From a virus, in the IMG/VR virus record IMGVR_UViG_3300009610_000003, positions 1 through 64,000 of that record: a stretch of DNA of 64,000 bases. One strand, 5' to 3'. The notes beneath the pieces were generated by a model. That model was not told the origin of the DNA, did not search any database, and saw only the letters and a list, made by a program, of their open reading frames with translations. Shown here piece by piece: positions 1 to 64,000 of the stretch (within the stretch, counting starts at the first letter, position 1; each line of letters begins with the position of its first letter). The position numbers were made by a program, and so were the translations under genes.

Positions 1-2
1 CC

Positions 3-194
3 GCCGTTCACCAGCCGGGTCGTCACCTCCCGGTCAAGCGCGGTCGGGTAAGAGGCGCTGTAGGCGGGAAGCTCAATACCCAGCACTTCGGCGTAGACCA
101 TGCGGAAAAGCCCCCAGCAGTCGGCCCCGGCCCGCGTGCGGCCCCCGTCTTCCCACGGGATGCCAATGTAGGGTTCGAAATCACGCGGGGTCAC
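3..194 (-). CDS. NlpC/P60-family tail tip protein (partial, runs off window start)
   Basis: Hand translation VTPRDFEPYIGIPWEDGGRTRAGADCWGLFRMVY has the DCWG motif; GTGA overlap with stop of the upstream gene. Confidence 0.8.
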   Translation of the reverse strand, partial: MTPRDFEPYIGIPWEDGGRTRAGADCWGLFRMVYAEVLGIELPAYSASYPTALDREVTTRLVNG

Positions 195-703
195 ACGAAA
201 ATCCCCGGAAAACCCGCCGGGGCGAACAGGCCCGCCGGGATGGGCTCGTCTTCGGCGGCATCCAGCCCGATGTCGAATGTGATGATGTCGCTGTTGCGGG
301 TGAACCCACGCAAATCCATCGTCGGGAAAGGTATCTGCACGGTGTCCACCGCGCTGGCCGCGACGATGACGAGGTCGCAGGTGCCGCGCTGTATCATGCT
401 GGCCGTGAACGCCACCATGGCCCCGGTAACGTTCTCAACGACCAGTTGCATCCGGGGCGGGCGGTCGGCCATGTCGGTGGGCAGGCGCAGGCTCAAGGGG
501 CGATAGGTGTAGGTCACGCCGCCGCTGATCGTGCCCCAGACCATCTCGGGATTGTTCGAAAGCACCACCGTGTCGTCGCCGCTCAACCGGATGATTTCGG
601 TCGTGTCCGGGTGCTTCAGCGTGATGAGCATGATTGCCATCTCGTCGCTTTCCTGAAGCTGCATCTGCGCCCGGAAGTTCAGCGATATGGTCGTCTTGCT
701 CAT
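191..703 (-). CDS. minor tail protein (DUF1833-like)
   Basis: 170 aa lying between the distal tail gene and NlpC/P60; LITLKHP...IIRL and LRLP motifs typical of this position. Confidence 0.65.
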   Translation of the reverse strand: MSKTTISLNFRAQMQLQESDEMAIMLITLKHPDTTEIIRLSGDDTVVLSNNPEMVWGTISGGVTYTYRPLSLRLPTDMADRPPRMQLVVENVTGAMVAFTASMIQRGTCDLVIVAASAVDTVQIPFPTMDLRGFTRNSDIITFDIGLDAAEDEPIPAGLFAPAGFPGIFV

Positions 704-1620
704 GTCTCAAAGATTTCCAGTTCCATGTTCACGGCCCACACGTCGCCGCCCATATGGAGGGGCTGCGGAGGTGCGCCGCCGGGCCTGAAGCGAGTGACAG
801 GCATGGTGTCACCCGGCGTCGGCATGAACTCGGTGGCCGAGGGGGCTTTTTCCATCTGCACGCCACCGATGCGCAGCGTGATGTCCACCAGCAGGCCCAC
901 CACGGCCCGGACGCGGATGCGCGACTGCATGGCGGACAGGCCGGTTACCGTTGGCGTCCATGAATGCTGGTGTCGCTGGGTGACCAGCGCCTCGTTGGTC
1001 AGCTTCGGCAAAATGTCGAACAGGTTGCTGGCCGAAGGCGTACTGACCATGACCAATTGTATCATGGAAACATTGACCGTAGTTCCAGCAATAAGCCTGA
1101 CGTAATTGCTATGCGTGAACCGTCCCGTGGAAGTTGGCGCGGAAGACACATAAGTAACATCGTGAATAAGCCCGCTGGTCGCGTAGCCGTTAAACCTCAA
1201 ATCTATATAGGGGATGCCGCCTTCGGTGCTAAACCCTTCAACTTCTCTTGCAATACCGTTCTGCGTGGTTCCCCCGACCCAGCCGGTGGGCAGGGTTCCG
1301 GGGACACCGACTGCGGCCCCGACCTGAGTGCTGTTGGGGATGAGGTTGCGCCGCCAGCCGTAGCCGAAAATCGGGTCGGGAAAGTAGAAGGGCAATTTCC
1401 CGTCCAGCGTGTCGGTCTTCCAGAATTTGCGCAGCCGTTCCAACTGGGTCTTGGTCATGTGCATGACGCCCGTGACGGGGCGGGCCATGGCGGTCATGCG
1501 CGAGCGGATCAGCGCCGGGCCGACTTCCGCGTTGGTCGCCAGCCGGTTGTCGGCGAAGCTGTCCTGAAAGCCGTCCCGCGTGAACTGCTGGGGCAATGTG
1601 TCGGGCCAAGTCGCTGGCAT
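700..1620 (-). CDS. distal tail protein with an inserted carbohydrate-binding-like module
   Basis: WPDTLP...GPALIRSR...FWKTDTLDGKLPFYFPDP N-terminus and VNMELEI C-terminus, split by an RNLIPNS...GGVQMEKAPSATEFMPT insert; directly follows the tape measure. Confidence 0.7.
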   Translation of the reverse strand: MPATWPDTLPQQFTRDGFQDSFADNRLATNAEVGPALIRSRMTAMARPVTGVMHMTKTQLERLRKFWKTDTLDGKLPFYFPDPIFGYGWRRNLIPNSTQVGAAVGVPGTLPTGWVGGTTQNGIAREVEGFSTEGGIPYIDLRFNGYATSGLIHDVTYVSSAPTSTGRFTHSNYVRLIAGTTVNVSMIQLVMVSTPSASNLFDILPKLTNEALVTQRHQHSWTPTVTGLSAMQSRIRVRAVVGLLVDITLRIGGVQMEKAPSATEFMPTPGDTMPVTRFRPGGAPPQPLHMGGDVWAVNMELEIFET

Positions 1621-1621
1621 T

Positions 1622-4600
1622 TTATCTCGGCCTCAATCTCTCGGTGACCGCGAACTTGGAACGTATCGCATTGTTCGACGCCGTGCCGCGCTGGTCGATC
1701 TGGGTAGCCACCAGCCGGTCAACCATCACGTCGATGGTCATGCCCTTGTTGTCCTTGGTCTGCTTGGTGGTGACCTTTGCGCCGGAATAGTTGTGGACGT
1801 TCACGAAGGCGTTGCCGCCCATCATGGCCTGTGCCGACGCCATCGATGGGAACACCGGCTCGCCCCGCCGCAGCACCGCCGGATACTCGTCGGCCCCGAA
1901 CTTCTTGATGTTGCCGTTGTGCAGGCGCGGCGCGTTCTCAAAGGTCCGCATGAATGCACCCATGTCCCAGCCGCCCGGCTGCGGGTCGGCTTTCAGCCCT
2001 GCGGGTGTGTCGATGAACGGGTCTGATGCGCCCCAGACAAGCTTGCCCTTGGCGTCAACAAGCTCGCCATATTTATTGACCTTGTTGGAACCCTTGTAGC
2101 GGATGACGGTGCCATCATCGACATAGGCAGCGGCTGTTTCTACTTTTTTGCCGAATGATTTTATCGAACCGAGAAACTTGGAAATACCCTCCCCGGTTAC
2201 GACGCTTGCTTTGAAGGAAGCCAGAAGCTCAGGCATCAGGCTATCTATCGCGGCACTCTTGTTCTTGTAGACCAGTTCACCTTTCTGCAAGACAGCGGGG
2301 TATTCGTCGCTCGCGAACAGGTTGGCATTGCCATCGTGGAACCGGGGCGCGGTCAGCCACGGTATCATGTTGGGGAAGCGCCGCGACGCGCCGCCCATGC
2401 CGACGATGCCGCCATTGTGGTACAGGCCGCCACCGCCAGACATGATGGCCGCATTTGCCTGCGGGCTGATGAGCGCACCCGCCGCGCTGTTGTAGCCGCC
2501 ACCGCCACCAAACATCTTGGCTATGCTGCCAAAGAACCCGCCACCGCCGCCCGAGGGCGCAGCCGGGAACTGAGACAGCGCGCTCGCCGCCTTGGTTGCG
2601 ACTGAACCCATCTCGCCGATGCCGCTGACAGCTTCCGTGGACGCCTTGGTGACGCTGGTCAGTGCGCTGGCCGACTTGGTGGCCGCGTCCGCAGCGGCCT
2701 TGGTGGATTTGGTCAGTTCATCGGCAACGTCCACGCCGCCACCACCGCCCATGCCGAACGCGCCACTCAATGGCACCGGGCGTGCATTTTCCAAACCCTG
2801 CCTGACACCAATGCGGGCCGGGCCGCGCCCGTACCATGGTTGCCAGCTTTTGTTTCTGGCAGCTTCGTTCAAACCGAATTCGATGTTCTGACGCCACGTC
2901 CTTGGGTCAGAAACGCTTAGCCCGGTTTCCCTTTCAAAGGCATCGCCGAGGCCGCCGCCCTTGAGAAGCTGCATGGCACCATAGGACGTTTCCTGCCGAC
3001 CCTGTTTCTTGCCAACGAGCGACTGCCATATGCCCGGCTGCAACCCCTCATGCTTCATCAGTTTAACCGCAGTACCTACGTCTATGTTGCGAACTCTCGC
3101 CGCATTCTCGGCGAACGCTACCATCTCCTCATAAGGGGCCAGCCCCAAGACACTGCTACCCGATAAAGCACCGCCGCCATAACCACCGGGGGCATAGTTC
3201 GCCGGGTTCTTGCCAGCCGCCGCCGCCGTGAATGGGTTCAACCCGTCGATGACCGCCCCGACGACACCACCAGTGCCACCACCACCATTATTTGTGCCCA
3301 GTACATCGCCAACGACATCGCCGACCACCCCGGCCAAGCCGCCGCCTTGACCTGCCGCGCCGCCTGTTCCGGGAACGCCGAATATGGCGTCCAAAATCTG
3401 GTTGATCAGCTTGTCGATGATCTTGTCCAGCGTGCGCTGGGCCGCGCCGACGATGGCCTTGATAAGGGCCTCGCCCATGTCGTCGCCACCCTCAATGAGG
3501 GCGTCCGACATGCTGTGCATAAAGTCGCTGGCGGTGGCGCGGCCCATGTCGCGCCATTCCTGCGCGTCTGCCGCTGCCCGTTCCTGTCGGCTCGTCTCGC
3601 GCATGTAATCCGCTTCGGGGCCGGTCGTGCTGAGGCCCGTGCCCCGGAGCTTTTGCGCGATGCTCTTCTCTTCGGCGCTCAGCCCAATAAGCGAGCGCTC
3701 AAAGATCAGGTCTTGAACCAGCTTCTTCTGGTTCAGCATGTCCACCTGCTCGCCATAAGCGGCAGTTGTTTCCTTGATCAGGTCAAGCACCGCCTGATCC
3801 ATTTCGATGCCATGCTCAAGGGCATACATCTTGTATTCGTACGTGCGCTGGTACTCTTCGCGCAACGCGGCCTGCTCGCCCGCCGTCTTGCCGATCAGCG
3901 CCATTTCCAGTTCTTGCTTAGCCAGCAGGTCGTCCATCGCCTGTGTCCGTGTCCGGGTGGCGTCGGCGTGTTCCTGCTGTATCTTCAGCGCTTCATCTTC
4001 ACCTGCGATGGCGATTTCCCGGTCACGCTGGGCACCCTTGACGATATTCGCCGCCGCCGCTTCGGCCTTGGCCGCCGCGATGCGCTCGGCGTCGGTGCGC
4101 GCCGCCGTCTGTTGTCGCCGGGCAGCGATGCGTGCGTCCTCGCGCTCGCGCTCGCGTTCGACACTCTCGTTGTACCCCCGGACACCGCTGTCTGATGTCG
4201 CCTCGCTGCGCCTGAAATTTTCGTTTAGTTCTCTTGCCCGTCTCTGGACGGTTTCAATCTGGTTCAGTGCATCCAGAACTTTGAAAAGTTCTTGGGCGAG
4301 TACAATTGCATCTCGGGCCTGTTCTTCAAGACCATTATCCCTACCTATCTGTAAGAACTGAGCTATAATTTCTTGCAATACAGTGACTGACAGGTTTTTA
4401 TCGGTGAACCCGACCATCAATCTATTAATGGGGTCTTGGAACGCTGCAAATTTACCCTCAATAGTACTGGCTTCCGCAGCCAGCGTCTTTATACCCTCAG
4501 CAAGGTTCATAAAAGCATTGGGGTCAGTGGCCAATGCCAAATTGGCTTCGGCCAAGCGGTCAACTTCAGCGTTGAATTTCTCAAGATCGGGCGTGCCCGC

Positions 4601-5758
4601 AGCCACCCCAGCGATAAATTCAGCAACAGCATCCTTGTAAAGTTCATAGCCACTAGATTTAGCTTCTTGCTCAAATGTCCGCATATTGCCGCCGCCACCC
4701 ATCAGTATGGTGGACAATATGCCGCCTTGGCCGCTCAAAGCGTCCGTCATGATCTTCAGTTGGTCTTTGGCCTGTTTCTCCAATTGTGACTTGTCGGCAC
4801 TGAACATGCTGAGCGCAAAACCCATACCCCCAGTCGTGATGAGATCGCTCGCGCTCTTCGCCACGTCGCCATACACGTCATCAAGCAGCTTCATCGTGTC
4901 CGAATGCTGCTTCATCGCGTCGTCTAGCGACTTGACTTCCTCCTTGCCCTTGGTGGCCCACTGGATGAACGCCGCGCCGATGCCGATCACCACGATGGGC
5001 AACATGCTGGAAAGCGAGAACATGCTCTTGAGCGCGCCAACGAGGCCCATGACGCCTTCTTTGGCACCGCCCATCATCTGCATACCGGCGGCAAGCTGCG
5101 TGCCTTGCTGCAAGGCGATCATCGCCGGGTTCATGCCCATGGCAGTCGTCACCGCGATGTCCTGAAACTGGTACATCAGGTTCGTCTGCATCATGCCGCG
5201 ACCGGTAGCACCACCGCCCGCCCCACCCGCACGATTGTCGTTCACGCCCTGCTTGCCGCTCTGGCTTGCCAGCTTCTGCTGTTGTTCCTGCAAACGCTGG
5301 AAGGCGATGGTTTCCCGGTTGAGCGCGGCGGTCATCTCGTCCGTGCTGATGGCCCCCAGCGTCTGGGCCATGCGGATTTCAGTCAGGGTCCTTTCATATT
5401 GCGCGCTGGCGGCTTGCAGCGGGGCGTACTTGTTCCTGAGCGCGTCGATGCCCGCCGACATCTTGTTGAAATCAAGCACGTCATTGGAAGGCGCGCGGGT
5501 CTTGATGTTCAGCGCCTGCTCAAGGCGCTTGCCGAAGCTCTCTGCCTGCGCGGCGGTCGCGCCGAGTTGCGCGGCGGTGGTCGTGGACAGCTTGGTGACG
5601 GAAGCGCCCGCCGCCGCCGTCTGCGTGGCGGTGGTCTGCGCAAGACTGACGACAGCAGCTTCGGTCTTCCCGGTCTGAACGGCCAGATTGGCAAGGTCCG
5701 GGACAGCTTCCTTGACGCCAGTCGTGGTGACGACAATACCAAGCTCGGCGGTGGACAT
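1622..5758 (-). CDS. tail tape measure protein with a lysozyme-like domain
   Basis: 1378 aa, Ala-rich helical; YQFQDIAVT...ALQQGTQL motif; HEG...SYGAMQL...WYG muramidase-like segment; DEYPAVL C-terminal motif. Confidence 0.92.
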   Translation of the reverse strand: MSTAELGIVVTTTGVKEAVPDLANLAVQTGKTEAAVVSLAQTTATQTAAAGASVTKLSTTTAAQLGATAAQAESFGKRLEQALNIKTRAPSNDVLDFNKMSAGIDALRNKYAPLQAASAQYERTLTEIRMAQTLGAISTDEMTAALNRETIAFQRLQEQQQKLASQSGKQGVNDNRAGGAGGGATGRGMMQTNLMYQFQDIAVTTAMGMNPAMIALQQGTQLAAGMQMMGGAKEGVMGLVGALKSMFSLSSMLPIVVIGIGAAFIQWATKGKEEVKSLDDAMKQHSDTMKLLDDVYGDVAKSASDLITTGGMGFALSMFSADKSQLEKQAKDQLKIMTDALSGQGGILSTILMGGGGNMRTFEQEAKSSGYELYKDAVAEFIAGVAAGTPDLEKFNAEVDRLAEANLALATDPNAFMNLAEGIKTLAAEASTIEGKFAAFQDPINRLMVGFTDKNLSVTVLQEIIAQFLQIGRDNGLEEQARDAIVLAQELFKVLDALNQIETVQRRARELNENFRRSEATSDSGVRGYNESVEREREREDARIAARRQQTAARTDAERIAAAKAEAAAANIVKGAQRDREIAIAGEDEALKIQQEHADATRTRTQAMDDLLAKQELEMALIGKTAGEQAALREEYQRTYEYKMYALEHGIEMDQAVLDLIKETTAAYGEQVDMLNQKKLVQDLIFERSLIGLSAEEKSIAQKLRGTGLSTTGPEADYMRETSRQERAAADAQEWRDMGRATASDFMHSMSDALIEGGDDMGEALIKAIVGAAQRTLDKIIDKLINQILDAIFGVPGTGGAAGQGGGLAGVVGDVVGDVLGTNNGGGGTGGVVGAVIDGLNPFTAAAAGKNPANYAPGGYGGGALSGSSVLGLAPYEEMVAFAENAARVRNIDVGTAVKLMKHEGLQPGIWQSLVGKKQGRQETSYGAMQLLKGGGLGDAFERETGLSVSDPRTWRQNIEFGLNEAARNKSWQPWYGRGPARIGVRQGLENARPVPLSGAFGMGGGGGVDVADELTKSTKAAADAATKSASALTSVTKASTEAVSGIGEMGSVATKAASALSQFPAAPSGGGGGFFGSIAKMFGGGGGYNSAAGALISPQANAAIMSGGGGLYHNGGIVGMGGASRRFPNMIPWLTAPRFHDGNANLFASDEYPAVLQKGELVYKNKSAAIDSLMPELLASFKASVVTGEGISKFLGSIKSFGKKVETAAAYVDDGTVIRYKGSNKVNKYGELVDAKGKLVWGASDPFIDTPAGLKADPQPGGWDMGAFMRTFENAPRLHNGNIKKFGADEYPAVLRRGEPVFPSMASAQAMMGGNAFVNVHNYSGAKVTTKQTKDNKGMTIDVMVDRLVATQIDQRGTASNNAIRSKFAVTERLRPR

Positions 5759-6081
5759 CAGTCGTCACCCCGCTTGTGTCGTGGCAGGTTGTCGTTGTTG
5801 AAGATGCTGTCGAAAAGCTCTGCTGTCAGGGGCCGTGGCGACAGGGTTTCACCGGGAATGGCCGCTTCCGGCACCTTCTCCGCTTCGTCCTTGTCGTGAA
5901 GCGCTTGCAGGTAGGCGATGTCCATTTCCAGAAGCACTCGCAATTCCCACTGGGCCAGCGTCCTGCGTGTCAGCCTGCACCACGCTTCAATTTCCCGGTA
6001 TTCCAGACTGAGCGGCCCGCTGTAACCGGGCCGCCTTGTCCAGCACAATTCCCGGAAATAGCCGAACAGGTACTCGGCCAC
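5758..6081 (-). CDS. tail assembly chaperone, C-terminal frameshift segment (gpT-like)
   Basis: PLSLEYREIEAWCRL...LEMDIAY motif; frame stays open back to the slippery site at 6153-6159. Confidence 0.8.
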   Translation of the reverse strand: MAEYLFGYFRELCWTRRPGYSGPLSLEYREIEAWCRLTRRTLAQWELRVLLEMDIAYLQALHDKDEAEKVPEAAIPGETLSPRPLTAELFDSIFNNDNLPRHKRGDD

Positions 6082-6125
6082 ATCCGGGAAGACAGGCTTA
6101 CGCCCCTTGACCCACTCTTTGATCG

Positions 6126-6599
6126 CTACTCCACACTTGTGTTCGATGACGTGAAAAAAGCCGACCGTCGCCCTGCCCGCTCGGCCACCTGATCACGGAT
6201 GAACGGGAAGCGGACGTAGATCGCATAGGCGTTCTCTTCGGTGCATTCCAGAAGCACGCCGTCCACCTTGAACGGCGACCATGAAATCGTGGATGACGCC
6301 AAGCCCCTCGTCTGCCGGTCGTACAGTTCCTGTGCCGTGAGCGGGGTCGGATCGTCGCTGGCCATGCGCTCGCTCGCCAGCTTTTCGATGGCCTTGCGCT
6401 GGCGCGTGCTGTCAGGCCCCGCCACCTTGATCGTGAAGCCGATCTTCTTCCCGTTGGGGTCTTTCACATCGACATCCAGCCCGGCTTCCTGCGCGGCCTG
6501 CATGGCGTCGAACCGCGACAGGTCGAACAGTTCCATCGCGGCTTCCGTCTTCGTTGCATCGTTCAAGTCTGTCACTCCCGGTTTGCGCCTGCGTGTCAT
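6126..6599 (-). CDS. tail assembly chaperone (gpG-like); true start may be the internal MELFDL
   Basis: IKVAGPDS motif; ends AFFTSS over a T TTT TTC heptamer; sits between tail tube and tape measure. Confidence 0.8.
   Translation of the reverse strand: MTRRRKPGVTDLNDATKTEAAMELFDLSRFDAMQAAQEAGLDVDVKDPNGKKIGFTIKVAGPDSTRQRKAIEKLASERMASDDPTPLTAQELYDRQTRGLASSTISWSPFKVDGVLLECTEENAYAIYVRFPFIRDQVAERAGRRSAFFTSSNTSVE
6153..6159 (-). other. predicted -1 programmed ribosomal frameshift site T TTT TTC
   Basis: GCT TTT TTC in the chaperone frame; the -1 frame reads HVIEHKCGVAIKEWVKGRKPVFPDVAEYLF without a stop into 5758..6081. Confidence 0.8.
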
Positions 6600-7225
6600 T
6601 CGGCAGGCGGTGGTTCAGGCACAGGCTCTGCCGGGGGCTCGGGCTCCGGTATCTCTTCCACCGTGGCCCCTTCCGGCACCTCGTCGCCTTCCTGAAGCTC
6701 CACCTTACGACCATCTGGCATCGTCGCCATCAACAATGTGCCCTGCGTCGCCGCCGTGTTGACGATATTGGAATTGATTTCGATGGTGGCGTTCAGGGTC
6801 TGCACCGTGTTCGCGCCGCCGCCCGCAGCCTGACTTTGCATCGCCAGACCGTAGAACAGGCGCGTGCTGTTGAGCGCGCCGCCGCCCGTGCCCTTGTCGT
6901 TCAATTCGACCTTGAAGGCATAGTTCTGCACGGCTTGGGACGCGGCCAATATCTTGATCTGGCCGGGGTCGAGCGCATCCACGGCGAACACGTTCGCCAT
7001 GGTGCCAGCATTGTCCGTGCCCTTCTGCTTCGTCGTGCGGCTCTGGCCGATGACATCGGTGCTGATCAGTTGGGCAGTGTCGCCGTAGCTGCCCATCTGC
7101 GTCCACTTCTTGACTTCGACCCACGTCACGCTGCCGTAATCGCCAGCCACGGCGTCCTGCGCAAGCTCTGTGAAGGGCAGGTTGCTGACATAGAACTTGC
7201 AACCGGCGACCGGGTACAGCGGCAT
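6596..7225 (-). CDS. major tail tube protein paralogue 3, with acidic Pro-rich C-terminal extension
   Basis: MPLYPVAGCKFY...GSYGDTAQL...KQKGTDNAG...IEINSNIV, near-identical in layout to the two neighbours. Confidence 0.8.
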   Translation of the reverse strand: MPLYPVAGCKFYVSNLPFTELAQDAVAGDYGSVTWVEVKKWTQMGSYGDTAQLISTDVIGQSRTTKQKGTDNAGTMANVFAVDALDPGQIKILAASQAVQNYAFKVELNDKGTGGGALNSTRLFYGLAMQSQAAGGGANTVQTLNATIEINSNIVNTAATQGTLLMATMPDGRKVELQEGDEVPEGATVEEIPEPEPPAEPVPEPPPAE

Positions 7226-7237
7226 AGCGGACCTCCG

Positions 7238-7711
7238 TTATGTCGCGACGGTAGCGACAATATTCGAGTTGATTTCCACGGTCATGTTCAGGGTCTGCAC
7301 GGTATTAGCGCCGCCACCGGCTTCCTGAGACTGCATACACAGCCCATAGAACAATCGCGTACTGTTGAGCGTGGCGATCTTGTCGTTCAGTTCGACCTTG
7401 AAGGCATAATTCTGCACCGATTGTGCCGCCGCGATAGATTTCAACTGACCGGGGTCAGTGTTTGCTAGGGCGAAGACATTTGCCATCGTCCCGGCATTCT
7501 TGGTGCCCTTCTGCTTTTTGGTGCGACCCTCGCCGATCAGGTCGGTGGTGATCAACTGGGCCGTGTCGCCGTAGCTGCCCATCTGCGTCCACGACTTCAT
7601 TTCTATCCACGCGACACCGGAATAGTCGCCGACCACGGCATCAACCGCAAGCTCAGTGAACGGGTTGGTGCTTATCCAGAACCTGCACCCTGCGACGGGG
7701 TAAAGCGGCAT
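7238..7711 (-). CDS. major tail tube protein paralogue 2
   Basis: same motifs as its neighbours; own GGAGG ribosome binding site. Confidence 0.8.
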   Translation of the reverse strand: MPLYPVAGCRFWISTNPFTELAVDAVVGDYSGVAWIEMKSWTQMGSYGDTAQLITTDLIGEGRTKKQKGTKNAGTMANVFALANTDPGQLKSIAAAQSVQNYAFKVELNDKIATLNSTRLFYGLCMQSQEAGGGANTVQTLNMTVEINSNIVATVAT

Positions 7712-7726
7712 TGTTGCGCCCTCCGA

Positions 7727-8206
7727 TCAGACCGCCGCAATGGCGACGATGTTGGAATTGATTTCGATGGTGACGTTCAGGGTCTGCACGGTATTAGCGC
7801 CGCCACCGGCTTCCTGCGCAGACATGACGAGCCCGTAGAATTCCCGCAGGCTGTTGTTCACCTGCGCGCCGACCTTGTCGTTCAGTTCGACCTTGAAGGC
7901 ATAATTTGAAATCGACCCCGCTGCCGTGATCGATTTCAACTGGCCGGTGTCGGTGTTCGCCAAGGCGAAGACATTGGCCATGGTGCCAGCGTTCTTCGTC
8001 CCTTTCTGTTTCTTGGTGCGCCCCTCACCGATGAGGTCGGTGGTGATTAGCTGGGCAGTGTCGCCATACGACCCCATCTGTGTCCAGCTTTTCATTTCCA
8101 GCCAGACCACGGCTGAAAAGTCAGCGGCAACAGCATCCACCGCCAACTCAACAAACGGGTTGGTGCTGATATAGAATTTGCAACCTGCGACCGGGTATAG
8201 AGGCAT
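7727..8206 (-). CDS. major tail tube protein paralogue 1
   Basis: KQKGTKNAG and YAFKVELND motifs; follows the tail terminator; AAGGAG ribosome binding site. Confidence 0.82.
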   Translation of the reverse strand: MPLYPVAGCKFYISTNPFVELAVDAVAADFSAVVWLEMKSWTQMGSYGDTAQLITTDLIGEGRTKKQKGTKNAGTMANVFALANTDTGQLKSITAAGSISNYAFKVELNDKVGAQVNNSLREFYGLVMSAQEAGGGANTVQTLNVTIEINSNIVAIAAV

Positions 8207-8221
8207 CTGAGGCTCCTTTCA

Positions 8222-8647
8222 CTATACCGATATAGTTTCGAACGGTACAGTAACCGGGGTTCGCCACCGGTCGCCGTCCACATAACCCCCGGCTACTCTT
8301 GGTCGTGCTGTGATACGCACGCGGGTGCTGCCGGAAGTCAGCACCTTTGCTTGGAAATGCGACGCTATGGTTCCACCCATCTCTTGGGGGTACATCTCAC
8401 CGACATTCAGCGGGCACATGACGGCCAAGCTGAAAATGCCCATGTGCCGGTTCTGCTCGGTCGCGGTGATGGTAACCGTTTCGGGCGTTCCGGGGGAGAA
8501 GCCGACGACGATATATTCGTCGTCCTTGTACTCCCCGTTCTTCGGGTACTGGACGTTCGACCAGACGACGCGGCGACCGCCGGGCAGCGTGTTCAGGTGC
8601 CCTACCAGCGCTTCCAGTATCCGCCCCTCTATGGTCACCGCCACCAT
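8222..8647 (-). CDS. tail terminator-like protein (DUF4128-like)
   Basis: start re-assigned to MVAVTIEG, which abuts the upstream stop; position before tail tube; W.TPVTVPF end. Confidence 0.65.
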   Translation of the reverse strand: MVAVTIEGRILEALVGHLNTLPGGRRVVWSNVQYPKNGEYKDDEYIVVGFSPGTPETVTITATEQNRHMGIFSLAVMCPLNVGEMYPQEMGGTIASHFQAKVLTSGSTRVRITARPRVAGGYVDGDRWRTPVTVPFETISV

Positions 8648-9120
8648 CAGGCCAACCTCTCGGCGAGCCGCTTTTGATTGCTGGCCACGATGGCAGGCCA
8701 CTGCTGAACCGCGTGGTCTACGAAGTGCCGACCCGGCTGGTTGTAGCTTCGACCGAGGCTGTCGGTGCCCGTGAAGCCGTAGTTCTGACGCGCGGCATAG
8801 GCCGCGATGAAGCCGAAGCTGATGGGCGTGCCCATCTCCCACCCGGCGATCAGCGCCTCGATTGCCGCTGCGTTGCCCACCTGCGGACCTGTCGTCTTGC
8901 CATCGGCCTTTGGGTCAATCGGTGGCACCGAGGCCCCGGCCACGCCGACCAGCGAATTCTGCAAGAAGCTGGTGTCCACAGGCATGTTGCCGCCCGCCGA
9001 TACCGGCACCTTCATCAGGCGCACGACTTCCTGCACGCTCTCTTTGATGATGGCTTCGATGAAAATAGGCGTGTCCGCTGCCCATTTCGCAATCTGTGCC
9101 GTGAAAGTGGTCGTCGCCAT
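8647..9120 (-). CDS. HK97 gp10-like tail completion/neck protein
   Basis: GGNMPVDTSFLQNS and AYAARQNYGF motifs. Confidence 0.75.
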   Translation of the reverse strand: MATTTFTAQIAKWAADTPIFIEAIIKESVQEVVRLMKVPVSAGGNMPVDTSFLQNSLVGVAGASVPPIDPKADGKTTGPQVGNAAAIEALIAGWEMGTPISFGFIAAYAARQNYGFTGTDSLGRSYNQPGRHFVDHAVQQWPAIVASNQKRLAERLA

Positions 9121-10166
9121 TACAGCATGACCTCCTTCTTGGCCTTGGCGTAGCGCACCGCTGCCGTCATGTAATCGATCTTGTACTCGGCATGGCAGCG
9201 GCAGTTGATAACGTCTTCCGGGAACGCGCCATGCGCACGGTCGCCGGGGTGCATCATCTTCGCCCCCGTCTCGGGCGAGATGAACGGCTGCTGGTAGGCC
9301 ACCTTCTTGCCGTGCAGGATGTAATGGCTGCGCCGCTCGCGCCCGTCGCGGTTGGTGCGCCAGATTTTCATCACGTCTTGTTCCCGCACCTTGCCGGTTT
9401 CGATCATCTGCCGGATGCTCTCGGCTTGGCCAGCGTGCAGGGAAAGGATCGTCTCGGTGCGTGCAATATTCTCGCCCCGAAGCTGCAAGAGGCTGTCGGA
9501 ATAGCGACCCACCATCTTGGTCACGTCTTCGGCCTTCAGCGCTGTGCCGCTGGCAAGCGCCCGCAGCACCTTGGGGTCGAAGCGGGCGTCACGGCGCTCT
9601 CGCGTGAGATAGTTGCGCAAGAGCGCCGGGTCGCCCGAGAGAAGTTCCAGCTTGGCGTTCATGACGTATTTCGCCATGGCGGGTGTCAACCCTACTAGGC
9701 CACCTTCTCGCCTTCCCGTGCGGGCGCTGACGCGCCCCACGATGTCCAGCGCCGTGGTGCGGGGGCCTTGCCCAAGCGAAATACCGATTGAAAGGGTTTC
9801 GCGCACGGCCTTGCGTGCGGTGTTGCTGAGATTGACGACCAGCTTGCTGCTTTCCACCCGCAGCCATTCCTCAGCCGGGGGCGAGCGCACGTTGAAGCGG
9901 AAGACGATGCGGGCACGTGCCGCCTCAGAGGTCAGCACGGCAGCGTACTTGTAGACATCGGCCACGGCGTCGGCGACCCCGGAAAAGACCACCGGGTCAA
10001 GGTTGAGCATCGACAGCGCATGTTCAATGTTGCCGGTCGCGATGGCCTCTTCCAACGTCTTGACCACCGTCTCGTCGGTGATGTCGTCAATGGCGTCAAG
10101 GAACGCCTGCCGCACCTGCGGCTCCATCTGGTCGATTAGTTCTTGCAGGGAACTGGGCAGCGCCAT
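9120..10166 (-). CDS. MuF/SPP1 gp7-like minor head protein
   Basis: IARTET, KIW...DGRER.SH and HPGD...INCRC motifs. Confidence 0.88.
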   Translation of the reverse strand: MALPSSLQELIDQMEPQVRQAFLDAIDDITDETVVKTLEEAIATGNIEHALSMLNLDPVVFSGVADAVADVYKYAAVLTSEAARARIVFRFNVRSPPAEEWLRVESSKLVVNLSNTARKAVRETLSIGISLGQGPRTTALDIVGRVSARTGRREGGLVGLTPAMAKYVMNAKLELLSGDPALLRNYLTRERRDARFDPKVLRALASGTALKAEDVTKMVGRYSDSLLQLRGENIARTETILSLHAGQAESIRQMIETGKVREQDVMKIWRTNRDGRERRSHYILHGKKVAYQQPFISPETGAKMMHPGDRAHGAFPEDVINCRCHAEYKIDYMTAAVRYAKAKKEVML

Positions 10167-10540
10167 TACGACCCCACCACCAGCTTGTAGACGATGATGA
10201 CGCCTGCTTCCGGCACCCGCGTCGCGCGCTTGATGACCGTGGGCTCGCCGTCGATGAACAACCTGTCGCTCACATGCGGGATGATGCCCGCCGGTAGGGA
10301 CAAGGCCGGGATGATCACCTGTCTGTCGGTCGCCAGCACGGTCGTGCCATCGACCAGCCTGCGGTCAATCGGCGTGACCGTTCCGATGACCGAGGTCGTA
10401 TTGATGGTGGGTGTATCGCCGGGGTCCCACGGAATGCTGACTGTCCGCGTTTGCTGTTCCAGAACGAGCGCGCCCTGCTGAAACTCATCGATAATGCCAT
10501 GAGCGATATTGGCCATGTCTTGATAGAAAGCGCCGCTCAT
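10166..10540 (-). CDS. head-tail joining (closure) protein
   Basis: start MSGAFYQD overlaps the upstream stop; VDGTTVLATD motif; position. Confidence 0.65.
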   Translation of the reverse strand: MSGAFYQDMANIAHGIIDEFQQGALVLEQQTRTVSIPWDPGDTPTINTTSVIGTVTPIDRRLVDGTTVLATDRQVIIPALSLPAGIIPHVSDRLFIDGEPTVIKRATRVPEAGVIIVYKLVVGS

Positions 10541-11040
10541 GCGCGTTTCAGCCACTTGGTCATGCTGCGGCCCTGCGCGGCTCCACTGCCGCCCAGCAGG
10601 CACGCCAGCATATTGTCCACAACGGTCAGGGTCGGCACCTGACTGGCCACCACGTCGCCACCCTTGCCCGTGGCATAGGTGACCGATACAGCCCCACTGA
10701 CGCTGACCGAGGTCTTGACCTGCCCGGCTACGACATCCGGCGAAAGCGAGTTGGGCGCGCTCAGTTCGCGCAGCGCGCCCTCATAAGTGGCCCGCTCGAT
10801 TTCCGCCGGTATCTCGTCGGGGGGTATCGTCTGGCCCTTACAGTCAACGGCCCCTGTACGGGGCCAGCCAAGTTCCTGTGCGCGGCCATCGGTGGGCACG
10901 CCGGGATAGCGTGCCCCATAGGTGTTGTCCAACCACAGCGTGGCCCGCTCAAGCGCCGGGTCTACCTCGCCCGCACTGGGCATGTACCCCATGCGGATGC
11001 AGTAGGCTTCGAAGTCGGCTTCAGTGCCGTAGTGGGCCAT
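10537..11040 (-). CDS. head-tail adaptor (DnaT-like family of phage connectors)
   Basis: ALERATLWLD...QELGWPR...IPAEIERATYE motif. Confidence 0.75.
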   Translation of the reverse strand: MAHYGTEADFEAYCIRMGYMPSAGEVDPALERATLWLDNTYGARYPGVPTDGRAQELGWPRTGAVDCKGQTIPPDEIPAEIERATYEGALRELSAPNSLSPDVVAGQVKTSVSVSGAVSVTYATGKGGDVVASQVPTLTVVDNMLACLLGGSGAAQGRSMTKWLKRA

Positions 11041-11046
11041 GACACC

Positions 11047-11646
11047 TTACTTTTTCGCGTTGCTCGGCGGGGCCGCTGCCGTGGTCTTGGGCACCTTCTT
11101 CTCGGTGCTGGCGCTCTTCGCGTTCCCCCGGACACCGGCCCCGTCGCCCGCTTCCGGGGGATCGTCATCGTCGTCTTCGAAGGCATCCCAAGGAAGCTGC
11201 TCTTCCTCAGCCGCTTCGACTTCGGCCTTGGTCGGGCCTTCGCCTTCCACACTGGTTTTCTTCACCAGCTTTTCGGAAGCCGTGCCCTTGGTCGGGATGC
11301 GGTCGCGCAGGCGCTCAAGTGTCGATTTCGGCTTGCCCTGCGGGTCTTCAACGTGCCTGCGGCCAACGAGGTCGCGCACGTGGTCAAGGCGCAGCGGCAG
11401 GTCTACCGGGTCGCCTTCCTTGGTGTTCTCGGCAAGACCGGCGACGACCTTCTCGCCAATCTTCTTGACGCCTTCGATCATCTGTTCGCGGATGGCGACG
11501 ACATCCTCTTCCGCCTCTTCGCGGAAGTCGTCCACCATGCGGAAAGAGGTCTGGTGCATCTTGTTCCACGCATCGAACCGCTTCGCCTCAAGCTCAAGCT
11601 CGGGAAGCTGCGACACGCGGGCACGGCTAAAAGCTGACAGGCCCAT
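11047..11646 (-). CDS. hypothetical acidic protein downstream of the capsid gene
   Basis: 199-aa ORF in operon orientation; AGGA upstream. Confidence 0.6.
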   Translation of the reverse strand: MGLSAFSRARVSQLPELELEAKRFDAWNKMHQTSFRMVDDFREEAEEDVVAIREQMIEGVKKIGEKVVAGLAENTKEGDPVDLPLRLDHVRDLVGRRHVEDPQGKPKSTLERLRDRIPTKGTASEKLVKKTSVEGEGPTKAEVEAAEEEQLPWDAFEDDDDDPPEAGDGAGVRGNAKSASTEKKVPKTTAAAPPSNAKK

Positions 11647-11676
11647 GGCTGGGTTTCCTTTCCTGTTATTGAGCAG

Positions 11677-11709
11677 GGGGAACCGGTGGGAGTGATCCCG
11701 GTTCCCCCC
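11677..11709 (-). terminator. hairpin downstream of the major capsid gene
   Basis: GGGGAACCGG...CCGGTTCCCC stem; no strong U-tract. Confidence 0.4.
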
Positions 11710-11754
11710 ATCGCTTACGGGTCAACGACGAGGAAGATTGCCGCGAGCGAAACC

Positions 11755-12708
11755 TTACGCCAGCTTGTGCTTGAACTGGACGATACGGATGTTCTTGTTC
11801 TCGTACCGGCGGTTCCAGTTCGTGCCGACCGTTAGCTCAACGTTGGTCGGTGCGACACCCGTCGCCGTGCCGACCCACGCGACGCCGCGCGGGTGCATGA
11901 CGAAGTGCCGACGATTGATCAGGATGTCCTCGCCAGCGAGGCTATCGCGATCAGTCTCGGTCGGGGTCGGTGCGCCGCCGTCCGCGTAGCCGATAGCGCC
12001 AGCGCCGAACAGGTAGCTGGTGTACACGCCGGTCGCAACCGGCATCCCATCGTCCACGATCACCCGCTTGCCCATGTAATAGGGCAGGGTCGGGTTGCCG
12101 TCGCGGTCTTCCTTGAAGTCGATGAGGCCCTGCTTGACCAGCACGGCCACCGTGGCCGAGTGCATGGCGAAAGCGGTCAACTGGGCAGCGGCGTCGCCCA
12201 GCTTGTAGATGGCGTCCACCACGCTGTCGCCACCGATGACGGCGGCTGCGCCCGCGCCTGCGGAGATGTCGTGGATGTTGCCCGACATGCTGGCGGCCTT
12301 GAAGATGCCTTCCAGAATGGACAGCACCATCGCCTGCCAGCGGCGTGACCAGTATGCGCCAACCAGCCCGGCGATTTCCCGCATCGGGTCATCGCCCGAA
12401 AGGGCTTCGGCGAGGTCGTTGACACCCCACGCCTTGCCGCGAGCGTGCAGCACGGCGATGTCCTGCGCCGAGGTGATCTTATCGACGCCCAGCGGCACGA
12501 CATCGGACAAAATCTCTTCGACGCCGGTCAGGTCCTTCCAGAACGGCATGGCGAGCGTGGTGCCGCCTTTCATGCCGAACACGTTCAGTTCGCCGACCGT
12601 CTGGATAATGCCGCTCTCGTAGAAAGCGGACAAGGCGGTCGTGCGTTCAACCACGTAGGGGTTGAAGATTGCGGGGACGATGACATCAGCAATTTTTGTA
12701 GCGGCCAT
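11755..12708 (-). CDS. major capsid protein (SPP1 gp13-like)
   Basis: TKIADVIVP..F, MPFW.DL, LSGDDPM, AMHS, YMGKRVIVDD and MHPRG motifs; GAGGAGG ribosome binding site. Confidence 0.9.
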   Translation of the reverse strand: MAATKIADVIVPAIFNPYVVERTTALSAFYESGIIQTVGELNVFGMKGGTTLAMPFWKDLTGVEEILSDVVPLGVDKITSAQDIAVLHARGKAWGVNDLAEALSGDDPMREIAGLVGAYWSRRWQAMVLSILEGIFKAASMSGNIHDISAGAGAAAVIGGDSVVDAIYKLGDAAAQLTAFAMHSATVAVLVKQGLIDFKEDRDGNPTLPYYMGKRVIVDDGMPVATGVYTSYLFGAGAIGYADGGAPTPTETDRDSLAGEDILINRRHFVMHPRGVAWVGTATGVAPTNVELTVGTNWNRRYENKNIRIVQFKHKLA

Positions 12709-12749
12709 AGGTGCAGTCCTCCTCAGTTGGCCATGGGGTTAAGCATGAA

Positions 12750-12857
12750 CCAACCGAAGTCATTGACCGTCCGGCTGGGGGGGACACTTCGTTCTGCCAT
12801 TAGCCGAGAACGAATGTACCTATGTTTATTGGTCGCCCGCCATTAGCCGAGGCAACC
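12750..12857 (-). promoter_or_regulatory. three tandem bulged RNA hairpins in the scaffold-capsid intergenic region
   Basis: stem-CG bulge-3 bp stem-AAU loop at 12831-12857, 12788-12814 and 12750-12778, each with a different lower stem. Confidence 0.7.
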
Positions 12858-12858
12858 C

Positions 12859-13698
12859 TTACGCAGCAAGAATTCTATCGATTTCCGACTGCGTGCGCCC
12901 CGCTGCTTTCATGAAGCGGCGGGCCTTGTCCTTATCGGATTTGATAATGCGGCCCTGTTCCGTCATGTTGAAGGCTTCCTTCGACCACGGATTTATTTCA
13001 GAACCCCGACCGTTGCCAGACCCATGGCTTCCTGAGCCTTTGGCTGGCATGACGAACGGTTTACCATCGTCCGACTTAGACCAATTTTCCACGAATTTGT
13101 CGATATCTACTTCACCGAGGTCGGTGTCAACGACTGCGTGGCGCTTGCCATCGTCGCCCTTGCGCACCTTCACGGAACTGCGGAGCAGGGCGCGGGTCGC
13201 GCCCATGAATTCCTTGGCGATGCCGCTCTTGACCAAAGCTTCGGTCAGGCCGCCGTCCACAAGCGTCGCGTGGATAAGATCGTCGCGTTCCTTGATTTCC
13301 TCTTCCTTGGCCCGCAGGTCGGCCAGCCGCTTGGCCTCAGCGTCGCGCAGGCGCTGCTCGTAGCGCTCGCGTTCCTTCTGAAGCTTCTGCTCGGTGTCCT
13401 TGTCGCGATTGGGGTCGTTCTTCAGCGTCTCAAGCTCGGCGGTGATGTCCGCATAGCGCGCCGGGTCGAAGTCGTCGGGCAGACCTGCGGTCTTGGCTTC
13501 CAGATTGGTGACCCTGTCCTGAAGGGTCTTCTTTTCCCGCTTGAGCGTAGCCAAAGCCGTGGTCAGTGAATGCAGGGAGGTGTGGGCGGTGAGGGTGTTG
13601 TCCAGATCAAGATAGAACTTGCCGTCCTTCTCGACATACTCACCGGCCAAAGCCGCAGGAATATCTTCGGCTTTCTCAATGACCGCACGCAGTGCCAC
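12859..13698 (-). CDS. capsid scaffolding protein
   Basis: EYVEKDGKFYLD start, coiled coil, GSGS linker and NPWSKEAFNMTEQG end; immediately upstream of the capsid gene. Confidence 0.85.
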   Translation of the reverse strand: MALRAVIEKAEDIPAALAGEYVEKDGKFYLDLDNTLTAHTSLHSLTTALATLKREKKTLQDRVTNLEAKTAGLPDDFDPARYADITAELETLKNDPNRDKDTEQKLQKERERYEQRLRDAEAKRLADLRAKEEEIKERDDLIHATLVDGGLTEALVKSGIAKEFMGATRALLRSSVKVRKGDDGKRHAVVDTDLGEVDIDKFVENWSKSDDGKPFVMPAKGSGSHGSGNGRGSEINPWSKEAFNMTEQGRIIKSDKDKARRFMKAAGRTQSEIDRILAA

Positions 13699-13712
13699 GC
13701 TATCAATTCTCC

Positions 13713-13877
13713 CTAAGTCGTGGGCTCGTCGTCGCCTTCCACAGGCTCGTCGTCACCCTCTACAGGCTCGTCGTCGCCTTCCACCGGCTCGTCGTCGCCC
13801 TCTTCGGGCTCGGGCTCAGGCTTGCGCTTGGGTTCCTTCACCTCATCATCGTCGTCGCGAACACCGGGACGGCCCAT
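13713..13877 (-). CDS. 54-aa acidic peptide with four EGDDEP(V) repeats
   Basis: hand translation MGRPGVRDDDEVKEPKRKPEPEPEEGDDEPVEGDDEPVEGDDEPVEGDDEPTT; 21-bp tandem repeat; AAGGGG upstream. Confidence 0.55.
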   Translation of the reverse strand: MGRPGVRDDDDEVKEPKRKPEPEPEEGDDEPVEGDDEPVEGDDEPVEGDDEPTT

Positions 13878-13945
13878 GAGAAATTCCCCTTCAAATGCAC
13901 CTGATTGGAAGCGTGCGAAACATACGCTTCAAGCCCTTGCTTTGG

Positions 13946-14170
13946 CTAGGGCTTTTTTTGCTTCTTCAAGTGGGGGTTCTCTTCGCCCTGATAGGCCAGC
14001 TTGTTGGGGTCGCCTTCGGGGTCGTCATTGACCAGTTGCTCGCCCGGATTGAGCGGCACAATGCCGTCAAGTGTCCAGTCGCCGAACCGCTCGGAACCGG
14101 GGTAAGGCTCAGGTGCGGGCGGCAGGTCGGTGAAGAACTGTCTTTGGGTCGATACGGGTTTCTTGGCCAT
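13946..14170 (-). CDS. hypothetical protein
   Basis: 74 aa with AAGGA ribosome binding site and a candidate promoter at 14206-14234. Confidence 0.6.
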   Translation of the reverse strand: MAKKPVSTQRQFFTDLPPAPEPYPGSERFGDWTLDGIVPLNPGEQLVNDDPEGDPNKLAYQGEENPHLKKQKKP

Positions 14171-14205
14171 GCTGTTCCTTTCATTCGGGGTTGGGTTGAC
14201 CCCTA

Positions 14206-14234
14206 GATATACGATCCTTTATGCATTTCCGCCA
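14206..14234 (-). promoter_or_regulatory. AAGGATCGTA-class promoter
   Basis: TGGCGG-aaatgcataAAGGATCG-TATATC, 17-nt spacer. Confidence 0.55.
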
Positions 14235-17200
14235 GCATTGCTCACGATTTCCACGTCGATGACATCGATCTTGCTGTACCCGCCGACCTCCATGTTCTCG
14301 GTGGTGCTGATGTATTTGAAGCGCGTGCCGCGCGCGGCAATCACCTCCGCTTCATCGGCCATCGCCGACGAGACGGTGCTGCGTCGGCTGATGAACGCCG
14401 CCTTGGTGCCCGCAGGCACGCGCACGCGGAACAGCACCTTGTTGCCGGTGATCGTTGACCGACCGGCAAAGGTATTCAGCGAGACGTTGGGGTTGTGTGA
14501 CATGCTGGCATAGCCCATGTCGGGGAATTCCAGCGGGGGCGGGATGTTGTTCAGGTCACCGGTCGAACTGATGCCACGCCACATGATGGCGTCTTCCTTG
14601 GTCTTGTTCATGATGCTGTCCAGCGTCATGACGTGCTTCTTGCTGATCGGCCCCAAGGCATCGAAACCCTGCTTGCGCAGCGTCCTGTTCATCTCCCCGT
14701 AGCCGCTGGCCGTGTAATACTGCACCGCCTGCGTGCTGACGCCATTGAACGGGAGGTTCACGGCCTTCCGGGTTTCTTCCATGATGATCGATTTGTTCGA
14801 CGCCTTCAGGTCGGTTATGCCTGCCGCCTTGCCCCAGCGGGTCGTGTTGTCCTTCCATGGCGCAGGCTTCACTAGCTGCTCGTAATGCACCTTGTACTTG
14901 CTGGCCTTGGCCGCCTGTTCCGCCGCTGCCTTCGTCTGCGCTTCCGCCGCCTGCGTCTGAGCGAACTTGGCCTTTTGGGCCTCAACCGCCGCCTTTTGCT
15001 CGGGCGAAACGAACTTGACGTGCCCGTCATCGACCATCTGCTGAAGAGCAGCTTTCTGCTGGTCTTTGGTCAGCGTGGTCGATTGGAAATATTTCTCGAT
15101 GGTCTTGGTCTTGCTGCCCCCGGTCGTCTTTTCGATATTGTAGAATTTCTTGTATTCGTTCGTGCCGTCCTTGTAGGGGTTGCTCGGCTTGGTGACCGTC
15201 ACGTCCCACTTGGCATAGTCCGCTTCCGGGATGTCCGCGAGCTTGGTGATGACCTTGGGCACGTTGGTCACCATCTGCGGGGCGGTGGAAGAGCCCATCT
15301 TGACGATGTGCAGGGCACCCCCGGCAACGGCTGTGTCTATAAAATCGTCTATGTCCTTGTCGGTCGGATTGTGAAGCTGCTTCTTCAACATCGCCTTGTA
15401 CTCAGCGACGTTGTACTGATCCGCATATGTCCCCGGCCCGGTCTTGATGACGGCATCGTCGGCCAGACCGCCGGGGGTCTTCTTCATGGCAACCGCAGAA
15501 GGTCCGGGCGGCACCTTGCCGGGTTTGCTGGTGATCGCGCCTGACGAAAGGAAACCTTCCAAAGCGGTATCGGGGTCACCGTGCCCGGCACCCGACCACA
15601 TCTTTTTCCACTCGGTCACCGTGTATTTGTTGCCGAGGCTGGTCGTCAGGATGTCGTCATCGGCGAGCTTCGCCACGGTGGGGTTCTGCGGGGCGGCAGG
15701 CGCAGGTGCTGGCTCTGGGGGCTTGGGTGCAGGGGCCGGTGCTGGCGCGGGCTCTGCGGGCTTCGGGGCAGGCGCTGGCGCAGGCTCTGCGGGCTTCGGT
15801 GCGGGGGCCGGTGCTGGCTTGGGCGCAGGGGCCGGTGTGGCGGGCGCGATCTTGATCGCGCCACTCGTCACATACTTGTCCAAGGCGGCGTCAGCGTTAT
15901 CCGACCCGCCCCAGTAATTCTTCTTCCATTCGGCCACCGTGGATTTTTCACCCGTGCTGTCGATTGTCACGATGTCGTCGTTCTTGAATTTCGACACCGG
16001 CTTCTGGCCTGCGATTGGCGCAGGCTCGGGGGCAGGTTTCGGGGCTGGCTGTGCAACCTTCGCGGGCGGTGCCGCCTTCGGCACGAACTGCAACAGATCG
16101 TCGTCTATCTGCTCATTCAAAATCTGGTCGGCGTCGGCGTCGTCTATGCCCTCTTTGATCTTGTAGTCGGCGACCGTGTACTTGTTGCCAAGCCACGTCT
16201 CCACCACGTCATCGTCCTTGAATTTGATCGCGGATTTCGCGGGCGTATCGGGGGCTGGCCCGGTGGGCTTCGCCTTCACCGTCCATGCGCCCGTGGCGAT
16301 CTTCTCATCGAAGGCATTCACCGAGGCCATATCGCCTTTCTTGAGGTCACCGGCCTTGTACTCGGTGCCGAACGGCGAAACGACGATGTCGTTATCGTCC
16401 AGATCGGCGAGGCCCTTCTTCGTCGTCGCCGAGGCCGCCGCAGGCTCGCCCAGCCCCGTCTGCATCTTCGCGGTCGTCAGGCCCATCTGCTTGGCCGTCG
16501 CTTCGAAGTCGTCGTGGTTCTGCCCCGGCTGGAACGGGTTCTTGGTGATGACCCCCAGCTTCTGGTCGTTCGACTGCATGTGCGCGGCGAGCGTGCCGGG
16601 GGTCAGCGTGCCTGCCTTCATGGCGGCCAGATCGGCGGGGTGGTGGACGGTGATGAACCCCTTCTTGATGTCGTACATGATATGCTCTTGGCCCTTGGCC
16701 TTGCCGCCCACGGCGGCATGGAACTGGCCAACGGTCATGCCGTCCTTGTACTGCGCGAAATCGGCGTTCGCCTTGGTGCCCGGCTTCTTCGGGTTGTGCG
16801 GCACCTGCATCGTGATGATGTCGTTCTCTTTGATGCCCTTGATCTTGCTGGTGATCAGATAATCCGACTTCTTCAGCAGGCTCGGCTCAGCCGACGAGCC
16901 GAACTGCTGGCCCGTGGGTGATGTCAGGAAGTTCTTCGGCGCTGGCGCTGCGGGGGCAGGCGCGGGCGCTGGCGCGGGTTGACCCGGAACCTGCGGTTTG
17001 GGTGCTTCCGCCCCCGGAAGCGCGTCAGCGGGCTTGGCAAGCTGTGTGACGGCAGGCATCGGCGGCTTGCCGAGGCCCGCGCCGGGTCGTTGCGCAAGCT
17101 GCACCGGGTCATGGACGGTGATGAAACCCTTCTTGAGGTCGTAGGCCAGATGCTCGGGGGCTTTCGCCTTGCCCGCGCCACCCGTGGCGATGGCGGTCTT

Positions 17201-17500
17201 GAACTCGCCGACCGTCATGCCGTTCTTGTACATGGCGAAATCGGTCGCCGCCCCCGTTCCCGCCTTCTTCGGGTTCTCGGTGACGTGCAGCTTGATGATG
17301 TCGTCGTCCTTGATGCCCTTGGTCTTGCCCGGCCCGTAAGTCTCGGCCTTGAACGCCTCGCTGCCGGGCCGGTTTATGAACTGCCCGGTCTGCTGGTCAC
17401 GCTTGTGCTTCGCCTCGTCCCACTTGAACTTGGCGAGGCCCGCGCTCTTGGAAATCTTGCCCTTGGCCTTCGGCATCAGGCTCTTGGACAGGCGTGCCAT
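14219..17500 (-). CDS. multidomain protein with C-terminal VIP2/Alt-like ADP-ribosyltransferase
   Basis: YT..GY..MN..LR, MWRG, YASMS and EAEV (R-S-ExE) motifs; N-terminal KHKRD..GQF motif; internal repeats; start re-assigned to MARLSK. Confidence 0.85.
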   Translation of the reverse strand: MARLSKSLMPKAKGKISKSAGLAKFKWDEAKHKRDQQTGQFINRPGSEAFKAETYGPGKTKGIKDDDIIKLHVTENPKKAGTGAATDFAMYKNGMTVGEFKTAIATGGAGKAKAPEHLAYDLKKGFITVHDPVQLAQRPGAGLGKPPMPAVTQLAKPADALPGAEAPKPQVPGQPAPAPAPAPAAPAPKNFLTSPTGQQFGSSAEPSLLKKSDYLITSKIKGIKENDIITMQVPHNPKKPGTKANADFAQYKDGMTVGQFHAAVGGKAKGQEHIMYDIKKGFITVHHPADLAAMKAGTLTPGTLAAHMQSNDQKLGVITKNPFQPGQNHDDFEATAKQMGLTTAKMQTGLGEPAAASATTKKGLADLDDNDIVVSPFGTEYKAGDLKKGDMASVNAFDEKIATGAWTVKAKPTGPAPDTPAKSAIKFKDDDVVETWLGNKYTVADYKIKEGIDDADADQILNEQIDDDLLQFVPKAAPPAKVAQPAPKPAPEPAPIAGQKPVSKFKNDDIVTIDSTGEKSTVAEWKKNYWGGSDNADAALDKYVTSGAIKIAPATPAPAPKPAPAPAPKPAEPAPAPAPKPAEPAPAPAPAPKPPEPAPAPAAPQNPTVAKLADDDILTTSLGNKYTVTEWKKMWSGAGHGDPDTALEGFLSSGAITSKPGKVPPGPSAVAMKKTPGGLADDAVIKTGPGTYADQYNVAEYKAMLKKQLHNPTDKDIDDFIDTAVAGGALHIVKMGSSTAPQMVTNVPKVITKLADIPEADYAKWDVTVTKPSNPYKDGTNEYKKFYNIEKTTGGSKTKTIEKYFQSTTLTKDQQKAALQQMVDDGHVKFVSPEQKAAVEAQKAKFAQTQAAEAQTKAAAEQAAKASKYKVHYEQLVKPAPWKDNTTRWGKAAGITDLKASNKSIIMEETRKAVNLPFNGVSTQAVQYYTASGYGEMNRTLRKQGFDALGPISKKHVMTLDSIMNKTKEDAIMWRGISSTGDLNNIPPPLEFPDMGYASMSHNPNVSLNTFAGRSTITGNKVLFRVRVPAGTKAAFISRRSTVSSAMADEAEVIAARGTRFKYISTTENMEVGGYSKIDVIDVEIVSNAGGNA

Positions 17501-17712
17501 CAGACAAAAGCTTCCGGCAGTTCGAAGCCCAGCCACTTGGCGACATCGTCGTCGGTTATCTCATAGTGCCCTTCCTGCAATTGCGTGCCTGCGGGCAGCA
17601 TGGCCATCAACTCCTCACGCATCATCATGTCGTGGCCCAGCATCTCGGGCGAATGGATCAGCACGGGGTAAACCTCCTCCCGCACATCGGTGACGTGAAC
17701 CAGTGTCGTCAT
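17500..17712 (-). CDS. small acidic hypothetical protein
   Basis: 70 aa, overlaps both neighbours (translational coupling). Confidence 0.65.
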   Translation of the reverse strand: MTTLVHVTDVREEVYPVLIHSPEMLGHDMMMREELMAMLPAGTQLQEGHYEITDDDVAKWLGFELPEAFV

Positions 17713-20435
17713 AGGTAGCCTGCCTTTCGGTAATAATTCTCCATCCAGTCGCTCAGCCCCTCTTCACGCATCAGCTTGCCCAGCGTTGACTTGGCGTCAC
17801 TGACCCACCTGCGCCCCCCGGTCATCGTCATTTCAGTGGCAGAGGCCCACAACTCGGTGTCCGTATCGACAAAATATTGCGCCCACCTCTCTTCATGCGT
17901 CTTGTTGGGAATAGCCAAATATTTCTGGCGTATCTTCCTGCCCATGGCCACGAATTCGGGGTGCGCCCCACCACGCCCAGAACCGGTCAGGCGCTCCGCA
18001 TAATCTAGCTGGTGGCCCATTTCATGGGCGATGATCGTGGTGTGGTGCTGTTCCGTGTCCTCCGCTGACCAATTCATCAACTTGTGTGTCTTCTCAGCCT
18101 TCTTGCTCTTGTCCTCAAAGAAGCTGACGCGCTTGGTGAACGGGGAATAGAACGCCTCAGCACCTTTCGCCTTGATGAAACCCTTCACCGAGGAAAATTT
18201 CCCGTACACCTGCGGCTTGCCGATGGCCAAGGCCGCATTGACGAACTTGGTTGGCAGCTTGTTCATGCGCTCAACGAATTTCGCCTTGTATTTCGCACTG
18301 ACCGCGCCGTCCGACCATGAGACATCCGCTTCGGTGAGCTTGACCTTGGGTGGTGGCTTCGGCTTCGTCTTCCATGCACCGGAAGCTATTCTGGCATTCA
18401 CGGCAGCGATGGCGTCAGGGTCGGTGAGCTTTTTGAAATAACCCGCATTCATTTCGGAACTGGGGCCTATGGCGATGATGTCATCGTCATCCAGATCAGC
18501 GAGGGTCTTCACCTTCGGTGTCGTGGCGGCAGGGGCCGACGCGGGGGCGGGGGCGGGCGGGGATGGCTTGGGCACTGCAAGCGGCGGCTTCGGCCCGCCC
18601 GGCGTCACGTCGATGATCTTGACCGGAACCCGGATGCCGCTGGCCAGCCCCGTCCAGATGCGGCTTTGCCCAGCCATCAGGCGCAGCGTGTTGCCGCTCT
18701 TCAGGACGATGGGGGGCGTGGTGACGCCATTGTAGAAGCGATCCCTGATCGCCTTGGGGTCACGCCTGAGATGCAGCTTCTGATACACCTCGTCGTAGGT
18801 CATCAGCTTCTTGGTGTTGACGCTGGTGTACTGAAGGCCGTCATACTCGTCGTTCGTCAGGTAGGTCAGCGGCGCTTCCTTGTAGCGCTGGTTGAAATCG
18901 GCTTGGTCTTTGATCGTGTTGCCACCCTTGCTCTGAACCCACGCATGGCCGCCATACGTGTGGTATTCCTTCTTGAATTCCCACTCTAGGCCCTTGTCGC
19001 CTTCATCGACCATTCGGTTCGCAGGCATGTCCACCAGTTCGTCGGCCTTGTAGCGGTGGTTGTTGGGCATCGGCTTCGGCAGGCCCTCGCCCGGCACGAC
19101 TTCAGCCTTGGGCGCTGCGGGCTCAGGCGGGGCCGCTGGCGCGGGTTTGGGTGCTGGGGGTGCCACCGGCTCGGGTTTGGGCACAACAGGCGCTGGCGGC
19201 TCTGCCTTGGGCGCTGGCGGGGCCGCTGGCTCGGCATCCGGCTTCAGATGCGCGTTGGCAATGTCCTTGTCGCGCTGCTTGTTCAGGAACTGGCCCAGCT
19301 TGCCCTTGGGGGCCAGCACCACGGCCTCGCTCTCCCAGCCGTGGTCGAGCGGCGTGCCACCCTCGCGCACGGCGGTGTAGTAGCGCGCCACCGAGGTGTC
19401 GCCTTCGAAATCCCCGGCATGGCCGGTTATCCGAACCTTGAGCCCGGTTTCCTCGTAGGCTTCCTTGATCGCGTTGGCCTGCAAGCTCAGGCCCTTTTCC
19501 TGTGAACCCTTCGGGAACGTGTGCTTGTAGCCGCCATACGCGCCCTTCGGCTTGGCCAGCCAGACGCGGCCATCGGGCTCAACGATCAACACGCCGCTGC
19601 CCGGCTTCTTGCCCTTGGTGACCAGCGGCGGTTCGACCAGACCGGGCATCTGGCCTTCGACATCCGCCCACTTGTCATCGGCAGGCGGCTTCCATGGCTT
19701 CAGCGGCACGCCGTTCAGTTCAGGGTCGGTGATCGTGCCGCCCTTGGTATAGGTCACCACCTCGTCGGAAACGACAGGCTTGGCTGGCGCTGCTGGCGCT
19801 TCCGGGGGCTTCGCGGGTGGGGGTGGTTCCACCTCCACGGGCTTAGGAAGTGGAGGCGGTTCGACATCCACCTGCTTAGGGGGTGGAGGTGGCGGGGCCA
19901 CCTCGTCCTTGATTGCTTTCAGTCGCCCGGTAGCGCCAGCAGGGTTGATTTCCGACACCGAGGAAGTCGTCGCCGTCTTCACTGCCTTGAAGTCGGCGGG
20001 GTCGTGGATGGTGATGAAGCCCTTCTTGCGGTCATACGCTAGGTCTTCGTTCCAGCCACCCGCCGCCTTGAACTCGGCGACGGTCATGCCTTCCTTGTAC
20101 TGGGCGAAGCGCACTTCAGCCGCCGTGCCCGGCTTCTTCGGGTTGGCTGTGACATGCAACTTGATCTGGTCGCCACCGGTCACGCGCTTGGTCTTGGCGC
20201 TGACCAGCCACTCGGCCTTGTTGGGGCTCTCGGTCGAAACCGCGTGCTTGCCGCTCTTGAGGCCGACGCCCATGCCGACGCTCTTCTTGGGCGCTTCGGC
20301 CATGCCGGGTTTGTTCGCGAACTTCCCGCCGATGTCGCGTTTGTGCTTGCTCTCTTCGAACTTGGCGCGGGCGAGCGCCGCGCCCCCGGCGAGCTTGACG
20401 CCGCCTTTCTTGGTCTTGGCACGCGGCCTTCTCAT
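17709..20435 (-). CDS. multidomain protein: Nudix hydrolase + ParB/Srx-like + HExxH metallopeptidase
   Basis: FPKG...AIKEAYEETGL Nudix box; PPIVL...LMAGQSR; IAHEMGHQLD...ELWA; Pro-rich linkers. Confidence 0.82.
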   Translation of the reverse strand: MRRPRAKTKKGGVKLAGGAALARAKFEESKHKRDIGGKFANKPGMAEAPKKSVGMGVGLKSGKHAVSTESPNKAEWLVSAKTKRVTGGDQIKLHVTANPKKPGTAAEVRFAQYKEGMTVAEFKAAGGWNEDLAYDRKKGFITIHDPADFKAVKTATTSSVSEINPAGATGRLKAIKDEVAPPPPPPKQVDVEPPPLPKPVEVEPPPPAKPPEAPAAPAKPVVSDEVVTYTKGGTITDPELNGVPLKPWKPPADDKWADVEGQMPGLVEPPLVTKGKKPGSGVLIVEPDGRVWLAKPKGAYGGYKHTFPKGSQEKGLSLQANAIKEAYEETGLKVRITGHAGDFEGDTSVARYYTAVREGGTPLDHGWESEAVVLAPKGKLGQFLNKQRDKDIANAHLKPDAEPAAPPAPKAEPPAPVVPKPEPVAPPAPKPAPAAPPEPAAPKAEVVPGEGLPKPMPNNHRYKADELVDMPANRMVDEGDKGLEWEFKKEYHTYGGHAWVQSKGGNTIKDQADFNQRYKEAPLTYLTNDEYDGLQYTSVNTKKLMTYDEVYQKLHLRRDPKAIRDRFYNGVTTPPIVLKSGNTLRLMAGQSRIWTGLASGIRVPVKIIDVTPGGPKPPLAVPKPSPPAPAPASAPAATTPKVKTLADLDDDDIIAIGPSSEMNAGYFKKLTDPDAIAAVNARIASGAWKTKPKPPPKVKLTEADVSWSDGAVSAKYKAKFVERMNKLPTKFVNAALAIGKPQVYGKFSSVKGFIKAKGAEAFYSPFTKRVSFFEDKSKKAEKTHKLMNWSAEDTEQHHTTIIAHEMGHQLDYAERLTGSGRGGAHPEFVAMGRKIRQKYLAIPNKTHEERWAQYFVDTDTELWASATEMTMTGGRRWVSDAKSTLGKLMREEGLSDWMENYYRKAGYL

Positions 20436-21064
20436 GGGGCTATCGGGGGTGGCGGGTCGAACGGCCAGTAGAGGTCATCGGTGTAGTCCATGGGGATGGG
20501 GTCTAGGTCTTTCAGCGACCGGGCATTGCGGATCATCCGCTGTTTGAACCGCAGCATGAACTGCGCCAGATTGCGCACATCGTAAGCGGTCATGGGCAGG
20601 TGGAAATTGTCGGCAGTGATCCAGTAATAGTCCGTGCCCGTGTCGCCGCCGCCACCGGGCGGGGCCTTGGTGACTGCCTGTTGCTGCCACGAATAGTCGA
20701 AATCGCCAGCGCCTTGGGCGATGGCCGTATCGGCGGCCTGCATGGCGTCCATGATATTGCGCTGGCTGAACTCGTCGCTCTGGAAGCGGTGACCCATGAA
20801 GTCGAAGCCCCCGGTTATGCGCCGGTCGCGTTCCATGTTGACCTGATCGCCCCTGATCGGCGGTGCGACGTAAGGGTCGATGACGCCGCCGCCTTCGATG
20901 TAGGCAAGCCAGTCGCCGACCTGACTTTGGTCGGTCAGCGCCCAGATGCCGCCTTCGGCATCGACCGCCTGCACCTGCCGGGGCGGTGGCAACGCATCGA
21001 CCATCAGCGGGTTCACGTACAGGTCGGGTTCCGGGGAAGTGTATCTGGCCGAGACATAGGGCAT
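20432..21064 (-). CDS. DUF4376-like fibre-associated protein
   Basis: VNMERDRRI..GF, FQSD..SQ.NI, WITADN, IPMDYTDDLYWP. Confidence 0.75.
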   Translation of the reverse strand: MPYVSARYTSPEPDLYVNPLMVDALPPPRQVQAVDAEGGIWALTDQSQVGDWLAYIEGGGVIDPYVAPPIRGDQVNMERDRRITGGFDFMGHRFQSDEFSQRNIMDAMQAADTAIAQGAGDFDYSWQQQAVTKAPPGGGGDTGTDYYWITADNFHLPMTAYDVRNLAQFMLRFKQRMIRNARSLKDLDPIPMDYTDDLYWPFDPPPPIAP

Positions 21065-21066
21065 GG

Positions 21067-22197
21067 CTATCTCGCATTATTGGCGATGTACAAAGTGCCA
21101 CCGACAGCTTGGTCTTGAATAGCGGCGCGGCCCAGATTTGTCGCTGCCGCCGTGCTGCCGTCGATTTCGTCATTGAAGGGGTTCGCGTAAGAGGTGGTGA
21201 CACCAAGAAGGTTCGTATTGACCCCCTGATCGTAGATCGTGGGCGGCCCCACGATTGAAAGCGCCCCACCAGCACGCATCTGCACCGTGTGCTGCGTTCC
21301 GAGGCGGCCCACCGCCGTGGTTGCCACGCCAATGCCGCATCCGCCCTGCGACTTGTGCCAATGCCGCAGGGCGTCCATATGCGCCTGCCCCTCGTCAACC
21401 AGCAGATGCGGCGGGGCACGGCCCGTCAGGTCAGGGTCCATGTAAAGGCCGACATCGGCAAGTTGGAAGGTGTTACCGGTAGCAAACCCATTGGTGATGC
21501 CCGTGGGCGCAAGAAGGCTCCCCGCCGCCCAAACCCCCGGCGTCGATATGAGCGCCGTGTAGCCGCAGCCGAAGCAGAAATAGAAATTAATGGCGTGAGG
21601 GGTATTGTCCTTTGGCCAAACGCCTGTGACATCACCGGGAATAACTACCGAATATTCCACAAATTGATTGATGGTAGAAATCGTGTATTGAAAAACATAG
21701 CTGCGATTTGCAGCCGCGTTCCTGAAGCCACCGCCAAAAGTGCCAGCAACAGTGCTCTGTAGATAGAACCGCAATACTACCTGCTTTGCCTTAGCCGTCC
21801 CCCATTCCAAAGACGTGACCCGATTACCTTCCAGACCTGTGCCAATTAAATAATAATCAGTTGCCCCCAGTGTCGGTTTAACACTTGGTGCGTTGACCGG
21901 CATATAGAGTTTATACTGCGAACCCGTAAGGGGTAAACGAAAACCTTGTCGTTGCAGGTTTGTTGATATGCCGCTTAACGATACAACCCACTGATCCGCC
22001 GGGTAATAAGCATTGACACTGGACACTACGTCGCCATTTTGCTGGCTGACCTGCATGGAACCGTTTACGATATAATTGAACGGCAGCGCCGTCCCCAACT
22101 GGGTCGCGTTCCATGTCGTGCCGTCCCAGATATAGCGAACCGTGCCGCTATCGAATTTCTGGCCGATTGCCGGGCTAGATGGGAAATTTAGCGCCAT
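21067..22197 (-). CDS. receptor-binding/fibre tip-like protein, paralogue 3
   Basis: ALNFPSSP N-terminus; NYIVNGSMQVSQ...DQW beta-sandwich; ADVGLY. Confidence 0.65.
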   Translation of the reverse strand: MALNFPSSPAIGQKFDSGTVRYIWDGTTWNATQLGTALPFNYIVNGSMQVSQQNGDVVSSVNAYYPADQWVVSLSGISTNLQRQGFRLPLTGSQYKLYMPVNAPSVKPTLGATDYYLIGTGLEGNRVTSLEWGTAKAKQVVLRFYLQSTVAGTFGGGFRNAAANRSYVFQYTISTINQFVEYSVVIPGDVTGVWPKDNTPHAINFYFCFGCGYTALISTPGVWAAGSLLAPTGITNGFATGNTFQLADVGLYMDPDLTGRAPPHLLVDEGQAHMDALRHWHKSQGGCGIGVATTAVGRLGTQHTVQMRAGGALSIVGPPTIYDQGVNTNLLGVTTSYANPFNDEIDGSTAAATNLGRAAIQDQAVGGTLYIANNAR

Positions 22198-23331
22198 TCA
22201 ATGCCTCGCGCTAATGGCAAAGTAAGACGCTTCGGTCTGATAATACTGGATGCCCACGCGGCCCGGTGTGAAACCACCCGCCGAACAGGACACATCGAAC
22301 TCGCAGACGTATTCATTGCCCTGCGCTGACATCGAAGTCGCCGTGGGCGTGACACCGGCATCGTATATCTTTGGCGTGCCGACTATGCTGCCTGCGGGCG
22401 GGACGCGCATCGGCGCTGCGTGCTGAGCGCCGCCACGGTACATGGAAGCGGTGTCACCATGCCCTCCGCGCAAGGTGTATTGCCTGTACCAGTAGCGCTG
22501 GCAGCGGCGCAGTTCCTGAGCAAAATCGGGCAGTTCCCACGCGGGGGCGACGCCCGTCTTGTAAGGGTCCATGTACAAGCCGACATCGAACAGGTCGTAT
22601 GTCGCTGCGGATGTGGCCAGACCATTGGAATTGCTGGCGGTGCCATTCCGGCTGTTGGCTTGCCAACCGGCCACCCCCTGAACATTCGAACCTGCGGCGA
22701 GTGCCACGCCGAATTGCAGTCCGATATTGGCGCTGTCGATTGGCCATGTCCCGGTCGTATCGCCGGGAATGACGAACGTCTGCTCGGTGTCGGTGTTGGC
22801 CTGCCCGGCGCTGATCGTGAAATTGGCGACGTAGCTGCGCACCGTTGAATGGTTCTTGACAAAGATGCTGTACGTGCCTGCCGGGGCTCTGAACCCGAAC
22901 CGCAAGATGATCTGCTGTGCCGCAGCGCTTCCGAATTTAAGCTCGGCACAGCGAACGCCTTCAATGCGGTGCTGCATGGACAAATAATCAGGTGCATCCA
23001 GCGTGGCGTCGGGAGTTACAATTACAAAACGAAGTCTATGTAACGAACCACGTGGCGTAGTTAACAAATGCTGTGCCACTGAGGCAACACCCGTGCTGGT
23101 AAAGAAGATATACCATTGGTCAACTATCACTGCGGCGCTGCCGCTAACCACGACTGTGTTGCCATATTGTTGGCTGATCTGCATCGCTGGGTTGACGACA
23201 TAGTTCTTGGGCAACGCCGTGGTCATCGGCGCAGCGCCCCAGTAACTGCCATCGTACACAAATGACCTGCCGGGGCTGGCGTTGAATACCTGCCCAGCTA
23301 CTGGCGAAGATGGAAAATCAATCGCCATCAC
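22198..23331 (-). CDS. receptor-binding/fibre tip-like protein, paralogue 2
   Basis: AIDFPSSP; NYVVNPAMQISQ; ELRRCQRYW. Confidence 0.65.
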   Translation of the reverse strand: MMAIDFPSSPVAGQVFNASPGRSFVYDGSYWGAAPMTTALPKNYVVNPAMQISQQYGNTVVVSGSAAVIVDQWYIFFTSTGVASVAQHLLTTPRGSLHRLRFVIVTPDATLDAPDYLSMQHRIEGVRCAELKFGSAAAQQIILRFGFRAPAGTYSIFVKNHSTVRSYVANFTISAGQANTDTEQTFVIPGDTTGTWPIDSANIGLQFGVALAAGSNVQGVAGWQANSRNGTASNSNGLATSAATYDLFDVGLYMDPYKTGVAPAWELPDFAQELRRCQRYWYRQYTLRGGHGDTASMYRGGAQHAAPMRVPPAGSIVGTPKIYDAGVTPTATSMSAQGNEYVCEFDVSCSAGGFTPGRVGIQYYQTEASYFAISARH

Positions 23332-24464
23332 ATCCTCGCGTTCACGGCAATGTATTTGGTGTACTGGACGCCATCCGAGAGTTGCATGGCGGGTCGTCCC
23401 AGAACGAACGTGCCTGCCGTGACCATCACCGCATACAGCGCCATGTTGTTGGACGGGTTGGACGAAATCGACGTGATCGTCGGAGCCACAGTAGTGTCAT
23501 AGAGCCGTGGCGCACCGACAATCGACAGGGCCGGGGCGATGCGCATCGGCACCGGATGCACGGCCTGCACGTGCCCTTGCAGCGTTCCACTGATCACGCC
23601 ACGCGACATGAAGCACGGATACCAGTAGCGCTGGCAGTCGGCCAAATCGTCTTCGTAATTCGGAACGATGAACTCGGGCGCAAGGCCAGTGTTATTCGGA
23701 TCAACCCACAGCCCGACATCGGCTATCCGGTGACCATTGCCCGCTGCCGCAGTGATGCCGTTCGTCATACCGGCGATGCCGAGATGATTGCCCGCCTGCC
23801 AGCCCGCGACACCGCTGCCGTAGGTCGTGCCGCAGGCAAAGACAAAATTGATTATCATAGCCATGCCAGTATCCACGGTCCATGTAGTAAGTATATCGCC
23901 GGGAACTGAAATAACCACAGTCGTCCATGTATTCGCAACAAGTGTGAACGGGGCGAGAAACGAACGGGAACTGGTTCCATTCCGTATCGCAACTGTATAG
24001 GTGCCTGACTTCTCCGAATATGCCCTGAACCGCAGCACAGCGGCTCTGGCCAGACTTGAGGTTACCGGACCCCAGTTAAAATCTGCAATGCGCGTCCCTT
24101 CAATACGTTGACAATACGAATAATAATCGCCAGCGGCGAGCGTCGGCACAGCAACACTGACCGTCCCCGATATGCACCATCCGCCAACAGTGTTTACTGC
24201 ATCCGCAAGCCTTAAAATTGTCCCAGCCGCACCCGGACTTGCATCAAAAAACCACTGGTCAACGGGATAGCCCCCAATGCCAACCGGGGCGGCAGTAGGC
24301 TGCGCGATCTGGAACGTGGGGTTGACGATGCGATTGGGCCTGATGGCCGTACCCGCCGGGCGCGTCCATGCGCCCTTGGCCGTGCGGTACACGTAATTCG
24401 GCAAATTGCCACCGGGCCGCCACACATATCCATCAGTCGGGGACGATGGGAAATTCAGCGCCAT
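23328..24464 (-). CDS. receptor-binding/fibre tip-like protein, paralogue 1
   Basis: start re-assigned to MALNFPSSP, which abuts the fibre stop; NRIVNPTFQIAQ; DCQRYW. Confidence 0.65.
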   Translation of the reverse strand: MALNFPSSPTDGYVWRPGGNLPNYVYRTAKGAWTRPAGTAIRPNRIVNPTFQIAQPTAAPVGIGGYPVDQWFFDASPGAAGTILRLADAVNTVGGWCISGTVSVAVPTLAAGDYYSYCQRIEGTRIADFNWGPVTSSLARAAVLRFRAYSEKSGTYTVAIRNGTSSRSFLAPFTLVANTWTTVVISVPGDILTTWTVDTGMAMIINFVFACGTTYGSGVAGWQAGNHLGIAGMTNGITAAAGNGHRIADVGLWVDPNNTGLAPEFIVPNYEDDLADCQRYWYPCFMSRGVISGTLQGHVQAVHPVPMRIAPALSIVGAPRLYDTTVAPTITSISSNPSNNMALYAVMVTAGTFVLGRPAMQLSDGVQYTKYIAVNARM

Positions 24465-27400
24465 CAGGTGCCCACCGTGTTGATCTGGACCCACTGATTG
24501 GACGTGCCATCCATGTAGTAGATGTAAAAATTGCCGTTCGCCGAGTTGAACCACATTTGCCCATTGACCGGGCTGGACGGCGCGGTGTCGCTTACATCCG
24601 CCGTGGCCTTGTCCATGAACGGCCCCTTGGTCACGGCATTGATGCGCGCATACAGGCCCGCTGTCGTCGTCCACAGGTCGCCATTGACCGGGGCCGAGGG
24701 CGCAACGCCATGCGGAAGGACGATGCCCGCCGCGCCCGTTGCGGACAGCACCGTGGTCACCTTGCCGGTCGCCGTCAGCGCGGCGACGGTCACCGTGCCG
24801 GTGAATGTCGGGCTCGCAAGGTTGGCCTTCAGATTGTCGGCGGTCGTGACGAAAGCGGTCGTCGCCAACTGCGTCGTGCTGGTCAACGCGGCGGCTGTCG
24901 GCGCAGCCGGGACGCCTGTGAAGGTCGGGCTCGCAAGCGGTGCGAAACTCGCCGCCACGAAAGCCGTGGTCGCCAACTGGGTCGTATTGGTGCCCGGCGC
25001 TGCCGTGGGCGCGTCAGGGGTGCCTGTGAAAACAGGGTCGGCCAGCGTCGCATATAGCTGCGCCTTCACATAGGCGGTCGTGGCAATCGACGTGTCGTTG
25101 TCGGCAGTGGCCGGGGTTGGGGCCTGTGGGTCACCAGTGAAGACCGGGCTTGCCAGATTGGCCTTGAGCGGGTCACTGACCACCGCACCCAGCGGCCCCA
25201 CGGTCACCGCGTTGATGCGCGCGTAGAGCCCCGCCGTGGTCGTCCACAGATCGCCGTTGACCGGGGAGGTCGGCGCGACCCCGTGGGGGATGTTCAGGCT
25301 GGCCAGCGCGGCCGTCCCCAACTCGGTCGTCACTTTGCCGGTGAACGTGGGGCTGGCGATATTCGCCTTGAGGTTGTCAGCCGTGGTGACGAACGCGGTC
25401 GTGGCAAGCTGGGTCGTGTTCGTCAACGCCGCCGCCGTGGGGGCCGCTGGCACGCCCGTGAACGTGGGTGAGGCTAGATTGGCCTTGAGGTTGTCCGCCG
25501 TGGTGACGAACGCAGTCGTCGCGATCTGCGTGGTGCTGGTGCCCGGCGCTGCCGTGACTGCGGTTGGGACGCCATCGCCATAGATGCTGTCATCAAGCGT
25601 GTCTACCGTACCGGCAACGTCGCCGGGGAAGGTGGTCGCGCTCAGCGCCGAAAGGCCGAAGATTTTGCCGCCTGTCAGCACGGAATAGCGCGGCCCGGTA
25701 ATCGGCCCAGTGGTGACGGCAATGCCTGCGTCAGCCGTGTAAATTGTCCCGCCTTGTATGGCATAGGCAAAGGCCACTGCGATAACAACGTTCGAAAACG
25801 TATCGGGTCGAACAGGGCAAACAATAATCCACGCAGTATCGCTGATGTATATGTAGCCATCAAGCGAGGCATAGAGAATATAGCTACAACCCGCCGTCAT
25901 AAGTGTGATATCGGCGGTGACTGTAATTCTTCCGCCCAAGGTCGCCTGTATGCTGGCGGAAGCGCCGGTGTGATTAAACGCCATACCCGCACCGACTGTA
26001 ACCTCAACACCAACGCCGGATGCCACTAGGGCGTTCAATACAGTGCCAATGCCCAACGTCAGATTATTAAGAGCAATCCTAGTAGTGGTTCCAGTAACAA
26101 GTACCTGCGATAAACCGGACGTTGCGTTGCTCACCCCATTGATCGAAACAGTGGTGACGCCAACCAGCTTGTCTTCGGCGGTCGAAATACTGGTCGTGAA
26201 CAGGCTTTGAATGGAAATGGTGACGGCAAACCCATTGCCATCAATCAGGCTCAGCGTGTTCCACGCTGCCTGCGGCGTGAGGAACGCCCCGGCTGCGTCG
26301 TTGGTCAGGCCGGTGTTGGTGTCCAACCCGTCCGAGCGCACATAGTAGGTGCGCGCCGCCGTCAGCTTCTCACGTGTCGTTGTCGTCACAAACGCCGTGG
26401 TCGCAAGCTGCGTCGTAGAGGTCCGCGCCGCCGCCGTAGGTGCGGCTGGCACGCCAGTGAATGTGGGGCTGGCGAGGTTCGCCTTCAGGTTGTCTGCCGT
26501 GGTGACGAACGCCGTGGTCGCGAGTTGCGTCGTATTGGTCAACGCGGCAGCGGTCGGTGCGGCAGGCACGCCCGTGAACGTGGGCGAGGCGAGCGGCGCA
26601 TATGCCTGTGCTTTCACAAAGGCGGTGGTGGCTATGCTGGTGTCGTTGTCGGCGGTCGCGGGCGTAGGTGCCTGCGGGTCGCCCGTGAAAACAGGGGAAG
26701 CGAGGTTCGCCTTGGTCGTCGTGTCGGACGGTAGGATGATGAAGTTGACGCGATCAGCGTTGGCGATGGCGACGCCGCCCGAGCTTTCCAGCGTCAGCGT
26801 GATCGTCCAGTAGGTCGTGCTGTCCACCAGCGGCGCGGTCACCCGGAAGATGTGCCACGTGGTTGGCGCATCCTGATTGACGATGCCGACCCGCGCCCCG
26901 GTGGTGATCATTTCCGGCATGGTCAGCGTGGTGTCCAGCACGCTCAGATCGGTCTTGAACAGCCACGCCGTGGTCACCGAGGCCATGGTCGCCGAGTTCA
27001 CCCGGAACTGGCCAGTCGTCGGCGGTGCGACGATTTCCGTGCGCCACTCGTACTGTCTCGTCGTCAGCGGGTTGGCGTACTTGAAGAAATCTTCCCAGAC
27101 CGCGTTGCGCCGGAAATAGAAGCGGCTGTCCGAAGCCGCATCGCTGACCTTCAGCGCCATGTTCGCCTGCACGTGGGCGGTCGTGGCCAGCGTCGTGGTG
27201 TTGTCGGCGGTCGCAGGCGTCGGCGCTGCCGGGGTGCCTGTGAAGGTCGGGCTGGCAAGGTTCGCCTTGAGCGCATCGGCAGTCGTCACGAAAGCGGTCG
27301 TGGCAAGCTGCGTCGTGCTGGTGAGCGCGGCAGCGGTCGGCGCTGCGGGAACGCCCGTGAAGGTCGGGCTCGCCAAGGGGGCCTTGAGCCCGAGGTCGGT

Positions 27401-30400
27401 GGTCAGATTGGTGACATCCGCCTGCGCGTGGGTGTGTGAGACGTTCGCCTTGAGCGCACCGAGGGCGGTATCCGCCGCAGTCACGAAAGCCGTGGTCGCA
27501 AGCTGGGTGGTGCTGGTCAGGGCCGCCGCCGTGGGTGCGGCTGGGACACCCGTGAAGGTCGGGCTCGCTAGGTTCGCCTTCAGGTTGTCTGCCGTGGTGA
27601 CGAACGCCGTGGTTGCAAGCTGGGTGGTGTTGTCACCCGCCGTCGCTGTAGGCGCGGCAGGCACGCCCGTGAACGTTGGCCCGGCCAGATTGGCTTTCAG
27701 GTTGAGCGCGGTCTGCTGAGCAGTGGAAACCGGCTTGGCGGTGTCTGCCGTGTTGTCCACGTTCGCGAGGCCGACAGCCGTCTTGTCCAGCGTCTGCCAA
27801 GACTTGTCACCGCGCCAGTATTGCGCGGTCGTGCCGAGGGCAATCGACGGCTCGCCACCGGCCCCGAGCGGCCCCTGCGTGACACCGTTCGCGCGCACGA
27901 ACAGGCCCGTTGTCGTCGTCCACATATCCCCGTTCACGGGGGTCGTCGGCGCGACACCATGCGGCAAGTTGATACTCGCCAGCGAGGCCGTCCCCAGTTC
28001 CGTGGTGACCTTCCCGGTGAAAGTCGGGCTGGCAATGTTTGCCTTTAAGTTAAGCGCGGTCTGGGTGGCCGTGGAAACCGGCTTGGCCGCGTCGGTCGTG
28101 TTGTCCACGTTGGCAAGGCCGACAGCCGTCTTGTCCAACGCCACCCATGACTTGTCACCGCGCCAATACTGAGCCGTGGTGCCTGCGGCTATCAGGGGCT
28201 GCATCAGCGCGATGTTGGCCTGCACGAAGGCGGTCGTCGCAAGCTGGGTGGTGTTCGTCACCGTGGCTGCGGTCGGGGCCGCTGGCGTGCCCGTGAATGT
28301 CGGGCTTGCAAGCGGAGCTTTCAGGCCGAGGTCGGTGACGAGGTTCGTCACGTCAGCCTGTGCGTGGGTATGCGTGGCGTTCGCCTTCAACGCCATATTG
28401 GCCTGCACAAAGGCCGTGGTGGCGATCTGCGTATCGTTGTCGGCGGTCGCCGCCGTTGGCGCGGTCGGCGTGCCGGTCAGCGCGGGCGAGGCCAACGGGG
28501 CCTTGAGGCCGAGGTCAGTGACCAGATTGGTGACATCCGCCTGCGCATGGGTATGGGTCGTATTCGCCTTGAGCGCGTCACCCGCCACCACGAAAGCGGT
28601 CGTCGCAAGCTGCGTGGTGTTCGTGCCCGGCGTCGCGGTCGGCGCTGCCGGAACGCCCGTAAGGGTCGGCGACGCCAAGGGCGCGGCCCCGGACACATCG
28701 CCAACGGCCAGCACGACAGCGCCCTGCCTGCCCGCGACCGAGGTCACTTGGTCGGTGTTGTCCACCTTGTCCCAAGTCACGCCGTTGGAGATTATCCAGT
28801 CGTTGATCGCCCAGTCGCTGATACCGTTGATCAGCGTCGAGCCCGCCACGGCAACCAGATAGTACCAGCCTGTCGCGCCAACTGCCGAGGGTATGGTCGG
28901 CGTGTTGGTCGCCGCGTTCCACGTGCCCTTGTAGATCACCGAGCCGATGACGGCGGCAGGCAACTGCGCCATGGGCACCTTGCCGACGCTGTCGAGGCTG
29001 GCGTAGCCGTCATTCGCGCCCTTTTCGCTTTCCAACTGGTAGTTGGCCAGCGCACTGGTCACGAAAGCGGTCGTCGCCAACTGCGTCGTGCTGGTCAGCG
29101 CAGCCGCCGTAGGCGCGGCTGGGACGCCGGTAAACGTTGGGCTGGCCAGATTTGCCTTGAGCGCGTCGGCGGTCGTCACAAAGGCCGTGGTGGCGATCTG
29201 CGTCGTGGACGTGCCCGCCGTGGCGGTCGGCGCATCCGGGGTGCCAGTGAAGGTCGGGTCTGCCAGCGGTGCCTTCAGCGCGAGGTCGGCAACGAGGCTG
29301 GTGATATCGGCCTGCGCGTGGGTGTGCGTGGCATTCGCCTTCAGCGCCATGTTGGTCTGCACGAACGCGGTCGTCGCAAGCTGGGTGGTGTTCGTCGCCT
29401 GCGCTGCCGTAGGCGCTGCCGGGATGCCAGTGAAGGTCGGTGCGGCCAACGGGGCTTTCAGCGCGAGGTCGGCGACGAGGCTGGTGACATCGGCCTGCGC
29501 AATGGGCAGGGTCGGCGGGAAGGTCGCGGGCTTGCCCGTGATGCCAGCCCACGGGACGGCATCGGCGGCCACCGCCGCATTCACCTTGCCATCGTCATCG
29601 CTGTCATAGACCGATGACAGCATGTCGCCGCCGCCCGCCGCCCCGACAGCGGCCTGTACGAAAGCGGTCGTGGCAAGCTGGGTCGTGTTGGTGCCCAACG
29701 TGGCCGTGGGCGCGGCTGGCACGCCCGTGAAGGTCGGCGCGGCCAGATTGGCCTTGAGGTTCAGGGCGGTCTGTGTGGCCGTGCTGACAGGCTTGGCGAG
29801 GTCGGTGGTGTTATCGACGCTGCCAAGGCCGACAGCGGCCTTGTCCAGTGTCTGCCAAGTCTTGGTGCCCTGCCAGTATTGCGCTGCCGTGCCCGCCGCT
29901 ATCGCGGGCTCGCCGCCCACGCCGAGCGGCCCCACGCTCACGCCATTGGTGCGCAGGAACAGACCGGCGGTCGTCGTCCACACATCCCCGTTCACCGGGG
30001 CCGAAGGGGCCACGCCATGCGGGATGTTGATGCTGGCCAGCGCAGTCGTCCCCAACTCGGTCGTGACCTTGCCAGTGAACGTGGGCGAAGCGATATTTGC
30101 TTTGAGGTTGAGCGCTGTCTGCTGTGCTGTACTTACAGGCTTCGCAGTATCGGCAGTATTATCAACACTACCTAGACCGACAGACGCCTTGTCCAAGGTC
30201 TGCCACGTCTTGGTTCCCTGCCAATACTGCGCTGCCGTCCCGGCTGCGATGGTGGGTTCCTTGGTCGCTGCCGAGGTTGCGATGCCCCCGGTCACGAACG
30301 CCGTGGTCGCGATGGTGGTGTCGTTGTCGCCTGCCGTGGGTGTCGGCGCGGTCGGCGCACCTGTCAGGGCCGGGCTCGCGAGCGGGGCCTTGAGGCCGAG

Positions 30401-32134
30401 GTCGGTGACGAGGTTGGTCACATCCGCTTGCGCATGTGTATGGCTGACGTTGGCCTTCAACGCCCCGAGCGCGGTATCCGCAGCGGTCACAAACGCGGTC
30501 GTGGCCAACTGCGTGGTGCTGGTCAGGGCCGCCGCTGTAGGTGCTGCCGGAACACCTGTGAACGTGGGCGAGGCGAGTGGCGACTTCAGCGCGAGGTCGG
30601 TGACGAGGTTGGTCACGTCCGCCTGCGCGTGCGTGTGGGCCACGTTCGCCTTGAGCGCGCCGAGCGCCGTGTCGGCAGCGGTCACGAAAGCAGTTGTAGC
30701 CAACTGCGTGGTGCTGGTCAGGGCCGCCGCCGTGGGCGCTGCGGGCACGCCAGTAAAAGTTGGATTGGCCAACGGTGCCTTGAGGCCGAGGTCGGTGACA
30801 AGGTTGGTCACGTCCGCCTGCGCGTGGGTGTGGCTGACGTTGGCCTTCAACGCCCCGAGGGCCGTGTCTGCGGCAGTGACGAAAGCAGTCGTGGCAAGTT
30901 GTGTCGTTGACGTAAGCGCCGCCGCCGTGGGGGCTGCGGGCGTGCCTGTGAAGGTCGGCGAAGCGAGCGGGGCCTTGAGGGCCATGTTCGCCTGCACGAA
31001 AGCCGTGGTGGCGATGTTGGTGGTGCTGTCGGCAGTCGCCGCCGTTGGCGCGGTCGGTGTCCCGGTCAGCGCTGGCGATGCAAGAGGGGCCTTGAGGTCG
31101 AGCGTCGCCTGCAAATTGACGATGGTGCTGATGGCCTGCACGCCGGTATGATTGGTGCGGGCCAGCAAATCCAGACTGTCCAGACCGTCCACCTTGTCGG
31201 CGTCCAGACCGCTCGCCGCGCCATCGACCGGCGCGAGCTTGGCCAGTATCGTCGCCCCGTCATCGGTCGCCCCGGCTGGCCCCTGCGGGCCTTGCAGGCC
31301 GGTATCGCCCTTGACGCCCTGTGGGCCTTGAACGCCCTGAATACCCTGCGGGCCGGTCGCCCCGGTGTCACCGGTATCGCCCTTGATGCCCTGCGTCCCG
31401 GCAGGCCCCTGCGGGCCGGGTAGGCCCTGCAAGCCCTGAATGCCCTGCGGCCCCTCCGGGCCGACGACATTGCCGCAATCGACCCAGCTATCGCCGTCCC
31501 AGACCCACAGACGGTCGGTATCGTCAGCGACCCAGCCGTCACCGGTCACATTGCCGGTCGGCGGCAGGCTCGCCGAGGTCGCCACCGAGCCCTTGAAATT
31601 GATGCCCACGCCCGCCGGGCCTTGCGCGCCGACAGGCCCGACAGGTCCCTGCGCGCCTTCCTGACCGGGCTCACCCTGCAAGCCCGTGCTTCCGGGGGCA
31701 CCGTCAGCGCCGGGGTAGCCCGGCTCGCCCTGCGGCCCCTCTGGCCCCTGCAAGCCTTGCGGGCCTGCCGGGCCGAGCGGCCCCTGCGGGCCGGTTATCT
31801 CGCCGCAATCGACCCATGACGAGCCGTCCCAGACCCATGTGTGGCCGGTGTCCTGCGTGATGTAGGCGTCGTTGATCGAAGGGCCGAGGGGCAGGTTGGC
31901 ATAGGTCAGCACCGTGCCCTTGAAGATGATGCCCATGCCGACAGGGCCTTGCGGCCCCGTGGGGCCAAGCGGCCCCTGCGGCCCCTGCGGGCCTATCGGC
32001 CCGCCGAGTTCTTCGACTTCCACCATATGGATCGGCGGTGCGACGATTTCGATGACCGCCGGTCGGTCAACCGTCACGTCGATGTAGAACGCGACCGTTT
32101 CCTGCAACACGATGTCGGTGATGTCATCGGCCAT
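24464..32134 (-). CDS. giant repetitive fibre protein (2556 aa) with N-terminal collagen-like repeats
   Basis: Gly-X-Y runs; many [17 protein letters not shown]...QLATTAFV units; HTHAQADV units; VGLxxVDNTxD units. Confidence 0.9.
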
Positions 32135-32138
32135 CGGT

Positions 32139-32570
32139 TCAGCCCTTCTTGCGCGCCGCCCTTGGGAACTTCAGCGTTTTCCCCTGCTGCATCGCGATGG
32201 TGGTCGGCTGGGCCATCAGCGCACCCGCCGCGACGCTGTCGGTCACGTCTGCCGTGACTTCCACCGTGCCCATCAGGATGGTGTTCACCGAGCCCGAGGG
32301 GTAGGTCAGTTGCAAATCCCAGATGTGCGGGGCTATCTCAAGCGCCTGACACTGGGTCGAACTGAGCGACATCGCGATGATGTTGGGCAGCACGACTTCG
32401 GTGACGAACGTCACGATGACCGCACCGCCCGGCTCAAACCGGATTTCGGCCTTCGGCACCACGCCCGTGAGGTCGAGCGGGGCGGTCTTGCCCTCGTCAA
32501 GCCACAGCTTGAACTGCCACGAATAGCTGTCGCCGTGGTACAGCTTGAGCCCATATTCGCTTGGCATCAT
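32139..32570 (-). CDS. BppU-like fibre attachment protein
   Basis: GDSY..., PLDLTG..., WDLQLT...TILMGTV motif; directly before the fibre gene. Confidence 0.6.
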
Positions 32571-34192
32571 GACACGGGTTCCTCAAGCTCTTCCGGCGCG
32601 AACAATTCCGCCAGTTCTTCGGGGCTGATCGGGCCATATTCGTCGTCGCCCGTGCCGACGCTGAGGTCGGGGGTGGCCTCGCCGCCTAGAGGCTGTTCGC
32701 CAATCCCCAACTCTCCCATTCCCATGCCGGTGGGCATGGATGCCGCTTCCTCTTCCGCAACGAGTTCCTGTTCCTCCTCAGCCGTGCGCTCTTCAGACGC
32801 GATGCGACCCCGCTGAAGGTTGGCATAAAGCGTTTCATAGGAAATCACCTTGTTCATCCACAACTCGGTCAACTTGTTCGCCTCGTCGGGCGTCATGTCC
32901 GTGTCGAGGAAATTCAGGTTGGGCTTGACGATCACCTCGTCGGGGTCTTGCCCGACTAGCTCAGCGCAGTAGCGCAGCACCTGCTCAAGCGCGGCAGCGC
33001 TCGTCTGCGCCACGCTCACCAGCGTGGCCGAGCCCGCCCGCGCGCGGATGCGCAGCGCCTCGCCGCTCTCTGCCGCCTTCTTGTCGCCCACCGCGAACAT
33101 GCGCGAGCCCGCCTCTGCGGCCCGGCTGCGCTCGTCTTCAATGGCTGTCTTGTGCGCTTCGATACCCGAGCCCGAGGGGCCAACATACTTGGCGTCGCCC
33201 CCTTCGGGTATCGACACGCCGACGCCCGCGCCCACGTAGGTGGGCATGTCATCGGGGTCGAGCCCGATATAGAACAGGGTTTCCTGCCCGCTCATGAAAA
33301 GCTGGTGGCGGTAGTCGGCGTCCAGCCGGTAGATGGCATACGCCGAGCGCGTCACGCCTATCAGCGGGATTTGATCGGGCTCAAGGCTCAGGTCACGTGA
33401 GCCCGCCACGACCAGCGGTACTTCCTCAAGCGGCTTGCCACCTCGCATCTGCGGCACCACCACCGAGGTGGCGACGCCTTCTTGCACGTCAATCGTGGGG
33501 TCTTCGGTGGGGTCCTTTTCCTCATCGCTGCTCAGGGAATGTCCATCTTCGTCAAGCACTTCGACCTGATACACATCATCGACCAGTTCCAGCACGCGGT
33601 AACGCTTCTTGGCGTCCCACGTGAAACCCGAACGCACCCGGTAGTCTTCTTCCAGCACGAAGAAGTTGCGGCTCTCGGACCAGTTGATGAGGCTTTCCGC
33701 CTTGTAGACGGCCACCCATGGCAGGTCGCCGCCCTCTGGCGGCAGGTCAGCCAGCAGCGCCACCCTGCCAACCGTCAAAATCTCTTCGGTGATGCGCTTG
33801 TGCAGCGCCTCAAGCGTCAGGCCATCGGGGGTCGCCGTCTCCCACATCCCCTCAAGCGGGCTGTCTTCGTCCAGCCCTTCGATCTGCGCCTCGCCGTGGT
33901 GGATGATGCCGAGCATCCCCTGAATGGTCGGGGCCATCAGGTCGGGGAACTGCGCCCGCATCTTGTACGCCTCGTACATGGCCAGCGGCTCAGCCGAGCC
34001 GTTGAACCCCGAGGGCATGGGCAGGTACTTGACGTTCTTGGCCTTGACCGTGGTCGCGCCGTCCACGGCGTCCCGGCATTCCTCGTAGTCGGGGACGATG
34101 ATGCCGAGGTCGGGGTGCCGCTCTTTCACATCGCCGATGCGGGTCGTGCCCTCCTCCTGCGCCGCTGGCTTGAGCTTGACCACCTTGGCCAT
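32567..34192 (-). CDS. portal protein (DUF4055-like)
   Basis: YLPMP..., YKMRAQF, YKAESLINW, ESGEALRIR; follows TerL. Confidence 0.9.
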   Translation of the reverse strand: MAKVVKLKPAAQEEGTTRIGDVKERHPDLGIIVPDYEECRDAVDGATTVKAKNVKYLPMPSGFNGSAEPLAMYEAYKMRAQFPDLMAPTIQGMLGIIHHGEAQIEGLDEDSPLEGMWETATPDGLTLEALHKRITEEILTVGRVALLADLPPEGGDLPWVAVYKAESLINWSESRNFFVLEEDYRVRSGFTWDAKKRYRVLELVDDVYQVEVLDEDGHSLSSDEEKDPTEDPTIDVQEGVATSVVVPQMRGGKPLEEVPLVVAGSRDLSLEPDQIPLIGVTRSAYAIYRLDADYRHQLFMSGQETLFYIGLDPDDMPTYVGAGVGVSIPEGGDAKYVGPSGSGIEAHKTAIEDERSRAAEAGSRMFAVGDKKAAESGEALRIRARAGSATLVSVAQTSAAALEQVLRYCAELVGQDPDEVIVKPNLNFLDTDMTPDEANKLTELWMNKVISYETLYANLQRGRIASEERTAEEEQELVAEEEAASMPTGMGMGELGIGEQPLGGEATPDLSVGTGDDEYGPISPEELAELFAPEELEEPVS

Positions 34193-35613
34193 CAGTGATG
34201 CCCTCCCCTGATCGGGACGACACCGCCCCTTGCCGATTTGCCGAACACAAGGTCGGTGATGGCCCAGACCATGGCGTCGAGCCTGTCCGGGGAACCCGCG
34301 CCCTCGTAGCCGCGCTGGGTCATGTAGATCATCTGGTCTTCCAGCTTGGCCATGCTGCCCACGTGGCGCACCCTGCCCTGCTCGTAGAGCGCCGCCACGG
34401 GCTCTGCCCTGACCGCCTTGCCCCGAGAGGCATGGACGGGCCTGTAGGGCACGCGCTTGTCGATTGTACGGATGGTGTGTTCGACCATGGCACCGCCGAA
34501 ATTGGCCTCGCCGACGATCATGTCGGCGTCGTGCCTGCGGTAGGTGTCAACCACCCGCCGCGCCCACCCTTCGGGGCCGAGATTGATCGTGGCGTCGTCA
34601 AGCACATAGATCATGCCATCGTCGCCAAGCCCCGCGCAGACGATGCCTACATCGTCACCTACCTCAAATTCGTGGTCGCCGCCACGCGCTTCCTTGCGGC
34701 GCATGTCGATTTCGCCGTGCGTGCCTGACGGGTCAACGCCCACCACCACCCGGCGCATGTCGGGCAGGCCCTCGCTCTTGGTCATGCCCGCGCCCTTCGG
34801 GTTCGACGCCGAGCGCATCTCAAGCATCCTGCGCGTCCACATCGCGCCCGGCACATCGTCAAGCACTTCGGCGTGCAGTTCCTGCCGCCCGAGCCTTGTG
34901 CCTTCGTACTTCTCCTTCATCTTGGCCAAGAACTTGGCCGAGAGATTGTGATAATTGTCGTATGTGCTGCCGCGCGTTACGAAGGTGTCTTTATTTTCAA
35001 GTAGTTCCCTGACAACTGGAATTGGACGCGGGGTTGTAGTGACCAACTGCCGGGGGTTATCGCCGACGCGCAGACCGAACTGTAGCATGTCCCAAGTTTC
35101 TTGCGCGTACTGCCACTTGGCAAGCTCATCTGACCAAGCGGCCTCATGCTCAGGCCCTCTAAGTTGCTCTGGGTCATCTGCGGAATAGGTGTGTGCGACT
35201 GCGCCATTGGGCCATTCCAGCTTGCGTAGGGAGGGTTTGTAGACCGGGCGGAATTCAGGGGGGTGGCACTTCAGGATGCCGCCTTGGCTCTGCACCATGA
35301 CATCACGGGCGTCGGCGGCTGTCTCGGCGACGAGGGCCATGTGCCTGACGCGCCCGCCCGTCAGCGGCGAGCTACCGCACATCATCGACCGCACCCATTC
35401 CGAGCCCATGCGGGTCTTGCCAAAGCCCCGGCCTGCCATGGCCAGCCACACCGACCAGTTGCCGGGGGGTTCCTGTTGATTGGGTCGGCCCCAGAATTCC
35501 CAGTCGTACTCAAGGACGTGTGTCATCTCAGGCGTCAGGCCGAGATAGAACACTTCCTGCTCATGTGGGGGTCGTTTCGACAGCACCGAGGCCATCGCGA
35601 CATTGGCATTCAT
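34192..35613 (-). CDS. terL: terminase large subunit
   Basis: AGRGFGKT Walker A, WSDE Walker B, VGVDP and DRLDA nuclease motifs; start re-assigned to MNANV. Confidence 0.95.
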   Translation of the reverse strand: MNANVAMASVLSKRPPHEQEVFYLGLTPEMTHVLEYDWEFWGRPNQQEPPGNWSVWLAMAGRGFGKTRMGSEWVRSMMCGSSPLTGGRVRHMALVAETAADARDVMVQSQGGILKCHPPEFRPVYKPSLRKLEWPNGAVAHTYSADDPEQLRGPEHEAAWSDELAKWQYAQETWDMLQFGLRVGDNPRQLVTTTPRPIPVVRELLENKDTFVTRGSTYDNYHNLSAKFLAKMKEKYEGTRLGRQELHAEVLDDVPGAMWTRRMLEMRSASNPKGAGMTKSEGLPDMRRVVVGVDPSGTHGEIDMRRKEARGGDHEFEVGDDVGIVCAGLGDDGMIYVLDDATINLGPEGWARRVVDTYRRHDADMIVGEANFGGAMVEHTIRTIDKRVPYRPVHASRGKAVRAEPVAALYEQGRVRHVGSMAKLEDQMIYMTQRGYEGAGSPDRLDAMVWAITDLVFGKSARGGVVPIRGGHH

Positions 35614-35771
35614 GCACTTCCCCCAAATAATGGCCCGCCCCGGCTTGGAACCGTACCGGGGCGGGCCTGACGAAACGCGCCACATGGGCGGTGGGGCTAT
35701 GGGGATGAAATGCGACGCGCTCGCTAAGCGAAGCAAGGTACATTCCCCGAGGGGTCAAGGCAACCTTGGGC

Positions 35772-35800
35772 TTGGCCGAAATGAAAAAGGATCGTACCTT
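35772..35800 (+). promoter_or_regulatory. AAGGATCGTA-class promoter
   Basis: TTGGCC-gaaatgaaaAAGGATCG-TACCTT, 17-nt spacer, upstream of 35836. Confidence 0.65.
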
Positions 35801-35835
35801 TCGAGGCTTAAAAACCGCGACGAGGAACCCCCGAA

Positions 35836-36027
35836 ATGATCACCATGGACAACGAAGAAATCTTCGACGCCATCATCGCCAAGCTGAACGAGGCGCAGGC
35901 CATCCTCACCAAGGAACTGCCCATGCCCGACATGGATGTCGCCGAGTGGAACGCCACGCCCATTGGTCGCGCCGTCAGCCGTATCGGCGATGTCTTGGAA
36001 CTGATGCAGGAACTGGAACTGGAATGA
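35836..36027 (+). CDS. hypothetical protein
   Basis: GAGGA ribosome binding site; first of an overlapping ORF chain. Confidence 0.55.
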   Translation: MITMDNEEIFDAIIAKLNEAQAILTKELPMPDMDVAEWNATPIGRAVSRIGDVLELMQELELE

Positions 36028-36239
36028 AGGTCACCCGCAAATCGCAGATCACCGGCAAGGCCGCCAGCATGGAACTGCCTATCACCATGGCCCAGTGGGC
36101 GGAATGGATGTCATCGCGGCGCACGCGCCTGATACAGGACATCTTCCCCCAGCTAACCAACGAGCAGCGCGAATTCCTCAAGACCGGCATCACGCCCGAG
36201 GAATGGGACAAGCACATCAGGAAGGACGACAACGAATGA
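36024..36239 (+). CDS. hypothetical protein
   Basis: MKVTRKS...LIQDIFPQL...REFLKTGITPEEW; ATGA overlap. Confidence 0.65.
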   Translation: MKVTRKSQITGKAASMELPITMAQWAEWMSSRRTRLIQDIFPQLTNEQREFLKTGITPEEWDKHIRKDDNE

Positions 36240-36442
36240 CCTACATCGTCAGATGCCCGAACGGGCAGCGCTGGAAGGTGCGGGACGCCCGCTCACTGGA
36301 TGCTGCGCTTGACCAGATCGCCCTTGCCCGTGTCACTGGCAGCATCGGGGGCAAGACCACCTGCAATGGCACCCTGCTCGCGGACGTGGTTCAGATCAAC
36401 TCGGATGGTAGCGAGCGCCAGCCCTACTCGCAGGTGTACTGA
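36236..36442 (+). CDS. hypothetical protein
   Basis: MTYIVRCP start; ATGA overlap. Confidence 0.5.
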   Translation: MTYIVRCPNGQRWKVRDARSLDAALDQIALARVTGSIGGKTTCNGTLLADVVQINSDGSERQPYSQVY

Positions 36443-36705
36443 TGAGCAAGCAACTGGGCGACGCGCCCATCGACCCCGAGCTACACAAGCTGATGAATGC
36501 ACTGGCGCACGGCATTGACGAACTGCTGAACGGCAAGCCGCCCACCACCAAAACGAACGGCTTCATCTTGATGGTGTTCCCGTTCGAAGGGCACGAAGGC
36601 CGCTGCAACTACATCAGCAACGCCCACCGCGAGGACGTGGTGACCATGCTCAAGGAACAGGTCGCCCGCTTCGAAGGCCAAGCCGAGGTGAGGGGAAACG
36701 CATGA
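36442..36705 (+). CDS. hypothetical protein
   Basis: GFILMVFPF...NYISNA.R; TGATG coupling. Confidence 0.65.
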   Translation: MSKQLGDAPIDPELHKLMNALAHGIDELLNGKPPTTKTNGFILMVFPFEGHEGRCNYISNAHREDVVTMLKEQVARFEGQAEVRGNA

Positions 36706-36890
36706 CCAGCTACTACCTCACGCCCGAGGCCGAGGCCCTACGCACCGAGGCGCTGGTGAAGCGTATCGCGTCCGAGCCGCACCCCTTCCGGGAAGACAGC
36801 GACTTCTGGAAGCTGCCTGCCAAGCTCAAGTTCCGCGTCGCCGAGGTCGCTTACCCGATCAAATACGCGGACGCCCGCGTTATTATCTAA
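36702..36890 (+). CDS. hypothetical protein
   Basis: ATGA overlap; ribosome binding site. Confidence 0.5.
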   Translation: MTSYYLTPEAEALRTEALVKRIASEPHPFREDSDFWKLPAKLKFRVAEVAYPIKYADARVII

Positions 36891-37019
36891 CCCACTGATT
36901 TTACAGGGAAAGTGTCAATTTATGAGACCGGCGTTCTTGGTTCAGGTTCGTAATAGACGTTGCATCCCACGGGGGTTCCTCTTGGTCGTGCACCACAGAT
37001 ATTGTCGATGAGGCGTTAA

Positions 37020-37271
37020 ATGAACACCAGCCTCGTCATCTACCGGATGCCAGACACCATCGGCGAGCGCTGCTCGCTGGCCTGCCACGTGCTGTCGGTG
37101 AACGGCACCTTCATCAAGGAAACCCACAGCTACGGCGAGCAGCCGCCTGCCGACCTGCTCGCCATGGCGAGCAACCTGTCTCACGCCCTGATGGTGCCGA
37201 TTGAGTTACGGGACACGCGCCCCAAGCCGTCGCCGCGCATCGTCGGGGCAGGGCTCAGGCTGGTGGTGTGA
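37020..37271 (+). CDS. hypothetical protein
   Basis: GAGG ribosome binding site; 83 aa. Confidence 0.5.
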   Translation: MNTSLVIYRMPDTIGERCSLACHVLSVNGTFIKETHSYGEQPPADLLAMASNLSHALMVPIELRDTRPKPSPRIVGAGLRLVV

Positions 37272-37445
37272 TCGGTGCGGGCAGGGCTGTTGCGACCCTG
37301 CCCGCTTTTCCACCCGGCGAACCAGAAGAGCATCCGAAAACCGGGCGAAATAGAACCGGGGCGGGGGAGGGGGAAAGGATGACGCCCCCTGCCCCGCACC
37401 CGGCTACATTCCCGGCCCCACTGACGAGTGCCGCCGGGAAGACGA

Positions 37446-37467
37446 GGTTTCGCCACGTGGCGAAACC
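37446..37467. repeat. perfect 22-bp palindrome GGTTTCGCCACGTGGCGAAACC, copy 1
   Basis: read directly; second copy at 63844-63865. Confidence 0.9.
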
Positions 37468-37472
37468 GAAGC

Positions 37473-37760
37473 TCACTTCCGCCAGCGCACGCTGATGCGG
37501 CACTGATCTAGGTCGGGCCGCTCTTTGCTGGTGGTGATGAGCGTGTTGCAAAGCTCGCCGATGGTCTGCGAGCCCCGCCATGGGGCTTCCAGCTTGCCCG
37601 CCAGCCAGCCATCGGGGCTGATCAGCGAGGCGCTGACGATGTAGACCGGCACCTGCTGGGATGTGCTGGCGTCCGAGGCCGCAGGGTCTGGCGCTGGTGC
37701 GTCAGGCGGTGGCGGCACCGGGGTGATGTTTTCGAGGTCGATCAAGGTTTCCTGTTTCAT
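37473..37760 (-). CDS. hypothetical protein
   Basis: MKQETLID start with ATGA overlap. Confidence 0.5.
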   Translation of the reverse strand: MKQETLIDLENITPVPPPPDAPAPDPAASDASTSQQVPVYIVSASLISPDGWLAGKLEAPWRGSQTIGELCNTLITTSKERPDLDQCRISVRWRK

Positions 37761-38236
37761 CCCGGACCTGCTGTCGCTGTGACTGATTTGGTGGTGGCGA
37801 TCACCGTGGTGGGTGCCGCGTTCTCTGCCGCGCCCGTGTTGCGCAGCGTCAGGTTGAGCGCGGCAATCACCGTGATCTGGAACACGCCCGCCGTGGCGAC
37901 GGTCACGCACATCCCCACGGCGAGCCCCGTGGTCGCAGCCACAGGCACGACCACGGTCGCACCCACAGCGGGCTGCGTGAACCCTGCGGTGGTCGTGGTC
38001 GGCGTCACGCCCGAGGGGCGCGTAAGCTGCACATCGGTGTCGCAGGCCGCCTGCGCCAGCGCGATGCTGGCATAGGGGCCTGATGTTTTGCGGGTGGTGC
38101 GGTATTTCGCGCTGTTGGTGCGGTCAACGAAATACTCGTTGCCGAAGCGCCGGATGCGATGGCCGTATCGGCCACTGTCGAAGAAGGCCGGGATGGCACC
38201 ATAGTTTCGGATGTAGGCGTGCGAGGTGACGGCCAT
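37757..38236 (-). CDS. possible virion accessory protein
   Basis: Thr/Ala/Val-rich beta C-half (TTTTAGFTQPAVGATVVVPV); coupled to TerS. Confidence 0.5.
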   Translation of the reverse strand: MAVTSHAYIRNYGAIPAFFDSGRYGHRIRRFGNEYFVDRTNSAKYRTTRKTSGPYASIALAQAACDTDVQLTRPSGVTPTTTTAGFTQPAVGATVVVPVAATTGLAVGMCVTVATAGVFQITVIAALNLTLRNTGAAENAAPTTVIATTKSVTATAGPG

Positions 38237-38733
38237 CAGCTTTCCTTCTCAGCCTCTTCCTGCGCCTTGGCACGGTCGGCCATGGCCTTGATGCGACGCC
38301 TGAGTTCCGCCGTGTGATCGACCTGCACTGGCGCTTCCTCCCGCTGCACGGTGGTGATCGTCGCCTTGGGGCCATAGCGCATCGGGTCGGTCTTCTCGGT
38401 GTAGATTTTCCCGGCGGTGACCCGCGTGCTGGCGTCCCATGTCCCAGCTTTGCCGTCTTCAAGGATGCCGTCAACCAGCAATTCGGTCTGAATGGTCTTC
38501 GCCTTGCGATATTTCAGGTTGAACGCGGGTTCCTGTTCCATCCACAGGAGGAAGGTTCCGGGCAGGGGGTAGTCGCGATTGTTCGAACACAGCGCGTTCA
38601 GCGTCTCGCCGTTCATGACCCGCAGGATGATCGCATCGGCCAGATCGGGGTCGAAGTCGAGCGGCCTGCGCAGGTAGTCGTCTTCGGCCCAGCGCGGCTG
38701 GTAGACGGTCACTTGTGGGACGGGGCGGGGCAT
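38236..38733 (-). CDS. terS: terminase small subunit (Sf6 gp1-like)
   Basis: LADAIILRVMNGETL..LC...P...TF..W....PAF...Y..AK helix-turn-helix pattern and P.RYG motif. Confidence 0.8.
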   Translation of the reverse strand: MPRPVPQVTVYQPRWAEDDYLRRPLDFDPDLADAIILRVMNGETLNALCSNNRDYPLPGTFLLWMEQEPAFNLKYRKAKTIQTELLVDGILEDGKAGTWDASTRVTAGKIYTEKTDPMRYGPKATITTVQREEAPVQVDHTAELRRRIKAMADRAKAQEEAEKES

Positions 38734-39021
38734 AATTCAGGGGGGAACTTAACGCCCTTCCGGGGGGCAGGCAACTGGATGAGCGTTATATTCTTGACGC
38801 TACGACGATGGGTCAAAAAGGGGCAAAAAACTGCACGCCAGAAAAAACCAATAGAAAACCAATAGGCGCTAAGTGCTTATAAAAGCTCGCGTATACGTGA
38901 ACACTATTAGATTTTTACGCTTTTGCTCGCGCGCGATTTTTGCAAATGAGGGTTCACGCGTACGCGATTAAAATAAGAGATAATAGGGCTTGTGCAGCCA
39001 CCCCGGATATGCGACAAGGTT

Positions 39022-39073
39022 GGATCGGCCCAACCAGCCGACCCGACCAACCAACCACGAAAGACCAACCATG
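39022..39073 (+). promoter_or_regulatory. hairpin + ACCAACCAACCAC leader, copy 1
   Basis: GGATCGGC-CCAACCA-GCCGACCC, then GACCAACCAACCACGAAAGACCAACC ATG. Confidence 0.7.
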
Positions 39074-39595
39074 AACCCCATCGAAACCGCCGTCGCCCCC
39101 TTGAAGGCCGACGCTATCGCCCGCGCCGAAACCGAGGCTCAGGCGGCCATCGCCCGTGCCCATGCCAAGCTCGCCGAGTTTGGCTGGGACGTTGACAAGG
39201 CCGCGCCCCGCCCGAACGGCAACATGGGCCGCGCCCAGTACAAGACCATGATGGCCCGCCACAACTGGCTGCTCAGCCTGACCGACCACACCAAGTCGTA
39301 CCACCGCCACGGTGAGCCGCATATCCGCGCGGCGTCCCCGGAACGCGAAGCCCGCTACATCGTCGCTGCCCGCGAGCAGGCCGCCGCTCAGTACGACCTC
39401 TTCGTCATGAAGCTGGTGCGCAAGGTCGGCGATTGCCTGACCGCCACGCTCACCGGCTCGCACGTCTGGGGCCACAGCATCCTCACCGTTGGCAAGGCCG
39501 ATGGCACCACCGAGCGCTGGAAGACCCAGCAGATTGTCAACCAGTCGGTGCTGGGGACGATCTTCAACCAGTGGCCGAGCCGGAAGGTCAAGTGA
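39071..39595 (+). CDS. hypothetical early protein
   Basis: MNPIETAV start follows the conserved leader; TQQIVN.S..G..FNQWP. Confidence 0.7.
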   Translation: MNPIETAVAPLKADAIARAETEAQAAIARAHAKLAEFGWDVDKAAPRPNGNMGRAQYKTMMARHNWLLSLTDHTKSYHRHGEPHIRAASPEREARYIVAAREQAAAQYDLFVMKLVRKVGDCLTATLTGSHVWGHSILTVGKADGTTERWKTQQIVNQSVLGTIFNQWPSRKVK

Positions 39596-39801
39596 TGGCC
39601 CACCCCGCCGACCGCTTCATCAAGGCGACCGATGCCCCACGGGGCATCGTTCGTGCCTGCACGCTGTGCAGGTTCTCGGACCTCGTCCTGAAGCCCCGCC
39701 CCGGCACCGCCGGGCGCGGCTGGGGGATGCGCGAGGGCAACAAGCAGCGCGGTCGCCTGATCGCGCACATCAAGACCGCTCACCCGGAGGTGCTGGCATG
39801 A
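39595..39801 (+). CDS. small C2H2-like zinc-binding protein
   Basis: CTLC...HIKTAH; TGATG coupling. Confidence 0.5.
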   Translation: MAHPADRFIKATDAPRGIVRACTLCRFSDLVLKPRPGTAGRGWGMREGNKQRGRLIAHIKTAHPEVLA

Positions 39802-40064
39802 CCGCCACCCTCCGCGACGTGAAGAAGGCCGCCGCCCTGATCGGGGCGACGGTCGTGGACGACAAGGCGTATGGCACCCACGAATGCACCGTCGAAGCGC
39901 CGCACCGCTATCGATGGGCCGATGGCCTGCACATGTTCGTAGACTGCACCAACCAGCCGTGGAAGCCCGACTACCAAGACCTGCTTGACCGTATGAGCTA
40001 CGGCATTGAACCCTGCACCGACCCCGAGTGCGACTGGTGCAACAGCGACGAGGACGACCAGTGA
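39798..40064 (+). CDS. hypothetical protein with Cys-rich C-terminus
   Basis: CTDPECDWC; GGAGG ribosome binding site. Confidence 0.55.
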   Translation: MTATLRDVKKAAALIGATVVDDKAYGTHECTVEAPHRYRWADGLHMFVDCTNQPWKPDYQDLLDRMSYGIEPCTDPECDWCNSDEDDQ

Positions 40065-40303
40065 CCATGAAACAATTTTTCGCCCCGCTGCTGATCGTGC
40101 TGACCCCTATCGGCGTTCTGGCCACCATTCACGGTGGCCAGAATTACCAGCGCCATCAGCTTGAGCAGACACGGCAACACGACCGCGACACCTGTGATGC
40201 GCTCGCCGAGATTGCCGCCCTGAAGCACGTGTACGTCATCACCACGCAGGAGGTGCAACGCTGCGAAGATCGCTATCAGAAAAAATGGGGCTCGACCCGA
40301 TGA
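40061..40303 (+). CDS. hypothetical protein with hydrophobic N-terminus
   Basis: GTGA overlap; FFAPLLIVLTPIGVLA. Confidence 0.45.
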   Translation: MTMKQFFAPLLIVLTPIGVLATIHGGQNYQRHQLEQTRQHDRDTCDALAEIAALKHVYVITTQEVQRCEDRYQKKWGSTR

Positions 40304-40448
40304 CCCGCGTTCAGCTCCGCCGTCTGGCGATACTCACCGAGCTTGTGAAGCTGTCCAAGGACGGGTGGGCCAACGCCCGCCCCTGCGACTACGAACCCCT
40401 TGAGGCCGAGCTTCGCTCGCTCGCCCAACCCACCGGAAAGGTGAAACC

Positions 40449-40643
40449 ATGACCGACATCGAACGCGACGCCCGCGAATACTGGGCGCTTCTCCACTCTG
40501 CCCCCAATGGCTGGGGGCAGCACGTCCATCCGCGCTACGGCGCGTCCCACTACATGCTGCTGGCCATGTGCCAGCGGCATGGCAAGGATGCCTTCGACGC
40601 CGCGCTTGACGCGACGCGGGCGAGCGTCCTCGCACAAGCCTGA
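40449..40643 (+). CDS. hypothetical protein
   Basis: AAGGTG upstream; 64 aa. Confidence 0.5.
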   Translation: MTDIERDAREYWALLHSAPNGWGQHVHPRYGASHYMLLAMCQRHGKDAFDAALDATRASVLAQA

Positions 40644-40713
40644 AGCCTACCGGCCTGCCCTGTGGGCTATGGGGCAGGCCGTCAATCTCAACCCAAACAT
40701 TGGAACCAAAACC

Positions 40714-41655
40714 ATGCGCTACAACCCCGTTAAAATCCGCATTCTCTGCGCCACCAACCCCAAGAAATTCGGCACCGCCGCTTGGGCTCGCTTCAACCTG
40801 TACCGGGATGGCATGACCATTCCCGAGTTCAAGGCCGCTGGCGGCTGGCAGGAAGACATCACCAACGACCTCGCCAAGGGCTTCATCAGCCTCTCAAACT
40901 TGGACAACCGCCCCGATGGCACCGCCCCGAACGGCGCTCAGAACAGCAACCGGCAGGCCGCTATCGCCCGCATCAGGGCGCTCGCCGCCAAGACCATCGA
41001 CAACGGCTGCACCGAGGCCGAGGCCATGTCCGCCGCCGCCAAGATGGGCCAGTTGATGGACAAGTATGGCATCGCGTCCAGCGAGACTGAAATCCGCGAC
41101 GAGAAGTGCCTGACCGGCATTCACGGCGGCGAGCGCAAGAAGCGCCACGAAAGCCAGTGGGTGTCATCAGCCGTGGGCAAATACTGCTCTTGCCGCGTCT
41201 GGTATCGCACCGGCACCGGGAACATCTGTTTCTTCGGCCTGCCCAGTGACGTGGAAGTCGCCACGTACCTCATGCGTGTCATCGAAGGGTCGATGAACCG
41301 CTCGTTCAAAGACTATAAGCGCGATCCTTTCTTCCCCTCACACGAAAGCTCGCGCCGGGTGCGCAACACGTTCATGAACGGGTTTGCCCGGCGCGTGAAC
41401 GCCCGGCTCGCCGAAATGCTCGCCGCCCGCGAGGCCGAGGCCCCCAAGACCACCACCGGCACCTCGCTGGTCGTGGTCAGGAACGCCGTGGTCGCCGAGC
41501 AGTACGAGGCCCTTGGCCTGCGCCTGCGCAACACCACCAGCCAGCGTGCGATGAGCTACAGCAACGCCGCTCACGAAGCGGGCATGAAGGCCGGTGACCG
41601 GGTGCATCTGGGCAGCGCCATCAGGGGCGGTGGCGAGAACCGCCGCCTGCACTGA
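40714..41655 (+). CDS. NPKK-domain + DUF2786-like protein
   Basis: RIRALAAKT..NGCTEAEA..AA.K...LM.KY is DUF2786-like; the N-terminal 60 aa match the NPKK module. Confidence 0.75.
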   Translation: MRYNPVKIRILCATNPKKFGTAAWARFNLYRDGMTIPEFKAAGGWQEDITNDLAKGFISLSNLDNRPDGTAPNGAQNSNRQAAIARIRALAAKTIDNGCTEAEAMSAAAKMGQLMDKYGIASSETEIRDEKCLTGIHGGERKKRHESQWVSSAVGKYCSCRVWYRTGTGNICFFGLPSDVEVATYLMRVIEGSMNRSFKDYKRDPFFPSHESSRRVRNTFMNGFARRVNARLAEMLAAREAEAPKTTTGTSLVVVRNAVVAEQYEALGLRLRNTTSQRAMSYSNAAHEAGMKAGDRVHLGSAIRGGGENRRLH

Positions 41656-41722
41656 CCGGCCCCAGCCAAGCCCCCGCGTGAAAGCGCGGGGGTCACCCCA
41701 TCCCCTGACGAGGAAACCTGCC

Positions 41723-42160
41723 ATGACCGCCACCCACCTTGCCGCGTGCGACGCCCGAGCTATCCGCTTCGCCCTTGCCCTGCCCGACAGCGCCGACCTG
41801 CCCTACCCCAGCGCCGAGGTGCTGGCCTGCCTTGACCTCAGCCATGACGTGCCGGTGATGATCGCCACAGCCGTCCTGCGGGGCCGCCTGACGCGGTGTC
41901 CCCCGGACATGCGCCTGACCCCCAAGCCGTGGCCGAAACTGCCCACAGCCGCCTCTGTGCCGGTCAAGAAGGGCCGCGTATCCGGGGATGCCGTGCTGGC
42001 CACGTGCGCGCCGAACCCCAAGAAACCCGGCAGCGCCGCGCGCGAGCGGTATGCCCGCTACGCCATCGGCCTGACCAAGAACCAGCTACGCGGGCTTGGG
42101 CTGACGCTGGAAGACCTGCTGGACGATTGCGAGAAGGGTTTCATCACATGGGCCACATGA
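41723..42160 (+). CDS. hypothetical protein with C-terminal NPKK module
   Basis: NPKKPGSAARERYARY..GLT...DLLDDCEKGFIT; GAGGA ribosome binding site. Confidence 0.7.
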   Translation: MTATHLAACDARAIRFALALPDSADLPYPSAEVLACLDLSHDVPVMIATAVLRGRLTRCPPDMRLTPKPWPKLPTAASVPVKKGRVSGDAVLATCAPNPKKPGSAARERYARYAIGLTKNQLRGLGLTLEDLLDDCEKGFITWAT

Positions 42161-42330
42161 TCGGGTACACGCTCGTTGCCACGCTTGCCCGCCGCGCTGG
42201 CCTGACCTGCCACTTCGATGGCGCATACCTCGTCTTCCGCCGTGCTGATGGCACCGAGGCCGGGCGCACGCTGATGGACGACAACGGCATGGCCAGCCGC
42301 CATGCGGTCGAACTTATTTTGAAATAGGGG

Positions 42331-42419
42331 TAGACGCACGATCCAACCCGTGCCATAAGCGTTTCGGGTCGCTCAACCAAGCGGCCCGCGACCAACCAAC
42401 CACAGGAACCAGCCACATG
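42331..42419 (+). promoter_or_regulatory. candidate promoter plus conserved leader, copy 2
   Basis: TAGACG-17-CATAAG, then GGGTCGC-TCAACCAA-GCGGCCC hairpin and ACCAACCAACCAC. Confidence 0.65.
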
Positions 42420-42683
42420 ACCTACCGCAATCTCCGTTACCTCTGCGCCGCGATCTGCCGCGCCGAGGGCGACTTCTCCCAGCCTGCTTTCGCGATCTAC
42501 AACGATCACGGCAGGGTTCTCCGCTTCGGCACCGACCGCACGGCCATGCTGAAGCTCTTCAACCGCGCCTACGACCGCATTCCCGGCCTGCACATCAGCG
42601 CCGTGTGGGCTCAGAACGACTACCAGCCCGTCGCCGACGCTGCCGAACGCGCGCTGGCACGCTGGGAAGCTGCCAACCTGTGA
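42417..42683 (+). CDS. hypothetical early protein
   Basis: start follows the conserved leader. Confidence 0.65.
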   Translation: MTYRNLRYLCAAICRAEGDFSQPAFAIYNDHGRVLRFGTDRTAMLKLFNRAYDRIPGLHISAVWAQNDYQPVADAAERALARWEAANL

Positions 42684-42690
42684 CCTGAAC

Positions 42691-42712
42691 CGGGAGGGCT
42701 TCGGCCCTCCCG
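42691..42712 (+). other. UUCG-tetraloop hairpin followed by an AC-rich leader
   Basis: CGGGAGGGC-TTCG-GCCCTCCCG. Confidence 0.6.
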
Positions 42713-42746
42713 CCACCAACCACCAACCACGAAGGAACCAGCCACA

Positions 42747-43022
42747 ATGACCACCACCGACCACGACATCCGCCGCGACCCCGCCTACATGCGCTTCTGG
42801 CACGCCATCAACGAGGGCCGCGCCCTGCTGGGCCTGCCCGAGGCGCTTTTCGGCAACGTCCATGCCATGTGGATGCAGGCCATGCAGGTCACCCAGACCG
42901 AGTTCAACTGTGCCGCCCTGCGCGGCACGACCCCGCAGCCGAGCGCCGAGCGCATCGACCCCTACGAGGCGCAGACGCGGGCCAATCGCTCGTACGCCAT
43001 CAACCGCGCCAACCAGCGCTGA
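42747..43022 (+). CDS. hypothetical early protein
   Basis: AC-rich leader with AAGGA. Confidence 0.6.
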   Translation: MTTTDHDIRRDPAYMRFWHAINEGRALLGLPEALFGNVHAMWMQAMQVTQTEFNCAALRGTTPQPSAERIDPYEAQTRANRSYAINRANQR

Positions 43023-43076
43023 ACCCAACCGGGGCCGCCTGACCAGCGGCCCCATTTTTCTCAAGGAACCAACCAC

Positions 43077-43265
43077 ATGACCCGAGTTCAAATTCCCGTC
43101 TGGTCCGACAGATGGATGCGCGGCGACAGGTATGGCGAAATCGTCAAGATCGTCGTCAGGCCCGAGCCCAATCGCGACGGCACCTACAAGCTCGCCCGCA
43201 TCAAGCTGGACAAGTCGGGCAAGGTCGTCAGCTTCCCGCTCGCCGACTGTGAAGTGCTGTCATGA
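43077..43265 (+). CDS. small beta-barrel-like hypothetical protein
   Basis: D.WMRGDRYGEIVK...KLDKSG. Confidence 0.6.
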   Translation: MTRVQIPVWSDRWMRGDRYGEIVKIVVRPEPNRDGTYKLARIKLDKSGKVVSFPLADCEVLS

Positions 43266-43471
43266 GCGCCACCCTGACCAAGCGCCAGCGCGACATGCTG
43301 CGCGACCTTGACCGCGACGGCGAGGCGACCGACTACGCCAGCTTCGCCGACCGCGCGCCCGGCGGGCTCGCTTGGCGCAACCGCGAGCGGGTCATCGACG
43401 CCCTGCACCGCAAGGGCCTGATCGACGGCGACCTCGCCCTGACGCCAGCCGGGAAGGAGGTGCTGGCATGA
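43262..43471 (+). CDS. small winged-helix-like protein
   Basis: LTKRQ..ML...ALHRKGLI...LTPAG. Confidence 0.55.
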   Translation: MSATLTKRQRDMLRDLDRDGEATDYASFADRAPGGLAWRNRERVIDALHRKGLIDGDLALTPAGKEVLA

Positions 43472-43980
43472 CCTCCCCCCTGCTCACCGTGCCCACCCTG
43501 CGCACCCTGCTCGCCGACACCGTGACCAACTGGTCGCGGCTGGGTGCGCCCGCGCTCTGCGAGCGCTTCGTGCTGAACAACGGCTGGGTGTTCAAGGGCC
43601 GCAAGCTGCCCAAGAGCTACGTCAGGGGCGAGCCCAAGAACTGTTTCCAGAACGCCGCCGACCTCGCCTCGCAGAACCGTACCCGCCTGCGCTACGTCGA
43701 AGGCTACGCCATGCGCAACCGCCTGCTGTTCCCGACGCTGCACGCTTGGTGCATCGACAGCAAAGACCGGGTGATCGACCCGACATGGGACGACCCCCAG
43801 CACTGCCAGTACATGGGCGTCCCCATGACGGCGGGGGAATGCTGGGCCGAGATGAAGCGAACCGGCGTCTACGGCCTGATCGACCCCGGCATGGTCAACT
43901 ACGAATGGATGTTCCGCCTTGACCCCGGCCTCAAGGCCGAGGTCGAGGCCGTGGTCGGCAAGGTGAACCTTCCGGGGTAA
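43468..43980 (+). CDS. papain/transglutaminase-like fold protein
   Basis: CFQNA...YVEGYA...HAW...VIDPTW gives a Cys-His-Asp order. Confidence 0.55.
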   Translation: MTSPLLTVPTLRTLLADTVTNWSRLGAPALCERFVLNNGWVFKGRKLPKSYVRGEPKNCFQNAADLASQNRTRLRYVEGYAMRNRLLFPTLHAWCIDSKDRVIDPTWDDPQHCQYMGVPMTAGECWAEMKRTGVYGLIDPGMVNYEWMFRLDPGLKAEVEAVVGKVNLPG

Positions 43981-44002
43981 ACGATTTGACCCGGAAGAAA
44001 CT

Positions 44003-44027
44003 GGGGGCTTCGGCCCCCTTTTTCTTT
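44003..44027 (+). terminator. intrinsic terminator
   Basis: GGGGGC-TTCG-GCCCCC-TTTTTCTTT. Confidence 0.85.
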
Positions 44028-44036
44028 TGCCGGGGC

Positions 44037-44123
44037 TTGCGCCGAGTAGGATCGTGCGTTATGACCTGAACCGGGTCGCAACCAACGGCCCCCGACCAAC
44101 CAACCACAAGGCCAACCACCATG
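44037..44123 (+). promoter_or_regulatory. candidate promoter plus conserved leader
   Basis: TTGCGC-17 (contains GGATCGT)-TATGAC; GGGTCG-CAACCAA-CGGCCC hairpin; GACCAACCAACCAC. Confidence 0.7.
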
Positions 44124-44396
44124 AACACCACCACCCTGCACTACTACCGCCAGTTCCGTGCCCACCAGCACGCCGTCGCCATGGACGGCAGCGGCAGTCT
44201 GACCGTCTACCCGAGCGGGCGCACCGAGACGAGCTATGGCAGCGCGCCCTATGGCGAACACGCGCTCAGCGCCTACCTCAGCGCCAAGTGCCACATCGCC
44301 TTTCGCCAGCGCCTCGCCGCTGACGTTGCCGACCACAAGAAGCGCAGCCGCGCCGCCAAGCAGGCGTGGAAGACCCGCCGGGCGGGGGCACGCTGA
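44121..44396 (+). CDS. hypothetical protein with basic C-terminus
   Basis: RSRAAKQAWKTRR; follows the leader. Confidence 0.6.
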   Translation: MNTTTLHYYRQFRAHQHAVAMDGSGSLTVYPSGRTETSYGSAPYGEHALSAYLSAKCHIAFRQRLAADVADHKKRSRAAKQAWKTRRAGAR

Positions 44397-44581
44397 TGAC
44401 CTACGTCATCGACGGCTTCATCCCCCACTGGGACACCCCGGCCCTGCCCCGTCCCCACTGGACGACCATCGCCTGCACGAAGAGCCTCGCCGAGGCCCGT
44501 GCCCTGCTCAAGGCGGCCAACAGCGACCCTCGCTTCAAGCGCGGGCGGGTGCTGGCCGCCGGGGTGGAGGTCACGATATGA
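44396..44581 (+). CDS. hypothetical protein
   Basis: TGATG coupling. Confidence 0.45.
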   Translation: MTYVIDGFIPHWDTPALPRPHWTTIACTKSLAEARALLKAANSDPRFKRGRVLAAGVEVTI

Positions 44582-44787
44582 GCGTCAGCCAGAACACCCA
44601 GCGCGGCCTTTACGCGCGGTCGTGCGACGAAACCCACTTCGCCCGCGACGCCGTCGCCGCCGAGGTCAAGGCCACGGCGCTGCGCGCCACCGGCCTTTAC
44701 CAGCGCATCGAAATGCGCAGGTGGAACAATGGCACCCGCCAGCAGGCCCGTTGGGAATACAAGATCATGGCGTGGCGCAAAGCCTGA
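44578..44787 (+). CDS. hypothetical protein
   Basis: GGAGG ribosome binding site; ATGA overlap. Confidence 0.5.
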   Translation: MSVSQNTQRGLYARSCDETHFARDAVAAEVKATALRATGLYQRIEMRRWNNGTRQQARWEYKIMAWRKA

Positions 44788-44809
44788 CCGGGGGAACCGG
44801 AAAATCCCG

Positions 44810-44835
44810 AGGGGGCCGCGAGGCCCCCTTTTCAT
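44810..44835 (+). terminator. intrinsic terminator
   Basis: AGGGGGCC-GCGA-GGCCCCCT-TTT. Confidence 0.8.
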
Positions 44836-44867
44836 TTGGGGCCGGATCAGCGTACCGTGCCGCCGCG

Positions 44868-45317
44868 ATGCCCACCTTTGCGCACGATCCCTCCCGCGTT
44901 CACCCGCCTGCGAGCGCGGGCGGCTACCCGTCAATCGCCGAGGAAGAGCGGACATCGCGGGCAGTACCGGCACCACGCGAGGTCGTCCCGGAACCGCCAC
45001 GTACCCGCTCTGTCTACGACGACAAGATAACCCTTGTGTCCATCGCCTTGGGCGAAAGCGGGATGCCGCACCGCGTCGTGTTCGTGAACACGCATCGCCA
45101 GTACCGGGGACAAGGCCGGGCCACCAACATGCTCAACACCGCACTGGGCGATATGGACGCTGATGGCCGACCGTCCGAAATCTATGTCCGAAATGTTGAG
45201 CCCGACTGCGATGTCGGTCGCCTCGTCGCGTTCTTTGCACGTTTTGGCTACGGGCAAGCAGACCCCGACCCGGATGAACCCGACACGCCCCACCTCACCC
45301 GCCCCGCTGGTGGTTGA
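44868..45317 (+). CDS. GNAT-family acetyltransferase (start uncertain)
   Basis: YRGQGRA acetyl-CoA motif and LVAFFARFGY. Confidence 0.65.
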   Translation: MPTFAHDPSRVHPPASAGGYPSIAEEERTSRAVPAPREVVPEPPRTRSVYDDKITLVSIALGESGMPHRVVFVNTHRQYRGQGRATNMLNTALGDMDADGRPSEIYVRNVEPDCDVGRLVAFFARFGYGQADPDPDEPDTPHLTRPAGG

Positions 45318-45492
45318 CGCGCTTTTCGCGGTGACCATCACCGGCCTGACGGCCCGCACCTGCCGCTGGCCTCTCTGGGGGCACGACGACCGCCCCAACC
45401 GCAAGTCGCTCTACTGCGGCCTGCCGCCGCTCGCCCCCGACCAGCCCTACTGCGCCGCTCACGCCCACCTCGCCTACAAGGAACCCCGATGA
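45274..45492 (+). CDS. GcrA C-terminal-domain-only protein (start uncertain: 45163, 45274 or about 45310)
   Basis: LTARTCRWPLW...YCG...QPYCAAHAHLAY matches the GcrA C-terminal signature. Confidence 0.75.
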   Translation: MNPTRPTSPAPLVVDALFAVTITGLTARTCRWPLWGHDDRPNRKSLYCGLPPLAPDQPYCAAHAHLAYKEPR

Positions 45493-45677
45493 CCGCCACC
45501 ACCATGGCTTGCTGCCCGTTCTGTCGCAAAGTGTTCCAGTTTGAATGGGGCGAGGCGATCACCACCGTGATCGACGGCAAGCGGCGCTTCGTCTGCCAGC
45601 CGTGCAACGACAGGCTGATGGTTATCGCCAAGACTGCCGCCCCGCAGAAAAGCAACGGCTCGGTTCCGGCGGGATAA
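45489..45677 (+). CDS. small zinc-ribbon protein
   Basis: CPFC...CQPC; AAGGA ribosome binding site. Confidence 0.55.
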   Translation: MTATTMACCPFCRKVFQFEWGEAITTVIDGKRRFVCQPCNDRLMVIAKTAAPQKSNGSVPAG

Positions 45678-45681
45678 AAAT

Positions 45682-45710
45682 TTGCCCGAATAAAAAAAGG
45701 ATCGTACAAC
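45682..45710 (+). promoter_or_regulatory. AAGGATCGTA-class promoter
   Basis: TTGCCC-gaataaaaaAAGGATCG-TACAAC, 17-nt spacer. Confidence 0.65.
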
Positions 45711-45751
45711 GGAAGCTCTAAACCACCGGACACCGGACAGGAGAGTTTTCC

Positions 45752-46039
45752 GTGACCAATCTTGTAGTGCCTACCGTAAATCTCAACGGCAACGACGCCG
45801 ATGACCTCGTCGCCCAGCTTCGCGACGTGCTGAAGGCTCTGGACGATGCCAACAGCCAGATGGGCGCTGCCAGCGACATCTGGCATGGCCGCAACTTCCA
45901 GCTTGCCCCCGACCCGCAGCGCGCCCAGTTCGATGCGCAGATCGCGTGGACGGAACGCCGCCTCGTCATCGCCAAGATGCGCGACGAAATCATGGAACTG
46001 GCCTTGGCCGTTCAGGAACAGGGGCGTGTCAGGGCATGA
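45752..46039 (+). CDS. hypothetical protein
   Basis: AGGAG ribosome binding site; PTVNLNG...HGRNF. Confidence 0.6.
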   Translation: MTNLVVPTVNLNGNDADDLVAQLRDVLKALDDANSQMGAASDIWHGRNFQLAPDPQRAQFDAQIAWTERRLVIAKMRDEIMELALAVQEQGRVRA

Positions 46040-46374
46040 TCGTCCACGTCTTCCACAACGCCACCCACGTGGCGACCATCGCCGCGCCCGGCGACCTCAA
46101 TACCGACGAGGCGCTGGAATTCGCGTGGCGCTGGACGCAGAACGTGGACGGCTCTTGGTCGGTGCCCGGCTCTGCCGACTATCATGAGCGCGTCAAGGTC
46201 GTGGCCCCGCTGCGCGAGCATCAGGGCCGTACCTTTGGCCACCGCTCAAGCGCGGTCGGCGACATCTTCACCACCGGGACGCGCACCTTCGTGGTCGCGT
46301 CCACGGGCTTCCGGGAACTGACCGAGGTCGCCGAGCTTATCGGGGAAGTCATGGGGAAGCCCCATGCGGCTTGA
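46036..46374 (+). CDS. hypothetical protein
   Basis: ALEFAWRWTQN..GSW...RSSAVGD; ATGA overlap. Confidence 0.6.
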   Translation: MIVHVFHNATHVATIAAPGDLNTDEALEFAWRWTQNVDGSWSVPGSADYHERVKVVAPLREHQGRTFGHRSSAVGDIFTTGTRTFVVASTGFRELTEVAELIGEVMGKPHAA

Positions 46375-46675
46375 AGCAAAGTTCCACAAGGCCATGTTGG
46401 CTCTGTACGAGCAGACCAAGCGCGAGGTCTACAGCCCGACGCTGTTCTTTGCCGCCGTCGCGAATGTCGGCGGGCGGCAGGCCGTGAAGGATTTGATCAA
46501 CAAGGAAACCGCCGAGGGCTTTTACCACCTCGCCGAGGCCAATCGCTTCGACCTGACCGTGGAAGCCTACGTGATCGAACACCCGGAATACTGGCCGCTG
46601 TTCACCCTTGACGAAATCCGGCGTGCCAACGCCCGGCTGCGCTCGTTCAGCTACACGCCACGGGTGCAGGCATGA
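46364..46675 (+). CDS. hypothetical helical-domain protein
   Basis: GG...GF..L....R.DLTVEA.V....LFT..E...A..RL pattern. Confidence 0.6.
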   Translation: MRLEAKFHKAMLALYEQTKREVYSPTLFFAAVANVGGRQAVKDLINKETAEGFYHLAEANRFDLTVEAYVIEHPEYWPLFTLDEIRRANARLRSFSYTPRVQA

Positions 46676-47097
46676 GCAACCAGCCCGTGTATCTGGGCGA
46701 CGGCGTCTATGCCACCTTCGACGGGTGGTATGTCGAGCTTCGCCTGAGCCGCCACGACGTGCCCTTCGCCGTGGCCCTTGAGCCGCCGGTCATGGAAAAG
46801 CTGATCGCCTACTACAGGCAAGTGTCTAACCGGAAGCCGCAGCGGCCATGACCGCCATGCGAACTATTTGCTGGGCCTGCAAGACGACCCACGACGCCGC
46901 CACCCCGGTCAACAGCAAGAAGGACGCGCCCGCCGAGGGCGACGTGAGCCTGTGCCTCTCCTGCGGCGAGTGGGGCATGTTCACCGCCGCTGGCGAACTG
47001 CGCAGGCCGACCGACGACGAGTTCATGGAAATAGGCACCGACCCACGGATGCGCCTGACGCGCCAGTTGTGGGTCGAAACGGACAAGGAACGCAGGC

Positions 47098-47313
47098 GTG
47101 AGCAAGGAAGCCTTTCTGGAAGTGACGATCAGTTTCGCGGTGAACAGCGGCGACACGACCAGTGGCCCGATGCTGGTTCGCTTCGGGGCGATACAGACCA
47201 TCACCCCGCTGGCGAGCGGCACCAAGATCAGTCTGGGCGGGGGCACGGCGCTGTACGCGACCGAGAGCTACGAACAGATCGCGGCGGCGCTGGCCGGGGT
47301 CAAACCGCTGTGA
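47098..47313 (+). CDS. hypothetical protein
   Basis: part of an overlapping ORF chain; ATESYEQI. Confidence 0.45.
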   Translation: MSKEAFLEVTISFAVNSGDTTSGPMLVRFGAIQTITPLASGTKISLGGGTALYATESYEQIAAALAGVKPL

Positions 47314-47633
47314 GGCCGGTCTTCGCCAAGATCGGCACCGGGGGGCGGCTCAGCCTTGCGGACATCTGCGGGTTCATCCCGACCTTCCTCAGCCTCGCCG
47401 ACCCGCGCCCGGCGCGCGAGCAGCTTGACGCCCACTACCAGCACGGCGGCGGCTGGCGGCCACAGGAAGGCTTCACGATGCACGGCGGCATGAGCCTGCA
47501 CTATCCCGGCGACCCGGCGTTCCGGCCCTTGGCCATGGCCCGGTTCCGCGACGAGAAGATCGTCATCTACGAACACGAATATGTTGCTGTCATCCAGCCG
47601 GATGGCAGCTTCGAAGTCAGCAGGATGAATTGA
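47310..47633 (+). CDS. hypothetical protein
   Basis: GFIPTFL...DPRPAREQ...Y.HGGGW...YPGDP; GTGA overlap. Confidence 0.55.
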   Translation: MRPVFAKIGTGGRLSLADICGFIPTFLSLADPRPAREQLDAHYQHGGGWRPQEGFTMHGGMSLHYPGDPAFRPLAMARFRDEKIVIYEHEYVAVIQPDGSFEVSRMN

Positions 47634-47642
47634 GGGTACGAC

Positions 47643-47915
47643 ATGAACAAGGAACGTAGAGCCGCCATCGCCAAGCTGCGCGGCGAGCTTGAAGAACTGG
47701 CAGATAGTCTTGCAAACCTGCGGGACGAAATTGAAACCCCGCGCGACGAAGAGCAGGAATACTTCGACACCATGCCCGAGAGCATTCAGGGCGGCGACAA
47801 AGGGCAGGTCGCCGAGGCCGCCGTCAACTCGCTTCAGCAGGCTTACGACTATCTGGACAACGCCCACAGTGAAATTCAGAACGCCATCGGCGAACTGGAA
47901 GAAGCAGCCGCATGA
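47643..47915 (+). CDS. small acidic helical protein
   Basis: MNKERR...EEQEYFDTMPESIQ; last gene of the plus block. Confidence 0.7.
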   Translation: MNKERRAAIAKLRGELEELADSLANLRDEIETPRDEEQEYFDTMPESIQGGDKGQVAEAAVNSLQQAYDYLDNAHSEIQNAIGELEEAAA

Positions 47916-48318
47916 ACTAAGGTTTGGGGAGTGTCATGCGGCGAGGGGCGCGGGTTGCCACACGGCCCGCGCCCTTTTATACTTCCTGCCGGGTCGGAGG
48001 TGGTGAAGGTCAGGGTTACTTCTGGAAAAAAGTGCGCCCCTGTCCGCTTGTTCCCCTTCGACCTAGATGCCCGGTCGCGACGACGAACGCCAAGTGCCCA
48101 TCAAATTGTGGCGCAGCCACAGGATGCCCGTAGCGCAGCCCAGCAGCCCCGTACAGCGCGATGAGCCCGTTTCCGCTACCAGACAGCCGCCAGCCCCACG
48201 GAACGCGCCCAGCGAGCCCGCAGGCGGCCCAGCGCCTAACCCAGCAGCATCACCAGCGCCACCAGCAGGCAAAACACCGCCGTCCACATGAAAATTGCCG
48301 TGAGTTGCCGCATGGCCC

Positions 48319-48783
48319 TCATCCTCGCCGCCGCGCCGTGCGACTGGTCAATATGGCCATGACGTTCGCCCAGTTCCACTCGGTGGGCGGGCCGGGCCAG
48401 CGGCCCAGCACGGCGCTTCCGGGAAGGTCGTTCAGGCCGAGCTTGGCGAGGTCGCGCGCGGCATCCCCGGACACGGCCCACAGGCTGTCGCCTCGCCGCT
48501 GCGCGCTGCCGACGCCCTTTGCCCGGATCAGGAACGTGCAGTGCACGCCTGCCCGCCGATGGGTTTCGAACCACGCCACCTGATGCGGGCGCAGGGTCAC
48601 GGCCCAGCCGTTGGTCATCTTGTGTTCGATCCACCCTGACGTTTGGGTGGGCTGATGCGCCCAGAAGCTGTCGGGCACGCCAGCGTGGGTCGAGCCCGTC
48701 TCGATGGGCGTCCACAGCCACCCTTTGCTCTTGTGCAGGTGGTCTTGCACGATGCGGCGCAAGCCCGCGTCGGCGACGGTCAT
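48319..48783 (-). CDS. PD-(D/E)xK nuclease (VRR-NUC/Holliday-junction resolvase-like)
   Basis: IET...GVPD...WIEHK...LRPHQVAW. Confidence 0.75.
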   Translation of the reverse strand: MTVADAGLRRIVQDHLHKSKGWLWTPIETGSTHAGVPDSFWAHQPTQTSGWIEHKMTNGWAVTLRPHQVAWFETHRRAGVHCTFLIRAKGVGSAQRRGDSLWAVSGDAARDLAKLGLNDLPGSAVLGRWPGPPTEWNWANVMAILTSRTARRRG

Positions 48784-48959
48784 GTCTTTGTGGGCTCCGT
48801 CACATGCTCGCTGCCATCGGGCAGCATGATGATGCGTCGGCACCAGACGCAGCCAGCTTTCTGCGCATCGACCGCCTCGTCGCCCATCAGCAGGCATACA
48901 GGCGGCCCCTGACAGACGATGATCGTGGGTGGCTCGTCGTCTTCGTCGGCGATGGTCAT
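48780..48959 (-). CDS. small Cys-rich hypothetical protein
   Basis: 59 aa by hand translation; ATGA overlaps on both sides. Confidence 0.5.
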   Translation of the reverse strand: MTIADEDDEPPTIIVCQGPPVCLLMGDEAVDAQKAGCVWCRRIIMLPDGSEHVTEPTKT

Positions 48960-49708
48960 TGCCGGGGGCTGAGGTAGTGGTCAACCGTGTGGCGCACGTC
49001 GCTATCGTTGCGGTAGATGTCGTTTTCGCGCGCCACCCATCGGAGGTAGTCGAGCGGCACTTCGGCCCATGGCTGGCCCTTGTGCTTGCCGAAATTGCAG
49101 GTGGCCAGCAGCACCGGGGTCTGGCTGAGTTGCAAAAGGTTAGCCGGTGTCCGACCCGTCGCCAGCATCCGTAAAAGGATCGCACCTGTGCACGCCGCAT
49201 CGTAGAGCGCCCTGTGCGGGGCCATGCCCGCCAGCATCTCTTTAGGCGGCTCAGCATTCAGGTGATAGCGCAGAACTTGGTTCCCCATCTTCGGGCTTTC
49301 CGGGTAGAGGTGCCGGGCGCACTGGTAGGTGTCGATGAAGGCCAGCGACAGTTCCGGCAGGAACTTCATGTCGAACTTCGCATTGTGCGCCGCATAGAGC
49401 ATGGTGCCGGGCTGCTCAGCCGCCTTTAGCTGCCCGATGGCGATGCCCCGTGGCACGCAGTAGGGCGCACCGGGCTTGACCTGATCGGGGTGGATGTGGT
49501 GGGCGGCCCGCGCCGCCGGGTGCATGGCCGCTGTGGTTTCGATGAACGACCACGCATATTCGCCAAAGACCCAGCCGCTGGCTGGCCGGGTGTCGTCGCC
49601 GACCTTTCTGAGGTTGACCAAGCCTAACTCGCACATCTCGGCTCCGTTGGCCGGGTCGTCGCCGGTCGTCTCGGTGTCCAGCACGACGATGCGGTTCACG
49701 TTGTCCAT
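48956..49708 (-). CDS. DEDDh 3'-5' exonuclease (ExoX-like)
   Basis: LDTETTG, AHNAKFD and HRALYD motifs; FGKHKG...VP.DYL.W tail. Confidence 0.9.
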   Translation of the reverse strand: MDNVNRIVVLDTETTGDDPANGAEMCELGLVNLRKVGDDTRPASGWVFGEYAWSFIETTAAMHPAARAAHHIHPDQVKPGAPYCVPRGIAIGQLKAAEQPGTMLYAAHNAKFDMKFLPELSLAFIDTYQCARHLYPESPKMGNQVLRYHLNAEPPKEMLAGMAPHRALYDAACTGAILLRMLATGRTPANLLQLSQTPVLLATCNFGKHKGQPWAEVPLDYLRWVARENDIYRNDSDVRHTVDHYLSPRQ

Positions 49709-49795
49709 GGGCCAGCCTTGCGTTGTGGTGCGAAGCACCGCATAGTGACGGTGCGAAGTGTTTGACACCCTCAGACCTTGGTACGCAAGCTCAAC

Positions 49796-50032
49796 TCAGG
49801 CCCCTTCGTCGGGGGCCTTTTCTTTGAGCGCGGTGTCAGCAATCTCCCGGACCCATGGCACGATGCGCCGGTCGTGACTGATGTTCAGCAGCGCCATGCG
49901 GAACCGGGCGTTTTCTTCCTTCAGCTTCCTGATAGCCCACCAGCGCCTGCGCGCGATGGTCTTTTTCCTAGCGGCTTCGGTCTGTGCGTCCAGCGTGAAA
50001 TCGATCTTCCACGGGTTGGGCTTCGGCTTCAT
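49796..50032 (-). CDS. hypothetical protein
   Basis: ATGA overlap; 78 aa. Confidence 0.45.
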   Translation of the reverse strand: MKPKPNPWKIDFTLDAQTEAARKKTIARRRWWAIRKLKEENARFRMALLNISHDRRIVPWVREIADTALKEKAPDEGA

Positions 50033-50505
50033 TTTTCCAGTCGGTCAAGAATGAGGTTCACCCGCTCGTCGCCCAGCGCGGCCAGCCGGGTGACAATCGT
50101 CTGTAGGCTGCTCAGCACCGTGTCACCGCCATCGAACCTGTCGGTGGCGTACTGGTGGTGAGCGTCATACTTGTCGCAGCGGCGGCAATAGCGGGTGAGC
50201 CGGGCATTCACATCGGTGGCCACGGCCTTGCATTTCTGGCACTGGTAGGGACGGCGCTTGACCTCGGCCCGGAATGCCAGTTCCTCGGCCCGCGCCCGTT
50301 CCTGTCGCATGGCGAGAGCGGTCGGGGATGGCGAGTGGGTCGGAGATGGCGAGTATGGGGCCGGGGGCGCATAAGTCACGAAACCGATGTAGTCGTGATA
50401 ATTGAACTCGGCCAGCGTGATGCCCCGTTCCTTCAGATACCGGTAGACGTTCGCGTCAAGCTTCGTATCGACATCGATCACCATGGCTTCTTGGCCTCTC
50501 CCCAA
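50029..50505 (-). CDS. hypothetical zinc-finger protein
   Basis: CQKC...CRRC. Confidence 0.5.
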   Translation of the reverse strand: MGRGQEAMVIDVDTKLDANVYRYLKERGITLAEFNYHDYIGFVTYAPPAPYSPSPTHSPSPTALAMRQERARAEELAFRAEVKRRPYQCQKCKAVATDVNARLTRYCRRCDKYDAHHQYATDRFDGGDTVLSSLQTIVTRLAALGDERVNLILDRLEK

Positions 50506-52457
50506 GTGGGTCCTACCTCGAAATCGACAATCGTCGGGACGACGAGCGGCGTCGTTTCGACCATGATCGCCTGTGCCTTCTCGGCGACCGCCCGGTCGGC
50601 GGTGCTGATGTCAAGCTCGTCGTGCAGTTGCAGCATCGGCACGATGCCTTCGCGCCAGCAGGCGAGCATCGCCAGCTTGGTCTGGCGCGCGGCTGAGCCC
50701 TGAATGAGGTTGTTCAGGCTCTTGCGGGTGTCGGCCCGCCGCAGCATCGTCTTGGCCCATGGGTGGTCGGGGTTCTCGCGCCGCTTCATGGCCTCGTCGT
50801 AGCTGCACGGGCTCATCTTGTGCCCCTGCGCCTCGGCGCTCATGCGCGTGTCGAAATCGACATAGCCGCCCTCCCAGCGCGGGTAGTGCATCCGGGCACC
50901 GTCGATCAGCCTGATGTAGCCGCGCTCGTTGGCGGCCCGCTTGCATTCGTCCTCTAGGCTTTTGATGAACGGCAGGCGGTTGTGATAGTCGCGCAGCAAC
51001 TCTTCAGCTTCGGCGAGGCTCAGGCCAAGCTCTTCCGCCAGCGCCCGCTTGCCTTTGCCGTAGGTCATCGACAGGTTCAAAATCTTGGCGATGGCGCGGG
51101 GCCGGTCAACCATCTCGGCGACCATCTGGTGATAGTCGGTGCGCGGGTCGTCCAGATACCGCTGCACTGCCGCCTCAGCGCCCCGTGCACCGACCTTGGA
51201 CGCGAAGTGCACGGTCAGCCGTGGCTCCTGCTGGGAATAGTCAAGCGCCACCCAGCGCTCGCCCTCTTCCGGGAGGAAGCAGCTTCTGATCGCCACGCCG
51301 ATGTCGTCCTTGTCAGGGGAAGGCATCTGCTGAAGCGGTGGTTCCGAATAGCTGAACCGGTGCGAGCGTGTCCCCCCGGACGTGTCGCGATACTGGTGTA
51401 TCTCGGCGTGGATGCGGCCCCGGTATTCGTAGCTCAGCAGGAAGTTCTCAAGGAACTTCGACTTGGCTTCCTCGTACTTTTCAGCGACCGCACAGGCGCG
51501 CGGCAGCGGGTGGTCGTGCTTCTCCATCCAGTCTTTGGTGAAGCTCGCCTGTGAGGTCTTCTGGGTGCGCGGGAAGGCGATATGCTCGCGGCTGAACCAT
51601 TCTTCCATCTGCTTGGGCGAGCGCACCTCTTTCATGCTGGCGGCACGCTTCAGTTCCAGCAGCGAGCCGACCTCGGCCAGTGCCGCGTCGCGCTTGGCGG
51701 TGAACGCCTTCATGGTCTGTTCGATGCGGGGCATGTCCAGCCGGATGCCGCGCCGCCGCATGGCGGTCACCATGGGCAACAACGCCATCTCGGTGTCGTA
51801 GGCCCCGGTCAGGTTTTGCGCGTGCAACAGCGGTGCCGTGTGCTGCCACAGCGCCCATGTCTGCTCAGCGTCGGCGATGGCGTAGGGGGCCGCGAACTTG
51901 GCTTCCACGGCCCAGATGGCCTGAGCCGCCTTGGCGGGGTCGTAGCCCTCGCTTTCCACGGCCTGCGCCAGCAGCTTCTTGTCCTTGCCGGGAAGGCCGA
52001 TGCGATGGCAGCAATCGTCCAGCGCGTAGCTGAATTCGTTCTCGTCGGTCAACACACAGGCGGCGAGCGTGTCATCGATCTGCGCGCCGGTCAGGTCGGC
52101 CCCGCTCGTCGTCAGCCAGCCATAGTCGTAGGCGGCGTTGTGGAAGACCAGCCGGGTGGCGCTCTTGGCGATGTCGGTCACCCACTGCATGACCTCTGTC
52201 CGCGCGAAATGGTTGCCGTCAGCATGGTAGATCGGCGCATAGCCGCTGGTGCCCTCGGCGGCCCAGCTTACGCCGCAAATGTAACCTTGGCCGAAAGCCC
52301 AGCCGGGGCCTTTGCCATGCTCAAGACCCATGTCGCGGGTTTCGCAGTCAAGCACCACCACCGGATGCTGCCGCAGGTCGGGCAGTTCCGATGGTGGTTT
52401 CCAGTCGCTGTCGGGGCGGAACAAGCCAAGCTGCCCTTGTTTGAACCTCTTGGCCAC
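50478..52457 (-). CDS. polA: family A DNA polymerase with 3'-5' exonuclease
   Basis: LDCET, FHNAAYD, DYSQQEPR (motif A), AKILNLSMTYG (motif B), LHDEL (motif C). Confidence 0.95.
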   Translation of the reverse strand: MAKRFKQGQLGLFRPDSDWKPPSELPDLRQHPVVVLDCETRDMGLEHGKGPGWAFGQGYICGVSWAAEGTSGYAPIYHADGNHFARTEVMQWVTDIAKSATRLVFHNAAYDYGWLTTSGADLTGAQIDDTLAACVLTDENEFSYALDDCCHRIGLPGKDKKLLAQAVESEGYDPAKAAQAIWAVEAKFAAPYAIADAEQTWALWQHTAPLLHAQNLTGAYDTEMALLPMVTAMRRRGIRLDMPRIEQTMKAFTAKRDAALAEVGSLLELKRAASMKEVRSPKQMEEWFSREHIAFPRTQKTSQASFTKDWMEKHDHPLPRACAVAEKYEEAKSKFLENFLLSYEYRGRIHAEIHQYRDTSGGTRSHRFSYSEPPLQQMPSPDKDDIGVAIRSCFLPEEGERWVALDYSQQEPRLTVHFASKVGARGAEAAVQRYLDDPRTDYHQMVAEMVDRPRAIAKILNLSMTYGKGKRALAEELGLSLAEAEELLRDYHNRLPFIKSLEDECKRAANERGYIRLIDGARMHYPRWEGGYVDFDTRMSAEAQGHKMSPCSYDEAMKRRENPDHPWAKTMLRRADTRKSLNNLIQGSAARQTKLAMLACWREGIVPMLQLHDELDISTADRAVAEKAQAIMVETTPLVVPTIVDFEVGPTWGEAKKPW

Positions 52458-52460
52458 GGG

Positions 52461-52964
52461 TCAGATGCCCCGGTTCAGTTCCTGCCGCACGGCGCGCACG
52501 GCGTCGTCCATGCCCGTGTCGGCGTCGCTGGCGGCAGCGTGGTGGCCGCCGTTCTCGGGCGTGCCGCCATGACCGTTGGCAGCAACCTCTTTCGTCCGCT
52601 TGCCATAGATGTCGTGAACCCGCTGCATGGCTTCCTCGCGGGTGCAGCCCCAGCCCACGGCGAGCGCGGCGTAAAGCTCCTGCCCGTCATAGGGCCGCAC
52701 GGGCTTGCGCAGGCGGTCTGCGACGCAGCGGGCGTAACCGGCGATGTCGTCCCAGTGATCTTCGTGGCTGGGGTCGCCTGCCAGTATGCGGGCCATCTTG
52801 TGGGCGATCATATAGAGCGCGTGCCGCTGGGGGTCGGGCAGGATGGGCCAGTTGCGCTCGCGCTGCATGGCCCGCAGCATCTCCCACGTCGCCCGTGAAT
52901 TCTCGTTGAATTCGCCATGCACGGGGGCGCGCTCGCTCATCACCTTGGCGGTCTTGTCCATCAT
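52461..52964 (-). CDS. DUF6378-like all-alpha protein (possible nucleotide pyrophosphatase)
   Basis: ER...HG.F...KMARIL.GD....DHW.DIAGYA. Confidence 0.7.
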   Translation of the reverse strand: MMDKTAKVMSERAPVHGEFNENSRATWEMLRAMQRERNWPILPDPQRHALYMIAHKMARILAGDPSHEDHWDDIAGYARCVADRLRKPVRPYDGQELYAALAVGWGCTREEAMQRVHDIYGKRTKEVAANGHGGTPENGGHHAAASDADTGMDDAVRAVRQELNRGI

Positions 52965-53545
52965 GCGCTTTCCTTCAGGTTGTAGCCCACGGCCCCGGTG
53001 CGCCGGTTCATCTGGTACAGCACGTCTTCGTGCCTTGCGTCGGCGCGCTCAATGAACTCATTCACGGCGTTGTAATCGTCGCGGGTCAATGTTGCCGCGA
53101 GCTTCAGGGCGGCCTGTCGCGTGCGCATGACGATGGCGATGGCGTACATATTGCCCATCAGCCGTTCCACCATGCCGAACTGCATTATTTCCAAGAGGTC
53201 GCACACCTTGATGCGGGCGATCAGGTTTGGATGCAGCGGCGGCAGTTGCGCCAGCTTCAGCTTGTCCATCTCCCGGCGTTCCAGCCGCTCAACGATGCTC
53301 TTGAGGTCGGGATTTTCCGCTTTCACGGGGAACGGGATGTCGCCGACGCCAAGCTCGCCCGCGTCGTGCAGGCGGATATAGCGTTCGACCGGGCCGCCCA
53401 GATCGCCGAAGATGGCCGCGTAGATGCAGGCCATCTGCCAGCTATGCTCAGCCACCGTCTGGGTCTGGATGGTAGGCCACGTGTGATACCTTCTGGTGCG
53501 GCCCGCGAAATACAGGTCGTCGGTCACGAAATCGGTTTGGGTCAT
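52961..53545 (-). CDS. HD-domain 5'-deoxynucleotidase (YfbR-like)
   Basis: RRYH...VAEHS...LHD..E...GDIP.PVK...K..D. Confidence 0.85.
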   Translation of the reverse strand: MTQTDFVTDDLYFAGRTRRYHTWPTIQTQTVAEHSWQMACIYAAIFGDLGGPVERYIRLHDAGELGVGDIPFPVKAENPDLKSIVERLERREMDKLKLAQLPPLHPNLIARIKVCDLLEIMQFGMVERLMGNMYAIAIVMRTRQAALKLAATLTRDDYNAVNEFIERADARHEDVLYQMNRRTGAVGYNLKESA

Positions 53546-53850
53546 GTAGCGTCCTCGTCAACAATGCCTCTTCCGACCTTGCTTTTACGATCCTTTTTCG
53601 TTCCGGGCAAACCTTCGGGCTCAGGTTCGTGGTCTTCCAGCCGCTCGCGCGCCTCGCGCCGCTGCCGGGGTGGCAGTTCCTTGGCCGCCGACGCAGCCCT
53701 CGTCGCCGCCGCCTGACTGACGCGGGCCAGCACTTCGACCTGACCGGTGCCGCTGCACGACAGGCACGGGTTGCCCGATACCGGGTCGGTGCCCTCGCCA
53801 GCGCACGCCTCGCAGTCGCGTACCTTCTTGATCGTCCTGAAAATGCTCAT
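53542..53850 (-). CDS. DnaJ-type zinc-finger small protein
   Basis: CEACAGEG...CLSCSGTG. Confidence 0.6.
   Translation of the reverse strand: MSIFRTIKKVRDCEACAGEGTDPVSGNPCLSCSGTGQVEVLARVSQAAATRAASAAKELPPRQRREARERLEDHEPEPEGLPGTKKDRKSKVGRGIVDEDAT
53582..53610 (-). promoter_or_regulatory. AAGGATCGTA-class promoter, intragenic
   Basis: TTGCCC-ggaacgaaaAAGGATCG-TAAAAG; ends 37 nt before the HD gene start. Confidence 0.6.
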
Positions 53851-54146
53851 TTCCATGTCTCCTTGACGCGCCAATGTTGAAGCAGGCGGATTTTCCCTGA
53901 CGAATTCATGCCCGCCAGTTTGACGGGGTCATCAAGGAACCCCTTGTCATGCAGCGGCTTCATGCGCGGCGAGACAGACCACTTGTCGATGTTCATCTCG
54001 GCAGCGATCTGAATTGAAGTCATGTAGCGTGGCCAGCATGTCCGCATGAAATTAAAGACATCCTCTTCCAATTTCGATTTCCCAACAATGCTTGCGGCCA
54101 GATGTGAAGTGTAGGGGTCGCCCGGTCGGGCTGATGCACTTGTCAT
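53847..54146 (-). CDS. winged helix-turn-helix protein
   Basis: AR..DP.TS..AA...T..QIA......SVSPR...L...G. Confidence 0.65.
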   Translation of the reverse strand: MTSASARPGDPYTSHLAASIVGKSKLEEDVFNFMRTCWPRYMTSIQIAAEMNIDKWSVSPRMKPLHDKGFLDDPVKLAGMNSSGKIRLLQHWRVKETWK

Positions 54147-55129
54147 TTCTTCATCCTCCGTTTCAGCCACGCTGCCGTAGCAATTCGCCAGTCAGGCGCG
54201 GCAATTGAATGTGCCCAGTTCAGTGCTTCTTCCCAGTCATGCTCTTTGCGCAGTTTGTTCGCGAGGAACATGGGCCGCGCCGTGTTGGTCAGGAATTCAT
54301 TTCGCAGCTTCGGCACCTCGTCGGGGTCGGCGACATAGGCCCTGACATCGGCGTCGAATGTGTAGGGGTCGGTCACCAGCGGCAGCGTGCCGGGGTAGGC
54401 CGGATGACGGGACATCGCGTCAAGGCTCACCAGATGCTTGGCGCTGTCGTACATATGCCAGTTCCAAGAGAACTGGGTCATCGTGCCCATGCCGACGCCG
54501 ATGCGCGCGGCGAGGTATTCCTGCAAGATTGAGAAATGCACGACATTCGCGCCGTAGCAGCCCCAGACGATATCGTTGCTGCGGCAGGTGACGCCAAGAT
54601 CAAGCGCGTTTTTCTGAATGCGCAGGTAAATCTGGGTGTTGCAGGGGCGATCCTTTAAGCCAACGACACCCAGATCACATGGCGCGTCCCACATCTGGAT
54701 GACGGCTTGGCGGCTGGTCGGGTCGTCCTGCAAAATGCTAATTACTTTTTTCAACTGGTCTAGCGCCGTGTTGGTGTAGGCATTTGGGTTCTCGAAATGG
54801 CGACGCCACCGGTAGCCGTAGGCCCCGTGCATCTGTCCGTCTTCCTCGGCGAACCGGGCCGAGAAGTCGCCGACGAACTGGTCAAGCCATGTCGCGTCGT
54901 TCTGCCCGGCGAGCATCCACAGCGCTTCGTGTAAGTGAAATATAGGGTTTGCATCCCTGACCGGGTCGAACAGCACCCGCTGCATCGGTTGTGCATAGTT
55001 GGTGACCACCGGCCACGGCACGACGCGCACGTTACCCGCCCGCGACGGCTCAGGCACGCCGTACATATCAATCAGGGTGATTGCCTTCGGCCATGCGTCG
55101 TTGACGTTGGTCGCGTGTATCGTCCTCAT
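54143..55129 (-). CDS. thymidylate synthase-fold enzyme, probable dUMP hydroxymethylase
   Basis: RDANP.FHL.E.LWML.G, HGAYG.RWR, PCN and RSND..WG..GAN motifs (Asn indicates dUMP specificity); start MRTIHA. Confidence 0.8.
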   Translation of the reverse strand: MRTIHATNVNDAWPKAITLIDMYGVPEPSRAGNVRVVPWPVVTNYAQPMQRVLFDPVRDANPIFHLHEALWMLAGQNDATWLDQFVGDFSARFAEEDGQMHGAYGYRWRRHFENPNAYTNTALDQLKKVISILQDDPTSRQAVIQMWDAPCDLGVVGLKDRPCNTQIYLRIQKNALDLGVTCRSNDIVWGCYGANVVHFSILQEYLAARIGVGMGTMTQFSWNWHMYDSAKHLVSLDAMSRHPAYPGTLPLVTDPYTFDADVRAYVADPDEVPKLRNEFLTNTARPMFLANKLRKEHDWEEALNWAHSIAAPDWRIATAAWLKRRMKK

Positions 55130-55323
55130 ATCAGCCCTTCTCTCATCGCCAGCCATTCCGGCAGCGTCACGATGACGATGTCGCTGCCCCTTTTCCCTTC
55201 GATGTCGCACTGGCTCTTGGGTAACCAGACGGCATCTTTTTCCTCGCCGCTGTCGGACACCAGAATAGCCATGGGGGTTTCGTGGTGCAGGTGCAGTGTC
55301 AGGTCGATTGGCTCGCGGCTCAT
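55126..55323 (-). CDS. small hypothetical protein
   Basis: VWLPKSQ...LPEWLA..EGL; ATGA overlaps. Confidence 0.65.
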   Translation of the reverse strand: MSREPIDLTLHLHHETPMAILVSDSGEEKDAVWLPKSQCDIEGKRGSDIVIVTLPEWLAMREGLI

Positions 55324-55883
55324 AGTCCCAGCAACTCCATGGTCTTGGTCATCGCCTCGGCGCGTGGCAGCATGAACACGTTCAGGCCAATTTTCCGGTT
55401 GTTCCGGGTCGTGACGATCAGCGACCGGTGCTTGTTCCGGGTGTGAACCTCGTTGAACGGGTTGGGGCTTTGCGCTGCCTCGCGGCGCGCGTAGATCGAC
55501 GCCAGACACTCGTCTATCGTGGTGGCCAGCAGGATGACGGTGAGGCCCCCGGCGGCGTCCAGCTTGCGCAGGCGGGGTTTCCCCCAGCTACCCACCAGCA
55601 GCCCTTCAAACAGCACGTTCTGGCCCCGCAGGGCCTCGGCGACGATCAACGCTTCCTGATCGTTGGCCGCCCCCGGCCACGTCTGCGCGTCGCAGCCACC
55701 GGTCGCCTCATCGTAGCGCCCGATGACCGTCAGCTTGGCCTTGTCCCAGATGTAGGCCCCGACCTTGCGCCGTGGCCCGAGCGGGAGCTTGAGCGCCTTG
55801 TCCATGCCCCCGGCCCGTGCCATCGCCTCGCGGGCGATGAAGCTCTTGCCGGAACCCGACGCACCTCTCAACAGCACAATCAT
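55320..55883 (-). CDS. P-loop kinase, candidate 5-hmdU DNA kinase
   Basis: RGASGSGKS, G.Y....GGCD, VLFEG, C...I..RR; gene context. Confidence 0.7.
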   Translation of the reverse strand: MIVLLRGASGSGKSFIAREAMARAGGMDKALKLPLGPRRKVGAYIWDKAKLTVIGRYDEATGGCDAQTWPGAANDQEALIVAEALRGQNVLFEGLLVGSWGKPRLRKLDAAGGLTVILLATTIDECLASIYARREAAQSPNPFNEVHTRNKHRSLIVTTRNNRKIGLNVFMLPRAEAMTKTMELLGL

Positions 55884-56320
55884 GGGCGATCCATTAGATA
55901 CTGCTTAAAGTATTCGTTGGCGAGCGCGCCCTTCCGAACCTGCTTCACGGCCTCGATTGCCTCGGCTCCGGTCAGGCCCCGCAGCCGCATCAGGGCCAAT
56001 GCCGCCACCAACCCCGAGCGGTTGCGTCCGCCCCAGCAATGCACCAGCGCGCAGCCGCCCTCCCGGATGTGGCGTTCGACACGCACGGCGGCATACTCGG
56101 CGACGATTGCCGCTTCGCCCGTGACCTTGCCGTCTGGCATGGTCTTCTGCTCGTACCAGCCCACCAGTTCGCGCACCCGCGCATCGGGCGTGTGCCACAG
56201 GTTCATCACGCCGGTAATGTCATGGTCGCCAATCAGGTAACGCACTTCGTTATCGGTCAAGGTGTGGGTTCGCGCCGACAGGTACATCCGGCCCGGCATC
56301 AACTCGTAGACCCGCATCAT
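55880..56320 (-). CDS. dual-specificity/PTP-like CX5R phosphatase
   Basis: PDG acid loop and LVHCWGGRNRS active-site motif; ATGA coupled on both sides. Confidence 0.9.
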   Translation of the reverse strand: MMRVYELMPGRMYLSARTHTLTDNEVRYLIGDHDITGVMNLWHTPDARVRELVGWYEQKTMPDGKVTGEAAIVAEYAAVRVERHIREGGCALVHCWGGRNRSGLVAALALMRLRGLTGAEAIEAVKQVRKGALANEYFKQYLMDRP

Positions 56321-57318
56321 GCCGACCATTCCTTCGGATGCGCAAAGTCAGTGGTGGAAAGGTAGTTGAACCGCAGGTCTGACCACGTGTAGCCATGGTC
56401 GGCCAGCGATGCCGCCGCGTCTTTGCGCGGCTTGTCCCAGCCCATCATTTCGCCGAGATGCTTGAACGGGAACAGCTTCTTGCGCGCCTGCCAGATGGCC
56501 GATGTGTATTCCCACTCGTCCTCGGCCCGCCGGGCATATCTCAGTTCGCTGTCGTGGCTGCGGCCCGGATAGAACTTCTTGCTTTCCCAGCTTTCGCGGT
56601 ATTCGCACAGCAGCACCTGAAGCTGGAACATATCGATCTTGATGCCGTGGTCGTCGTCCAGCAGCGCCAGCGCGTCTTCGCAGCTTTCGTGCGCCAGCTT
56701 CAGGGCTTCCTTGGAATTGTCCCTGTTGCCCAGCCCCCGGTCGGGGAACAGGTAGCCGAGCGTGTGCCTCGGTGACCACGCGGCGAAGGGCCGGATGTCG
56801 GGCGTGCGCACCGGCAGGTCGTGGAAGCGCCGCAGGTATTCGATGAGCTTGATGGCCGCGTACCTGCCCACCGTCTCGATCTTCAGCACGTGTTCCCACG
56901 CGATTTCGAACCCCTCTTCCGGGGTGGCCGCGTCAAAGCACCGTTCGCACAGCTTGTCGTAGATGCCGATGAAGTGCTGGCAGTCGCGCAGGTATTCATA
57001 CATCTGGTCCGGGCGGCGCGCGGCGCGGCGTTCGATGCGCGTGGTGATGTGGCCTCGGGCAAAGGCGGTGTCCAGCCAGTGGCGCATCCACTGAGGGCTT
57101 TCCATGCACTTGCTGAAGGGCAGGCCGCGCCACAGCACCTCGCCGTAGGGCACGTTGTAGACGCCGATGTAGCAGCACCCCCGCCATATCGCTTCCTCGT
57201 CGCTAGCGGCGTCCTTGGCCATCTCGAATACCGTGGGCAACTGCGGGTCGGGGCCGCCGCTCGCAAGCTCCCACTTGCAGAACTCGGCGAAGAATTTCCG
57301 GTGTTCCTCGGTGTTCAT
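56317..57318 (-). CDS. amino acid:DNA transferase-like protein (aGPT-Pplase2 clade)
   Basis: HhH-like I..VGRY.....IEYL and LCEY......YPG motifs; context with kinase and TS-fold enzyme; ATGA start at 57318. Confidence 0.65.
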   Translation of the reverse strand: MNTEEHRKFFAEFCKWELASGGPDPQLPTVFEMAKDAASDEEAIWRGCCYIGVYNVPYGEVLWRGLPFSKCMESPQWMRHWLDTAFARGHITTRIERRAARRPDQMYEYLRDCQHFIGIYDKLCERCFDAATPEEGFEIAWEHVLKIETVGRYAAIKLIEYLRRFHDLPVRTPDIRPFAAWSPRHTLGYLFPDRGLGNRDNSKEALKLAHESCEDALALLDDDHGIKIDMFQLQVLLCEYRESWESKKFYPGRSHDSELRYARRAEDEWEYTSAIWQARKKLFPFKHLGEMMGWDKPRKDAAASLADHGYTWSDLRFNYLSTTDFAHPKEWSA

Positions 57319-58244
57319 TTCGTGAACCATGACAACTCCAATCCAAAACGCTTGCCCTGACCCTCGGTGCATTTGTCGCAGGGTTTCTGCGCCCCCCGGT
57401 CACGCGCGATCAGGTTGGCGCGCACCTCGTCGTAGGCGTCCCACAGGTCGGGAAGCGACCGTTCCGGGAAGCTCCCGATGATGTGGGCATCTCCCCAGTC
57501 ATCGCAGCAAAAGGGCACCGAGCCGTCGAACCACATCGGCATTTCTCTGAACGGCCTGACGCACATCCGGGCCAGCGGCGCAGCTACGGGTCGGACGTTT
57601 GGATAAATCTTGGATGCCCGGCCCGGCCCTACGTCAGCAAATCCACCTTGGTTGTGGTAGTGCAGGATGACGTTCTCGCGCGGCACGCGGCCTAGCTCGC
57701 TCTTGTAGGTGGTGGCGTCCTTGATGATGAGCGCCCGCCAGTTGGGGCCTCGGTAGCCGTAGGGGCTCATGGCCTCGTCGCCGAAGAACAGGTCGGCGGC
57801 ACCCTTGAACAGCACCGTGAACTCGCGCAGGCGCTTGGGTGTGTAGCAGTCGAGCAGGAAGCAGTTGACACCCTCGGCCTGCGCTTCGGCGACCCATTCC
57901 CTAAACAGCGGCAGGCCCAGCACGTTGACCAGATCGCCGTTGGTGCTGACGAGGAACTGTGCCTGCGGCAACAGCTTGCGGGCGATGCGGATGAACCTGA
58001 TGAACTGGGGGTGCATCGTCGGCTCGCCACGGTTGGCGATTTCAATTCTGACCTTCGGTTTCCAATCTCTCACGGCCCGACAATAGTCGATCCATAAGTC
58101 TTCGTGCATGAACTGGTAGGGGCCTTCGGCCCATGTCTGGTTGCGCAAGCCGCAGAAGACGCATCGCATGGTGCAGCCGCGCACGAATTCCGGCTTCAGC
58201 GTGTACGGCAGATGCCGCCCGCCTGTATTTCCCATCGAAGTCAC
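57315..58244 (-). CDS. radical SAM enzyme with SPASM/twitch-like C-terminal domain
   Basis: CTMRCVFC, GEP, TNG; C..PF......DG.V..CC.D...IG...PC..C. Confidence 0.9.
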   Translation of the reverse strand: MTSMGNTGGRHLPYTLKPEFVRGCTMRCVFCGLRNQTWAEGPYQFMHEDLWIDYCRAVRDWKPKVRIEIANRGEPTMHPQFIRFIRIARKLLPQAQFLVSTNGDLVNVLGLPLFREWVAEAQAEGVNCFLLDCYTPKRLREFTVLFKGAADLFFGDEAMSPYGYRGPNWRALIIKDATTYKSELGRVPRENVILHYHNQGGFADVGPGRASKIYPNVRPVAAPLARMCVRPFREMPMWFDGSVPFCCDDWGDAHIIGSFPERSLPDLWDAYDEVRANLIARDRGAQKPCDKCTEGQGKRFGLELSWFTK

Positions 58245-58392
58245 TCCCCTTCGAAGAAAACGGCGGCCCAGTTTTTAAGCTGAGCCGCCGCCCGACAGCG
58301 GAACGTGCCGACCAAGGCGCGTCTACCCGCTGTCTTAACCACCTTTCTCAACCCCAAGAAGCCAACCACGGCCTTCTGGGGGAACCGGGTGG

Positions 58393-58743
58393 TTATGCGT
58401 GTATCTGTGTCGGCGACGGACTAAACACGTGGTGCACTATCGGCCCGACGATGAACGTTCCCACATAGTCATCGGCAGCGTCGATTGGCACCTCGCCCCC
58501 GGTCGCCACCAGCACGATGGCGCGCTTTTCCAGCGGCATGTCCGGGGCGACGAGGAACCACACGCACAGCACGCTGTCCGGGTCGGGACCAACGTGCAGT
58601 GCTTTCGCGCCCTGCGGTATCTCATGCACCGTCAACTGTTGCGCGGCCACGGGGTATTTCCAGATCGTACCCATGGGCGGGCCGTTATCTGGCGCTGGCC
58701 CAGCACGGGCGTTTGTCGTTTGCATGGATGTTCCTTTTCTCAT
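58393..58743 (-). CDS. hypothetical protein
   Basis: TIWKYP...P.GA..L.V...VW..V....TG...YVGT...HVF. Confidence 0.6.
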   Translation of the reverse strand: MRKGTSMQTTNARAGPAPDNGPPMGTIWKYPVAAQQLTVHEIPQGAKALHVGPDPDSVLCVWFLVAPDMPLEKRAIVLVATGGEVPIDAADDYVGTFIVGPIVHHVFSPSPTQIHA

Positions 58744-58749
58744 CGGCGA

Positions 58750-58778
58750 AGCATACGATCCTTATTAATTCGCCGCCA
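58750..58778 (-). promoter_or_regulatory. AAGGATCGTA-class promoter upstream of the modification cluster
   Basis: TGGCGG-cgaattaatAAGGATCG-TATGCT. Confidence 0.6.
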
Positions 58779-58788
58779 GCTTATTCCT

Positions 58789-59928
58789 TTATTTGGTGAC
58801 CTCGTAGCCCTTGTGAACGACGCCCAGTTTCTCGTCGCCTCGGCCATGGCTGGTGCGCCACCAGCGCTTTGCCGGGCACTTCTGGCAATGATACCTGTCC
58901 GGGGTCACCGGTTCCCACTCATGCGTGCAGGCGGGTATGCGGCGGCTTTGGCACCAGTGCCCGCGCACCGAGTGGTAGCGGTGGTGCCTGTCGGTGTGTC
59001 CGCCCTCGGTGACGCGCCGGTAGCTTTCCTGCGGGCTCAGGTGCAACTTGACGCTGTTGTGGCTGACCAGCACCTGACTGTGCCCCTTGAGCAATATGCG
59101 CTTGTGCGGCTCGTCAGTGACCATCAGCACGTGCTTCGTGGGCCGCGTCAGCAAGAGCAGCATGATGATGATCTGCTTCATGCTGCCAGCGGAAGAGCGC
59201 AGGGTTCGCAGCTTGTCCACGACCGTCATCTTGTCGAACGGCGGCTTGCTGTAAAATTCGAAGCTGTGGCTGCGGCAAATCTCGTTGGCCACATGCGTGT
59301 TCCACCACTTCCCCTCAAGACCGGGGTCGCCATAGATCATCTTCCGCAGCATCAGCCGCGACGTGTTCAGTTCCTGCGCCAGTTCCAGTTCCCGTTCGAA
59401 CGTCATCGGGCGGTGCAAGTGGTAGATCAGCGGGGTGACGCCAACATCGTCCAGACCGAGTGCCGTGGTGGTTTTCCGCCGCGCCTCGGACGCCGAGTAG
59501 ACCTTGCCATGATCGAAGAAGTAGCCCACCCGCGTGTCGGCGGTCGGGTCGTCGGGGTTCATGCCGGGGATGACCTCGGCGTAGGCGCGGAAATCCATTT
59601 CCAGCCACGTAAGCTGGTGCGGCGGTCGGGCAAATTCATGCTGTTCCAGCATCAGCGGCGCGGCCTTATTGACCAGTTCGCCGACCAGACGACTGGCCGG
59701 TGCATCCAGCACAAAGCGATGCGCCATGCGCAGGCTGAGCGGCGAGATGCCGCTGTAGTTCAGCGCCTTCTGGTTGGCCAGCAGCTTGTCGATCAGGTTG
59801 GGCTGCGGCTTGGGCTTCCTGACGAAGCCCCGCAGCAAGCCGTCGATGTCTTTCTGGGTGCCGCCGTGCGCCTGCTTGAGGGCAGTGCGCACGGTCTTTG
59901 AGGGGGTGCCAGCGGGGAAGGTGGTCAT
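58789..59928 (-). CDS. hypothetical protein with H.VRGHW motif and Zn-ribbon insert
   Basis: HSVRGHW...C.H.W...CQKC...W...H.RGD..LG. Confidence 0.7.
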   Translation of the reverse strand: MTTFPAGTPSKTVRTALKQAHGGTQKDIDGLLRGFVRKPKPQPNLIDKLLANQKALNYSGISPLSLRMAHRFVLDAPASRLVGELVNKAAPLMLEQHEFARPPHQLTWLEMDFRAYAEVIPGMNPDDPTADTRVGYFFDHGKVYSASEARRKTTTALGLDDVGVTPLIYHLHRPMTFERELELAQELNTSRLMLRKMIYGDPGLEGKWWNTHVANEICRSHSFEFYSKPPFDKMTVVDKLRTLRSSAGSMKQIIIMLLLLTRPTKHVLMVTDEPHKRILLKGHSQVLVSHNSVKLHLSPQESYRRVTEGGHTDRHHRYHSVRGHWCQSRRIPACTHEWEPVTPDRYHCQKCPAKRWWRTSHGRGDEKLGVVHKGYEVTK

Positions 59929-61523
59929 GACGCCACCTCTTCCACCGGCTTCTTGGCCGCCTTCATGAGGTCAGCCGGGGTCGGCATCGGCACGTCGATC
60001 AGGGCTTCCTGAGCCCGCGTCACGGCGACATAGGCGAGGTTGATTTCCTGCTCTTGCTGCCATTCCTGAACCGCACGCGGGGACGGGAGGATTTCGCCAC
60101 GGCCCAGAATGTGAACCACCGGCCACTCAAGCCCCTTGCTCTTGTGAACGCTGCTCAGGATGACCTGACCAGCCGAGCCCTCAAGGGCGGTATCGGCGAA
60201 CATGCCAGACACCATGGTCTGCATCTCGGCGACCGTCTGAAGGCCCTGCTCACGGGCACGTTCCAAGAGGCATACGATGGTCGCCTGCTTGTCTTCGTGA
60301 CGGGCCAGCTTGGCTTCATCGGCCCCGGCCTTGGCACGCTCGCGGGCATCCCACTTGATCAGCTTGGTTTCGAAAGCGTCGAGGCTCTTGACCTTCCAGC
60401 GTCCGACCAGATCAACGAGGCCCTTGCCGATTTCACGGCCTTCGATCTTGGCGGCCTTGCCAGCGCGGATGAGGCGGAAGCAAAGTTCCACCAGCGGGGC
60501 GTTGAAGCGGCACAGGACGGCATGGCCCGGCTGGATGGTATCGACCATCTGGCGGTAGCTGATCGCGCTCACCGAGCCTTCCAGCGCCGTAGGTGCGGCG
60601 TGGATGTGATCGACGTACTGACGAGCGACGGCAACCACCGCCTGCGGGCAGCGCCATGACACCGACAGCGACATCGTGGCCGCACCGAAAATCTGCCGGA
60701 TCAAATCAAGCGAGCGGTTATCGGCACCGGTAAATCCGAAAATGGCCTGATGGGGGTCGCCAACCGCGACGAGCCTGCCCGTGCCCGGCTTGAGCATCCG
60801 GCGGGCAATTTCGCGACGAACGGAATTCGTATCCTGCGCCTCGTCAATCAGAACCCAGTCTTTTTTCCAAAAACGAAGGTTCATCAGCAGGGGGAGGTAG
60901 CACATATCATCGAAGTCAATGATCGTGCGCTGAGCGTTCGAAGCCTTCAGGGCGGCATCGGCGAGCGACACCAGCGTGTTGATGTCATAGTCGTCGGACA
61001 GGCCATCGGCCACATCGTGGCGGTTGATAAGCTCAACCCAGTAATGGGGCTTCACGATTTCGACCAAGCCACGGCAAAAGAAACCGGTCTGCTTGGCAAG
61101 CGACACCAGCTTGCAGATCGCACCAGCTTCCCCGGCCTCGGGCTCGCGGTTCATGTCCGCGAACATTTCGTTCACGATGTTCATGACCTTTTTGCCCTTG
61201 TCGTCCACCGTGAAACCAGTGGCCTTCAGGGCGTAACGCAGGGCCGAGAAGCCAGCGGAATGGAAAGTAGCAGCGGTCTTGCCGTTGCTGCCCATGGCTT
61301 CCAAGCCCATGTCGGCGAGGCGGCCCTTAAGCTCAGCGGCCATCTTGGTGTTGTAAGCGCCCAAGAAGACTTCGCCATTCATGCGCTTAACGCCTTCCAT
61401 CAGGGTGGAAGTCTTGCCAGCGCCCGCGACGGCCTCAAGAACGCATGAGCCCGTGCCGTTAGAAATCCAGTCAAGGAAGACGGCCTGTTCCGGCGACGGG
61501 GTGAAAACTTTGGTGGTGGTCAT
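59925..61523 (-). CDS. UvrD/Rep-like SF1 helicase
   Basis: AVAGAGKT, IDEAQD, VGDPHQAI, HKSKGLE, YVAVTRA. Confidence 0.93.
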   Translation of the reverse strand: MTTTKVFTPSPEQAVFLDWISNGTGSCVLEAVAGAGKTSTLMEGVKRMNGEVFLGAYNTKMAAELKGRLADMGLEAMGSNGKTAATFHSAGFSALRYALKATGFTVDDKGKKVMNIVNEMFADMNREPEAGEAGAICKLVSLAKQTGFFCRGLVEIVKPHYWVELINRHDVADGLSDDYDINTLVSLADAALKASNAQRTIIDFDDMCYLPLLMNLRFWKKDWVLIDEAQDTNSVRREIARRMLKPGTGRLVAVGDPHQAIFGFTGADNRSLDLIRQIFGAATMSLSVSWRCPQAVVAVARQYVDHIHAAPTALEGSVSAISYRQMVDTIQPGHAVLCRFNAPLVELCFRLIRAGKAAKIEGREIGKGLVDLVGRWKVKSLDAFETKLIKWDARERAKAGADEAKLARHEDKQATIVCLLERAREQGLQTVAEMQTMVSGMFADTALEGSAGQVILSSVHKSKGLEWPVVHILGRGEILPSPRAVQEWQQEQEINLAYVAVTRAQEALIDVPMPTPADLMKAAKKPVEEVAS

Positions 61524-61578
61524 TGTGGTTGGCTTTCGTGGTTGGTTGGTCGGTGGGGGCCGCTGGTTGGGCGACCCG
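61521..61578 (-). promoter_or_regulatory. hairpin + ACCAACCAACCAC leader upstream of the helicase
   Basis: GGGTCGC-CCAACCA-GCGGCCC, then GACCAACCAACCACGAAAGCCAACCACA ATG. Confidence 0.75.
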
Positions 61579-61697
61579 ATGTGTTCCTTACCCGTGCCCC
61601 GTTACGAAGTAAAGGGTTATTCGGATCGTACCGCGATTTTATTTGCCGCCCCCCGCCACGTCTGCTACAGATGGTCGTAGCAGCTAACCCATTGAAA

Positions 61698-62159
61698 TCA
61701 AAAGGGAATCTCGTCGTCCAGAAGCTTACGTGTGCTTTGCTGCGAGGGCTTGGCCGTGACCTTGACATCGGCCTTGGGCCGACGCTCTTCCTGCCGGTCA
61801 ACATCGCTCTGCGTGCTGCCCTGCGACATAAGCTGGACGCTGCCACCGAACCGGGGGACGACGATTTCGGTGACCCACCGCTCTTGGTTGTCCCGGTCGA
61901 GATACTTGCGGGTTTCAATGGTGCCTTCAATGCACACTGTGTCGCCCTTCTTCGCGTACTGGCGCAGGAAGTTTGCGCCATGTTCGTTGAAGACGGTTAC
62001 GTTGTGCCACTGCGTGCGTTCCTGACGCTCGCCCGTCTGCTTGTCCTTCCAGCTTTCGCTGGTCGCCACGCGACACGTCACGAAGCCGTCACGGCCCTTG
62101 ACCTCGGGGTCGGCACCGAGCCGCCCCATGATGATCGCCTTGTTTATGTTGATTGCCAT
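61698..62159 (-). CDS. ssb: single-stranded DNA-binding protein
   Basis: NKAIIMGRLGADPE, ATSESWKD, TQWHNV and DDEIPF tail; start MAININ. Confidence 0.95.
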   Translation of the reverse strand: MAININKAIIMGRLGADPEVKGRDGFVTCRVATSESWKDKQTGERQERTQWHNVTVFNEHGANFLRQYAKKGDTVCIEGTIETRKYLDRDNQERWVTEIVVPRFGGSVQLMSQGSTQSDVDRQEERRPKADVKVTAKPSQQSTRKLLDDEIPF

Positions 62160-62172
62160 TTCGGTTCCTTCT

Positions 62173-62475
62173 CTAACAGTCATTGACCAGAAGCTGGGTG
62201 GCATGGAATGCCGCCTGCATCTGCTTGAAGTCGGGTTTGTAATGCTCGCTGATCGGCTGGCTGGCGTAGCCGCTGACGATCTGCACGCCACAGCCCTCGC
62301 ATTCCCACAGGTCGGCCAACCAGACCTTGTAGGGCGTCCAGCGGTGCGGTTCCTGCGTCCCCGGCAGCGCCCTGTGCGGGATGTCATCCCCTTTGGGCAT
62401 CATCTCGGTGAGCGCGTAGCCATTCTTCTGGACGCGGAAGAACCGTTGGCAGCGGACGCAGACTGGCTTGGGCAT
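62173..62475 (-). CDS. zinc-binding hypothetical protein
   Basis: CVRC...ADLWECEGCG. Confidence 0.6.
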   Translation of the reverse strand: MPKPVCVRCQRFFRVQKNGYALTEMMPKGDDIPHRALPGTQEPHRWTPYKVWLADLWECEGCGVQIVSGYASQPISEHYKPDFKQMQAAFHATQLLVNDC

Positions 62476-62783
62476 TATCTCTCCTGATATTTCCGGTGCT
62501 GGAACCAGAACCCGGCGTACAGGTCGTGCAACTCGTCGTCGCGGACGCTGTCCTTGAAATTCGGGTAGTCGATTTCCCGGACCCGCTTGGCGACGATGAA
62601 CGCGAACAGCTTCTTGGTGACGAACACCCGGAACCGATAGTCGGTGTCTTCCGACCGGTGGACCTTGTAGCCGGGGAACAGTCGCTCAAGATGCTTGCGC
62701 TTGCGCGCCCGCACCTTGAGCAGGTTGGGCTTGGTTTCGTGCTGAACAGCCGAAACGAAAGCGTCGTTGAAACATATCCACAT
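62475..62783 (-). CDS. hypothetical protein
   Basis: MWI....FVSAV...VRAR...DY.FR...IDY.NFK. Confidence 0.7.
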   Translation of the reverse strand: MWICFNDAFVSAVQHETKPNLLKVRARKRKHLERLFPGYKVHRSEDTDYRFRVFVTKKLFAFIVAKRVREIDYPNFKDSVRDDELHDLYAGFWFQHRKYQER

Positions 62784-62787
62784 TAGC

Positions 62788-63129
62788 TCAAGTATTCTCC
62801 TCTTCCCCTGATGGCGGTTCCCCCAATTGTGATTTACGTTGCTTCCGGCTAAGCTTATATCGTCTCATGATCTGATTGCGCAGCTTCATGATATGGGCGA
62901 GCTTGCAATCTTGAAGATCAATATACACACTATTTTCATGAACGTGACCTTGGGCATAGTCACGGATCATTATGGCCATCAGCACATCATCAATTACCAT
63001 TTTGCCTTCAACAGCTTCAAAGTCATAAATCGCCATTGCATAGCTTTGATATATCGGGTCTTCCCACAGCGCCTCGTTGATTTCATCAACGGCGTCGATG
63101 AGTGTTTCTGCCTTCTTGGCGGTTTCCAT
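62788..63129 (-). CDS. hypothetical protein (lower GC)
   Basis: 113-aa ORF in operon orientation. Confidence 0.5.
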   Translation of the reverse strand: METAKKAETLIDAVDEINEALWEDPIYQSYAMAIYDFEAVEGKMVIDDVLMAIMIRDYAQGHVHENSVYIDLQDCKLAHIMKLRNQIMRRYKLSRKQRKSQLGEPPSGEEENT

Positions 63130-63134
63130 GGCCT

Positions 63135-63998
63135 TTACCCCTTCGCCATTTTACGTTCACGTTCCGCAGCCTTGGCCGCTGCCGCACGGGCCTTTGCCTC
63201 TGCAAAGGTTGCAGGCGGTCGCTGGAACATATCGACCGGCTTTTCCTTCTCGTTGCACAGCGCAAGCTCGTAATGCCGGATGATGCGGAACGCCTCGTTG
63301 AAGTCGGCCACCAGCTTGGGGCTGGGGTTCAGGTGATGAAGACCATCGGGGTGCAGACATTTGACCAGCTTGCGATATTCATCAGCCGTCAGCACGCCCT
63401 TGCGATGCTTGATGGTGTTGAACAGTTCCTCATATTTCCGGTTCCAAGCAGGAAAGATCATCTCGTCCATGCGCTTCTGAACCTCAGCTTGCACCGCTGT
63501 TTCTAATTCCAGTTGGAACCGCTTTTTTTCAGCGCGTACCATCGCGTCGAACTTCTCCTGCATGGTCTTCGACAGTTCAGGCTTGCTCTGGGGCGCATAT
63601 TCCGCCCGCACACGCTCTTCGGTTTCCCGCCGCACGATTGCTTCCATGGCAATGATCGGGCTGACGTTTGCTTCCTCGCAGATCAGGGTGCGCGTGATCG
63701 GCTCACCCGCCAGCTTGCGCCGGTCATAGGCGTGCAGGGCGCGTTCCAGCGTCTCGCGTTCCTTGGGGTCTGGGTTGGCGTCAGGTGCCTTGGGCGCGGG
63801 CTTGGTGTCCGGGGCCTCGGGCGCGGGCTTGGCCTTGGCCTTCGGTTTCGCCACGTGGCGAAACCTAGACTTAAACTCCGTGCGGTGGATATGTCGCAAA
63901 GATCGCCGCTCGGTGGCTTCAAGCACCGCACGCGCCACCTCGGGCTGCTTACCCATGGCAATGGCGGCAGCACGGTCATCGTCCGATAGCGCCAGTTT
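63135..63998 (-). CDS. hypothetical protein with HPD motif (partial, N-terminus outside window)
   Basis: frame open to the window end (KLALSDDDRAAAIAMG); coiled coil; CLHPD. Confidence 0.65.
   Translation of the reverse strand, partial: KLALSDDDRAAAIAMGKQPEVARAVLEATERRSLRHIHRTEFKSRFRHVAKPKAKAKPAPEAPDTKPAPKAPDANPDPKERETLERALHAYDRRKLAGEPITRTLICEEANVSPIIAMEAIVRRETEERVRAEYAPQSKPELSKTMQEKFDAMVRAEKKRFQLELETAVQAEVQKRMDEMIFPAWNRKYEELFNTIKHRKGVLTADEYRKLVKCLHPDGLHHLNPSPKLVADFNEAFRIIRHYELALCNEKEKPVDMFQRPPATFAEAKARAAAAKAAERERKMAKG
63844..63865. repeat. perfect 22-bp palindrome, copy 2 (in-frame, encodes RFRHVAKP)
   Basis: identical to 37446-37467. Confidence 0.9.
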
Positions 63999-64000
63999 CT

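Follow-up and report, generated by a model that had tools for sequence, protein, structure and literature searches.

Repeated triloop hairpins between the scaffold and capsid genes of an uncultured phage and its relatives: a conserved RNA leader that may act as a multi-site operator

The 150-nt spacer between the scaffold and major capsid genes of an uncultured phage (genome of 82,172 bp; G+C content 62%) contains three bulged hairpins that share one apical triloop. They lie at 12750-12857 on the minus strand, which is the mRNA strand. We found 25 distinct leaders with two or three such hairpins each, and propose that this RNA motif, which is compact and conserved, has not been described so far, and lies at the scaffold/capsid point of the late operon, is a multi-site RNA operator, at which one trans-acting factor would control capsid translation or stability. 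We give this reading a probability of roughly 45%. All positions are those of the window, the 64,000-nt stretch of DNA that was analysed. The features of the locus, in the order of transcription, are as follows.

12859-13698, minus strand: head scaffolding protein gene (279 aa), from the ORF list and a phrog_206 match (E 7.7e-27)
12861-12859, minus strand: scaffold stop codon TAA, from the ORF list
12831-12857, minus strand: hairpin H1, from sequence, fold, and compensatory changes in relatives
12821-12830, minus strand: A/U-rich single-stranded linker between H1 and H2, AAUAAACAUA, from the sequence and unpaired in the fold
12782-12820, minus strand: hairpin H2 with its outer helix, from folds and pair counts in a six-sequence consensus
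12750-12778, minus strand: hairpin H3, from the sequence and a covariation test on 19 leaders
12725-12755, minus strand: hairpin H4, from minimum-energy folds, in 18 of 18 leaders
12718-12722, minus strand: Shine-Dalgarno sequence GGAGG of the capsid gene, from the sequence; AGGAG/GGAGG is kept in all aligned leaders
11755-12708, minus strand: major capsid protein gene (317 aa), SPP1 gp13-like, start codon ATG at 12708-12706, from matches to phrog_247 (E 1.7e-110) and PF20036 Gp13-like (E 1.3e-10); the protein is 52% identical to SPP1 gene 13

H1 begins 1 nt past the scaffold stop codon and reads, from 12857 to 12831, GGUUGCCU-CG-GCU-AAU-GGC-GGGCGACC, with an 8-bp lower stem, a CG bulge, a GCU/GGC upper stem, and an AAU loop. 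The core of H2 (12814-12788), UUCGUUCU-CG-GCU-AAU-GGC-AGAACGAA, is likewise composed of an 8-bp stem, a CG bulge, GCU/GGC, and an AAU loop. H3 (12778-12750), CCAGCCGGA-CG-GUC-AAU-GAC-UUCGGUUGG, has a 9-bp lower stem, the CG bulge, a GUC/GAC upper stem, and the AAU loop. The minus-strand sequence gives exactly the three bulged hairpins that the earlier note had placed on the mRNA strand of the capsid-gene leader. H2 is longer than first described: in an outer helix, GGUACA.../...GUGUCC, the GG at 12820-12819 pairs with the CC at 12783-12782, and this helix is retained in relatives as GGAC/GUCC, GGG/CCC, and GAGC/GCUC. With it H2 forms an interrupted duplex of approximately 15-17 bp, compared with 11-12 bp for H1 and H3. 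For H1 and H2, RNAfold preferred another apical register, a UAAU tetraloop with a G.G mismatch, and the triloop register of these two is favoured solely by homology with relatives; an equally good drawing of H3 has AC as its bulge and 4 bp in the upper stem. The arms of H4 are 5' GGUUGG(U)UCAUG and 3' CAUGGCCAACU. In its 5' arm, 6 nt also belong to the 3' arm of H3, full H3 and full H4 are mutually exclusive, and the 3' end of H4 lies 2 nt ahead of the ribosome-binding site.

A promoter or terminator inside the spacer was rejected because the scans were empty: there were 0 sigma-70-type sites (two hexamers with 16-18-nt spacing; the scan covers sigma-70-like types) in 11600-14300, and a minus-strand scan found no terminator-like site (G+C-rich hairpin plus U tract) in the spacer, whose sequence has no U tract. 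The scaffold and capsid genes are therefore probably co-transcribed. Metatranscriptome contigs spanned the whole spacer in three of four runs; these are assembled contigs of depth 2-3 that could derive from carried-over DNA, cannot show RNA ends, and are uninformative for the parts they do not cover. Shared contig ends near 12918-12925 fall on a strain difference and were taken as assembly breaks, not RNA ends.

G+C-rich sequence folds readily, and the leader family has few members, all of them from metagenomes or prophages, as might be expected of a chance structure or a neutral repeat without function. The apex pattern CGGYYAATGRC, however, occurred four times in the 64-kb window, where 0.41 +/- 0.67 were expected and none of 100 shuffles reached 4, and three of the four matches fell inside 91 nt. 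The whole genome had five matches, all on the same strand, and the two outside the leader lacked flanking stems. Hairpins of the leader build with the genome's own loop were found nowhere outside the capsid leader in five of five sequences scanned, which were the window genome, two related phage genomes of 79 kb, and two prophage regions; chance-level hairpins elsewhere in them lacked the shared apex. The portal gene of G003 contains, on the other strand, a hairpin of 11 bp whose loop is UUGUG. Since compensatory changes also keep the structure in the 25 distinct leaders, down to 69% capsid identity and beside scaffold genes that are only 30-33% identical, an origin by chance is scarcely credible.

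The structure belongs to the sense strand, as the earlier note had claimed. Over 112 nt the sense strand folded at -45.6 kcal/mol (z -3.08; 1 of 200 shuffles as good) and the antisense strand at -32.9 kcal/mol (z -0.61; 47 of 200). In the six-sequence consensus fold G.U pairs were frequent, and A.C occurred at none of the predicted pairs. These results bear on the idea that the element acts as DNA, through hairpin-type promoters or double-stranded sites for a late transcription factor. Three close inverted repeats ahead of a very highly expressed late gene would suit such an element, and the phage N4 virion RNA polymerase uses hairpin promoters with 3-nt loops. But the many G.U stem pairs become A.C mismatches on the other strand, and a good fold is seen on the sense strand only; conservation lies in the centres and variation in the arms, the reverse of what a duplex-DNA protein site would show; and promoter-like hexamers are absent. 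We consider a DNA-level element very improbable.

The novelty of the motif, which the earlier note had tied to Rfam, withstood comparison with Rfam 15: the 64-kb window gave 0 matches at gathering thresholds, and 12600-12960 gave four in E-value mode, all with E of at least 5 and none on the hairpins.

The leader was present in all relatives with a capsid identity of about 69% or more and available upstream sequence. In the relatives read with a capsid identity of 63% or less, both leader and spacer were absent. Some 60 capsid clusters fall in the range of 64-89% identity. Two prophages of cultured Alphaproteobacteria carry the leader, one with AGU loops in Pseudaminobacter soli JCM 19897 and one with GAU loops in Pelagibacterium sediminicola IMCC34151; no cultured phage isolate did, and the top capsid match in 50,697 phage records was 60.8%. 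One pattern scan for more members returned eight loci, all known already. A second returned 22, of which three were known members, and 19 of 20 read were chance matches in coding sequence.

Covariation was examined at three levels. For H1 to H3 in six sequences, both-side changes were found at 10 of 36 consensus pairs. The helix of H3, the family's best-conserved hairpin, was 96% paired in 19 leaders, with both-side changes at 4 of 11 pairs. For H3 together with the loop-proximal 4 bp of H4, 93.7% of cells were paired versus 86.8 +/- 0.8 in shuffles (0 of 500 as high), and five pairs had double changes versus 1.6 +/- 0.9 (1 of 500); slid controls were 16-43% paired. This alignment comprised 19 leaders, 16 of them distinct, and was fitted to the model structure. 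The model, R1, missed 5 of 24 leader-bearing sources at E <= 1 (L090, L092, L127, L128, and L209) and gave eight weak extra matches (E 0.031-0.96), mostly on the leader antisense strand; these rows were excluded. The view that the lower stems differ and still pair was thus upheld by covariation in relatives, with the apices kept, and the hairpins proved to be conserved beyond the window. Their number did not generalize: the window genome has three, and some relatives have two.

Invariance of the CG bulge and AAU loop, also claimed by the earlier note, held within the window genome and failed across the family. Loops were AGU, AAU, GAU, UGU, or AAC, plus variants of 4-5 nt in one clade; bulges were CG, G, U, A, GGG, or absent, the last in several hairpins. 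The upper helix had 3 bp, or 4 in L009. Despite differing stems, 16 of the 25 leaders had one loop in all hairpins of a genome, as follows.

AAU in three hairpins: window, L006, L008, L081
GAU in three hairpins: L082
UGU in three hairpins: L009
AGU in two hairpins: L014, L102, L025, L090, L091, L128, L089, L098, L088
GAU in two hairpins: L127

Loops were not uniform in the remaining nine; seven were mixed (L010, L012, L013, L015, L017, L018, and L092), and two were nearly uniform, L079 (UAGU/AGU/AGU) and L209 (GAC/GAU). In the capsid tree L082 (GAU) is sister to L102 (AGU), and the Pelagibacterium prophage represents a second origin of GAU, among AGU relatives. The uniformity over many AGU leaders may be plain inheritance, and only about five lineage changes of the loop are informative. 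A concerted loop change between genomes is what a common binding partner predicts. These natural variants are a ready-made specificity experiment, and because the two cultured bacteria carry leaders with AGU and GAU loops, the leader can be tested at the bench without isolating the 82-kb phage.

H4 was predicted in all 18 leaders folded, at -8.8 to -14.3 kcal/mol, and its segment was more stable than shuffles in every one (mean z -2.8). The energies of H3 and H4 differed by at most 3.1 kcal/mol in 18 of 18; in full context, the prediction disfavoured the H3 state by 2-6.8 kcal/mol in 14 of 18. The number of H3-arm bases paired in H4 was 5.56 nt versus 5.05 in shuffles, no excess, so that the competition between H3 and H4 could be an effect of composition. 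The simple idea that H4 hides the ribosome-binding site was dropped, because accessibility of the Shine-Dalgarno sequence shifted in no single direction: when H3 was forced or penalised, it rose by at least 0.1 in 3 of 18 leaders and fell by at least 0.1 in 6 of 18.

Two nearly isoenergetic folds could also serve a self-contained RNA device without a trans factor, either a kinetic or temperature switch between H3 and H4 or a ribosome hand-over, in which stacked hairpins compact the spacer and pass ribosomes from the scaffold stop to the capsid start; the likeness of the loops would then reflect tertiary contacts inside the RNA. The single-stranded linkers are short, as this account would have it, and in relatives without the leader the scaffold stop directly adjoins the capsid ribosome-binding site, which makes coupling the ancestral arrangement. 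Three-base loops, however, are too small for loop-loop pairing; the other strand of the genome had 0 apex-pattern matches and no complementary partner, and no consistent complementary tetramer was found in the leaders read. The bulges, the only obvious receptors, are missing from several hairpins. A device of this kind seems to us quite unlikely.

In the operator reading, the spacer would be transcribed within the late mRNA and fold into a cis-regulatory leader, with two or three hairpins (H1 to H3) presenting the same apical triloop and H4, beside the ribosome-binding site, competing with H3 for one strand. Most likely, one trans-acting factor, probably a protein, would recognise each of the repeated apices. 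When bound at H3 it would settle the choice between H3 and H4, and thereby how strongly or for how long the capsid cistron is translated; H1 and H2 would contribute further sites, for cooperativity or avidity. We infer the binding of the factor, its action on translation, and the direction of its effect.

The window proteins with homologues in both prophages were only head and tail structural ones. Identity to the two prophages was 72% and 69% for the capsid protein and 33% and 30% for the scaffold protein. Head and tail structural proteins are the sole phage proteins that the leader-bearing phages all have in common, and of these the capsid protein alone is highly conserved. Because of this, the most economical candidates for the factor are the capsid or scaffold protein itself, acting autogenously, or a host protein. 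A more specific version is speculative and rather unlikely: the capsid or scaffold protein would read the hairpin tips as an address, forming an autogenous translational operator for the major capsid gene; operator and protein would co-evolve through the loop alleles AGU, AAU, GAU, and UGU, and the two would be exchanged together, as a cassette, between virulent-type phages of 80 kb and temperate alphaproteobacterial prophages. Over the 113 residues available, the capsid sequences of L082 and L102 do not differ, although their loops do, which lends no support to the capsid N-terminus as loop reader. Their scaffold C-termini differ at several residues, so that the loop type can be assigned to none. 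A Pfam scan of 20 proteins (19 early-region ORFs and the 199-aa protein encoded after the capsid gene) gave no hit above the cut-off. The neighbouring small genes were rejected as partners, as neither tracks the leader: the 199-aa gene was detected down to L088 and L089 and not in L025, L090, or L091, and a 74-aa gene before the scaffold gene was detected in closer relatives only.

Three other ways of using the loops or leader were set aside. In the window a leader peptide could run from an AUG in the H2 loop to a UGA overlapping the ribosome-binding site; in L082 the same frame ends after three codons, and this reading was rejected because the ORF is not conserved. The loops with their flanks (AAUG, GAUG, AGUG, UGUG) hold AUG or GUG and might mimic start codons, an idea that does not hold for H1 and H2 in the L010-L018 clade. 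Pairing of the loops with the spacer between ribosome-binding site and AUG is not general: complementarity was 7-9 bp in L010, L013, and L015, and 4-6 bp without the loop in the window's clade.

Processing or stabilization of the message, which the earlier note also offered, is the main alternative to the operator, although not a likely one. A host endoribonuclease would cut the polycistronic late mRNA in the spacer, either an enzyme of the RNase E type, acting at the A/U-rich linker, or RNase III, acting on the long rod of H2. H1 would guard the 3' end of the scaffold message, and H2 and H3 the 5' end of the capsid message; separate messages decaying at different rates would set the scaffold:capsid ratio with no dedicated binding protein. 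In favour of this account, H1 stands directly after the stop codon, a short single-stranded linker, A/U-rich in a genome with 62% G+C, has hairpins on both sides, H2 forms its interrupted rod, and the genes are probably co-transcribed through a spacer without promoter or terminator. The linker is a candidate RNase E-type site, as judged from its sequence, and an AUA-containing linker ahead of H2 is seen again in relatives. Known parallels are the RNase III sites of T7 and, in Rhodobacter, the hairpins between cistrons of the puf operon. However, a stability hairpin needs no particular loop, and processing leaves unexplained both the loop identity within a genome, together with the joint change of loops, and the conserved H3/H4 overlap beside the ribosome-binding site. 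A T7-type RNase III site, cleaved in vivo, has about two helical turns of duplex and an internal loop; with stems of 11-12 bp, H1 and H3 are short for RNase III. The RNA-library contigs, which cannot show ends, bridge the linker uncut in the three runs.

As an RNA motif the leader is new, although its general kind is known. A full-text search of the published literature, including PMC6316719, found no description of such a leader in the main texts it covered. The coat operators of the single-stranded RNA phages MS2, Qbeta, and PP7 resemble the leader in being small hairpins with a 5'-side bulge and a loop of 3-6 nt, through which the capsid protein controls translation; specificity sits in loop and bulge and differs between related phages. 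They are unlike it in being single hairpins that hold the replicase start, in RNA genomes, with a single-A bulge. The leader, which belongs to a tailed double-stranded DNA phage, has two or three hairpins at a distance of 40-150 nt ahead of the start, a bulge that is variable or absent, and a putative binder. A single A bulge was found in one hairpin only (H2 of L015), and the start codon lies at least 42 nt downstream of H3. Should the leader have a protein partner, the two together would provide a new orthogonal tool of RNA hairpin and protein, comparable to that of MS2.

The earlier note's precedent was the scaffolding protein of P22, which reportedly undergoes post-transcriptional autoregulation by unassembled protein (a finding said to go back to Casjens and Adams in 1985 and Wyckoff and Casjens in 1985). 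There, too, the level of a tailed-phage head-assembly protein is set after transcription, but the regulated gene is that of the scaffold, not the capsid, and P22 is without such a spacer. To our knowledge no RNA element was ever defined for P22, and the dosing of scaffold and capsid in tailed phages is largely unexplained at the RNA level.

Translational operators of phage T4 are the subject of PMC3014915 and PMC535899. Those for RegA, gp32, and gp43 are structured or specific leader sites on mRNA where a phage protein binds and represses initiation, and they diverge between related phages. Unlike the leader, they serve early or replication genes, overlap the start region, and are not repeats of one hairpin. 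Com of phage Mu binds an upstream hairpin of mom mRNA and picks between two folds beside the ribosome-binding site; it differs in having a single site and in being a zinc-finger activator of a DNA-modification gene, and no Com-like protein was found among the 20 proteins scanned. Lambdoid boxB elements belong to early operons, sit near boxA, and have a GNRA-like loop of five bases on a stem of 5 bp, whereas the leader has triloops on 11-12-bp bulged stems in a late one. The T7 R sites and Rhodobacter puf hairpins, as intercistronic hairpins, likewise set unequal levels of neighbouring products, but do so without needing a shared loop sequence.

A further comparison is with the iron-responsive element bound by IRP/aconitase. 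That element has a six-base loop, CAGUGN, and five pairs between the loop and an unpaired C, and the loops AAU, GAU, and UGU do not fit it. In the leaders the loops are of 3 nt (4-5 in one clade), C-AGU-G lacks the sixth base, the window has AAU, and the bulge below the 3-bp upper helix (4 bp in L009) is CG, U, G, A, GGG, or none. The likeness lies in the logic of recognition: in C-AGU-G, the commonest apex in the leader family, a C-G pair closes the AGU triloop, and below it a base on the 5' side is unpaired.

The virus record is 82,172 bp long with direct terminal repeats; the window, its first 64 kb, is 62% G+C. Late genes on the minus strand surround the scaffold-to-capsid spacer, and the hairpins H1, H2 and H3 sit in the 150 nt separating the two genes.

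12859-13698, minus strand: head scaffolding protein ORF (phrog_206, E 7.7e-27)
12857-12831, minus strand: hairpin H1, read from the sequence
12814-12788, minus strand: hairpin H2, read from the sequence
12778-12750, minus strand: hairpin H3, read from the sequence
11755-12708, minus strand: major capsid protein ORF (phrog_247, E 1.7e-110; Pfam PF20036 Gp13-like)

The capsid protein was 52% identical to SPP1 gene 13, and its best identity to any cultured phage was 60.8% (50,697 records compared). A 199-aa protein encoded immediately 3′ of the capsid gene (11047-11646, minus strand) had no Pfam or PHROG match; it was 40–73% conserved in most relatives with the leader and undetected at loci L025, L090 and L091. 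Two small minus-strand ORFs (13713-13877 and 13946-14170) lie between the genes for a 1105-aa ADP-ribosyltransferase-domain protein and the scaffold; one product is 54 aa, highly acidic, with repeated EGDDEPV units, and the other is 74 aa and kept in closer relatives. The presence of neighboring small genes did not follow that of the leader. The scaffold coding 3′ end (12897-12926, minus strand; ARRFMKAAGR codons) holds a 10-bp hairpin with one mismatch, which the terminal hairpin of an Rfam model for a Caulobacter sRNA matched weakly and below threshold; it is probably incidental, because its pairing is lost in the L010 clade.

Read on the mRNA strand, H1–H3 were identical in sequence to their description in the earlier note. 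Their apex pattern, CGGYYAATGRC, occurred four times in the window (0.41 expected; 0 of 100 shuffles reached four) and five times in the whole genome, always on the hairpin strand; two copies beyond the spacer lacked stems. A 112-nt stretch that begins at the stop codon and closes with H3 folded at −45.6 kcal/mol in the sense direction (z −3.08, equaled by 1 of 200 shuffles), as against z −0.61 for the antisense (47 of 200). An outer helix lengthens H2 to 12820-12782. The thermodynamic model favored a different register for the apex of H1 and H2, and H3 allows a second drawing, with an AC bulge. We are highly confident that a conserved sense-strand RNA structure is real; a DNA-level element and chance, taken jointly, are very improbable. 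No Rfam family matched the leader, a check the earlier note had called for.

Relatives were gathered by capsid- and scaffold-based IMG/VR scans, a metagenome scan, a scan of prokaryote genomes (one for each species), and two DNA-pattern scans. DNA read upstream of their capsid genes yielded 25 distinct leaders sharing one plan, found in every relative that had upstream DNA available and shared at least about 69% capsid identity with the window. Two are in prophages whose alphaproteobacterial hosts are in culture, Pseudaminobacter soli JCM 19897 (L172) and Pelagibacterium sediminicola IMCC34151 (L127). At 63% capsid identity or less, where many relatives come from low-G+C hosts, the hairpins were absent and the scaffold stop adjoined the capsid ribosome-binding site.

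Distant relatives with scaffolds 23–28% identical carry another structured leader in the same spacer (L057:3311-3437; alike in L059, L062, L067, L068 and L071). It opens with a TTGAC-containing stretch just past the stop codon, followed by a long rod hairpin with an AUG triloop (GGCA-AUG-UGCC; GGCC-AUG-GGCC in L062) and a second helix in which UCCAUGGGAC pairs with the capsid start region CCCAUGG, enclosing the ribosome-binding site.

Folding over the interval that runs from stop codon through H3 returned this set of two or three hairpins in all 20 leaders folded. When six close leaders were folded to a consensus, two-sided changes preserved pairing at 10 of the 36 predicted pairs, with frequent G.U and zero A.C pairs. 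The H2 outer helix was GGAC/GUCC, GGG/CCC, GAGC/GCUC or GGA/UCC. A covariance model built from five leaders recovered 19 at E ≤0.03, missed five divergent ones, and had zero matches in six control loci without the leader. In its alignment (16 distinct rows), which is biased towards structure because it was fitted to the model, 93.7% of cells were paired, a level that none of 500 shuffles (86.8 ± 0.8) reached, and double changes occurred at five pairs versus 1.6 ± 0.9 (1 of 500); with partners slid by 1–3 columns, 16–43% of cells paired. The covarying upper stem noted earlier (GCU/GGC versus GUC/GAC) was borne out and extends across hairpins and genomes (also CGU/ACG, GCC/GGC, GUU/AAC), which supports the triloop register. 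By these comparisons, the leader structure is under selection.

The CG bulge and AAU loop, which the earlier note described as invariant among the window's three hairpins, both vary between leaders. Bulges were CG, G, U, A, GGG or none; loops were AGU, AAU, GAU, UGU, AAC, or 4–5-nt forms confined to one clade. AGU was the commonest loop and was found in the deepest branches. One loop was common to all hairpins of a genome in 16 of 25 leaders.

Loops within each leader (L-numbers are relatives' capsid-gene loci)
AAU in three hairpins: window, L006, L008, L081
GAU in three: L082
UGU in three, each closed by U.G: L009
AGU in two: L014, L102, L025, L090, L091, L128, L089, L098, L088 (its first hairpin truncated where the contig ends)
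GAU in two: L127
Nearly uniform: L079 (UAGU/AGU/AGU), L209 (GAC/GAU)
Mixed: L010, L012, L013, L015, L017, L018, L092

L082 (GAU) and L102 (AGU) are sisters in the capsid tree, where L081 (AAU) groups with L014 (AGU). The second occurrence of GAU, in the Pelagibacterium prophage, is surrounded by AGU relatives. Within one genome the stems around the loops differ, so gene conversion would require tracts of 3–5 nt; parallel loop change under a common constraint would be a simpler account, with only about five informative lineage changes.

Scans of the window phage's genome, of two related genomes of 79 kb and of two prophage regions placed hairpins of leader build with the genome's own loop in the capsid leader only; any factor would thus be dedicated to capsid mRNA. 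In a related phage (G003:C1 ~43599, plus strand), the portal gene contains a perfect 11-bp hairpin with a UUGUG loop, on the strand opposite the late genes, whose arms resemble H1 and H2 of the same phage (L009).

Proteins of the window phage with homologs in both prophages (G001 and G002) were head and tail structural only, leaving as candidate readers of the loops a host protein or the phage's own capsid or scaffold protein. Pfam gave nothing above cut-off for 20 proteins (19 early-region ORFs and one late ORF). The capsid was 72% and 69% identical to those of the prophages and the scaffold just 33% and 30%, which argues that the leader travels with the capsid gene. Because the adjoining scaffold, portal and connector genes were just 26–44% identical between the 82-kb phage and these alphaproteobacterial prophages, the capsid gene and leader look like a cassette that has been exchanged.

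We class the leader as a cis-regulatory mRNA hairpin motif of a known general kind, probably an operator; that it serves one trans-acting factor we put, tentatively, at a probability of about 0.45. In logic it is closest to ssRNA phage coat-protein operators and T4 translational operators. The apex C-AGU-G, common among the leaders and with a bulge on its 5′ side, is reminiscent of the iron-responsive element, but loop size and upper-helix length do not match. A full-text literature search found no account of such a leader.

In position the leader is similar to intercistronic processing hairpins, and a module for RNase processing and stability is an unlikely though serious alternative. The spacer contained no sigma-70-like promoter and no terminator. 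Metatranscriptome contigs in three of four runs covered it entirely, from scaffold-gene end to capsid start; at a depth of 2–3 these may be DNA carry-over.

A fourth hairpin, H4, formed downstream of H3 in 18 of 18 leaders analyzed (−8.8 to −14.3 kcal/mol). It borrows 5–6 nt of the H3 3′ arm for its own 5′ arm, and its 3′ arm stops 0–8 nt upstream of the ribosome-binding site. The loop-proximal helix is swapped wholesale among clades (UCAUG/CAUGG, UUUC/GAAA, AUUUCA/UGAAA, CUUCAC/GUGAA, GUC/GAC), and stability of the segment exceeded that of shuffles (mean z −2.8). H3 alone and H4 differed by ≤3.1 kcal/mol in all 18; in full context, 14 of the 18 leaders had H3 as the less stable form. Because use of the H3 arm was no higher than in shuffles and the H3 state brought no consistent shift in predicted ribosome-binding-site accessibility across the 18 leaders, a bistable H3/H4 pair is no more than plausible. 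An RNA device working without any factor is a doubtful reading of the leader. Directly before the capsid ribosome-binding site, the window (12725-12735) and relatives' leaders have a C/A-rich stretch (GCCAACU, CCAACC, CCAUCACAA) that may be a translation-enhancing tract.

Follow-up and report, generated by a model that had tools for sequence, protein, structure and literature searches.

The pathways of the Pseudomonas phages M6 and PaMx11 have been characterised experimentally, with protein functions listed in PMC8989533 Table 1. The 5-AcNmdU pathway of PaMx11 comprises gp46 (PUGT, an ADDT enzyme that serves as the 5-PmdU glycinyltransferase), the FAD lyase gp47, the acetyltransferase gp48, the 5-HMUDK gp49, gp50 and the TS homologue gp51 (PMC8989533), and the 5-NedU pathway of M6 comprises the ADDT gp51, the PLP enzyme gp52, the radical SAM isomerase gp53, the kinase gp54, gp55 and gp58 (PMC8989533). 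In Salmonella phage ViI, the ADDT gp247, a serine:DNA transferase, joins its donor via a hydroxyl to give the ether-linked base 5-NeOmdU (PMC8989533).

In the 82-kb genome of an uncultured phage, we analysed an operon that lies inside the window, i.e., the whole 64-kb stretch of DNA under study. The locus resembles PaMx11 in having kinase, TS, HD and PolA genes in identical order, and M6 in having a TS gene followed by HD and PolA and a radical SAM enzyme in its tailoring set. It belongs to an uncharacterised class of operons built around three enzymes: an ADDT-fold transferase, a CX5R phosphatase and a kinase for 5-hmdU in DNA. Its novelty lies in the joining of the phosphatase and a BtrN-like radical enzyme to known enzymes that form and activate 5-hmdU; because these two proteins have not been described in such pathways, the phage probably makes an undescribed DNA base, possibly one bearing a sugar alcohol.

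Layout of the operon

The operon comprises 10 genes, all on the minus strand, running from 58244 to 52461 in a chain that terminates at PolA:

57315..58244, minus strand: BtrN-like twitch radical SAM enzyme, 309 aa (PF04055, 7.6e-10; SPASM PF13186, 2e-5)
56317..57318, minus strand: ADDT/aGPT-Pplase2-fold DNA transferase, 333 aa from the ATG at 57318 (PF18724, 1.6e-5, 25.2 bits)
55880..56320, minus strand: CX5R (DSP/PTP-fold) phosphatase with an HCX5RS loop, 146 aa (DSPc PF00782, 5.2e-10, 39.7 bits, cut-off 33.5)
55320..55883, minus strand: P-loop kinase, 187 aa, a 5-hmdU DNA kinase relative (phrog_800, 2.7e-8; BLASTP)
55126..55323, minus strand: 65-aa ORF, ATGA-coupled at both ends
54143..55129, minus strand: TS-fold enzyme, probable dUMP hydroxymethylase, 328 aa from the ATG at 55129 (PF00303, 6.5e-24; phrog_5131, 1.6e-89)
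53847..54146, minus strand: 99-aa ORF with ATGA overlaps
53542..53850, minus strand: 102-aa ORF with two CxxCxGxG-type motifs (DnaJ_CXXCXGXG, 2e-4, below cut-off)
52961..53545, minus strand: HD-domain 5'-deoxynucleotidase-like protein, 194 aa (PF12917 YfbR-like, 2.3e-8)
52461..52964, minus strand: DUF6378 protein, 167 aa (PF19905, 7.3e-8)
50478..52457, minus strand: PolA, family A DNA polymerase, 659 aa, at the chain end (PF00476, 6.6e-44)
genome 64783-65583, just past the window end: HMUDK_hel (aGPT-Pplase1) gene (family match in the whole-genome search)

Given internal-ATG starts, which agree with the start points of homologues, each of the nine gene junctions between the radical SAM and DUF6378 ends of the chain is an ATGA overlap. 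The genes and the coupled chain named in a sequence-only reading of this DNA were all found on the minus strand at the coordinates above; its "Zn finger" label is unconfirmed as a family assignment, the DnaJ_CXXCXGXG match falling under the cut-off. The ORF concerned is 41% identical to its counterpart in relative L011. The 99-aa ORF, labelled "wHTH" in that reading, has no Pfam or PHROG match to confirm such a family, and the longer 127-aa reading of the 65-aa ORF is without a family match. Since the same gene order is kept in a 79-kb relative, with protein identities of 40-74%, the gene set is more than a chance assemblage.

The tailoring set of a radical SAM enzyme and a CX5R phosphatase is, as had been proposed, unlike those of M6, ViI, PaMx11 and PhiW-14. 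The accompanying claim that PLP and flavin enzymes are missing holds for PALP, DAO, DegT and Aminotran_1_2, none of which is matched across the 82-kb genome, and the one Acetyltransf_1 match (14.9 bits, under the 20.7 cut-off) lies about 10 kb off. The phage thus differs from M6 in lacking a PLP enzyme (PALP, DegT and Aminotran_1_2 searched), and from PaMx11 in having a CX5R phosphatase and a BtrN-like enzyme instead of an FAD lyase (DAO searched) or an above-cut-off acetyltransferase. With DegT and Aminotran_1_2 absent, the search gave no aminotransferase to take up a keto product, which counts against the oxidation proposed below.

The 5-hmdU core and the ADDT-fold transferase

The TS-fold enzyme is 39% identical to M6 gp58 and 38% identical to PaMx11 gp51; among solved structures it comes closest to a CMP 5-hydroxymethylase (2.6e-19, as against 8.3e-14 for the best true thymidylate synthase), and it has Asn, the uracil-type residue, at the position of the Asp of CMP 5-hydroxymethylase. 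By these comparisons it is probably a dUMP hydroxymethylase. The P-loop kinase proved to be a 5-HMUDK relative, as expected for a hypermodification family, with 31% identity to PaMx11 gp49 (E 1.9e-12) and 27% to M6 gp54 in BLASTP. PF18723, the HMUDK Pfam model, corresponds to a helical domain that is encoded here by a gene separate from the kinase; the suggested search of 55320-55883 with that model was therefore bound to fail, and the separate gene, beyond the window, is absent from the sequence-only reading. This HMUDK_hel protein is 33% identical to its M6 homologue and 34% identical to PaMx11 gp50, and its gene lies 9 kb from that of the kinase, whereas in PaMx11 the two are side by side. 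The HD protein (26-27% identical to M6 gp59 and PaMx11 gp52) occupies the equivalent gene position, and PolA is 31-33% identical to the PolA proteins of M6 and PaMx11, reaching 33% with that of PaMx11. Homology to the M6 and PaMx11 enzymes therefore supports the earlier assignment of a 5-hmdU-type thymidine hypermodification operon.

By analogy with these homologues, the TS-fold enzyme would make 5-hmdUMP, the HD nucleotidase and the DUF6378 protein would bias the nucleotide pool, and PolA would incorporate 5-hmdU. In a second step, the P-loop kinase, acting with the separate HMUDK_hel protein, would convert 5-hmdU in DNA to 5-PmdU.

The transferase matches the hypermodification model PF18724 (1.6e-5), but its own score is short of the 26.2-bit cut-off, which members of its clade exceed (34.8-47.8 bits). 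BLASTP similarity to M6 gp51 was not found, and an hhalign comparison with PUGT is weak (E 0.072). However, its AF2 model (pLDDT 95.8) has PaMx11 gp46/PUGT as its sole PDB matches at E<=1e-3, and an invariant cysteine, C238, is aligned with PUGT Cys247, the proposed nucleophile (PMC11472151). By fold and catalytic cysteine, the transferase groups with ADDT/PUGT and hence with a hypermodification family. It differs from the PaMx11 enzyme at other positions: the PUGT metal ligands Glu243 and Thr244 are aligned with Gln and Val, and Trp146, which contacts the glycine donor in PUGT, is replaced in this ADDT clade by an invariant Arg-Tyr pair, so that none of the three is conserved. In the third step, the conserved cysteine would attack C6, with expulsion of the phosphate and addition of a nucleophile. 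With these three steps, predicted from homology, the operon very likely directs post-replicative thymidine hypermodification on 5-hydroxymethyl-dU.

The CX5R phosphatase and the putative donor

We surveyed 43 loci of this ADDT clade with duplicates kept, representing 36 distinct ADDT sequences in addition to the present one. The phosphatase had been singled out as an unusual embedded feature; it is instead a steady neighbour of the clade, found no more than 2 kb from the ADDT gene in 39 of the 43 loci and sometimes fused to the ADDT (the ADDT-DSPc proteins of L184/L185, and 7 of the 10 long representatives scanned). Residues D63, C95, G98, N100, R101 and N135 are invariant in 29 relatives with identity down to 22%, and the catalytic Asp, Cys and Arg are among these positions.

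One role for such an enzyme would be on DNA itself, where it might act on 5-phosphomethyl- or 5-pyrophosphomethyl-dU, returning unused sites to 5-hmdU or trimming the pyrophosphate, and in this way control what fraction of thymines is modified or in which pattern. The ATGA overlaps join the phosphatase to both kinase and transferase, the enzyme is also present in loci without the inositol synthase discussed below, and its P-loop has an invariant Asn-Arg pair. Cysteine-phosphatase RNA 5'-triphosphatases, whose substrates are nucleic-acid ends, have a similar pair. However, it is hard to see why a transferase would be fused to an enzyme that destroys its substrate, and the characterised pathways do without one (PMC8989533); we regard this role as unlikely.

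The gene contexts of relatives point rather to a phosphorylated donor. An inositol-3-phosphate synthase (E 1e-139 to 1e-148 against TIGR03450) is encoded in 17 of the 43 loci. In three relatives, among them the nearest full-length one, the synthase gene immediately precedes that of the radical SAM enzyme, and in two of these, L094 and L102, the two reading frames overlap. Synthase-bearing operons have the core of ADDT, phosphatase and kinase in common with this phage, and those of L011, L094 and L014 also have the BtrN-like enzyme. Our literature search did not find an inositol-synthase version of a hypermodification operon in print. The presence of the synthase in the same operon in these relatives suggests that the donor is a polyol and not an amino acid. 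However, no inositol-phosphate synthase was found in a search of this genome, and it is absent from 18 of the 31 ADDT-clade loci with enough upstream DNA; inositol is thus a clue from relatives and not a demonstrated property of this phage.

In the fourth step, the nucleophile would be a hydroxyl-rich phosphorylated small molecule instead of an amino acid. Inositol 3-phosphate would be the donor in relatives with the synthase inside the operon, and this phage, being without the synthase, would take its donor from the host or use another phospho-polyol. In the fifth step, the CX5R phosphatase would remove the donor phosphate, either before or after transfer. ViI offers a precedent for attachment via a hydroxyl, although its donor is serine, later decarboxylated by a PLP enzyme, and its pathway has neither a phosphatase nor a radical SAM enzyme.

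The BtrN-like radical SAM enzyme

The radical SAM protein has a CX3CX2C motif (C24/C28/C31) and five invariant C-terminal cysteines (C228, C246, C247, C289 and C292). The family profile A1 matches BtrN across both domains (E 1.9e-17, with the runner-up at 1.2e-3), and a Foldseek search with the AF2 model also gives BtrN (2.8e-11, TMt 0.78), followed by SpeY, DesII and anSME. BtrN is the twitch radical SAM 2-deoxy-scyllo-inosamine dehydrogenase of butirosin biosynthesis (PDB 4m7t). SpeY, DesII and anSME are dehydrogenases and relatives of these, with cyclitols, sugars or Ser/Cys as substrates: BtrN and SpeY use secondary alcohols of cyclitols, and anSME converts Ser or Cys to formylglycine. Epimerisations, dehydrations and cross-links are also known among twitch/SPASM enzymes. 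The phage protein shares with BtrN the radical SAM core and a C-terminal twitch-type domain in which four cysteines are aligned. It differs in an added stretch at about residues 140-225 (pLDDT 55-69 over residues 180-230 of the model) and in a gene context of phage DNA modification rather than an antibiotic cluster; at only ~16% identity, a reaction like that of BtrN is suggested by profile and model.

A kinship with M6 gp53 had been considered, but the two proteins are unrelated (309 aa here vs 480 aa), BLASTP similarity being confined to the CX3CX2C box (E 0.31). Since the closest solved relative is instead a cyclitol dehydrogenase, the idea that the enzyme tailors an amino-acid adduct in isomerase-like fashion is not the best reading. 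In its general form, that explanation would have the transferase add an amino acid or amine, like its counterparts in M6, ViI, PaMx11 and PhiW-14, and the radical SAM enzyme rearrange or trim the adduct; by one route, it would replace the flavin lyase in converting glycinyl-T to aminomethyl-dU, with the phosphatase editing or limiting the kinase product. All characterised ADDT enzymes do take an amino acid or amine as donor (PMC8989533 Table 1), this genome has no inositol synthase, and a radical SAM enzyme reportedly takes the place of an FAD oxidase in the chemically parallel tRNA cmnm5U-to-nm5U step (PMC13228596). Yet, besides the mismatch with gp53, the glycine-binding Trp146 is not conserved, and such a route offers no role for a phosphatase that is obligatory and at times fused to the transferase, or for the frequent inositol synthase; amino-acid addition thus appears improbable.

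We favour a sixth step in which the BtrN-like enzyme would convert a hydroxyl of the attached polyol group into a carbonyl by oxidation, giving as end product an undescribed O-linked polyol- or cyclitol-derived base. Steps four to six, drawn from gene context, are tentative and fall somewhat short of an even chance, and we consider the whole scheme with its end product about evenly balanced between right and wrong. The BtrN-like enzyme is encoded in 11 of the 43 ADDT-clade loci and is lacking in about two-thirds of those with the synthase. The two genes are independent in presence, all four combinations occurring, and inositol is thus not necessarily the substrate of the oxidase.

In 75 of 80 viral loci, members of the wider radical SAM family adjoin hydroxymethyl-pyrimidine genes, most commonly those for a TAGT-like glycosyltransferase, HMUDK_hel and TS, which fits an enzyme acting on an appended sugar-like group. 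The same neighbourhoods could be taken to mean that the enzyme acts on the base, oxidising the primary alcohol of 5-hmdU to 5-formyl-dU in DNA in a second, kinase-independent branch. These loci have in common a source of the hydroxymethyl group (TS or TET/JBP, in 60 of the 80), with the transferase varying; in L101 the radical SAM gene directly follows that of a TET/JBP dioxygenase in a locus without ADDT, and anSME is among the fold matches. Against this, the gene adjoins the transferase in all eight ADDT-type loci of the first scan and a TAGT-like gene in most others, and the best matches, BtrN and SpeY, use secondary alcohols of cyclitols. We therefore assign base oxidation a low probability and retain oxidation of the appended group.

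Finally, the radical SAM enzyme and the phosphatase might be nucleotide-pool or host-takeover genes that merely reside in the replication module, outside base modification, as phage replication modules contain many unrelated small genes. This is very improbable, given that their adjacency is kept in relatives down to ~30% identity and is accompanied by gene fusions and translational coupling.

The operon and its genome

We are highly confident that the minus-strand gene cluster of this phage is an operon for thymidine hypermodification and that the base it makes has yet to be described. It belongs to a viral record of 82,172 bp, complete with direct terminal repeats and with a G+C content of about 62%; the window covers the first 64 kb of this record. 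Every gene of the chain proposed in the sequence-only reading is present between 58244 and 50478 (minus strand), and Pfam and PHROG scans gave the families listed below. Given internal ATG starts that match the beginnings of homologues, each of the nine junctions between consecutive genes, radical SAM through DUF6378, is an ATGA overlap.

Genes of the operon (window coordinates, all on the minus strand; families from Pfam and PHROG scans)
57315-58244 (-), radical SAM protein with a SPASM match, 309 aa
56317-57318 (-), ADDT-like protein, start moved to 57318; PF18724, 25.2 bits, cut-off 26.2
55880-56320 (-), DSPc phosphatase with an HCX5RS loop, start moved to 56320; Pfam
55320-55883 (-), P-loop protein; phrog_800, the family of M6 gp54, annotated 'terminase small subunit'
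start moved to 55323 (-), small ORF between the predicted kinase and TS genes
54143-55129 (-), TS-fold enzyme, start moved to 55129; phrog_5131, 1.6e-89
starts moved to 54146 and 53850 (-), two small ORFs without a Pfam or PHROG family
52961-53545 (-), YfbR-like HD protein
52461-52964 (-), DUF6378 protein
ending at 50478 (-), PolA, the end of the chain

The absence of PLP and flavin enzymes, also part of that reading, holds for the families covered: profile searches of the complete 82-kb genome with PALP, DAO, DegT and Aminotran_1_2 gave no match, and we reject tailoring by a PLP enzyme, flavin enzyme or aminotransferase on this ground. A weak Acetyltransf_1-like stretch (45081-45251, plus strand; 14.9 bits against a cut-off of 20.7) lies about 10 kb from the operon. 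Compared by megablast with phage records, the cluster has no close match at the DNA level. The surrounding replication module is of the Pam3/M6 type, with Pam3 gp33-like and gp34-like proteins, an AEP primase, an SSB and UvrD. The gene at 58789-59928 (minus strand) encodes a protein of 379 aa that matches no family and whose C-terminus is rich in Cys and His; it is 41% conserved in the relative L011, between UvrD and the modification operon. Inspection by eye of the 148-bp gap 5' of the radical SAM gene (58245-58392), where relatives have an inositol synthase, shows a minus-strand T-run preceded by a GC-rich inverted repeat; a terminator scan made no call there.

The predicted 5-hmdU core and the transferase

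The proteins align with those of M6 and PaMx11, which have the most thoroughly studied siphovirus pathways. The TS-fold enzyme (PF00303, 6.5e-24) is 38.7% identical to M6 gp58 and 38.2% to PaMx11 gp51. Its best match among PDB sequences is a CMP 5-hydroxymethylase (2.6e-19), ahead of the best thymidylate synthase (8.3e-14); the catalytic Cys is aligned, and a uracil-type Asn stands where the cytosine-specific CMP enzyme has Asp. By its fold, these two residues and its greater nearness to hydroxymethylases than to thymidylate synthases, it is a predicted dUMP hydroxymethylase. The P-loop protein has a GxxGxGKS motif (Walker A) at its N-terminus and, as anticipated from the sequence alone, is related to the kinases of hypermodification: besides belonging to phrog_800, it is 30.7% identical to PaMx11 gp49 (E 1.9e-12) and 26.9% to M6 gp54. 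Motif and similarity are those of the 5-hmdU DNA kinase family and mark it as a predicted kinase of the gp54/gp49 type. The HD protein and PolA are 26-27% and 31-33% identical, respectively, to their M6 and PaMx11 homologues. PMC8989533 identifies gp54 and gp49 as 5-hmdU DNA kinases and assigns gp51 and gp46 the role of glycine:DNA transferase; PMC5889632 describes how 5-HMUDK co-associates with a TS-superfamily dUMP hydroxymethyltransferase.

A stand-alone HMUDK_hel (aGPT-Pplase1) gene lies beyond the window end, at 64783-65583 of the genome (minus strand; PF18723, 119 bits, 9e-34) and about 9 kb from the kinase gene; its product is 33-34% identical to M6 gp55 and PaMx11 gp50. The whole ORF spans 64729-66093 (minus strand; 2530-3894 in the numbering of L092, a stretch of this genome), and its first ~170 codons, which are of low complexity, are probably an untranslated over-extension.

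The ADDT-like protein scores just below the PF18724 cut-off (25.2 against 26.2 bits), as do two scanned relatives (21.8 and 22.1), whereas other members of its clade score 39.1, 34.8, 36.2 and up to 47.8. M6 gp51 and gp55 show no BLASTP similarity to it, and in tblastn its matches are to actinophage 'aGPT-Pplase2 domain' proteins alone, at 25-29%; scanning viral contigs with this one protein gave no match, and the ADDT profile has only chance matches among PDB sequences (E>0.6). An AlphaFold (AF2) model from the clade alignment A3 (pLDDT 95.8) displays the all-helical fold of PUGT, the 5-PmdU glycinyltransferase PaMx11 gp46: in the PDB, the two PUGT entries 8z2n and 8z2m alone match it at E<=1e-3 (7.7e-4, TM 0.53-0.60), followed by non-significant scores for HhH-type glycosylases and DUF2419. 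Among the 32 clade members in A3, R152, Y153 and C238, the last in an LCE motif, are invariant and K157 nearly so. hhalign aligns the protein weakly with gp46 (E 0.072) and places C238 on Cys247, Y153 on Trp146 and K157 on Lys150, with Gln/Val at the PUGT metal ligands Glu243/Thr244; by this alignment Lys150, as K157, is the only residue kept from the metal ligands and the glycine-binding pair. In PUGT, attack on C6 is attributed to Cys247, and the glycine is bound by Trp146 and Lys150 (PMC11472151); M6 gp51 and ViI gp247 lose activity when the Cys is mutated (PMC8989533). From the model and the aligned residues we conclude that the protein is a putative transferase with the fold and nucleophile of PUGT and a different donor pocket.

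All solved pathways, to our knowledge, add amino acids or amines, which are tailored by a PLP, flavin, acetyl-CoA or SPL-like radical SAM enzyme, and here too the donor may be an amino acid, with the radical SAM enzyme trimming the adduct. The changed donor pocket, with its invariant Arg, is one of the reasons why we favor a phosphorylated, hydroxyl-rich donor.

Phosphatase and inositol synthase in the ADDT loci

The phosphatase (PF00782, 39.7 bits against a cut-off of 33.5) has the HCX5R(S/T) loop and an upstream general-acid Asp, which together with the Pfam score make it a predicted Cys-based enzyme of the DSP/PTP type. D63, C95 and R101 do not vary among 29 sequences with identities as low as 22%, and the closest solved relatives are small archaeal/bacterial PTPs, DUSP28 and PTPMT1. 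CX5R enzymes acting on inositol phosphates are well known, as in the PTP-like phytases, PTEN and Siw14-type enzymes.

Two relatives' loci, L184 (6986-8497) and L185, encode a 503-aa ADDT-DSPc fusion protein. A search of 1.84 billion representatives with the ADDT profile gave 844 proteins at E<=1e-3, of which 240 reach E<=1e-30; 15 of the best 150 are at least 477 aa long, and seven of the ten of these that were scanned are such fusions (P0045, P0047, P0052, P0058, P0069, P0099 and P0182). The representative P0159 has two ADDT domains in tandem. With 240 clusters at 50% identity matching at E<=1e-30, the clade is widespread, and so far it is found only in phage and metagenome DNA; the profile had no relative in a set of one genome per prokaryote species.

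We then classified by HMM 43 ADDT loci, namely 42 viral loci from a scan with the ADDT alignment and this genome, a set that is not deduplicated and holds 36 distinct ADDT sequences besides this phage's. The phosphatase is present in 39 of the 43, always within 2 kb of ADDT, the kinase in 31, TS in 23, an inositol-3-phosphate synthase in 17, the BtrN-like radical SAM enzyme in 11 and TET/JBP in five; in 15, neither hydroxymethyl source is in the fetched stretch. Combinations were scored where at least 2.3 kb lies 5' of ADDT, in 31 loci, the other 12 being left out: 11 have the synthase only, 11 neither the synthase nor the radical SAM gene, seven the radical SAM gene only and two both. By these presence and combination counts, the core consists of ADDT, phosphatase and kinase, to which the synthase and the radical SAM enzyme are added independently of each other. 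The synthase-less loci of the TET/JBP type have their ADDT-phosphatase pair flanked by FkbM-family methyltransferases and ParB_N proteins (L197:6201-6995, L212:5330-8628, L208:5641-6651, L194:5392-6021).

The closest full-length relative, L011, is a 79-kb contig with the same gene order and 40-74% identity. There, as in L094 and L014/L102, the synthase gene is directly 5' of the radical SAM gene, whose start its frame overlaps in L094 and L102; the relatives' synthases match PF01658 (2.2e-36) and, over the full length, TIGR03450 (1e-139 to 1e-148). Queries with PF01658 and the L011 synthase protein found no inositol-3-phosphate synthase in the complete 82-kb genome of this phage. A 377-aa ORF between the radical SAM gene and ADDT of locus L015 was considered as a hidden synthase and rejected, showing neither similarity nor a family. 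The nearest ADDT relatives (L173 and L174, 80-81%) are cut off just 5' of ADDT; L175-L179 and L181 (57-59% by ADDT) have synthase, ADDT, phosphatase, kinase, TS, HD and PolA, and no radical SAM gene.

Encoded next to the predicted kinase, the phosphatase may instead be an editor of 5-PmdU. Its constant presence and occasional fusion to the transferase, and the cyclitol phosphate that is the only product of the synthase found in 17/43 loci, lead us to favor a donor that would be a phosphorylated, hydroxyl-rich molecule, its phosphate being taken off within the pathway.

The radical SAM enzyme and the proposed base

The sequence-only reading stands in part: homology to M6 and PaMx11 enzymes supports a thymidine hypermodification operon, but the radical SAM protein is not of the M6 gp53 kind. 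BLASTP against gp53 gives a best E of 0.31 over eight residues, with only the Cys box in common, and a glycinyl-thymine isomerase of that type is rejected; no SPL-type entry is among the PDB matches listed for the model of the protein. In the family alignment A1 (24 sequences) the CX3CX2C box comprises C24, C28 and C31, the latter two invariant and C24 present in all full-length rows, and five C-terminal Cys are invariant. The A1 profile matches BtrN in the PDB at E 1.9e-17 over the core and the C-terminal domain, followed by NifB at 1.2e-3; the four Cys of the BtrN C-terminal domain, which we take to be the ligands of its auxiliary cluster, have C228, C246, C289 and C292 as their aligned counterparts. 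A fold search with the model (pLDDT 80.2, pTM 0.85) likewise has BtrN as the best match (2.8e-11, TMt 0.78), then SpeY ('twitch radical SAM dehydrogenase'), DesII and anSME. The Pfam SPASM model is passed (25.2 bits against 21.5), yet the five invariant C-terminal Cys do not make up the seven-Cys SPASM motif, and their pattern fits the single-cluster BtrN domain rather than the two-cluster SPASM. With its CX3CX2C box and four BtrN-aligned Cys, the protein is a putative BtrN-like dehydrogenase of the twitch type. Both BtrN and SpeY act on an aminocyclitol, oxidising one of its secondary alcohols; in a family found among hydroxymethyl-pyrimidine genes, the enzyme here may instead oxidise 5-hmdU directly to 5-formyl-dU.

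In the pathway that we favor, 5-hmdUMP would be made and incorporated, phosphorylated in DNA, and its phosphate then displaced via the Cys, three steps proposed because of homology to tested enzymes. After addition of the donor and removal of its phosphate, the BtrN-like enzyme would oxidise a hydroxyl of the attached group; since no aminotransferase is encoded, the keto product would stay as such or go to host enzymes. The donor of this phage would be host-supplied or another phospho-polyol, and its source is the weakest link of the route. Our confidence in this specific sequence of polyol transfer, dephosphorylation and oxidation is moderate to low. In its most explicit form, which we regard as possible though rather doubtful, this phage and the ~240 clusters of relatives would have a polyol or cyclitol carrying a phosphate (inositol phosphate in those with the synthase) ether-bonded to the uracil 5-methylene in DNA and dephosphorylated by the dedicated CX5R enzyme, and here also oxidised by the BtrN-like enzyme to a keto-cyclitol (inosose-type) thymine. 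If true, this would add a first base with a cyclitol to DNA chemistry, a first phosphatase step to the pathways of DNA hypermodification and a first DNA-acting enzyme to the radical SAM dehydrogenases.

As far as the transfer step, the proposed pathway resembles those of M6, PaMx11 and ViI and is the same kind of system. In the literature searched, supplements aside, the phosphatase, the BtrN-like radical SAM enzyme and the inositol synthase of the relatives are in no described thymidine hypermodification pathway, and the search returned nothing linking SPASM, BtrN or inositol(-3-phosphate synthase) to phage DNA hypermodification or 5-hmdU; in PMC8989533, apart from its supplementary figures with further metavirome clusters, the word 'phosphatase' is used a single time, in a methods context, and 'SPASM' is absent. 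New here are a synthase-less, radical-SAM-bearing member from a complete genome, the independent variation of synthase and radical SAM enzyme round a fixed ADDT-phosphatase-kinase core, the recurrent ADDT-phosphatase fusions and the placement, by predicted structure, of the transferase with PUGT. Thymidine hypermodifications shield phage DNA from restriction and CRISPR nucleases and supply DNA-labelling enzymes. The operon's clade has the phosphatase as a constant extra and, as optional ones, the inositol synthase and the cyclitol-dehydrogenase-like radical SAM enzyme; if the polyol reading is right, DNA base chemistry would extend to polyols and cyclitols. An in vitro assay already exists, with 5-hmdU DNA, kinase, transferase and candidate donors.

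The radical SAM family is small, with 40 proteins at E<=1e-3 among 1057 candidates from a 5.8-billion-protein search; tblastn against 50,697 phage records gave one remote match, on an unannotated faecal contig, and the top BFVD fold matches of the model are uncultured-phage radical SAM proteins only. A pattern scan of IMG/VR with A1 gave 124 relatives among 133 matched stretches, of which the best 80 loci were taken. A TS homologue lies within 9 kb in 53 of these 80 (tblastn), and the commonest neighbours by clustering are a TAGT-hitting family (53), an HMUDK_hel-hitting family (48) and TS (47), each name resting on one representative. Custom HMMs found at least one of TS, TET/JBP, ADDT, TAGT-like and HMUDK_hel in 75 of the 80 viral loci and in 67 of 80 metagenome loci, half of which are shorter than 8 kb; because the HMMs were built from first-scan loci, the counts on L011-L090 are partly circular, and they agree with the independent clustering and tblastn. 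The usual order is HMUDK_hel, TAGT-like, radical SAM, TS, PolA and HD, and eight loci (L011-L016, L018, L020) share the architecture of the window, with the radical SAM gene adjoining ADDT. By its neighbour genes, the family is a dedicated companion of hydroxymethyl-pyrimidine DNA chemistry, and it pairs with a glycosyltransferase-like or an ADDT-type transferase; the polyol reading, if right, would give it a testable role. In the TAGT-type branch, the larger one, the oxidation target would be a sugar.

A TAGT-like neighbour in this phage was rejected, PF20691 having no match in the genome. The module of HMUDK_hel, TAGT-like glycosyltransferase, BtrN-like radical SAM enzyme, TS, PolA and HD is widespread in Pam3-like phage contigs (L021-L090 and L107-L172, e.g., L041:7000-11000), and no P-loop kinase was recognised among the ORFs scanned there. 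At L101:6996-8879 a TET/JBP dioxygenase gene is directly 5' of a 41%-identical BtrN-like radical SAM gene, in a locus with neither ADDT nor phosphatase. One sub-lineage (L012, L096, L099 and L100), with no TS in the fetched stretch, has after its radical SAM-ADDT-phosphatase set a second, larger radical SAM protein of 454 aa (L012:11145-12509) with weak Radical_SAM and DUF1848 matches.
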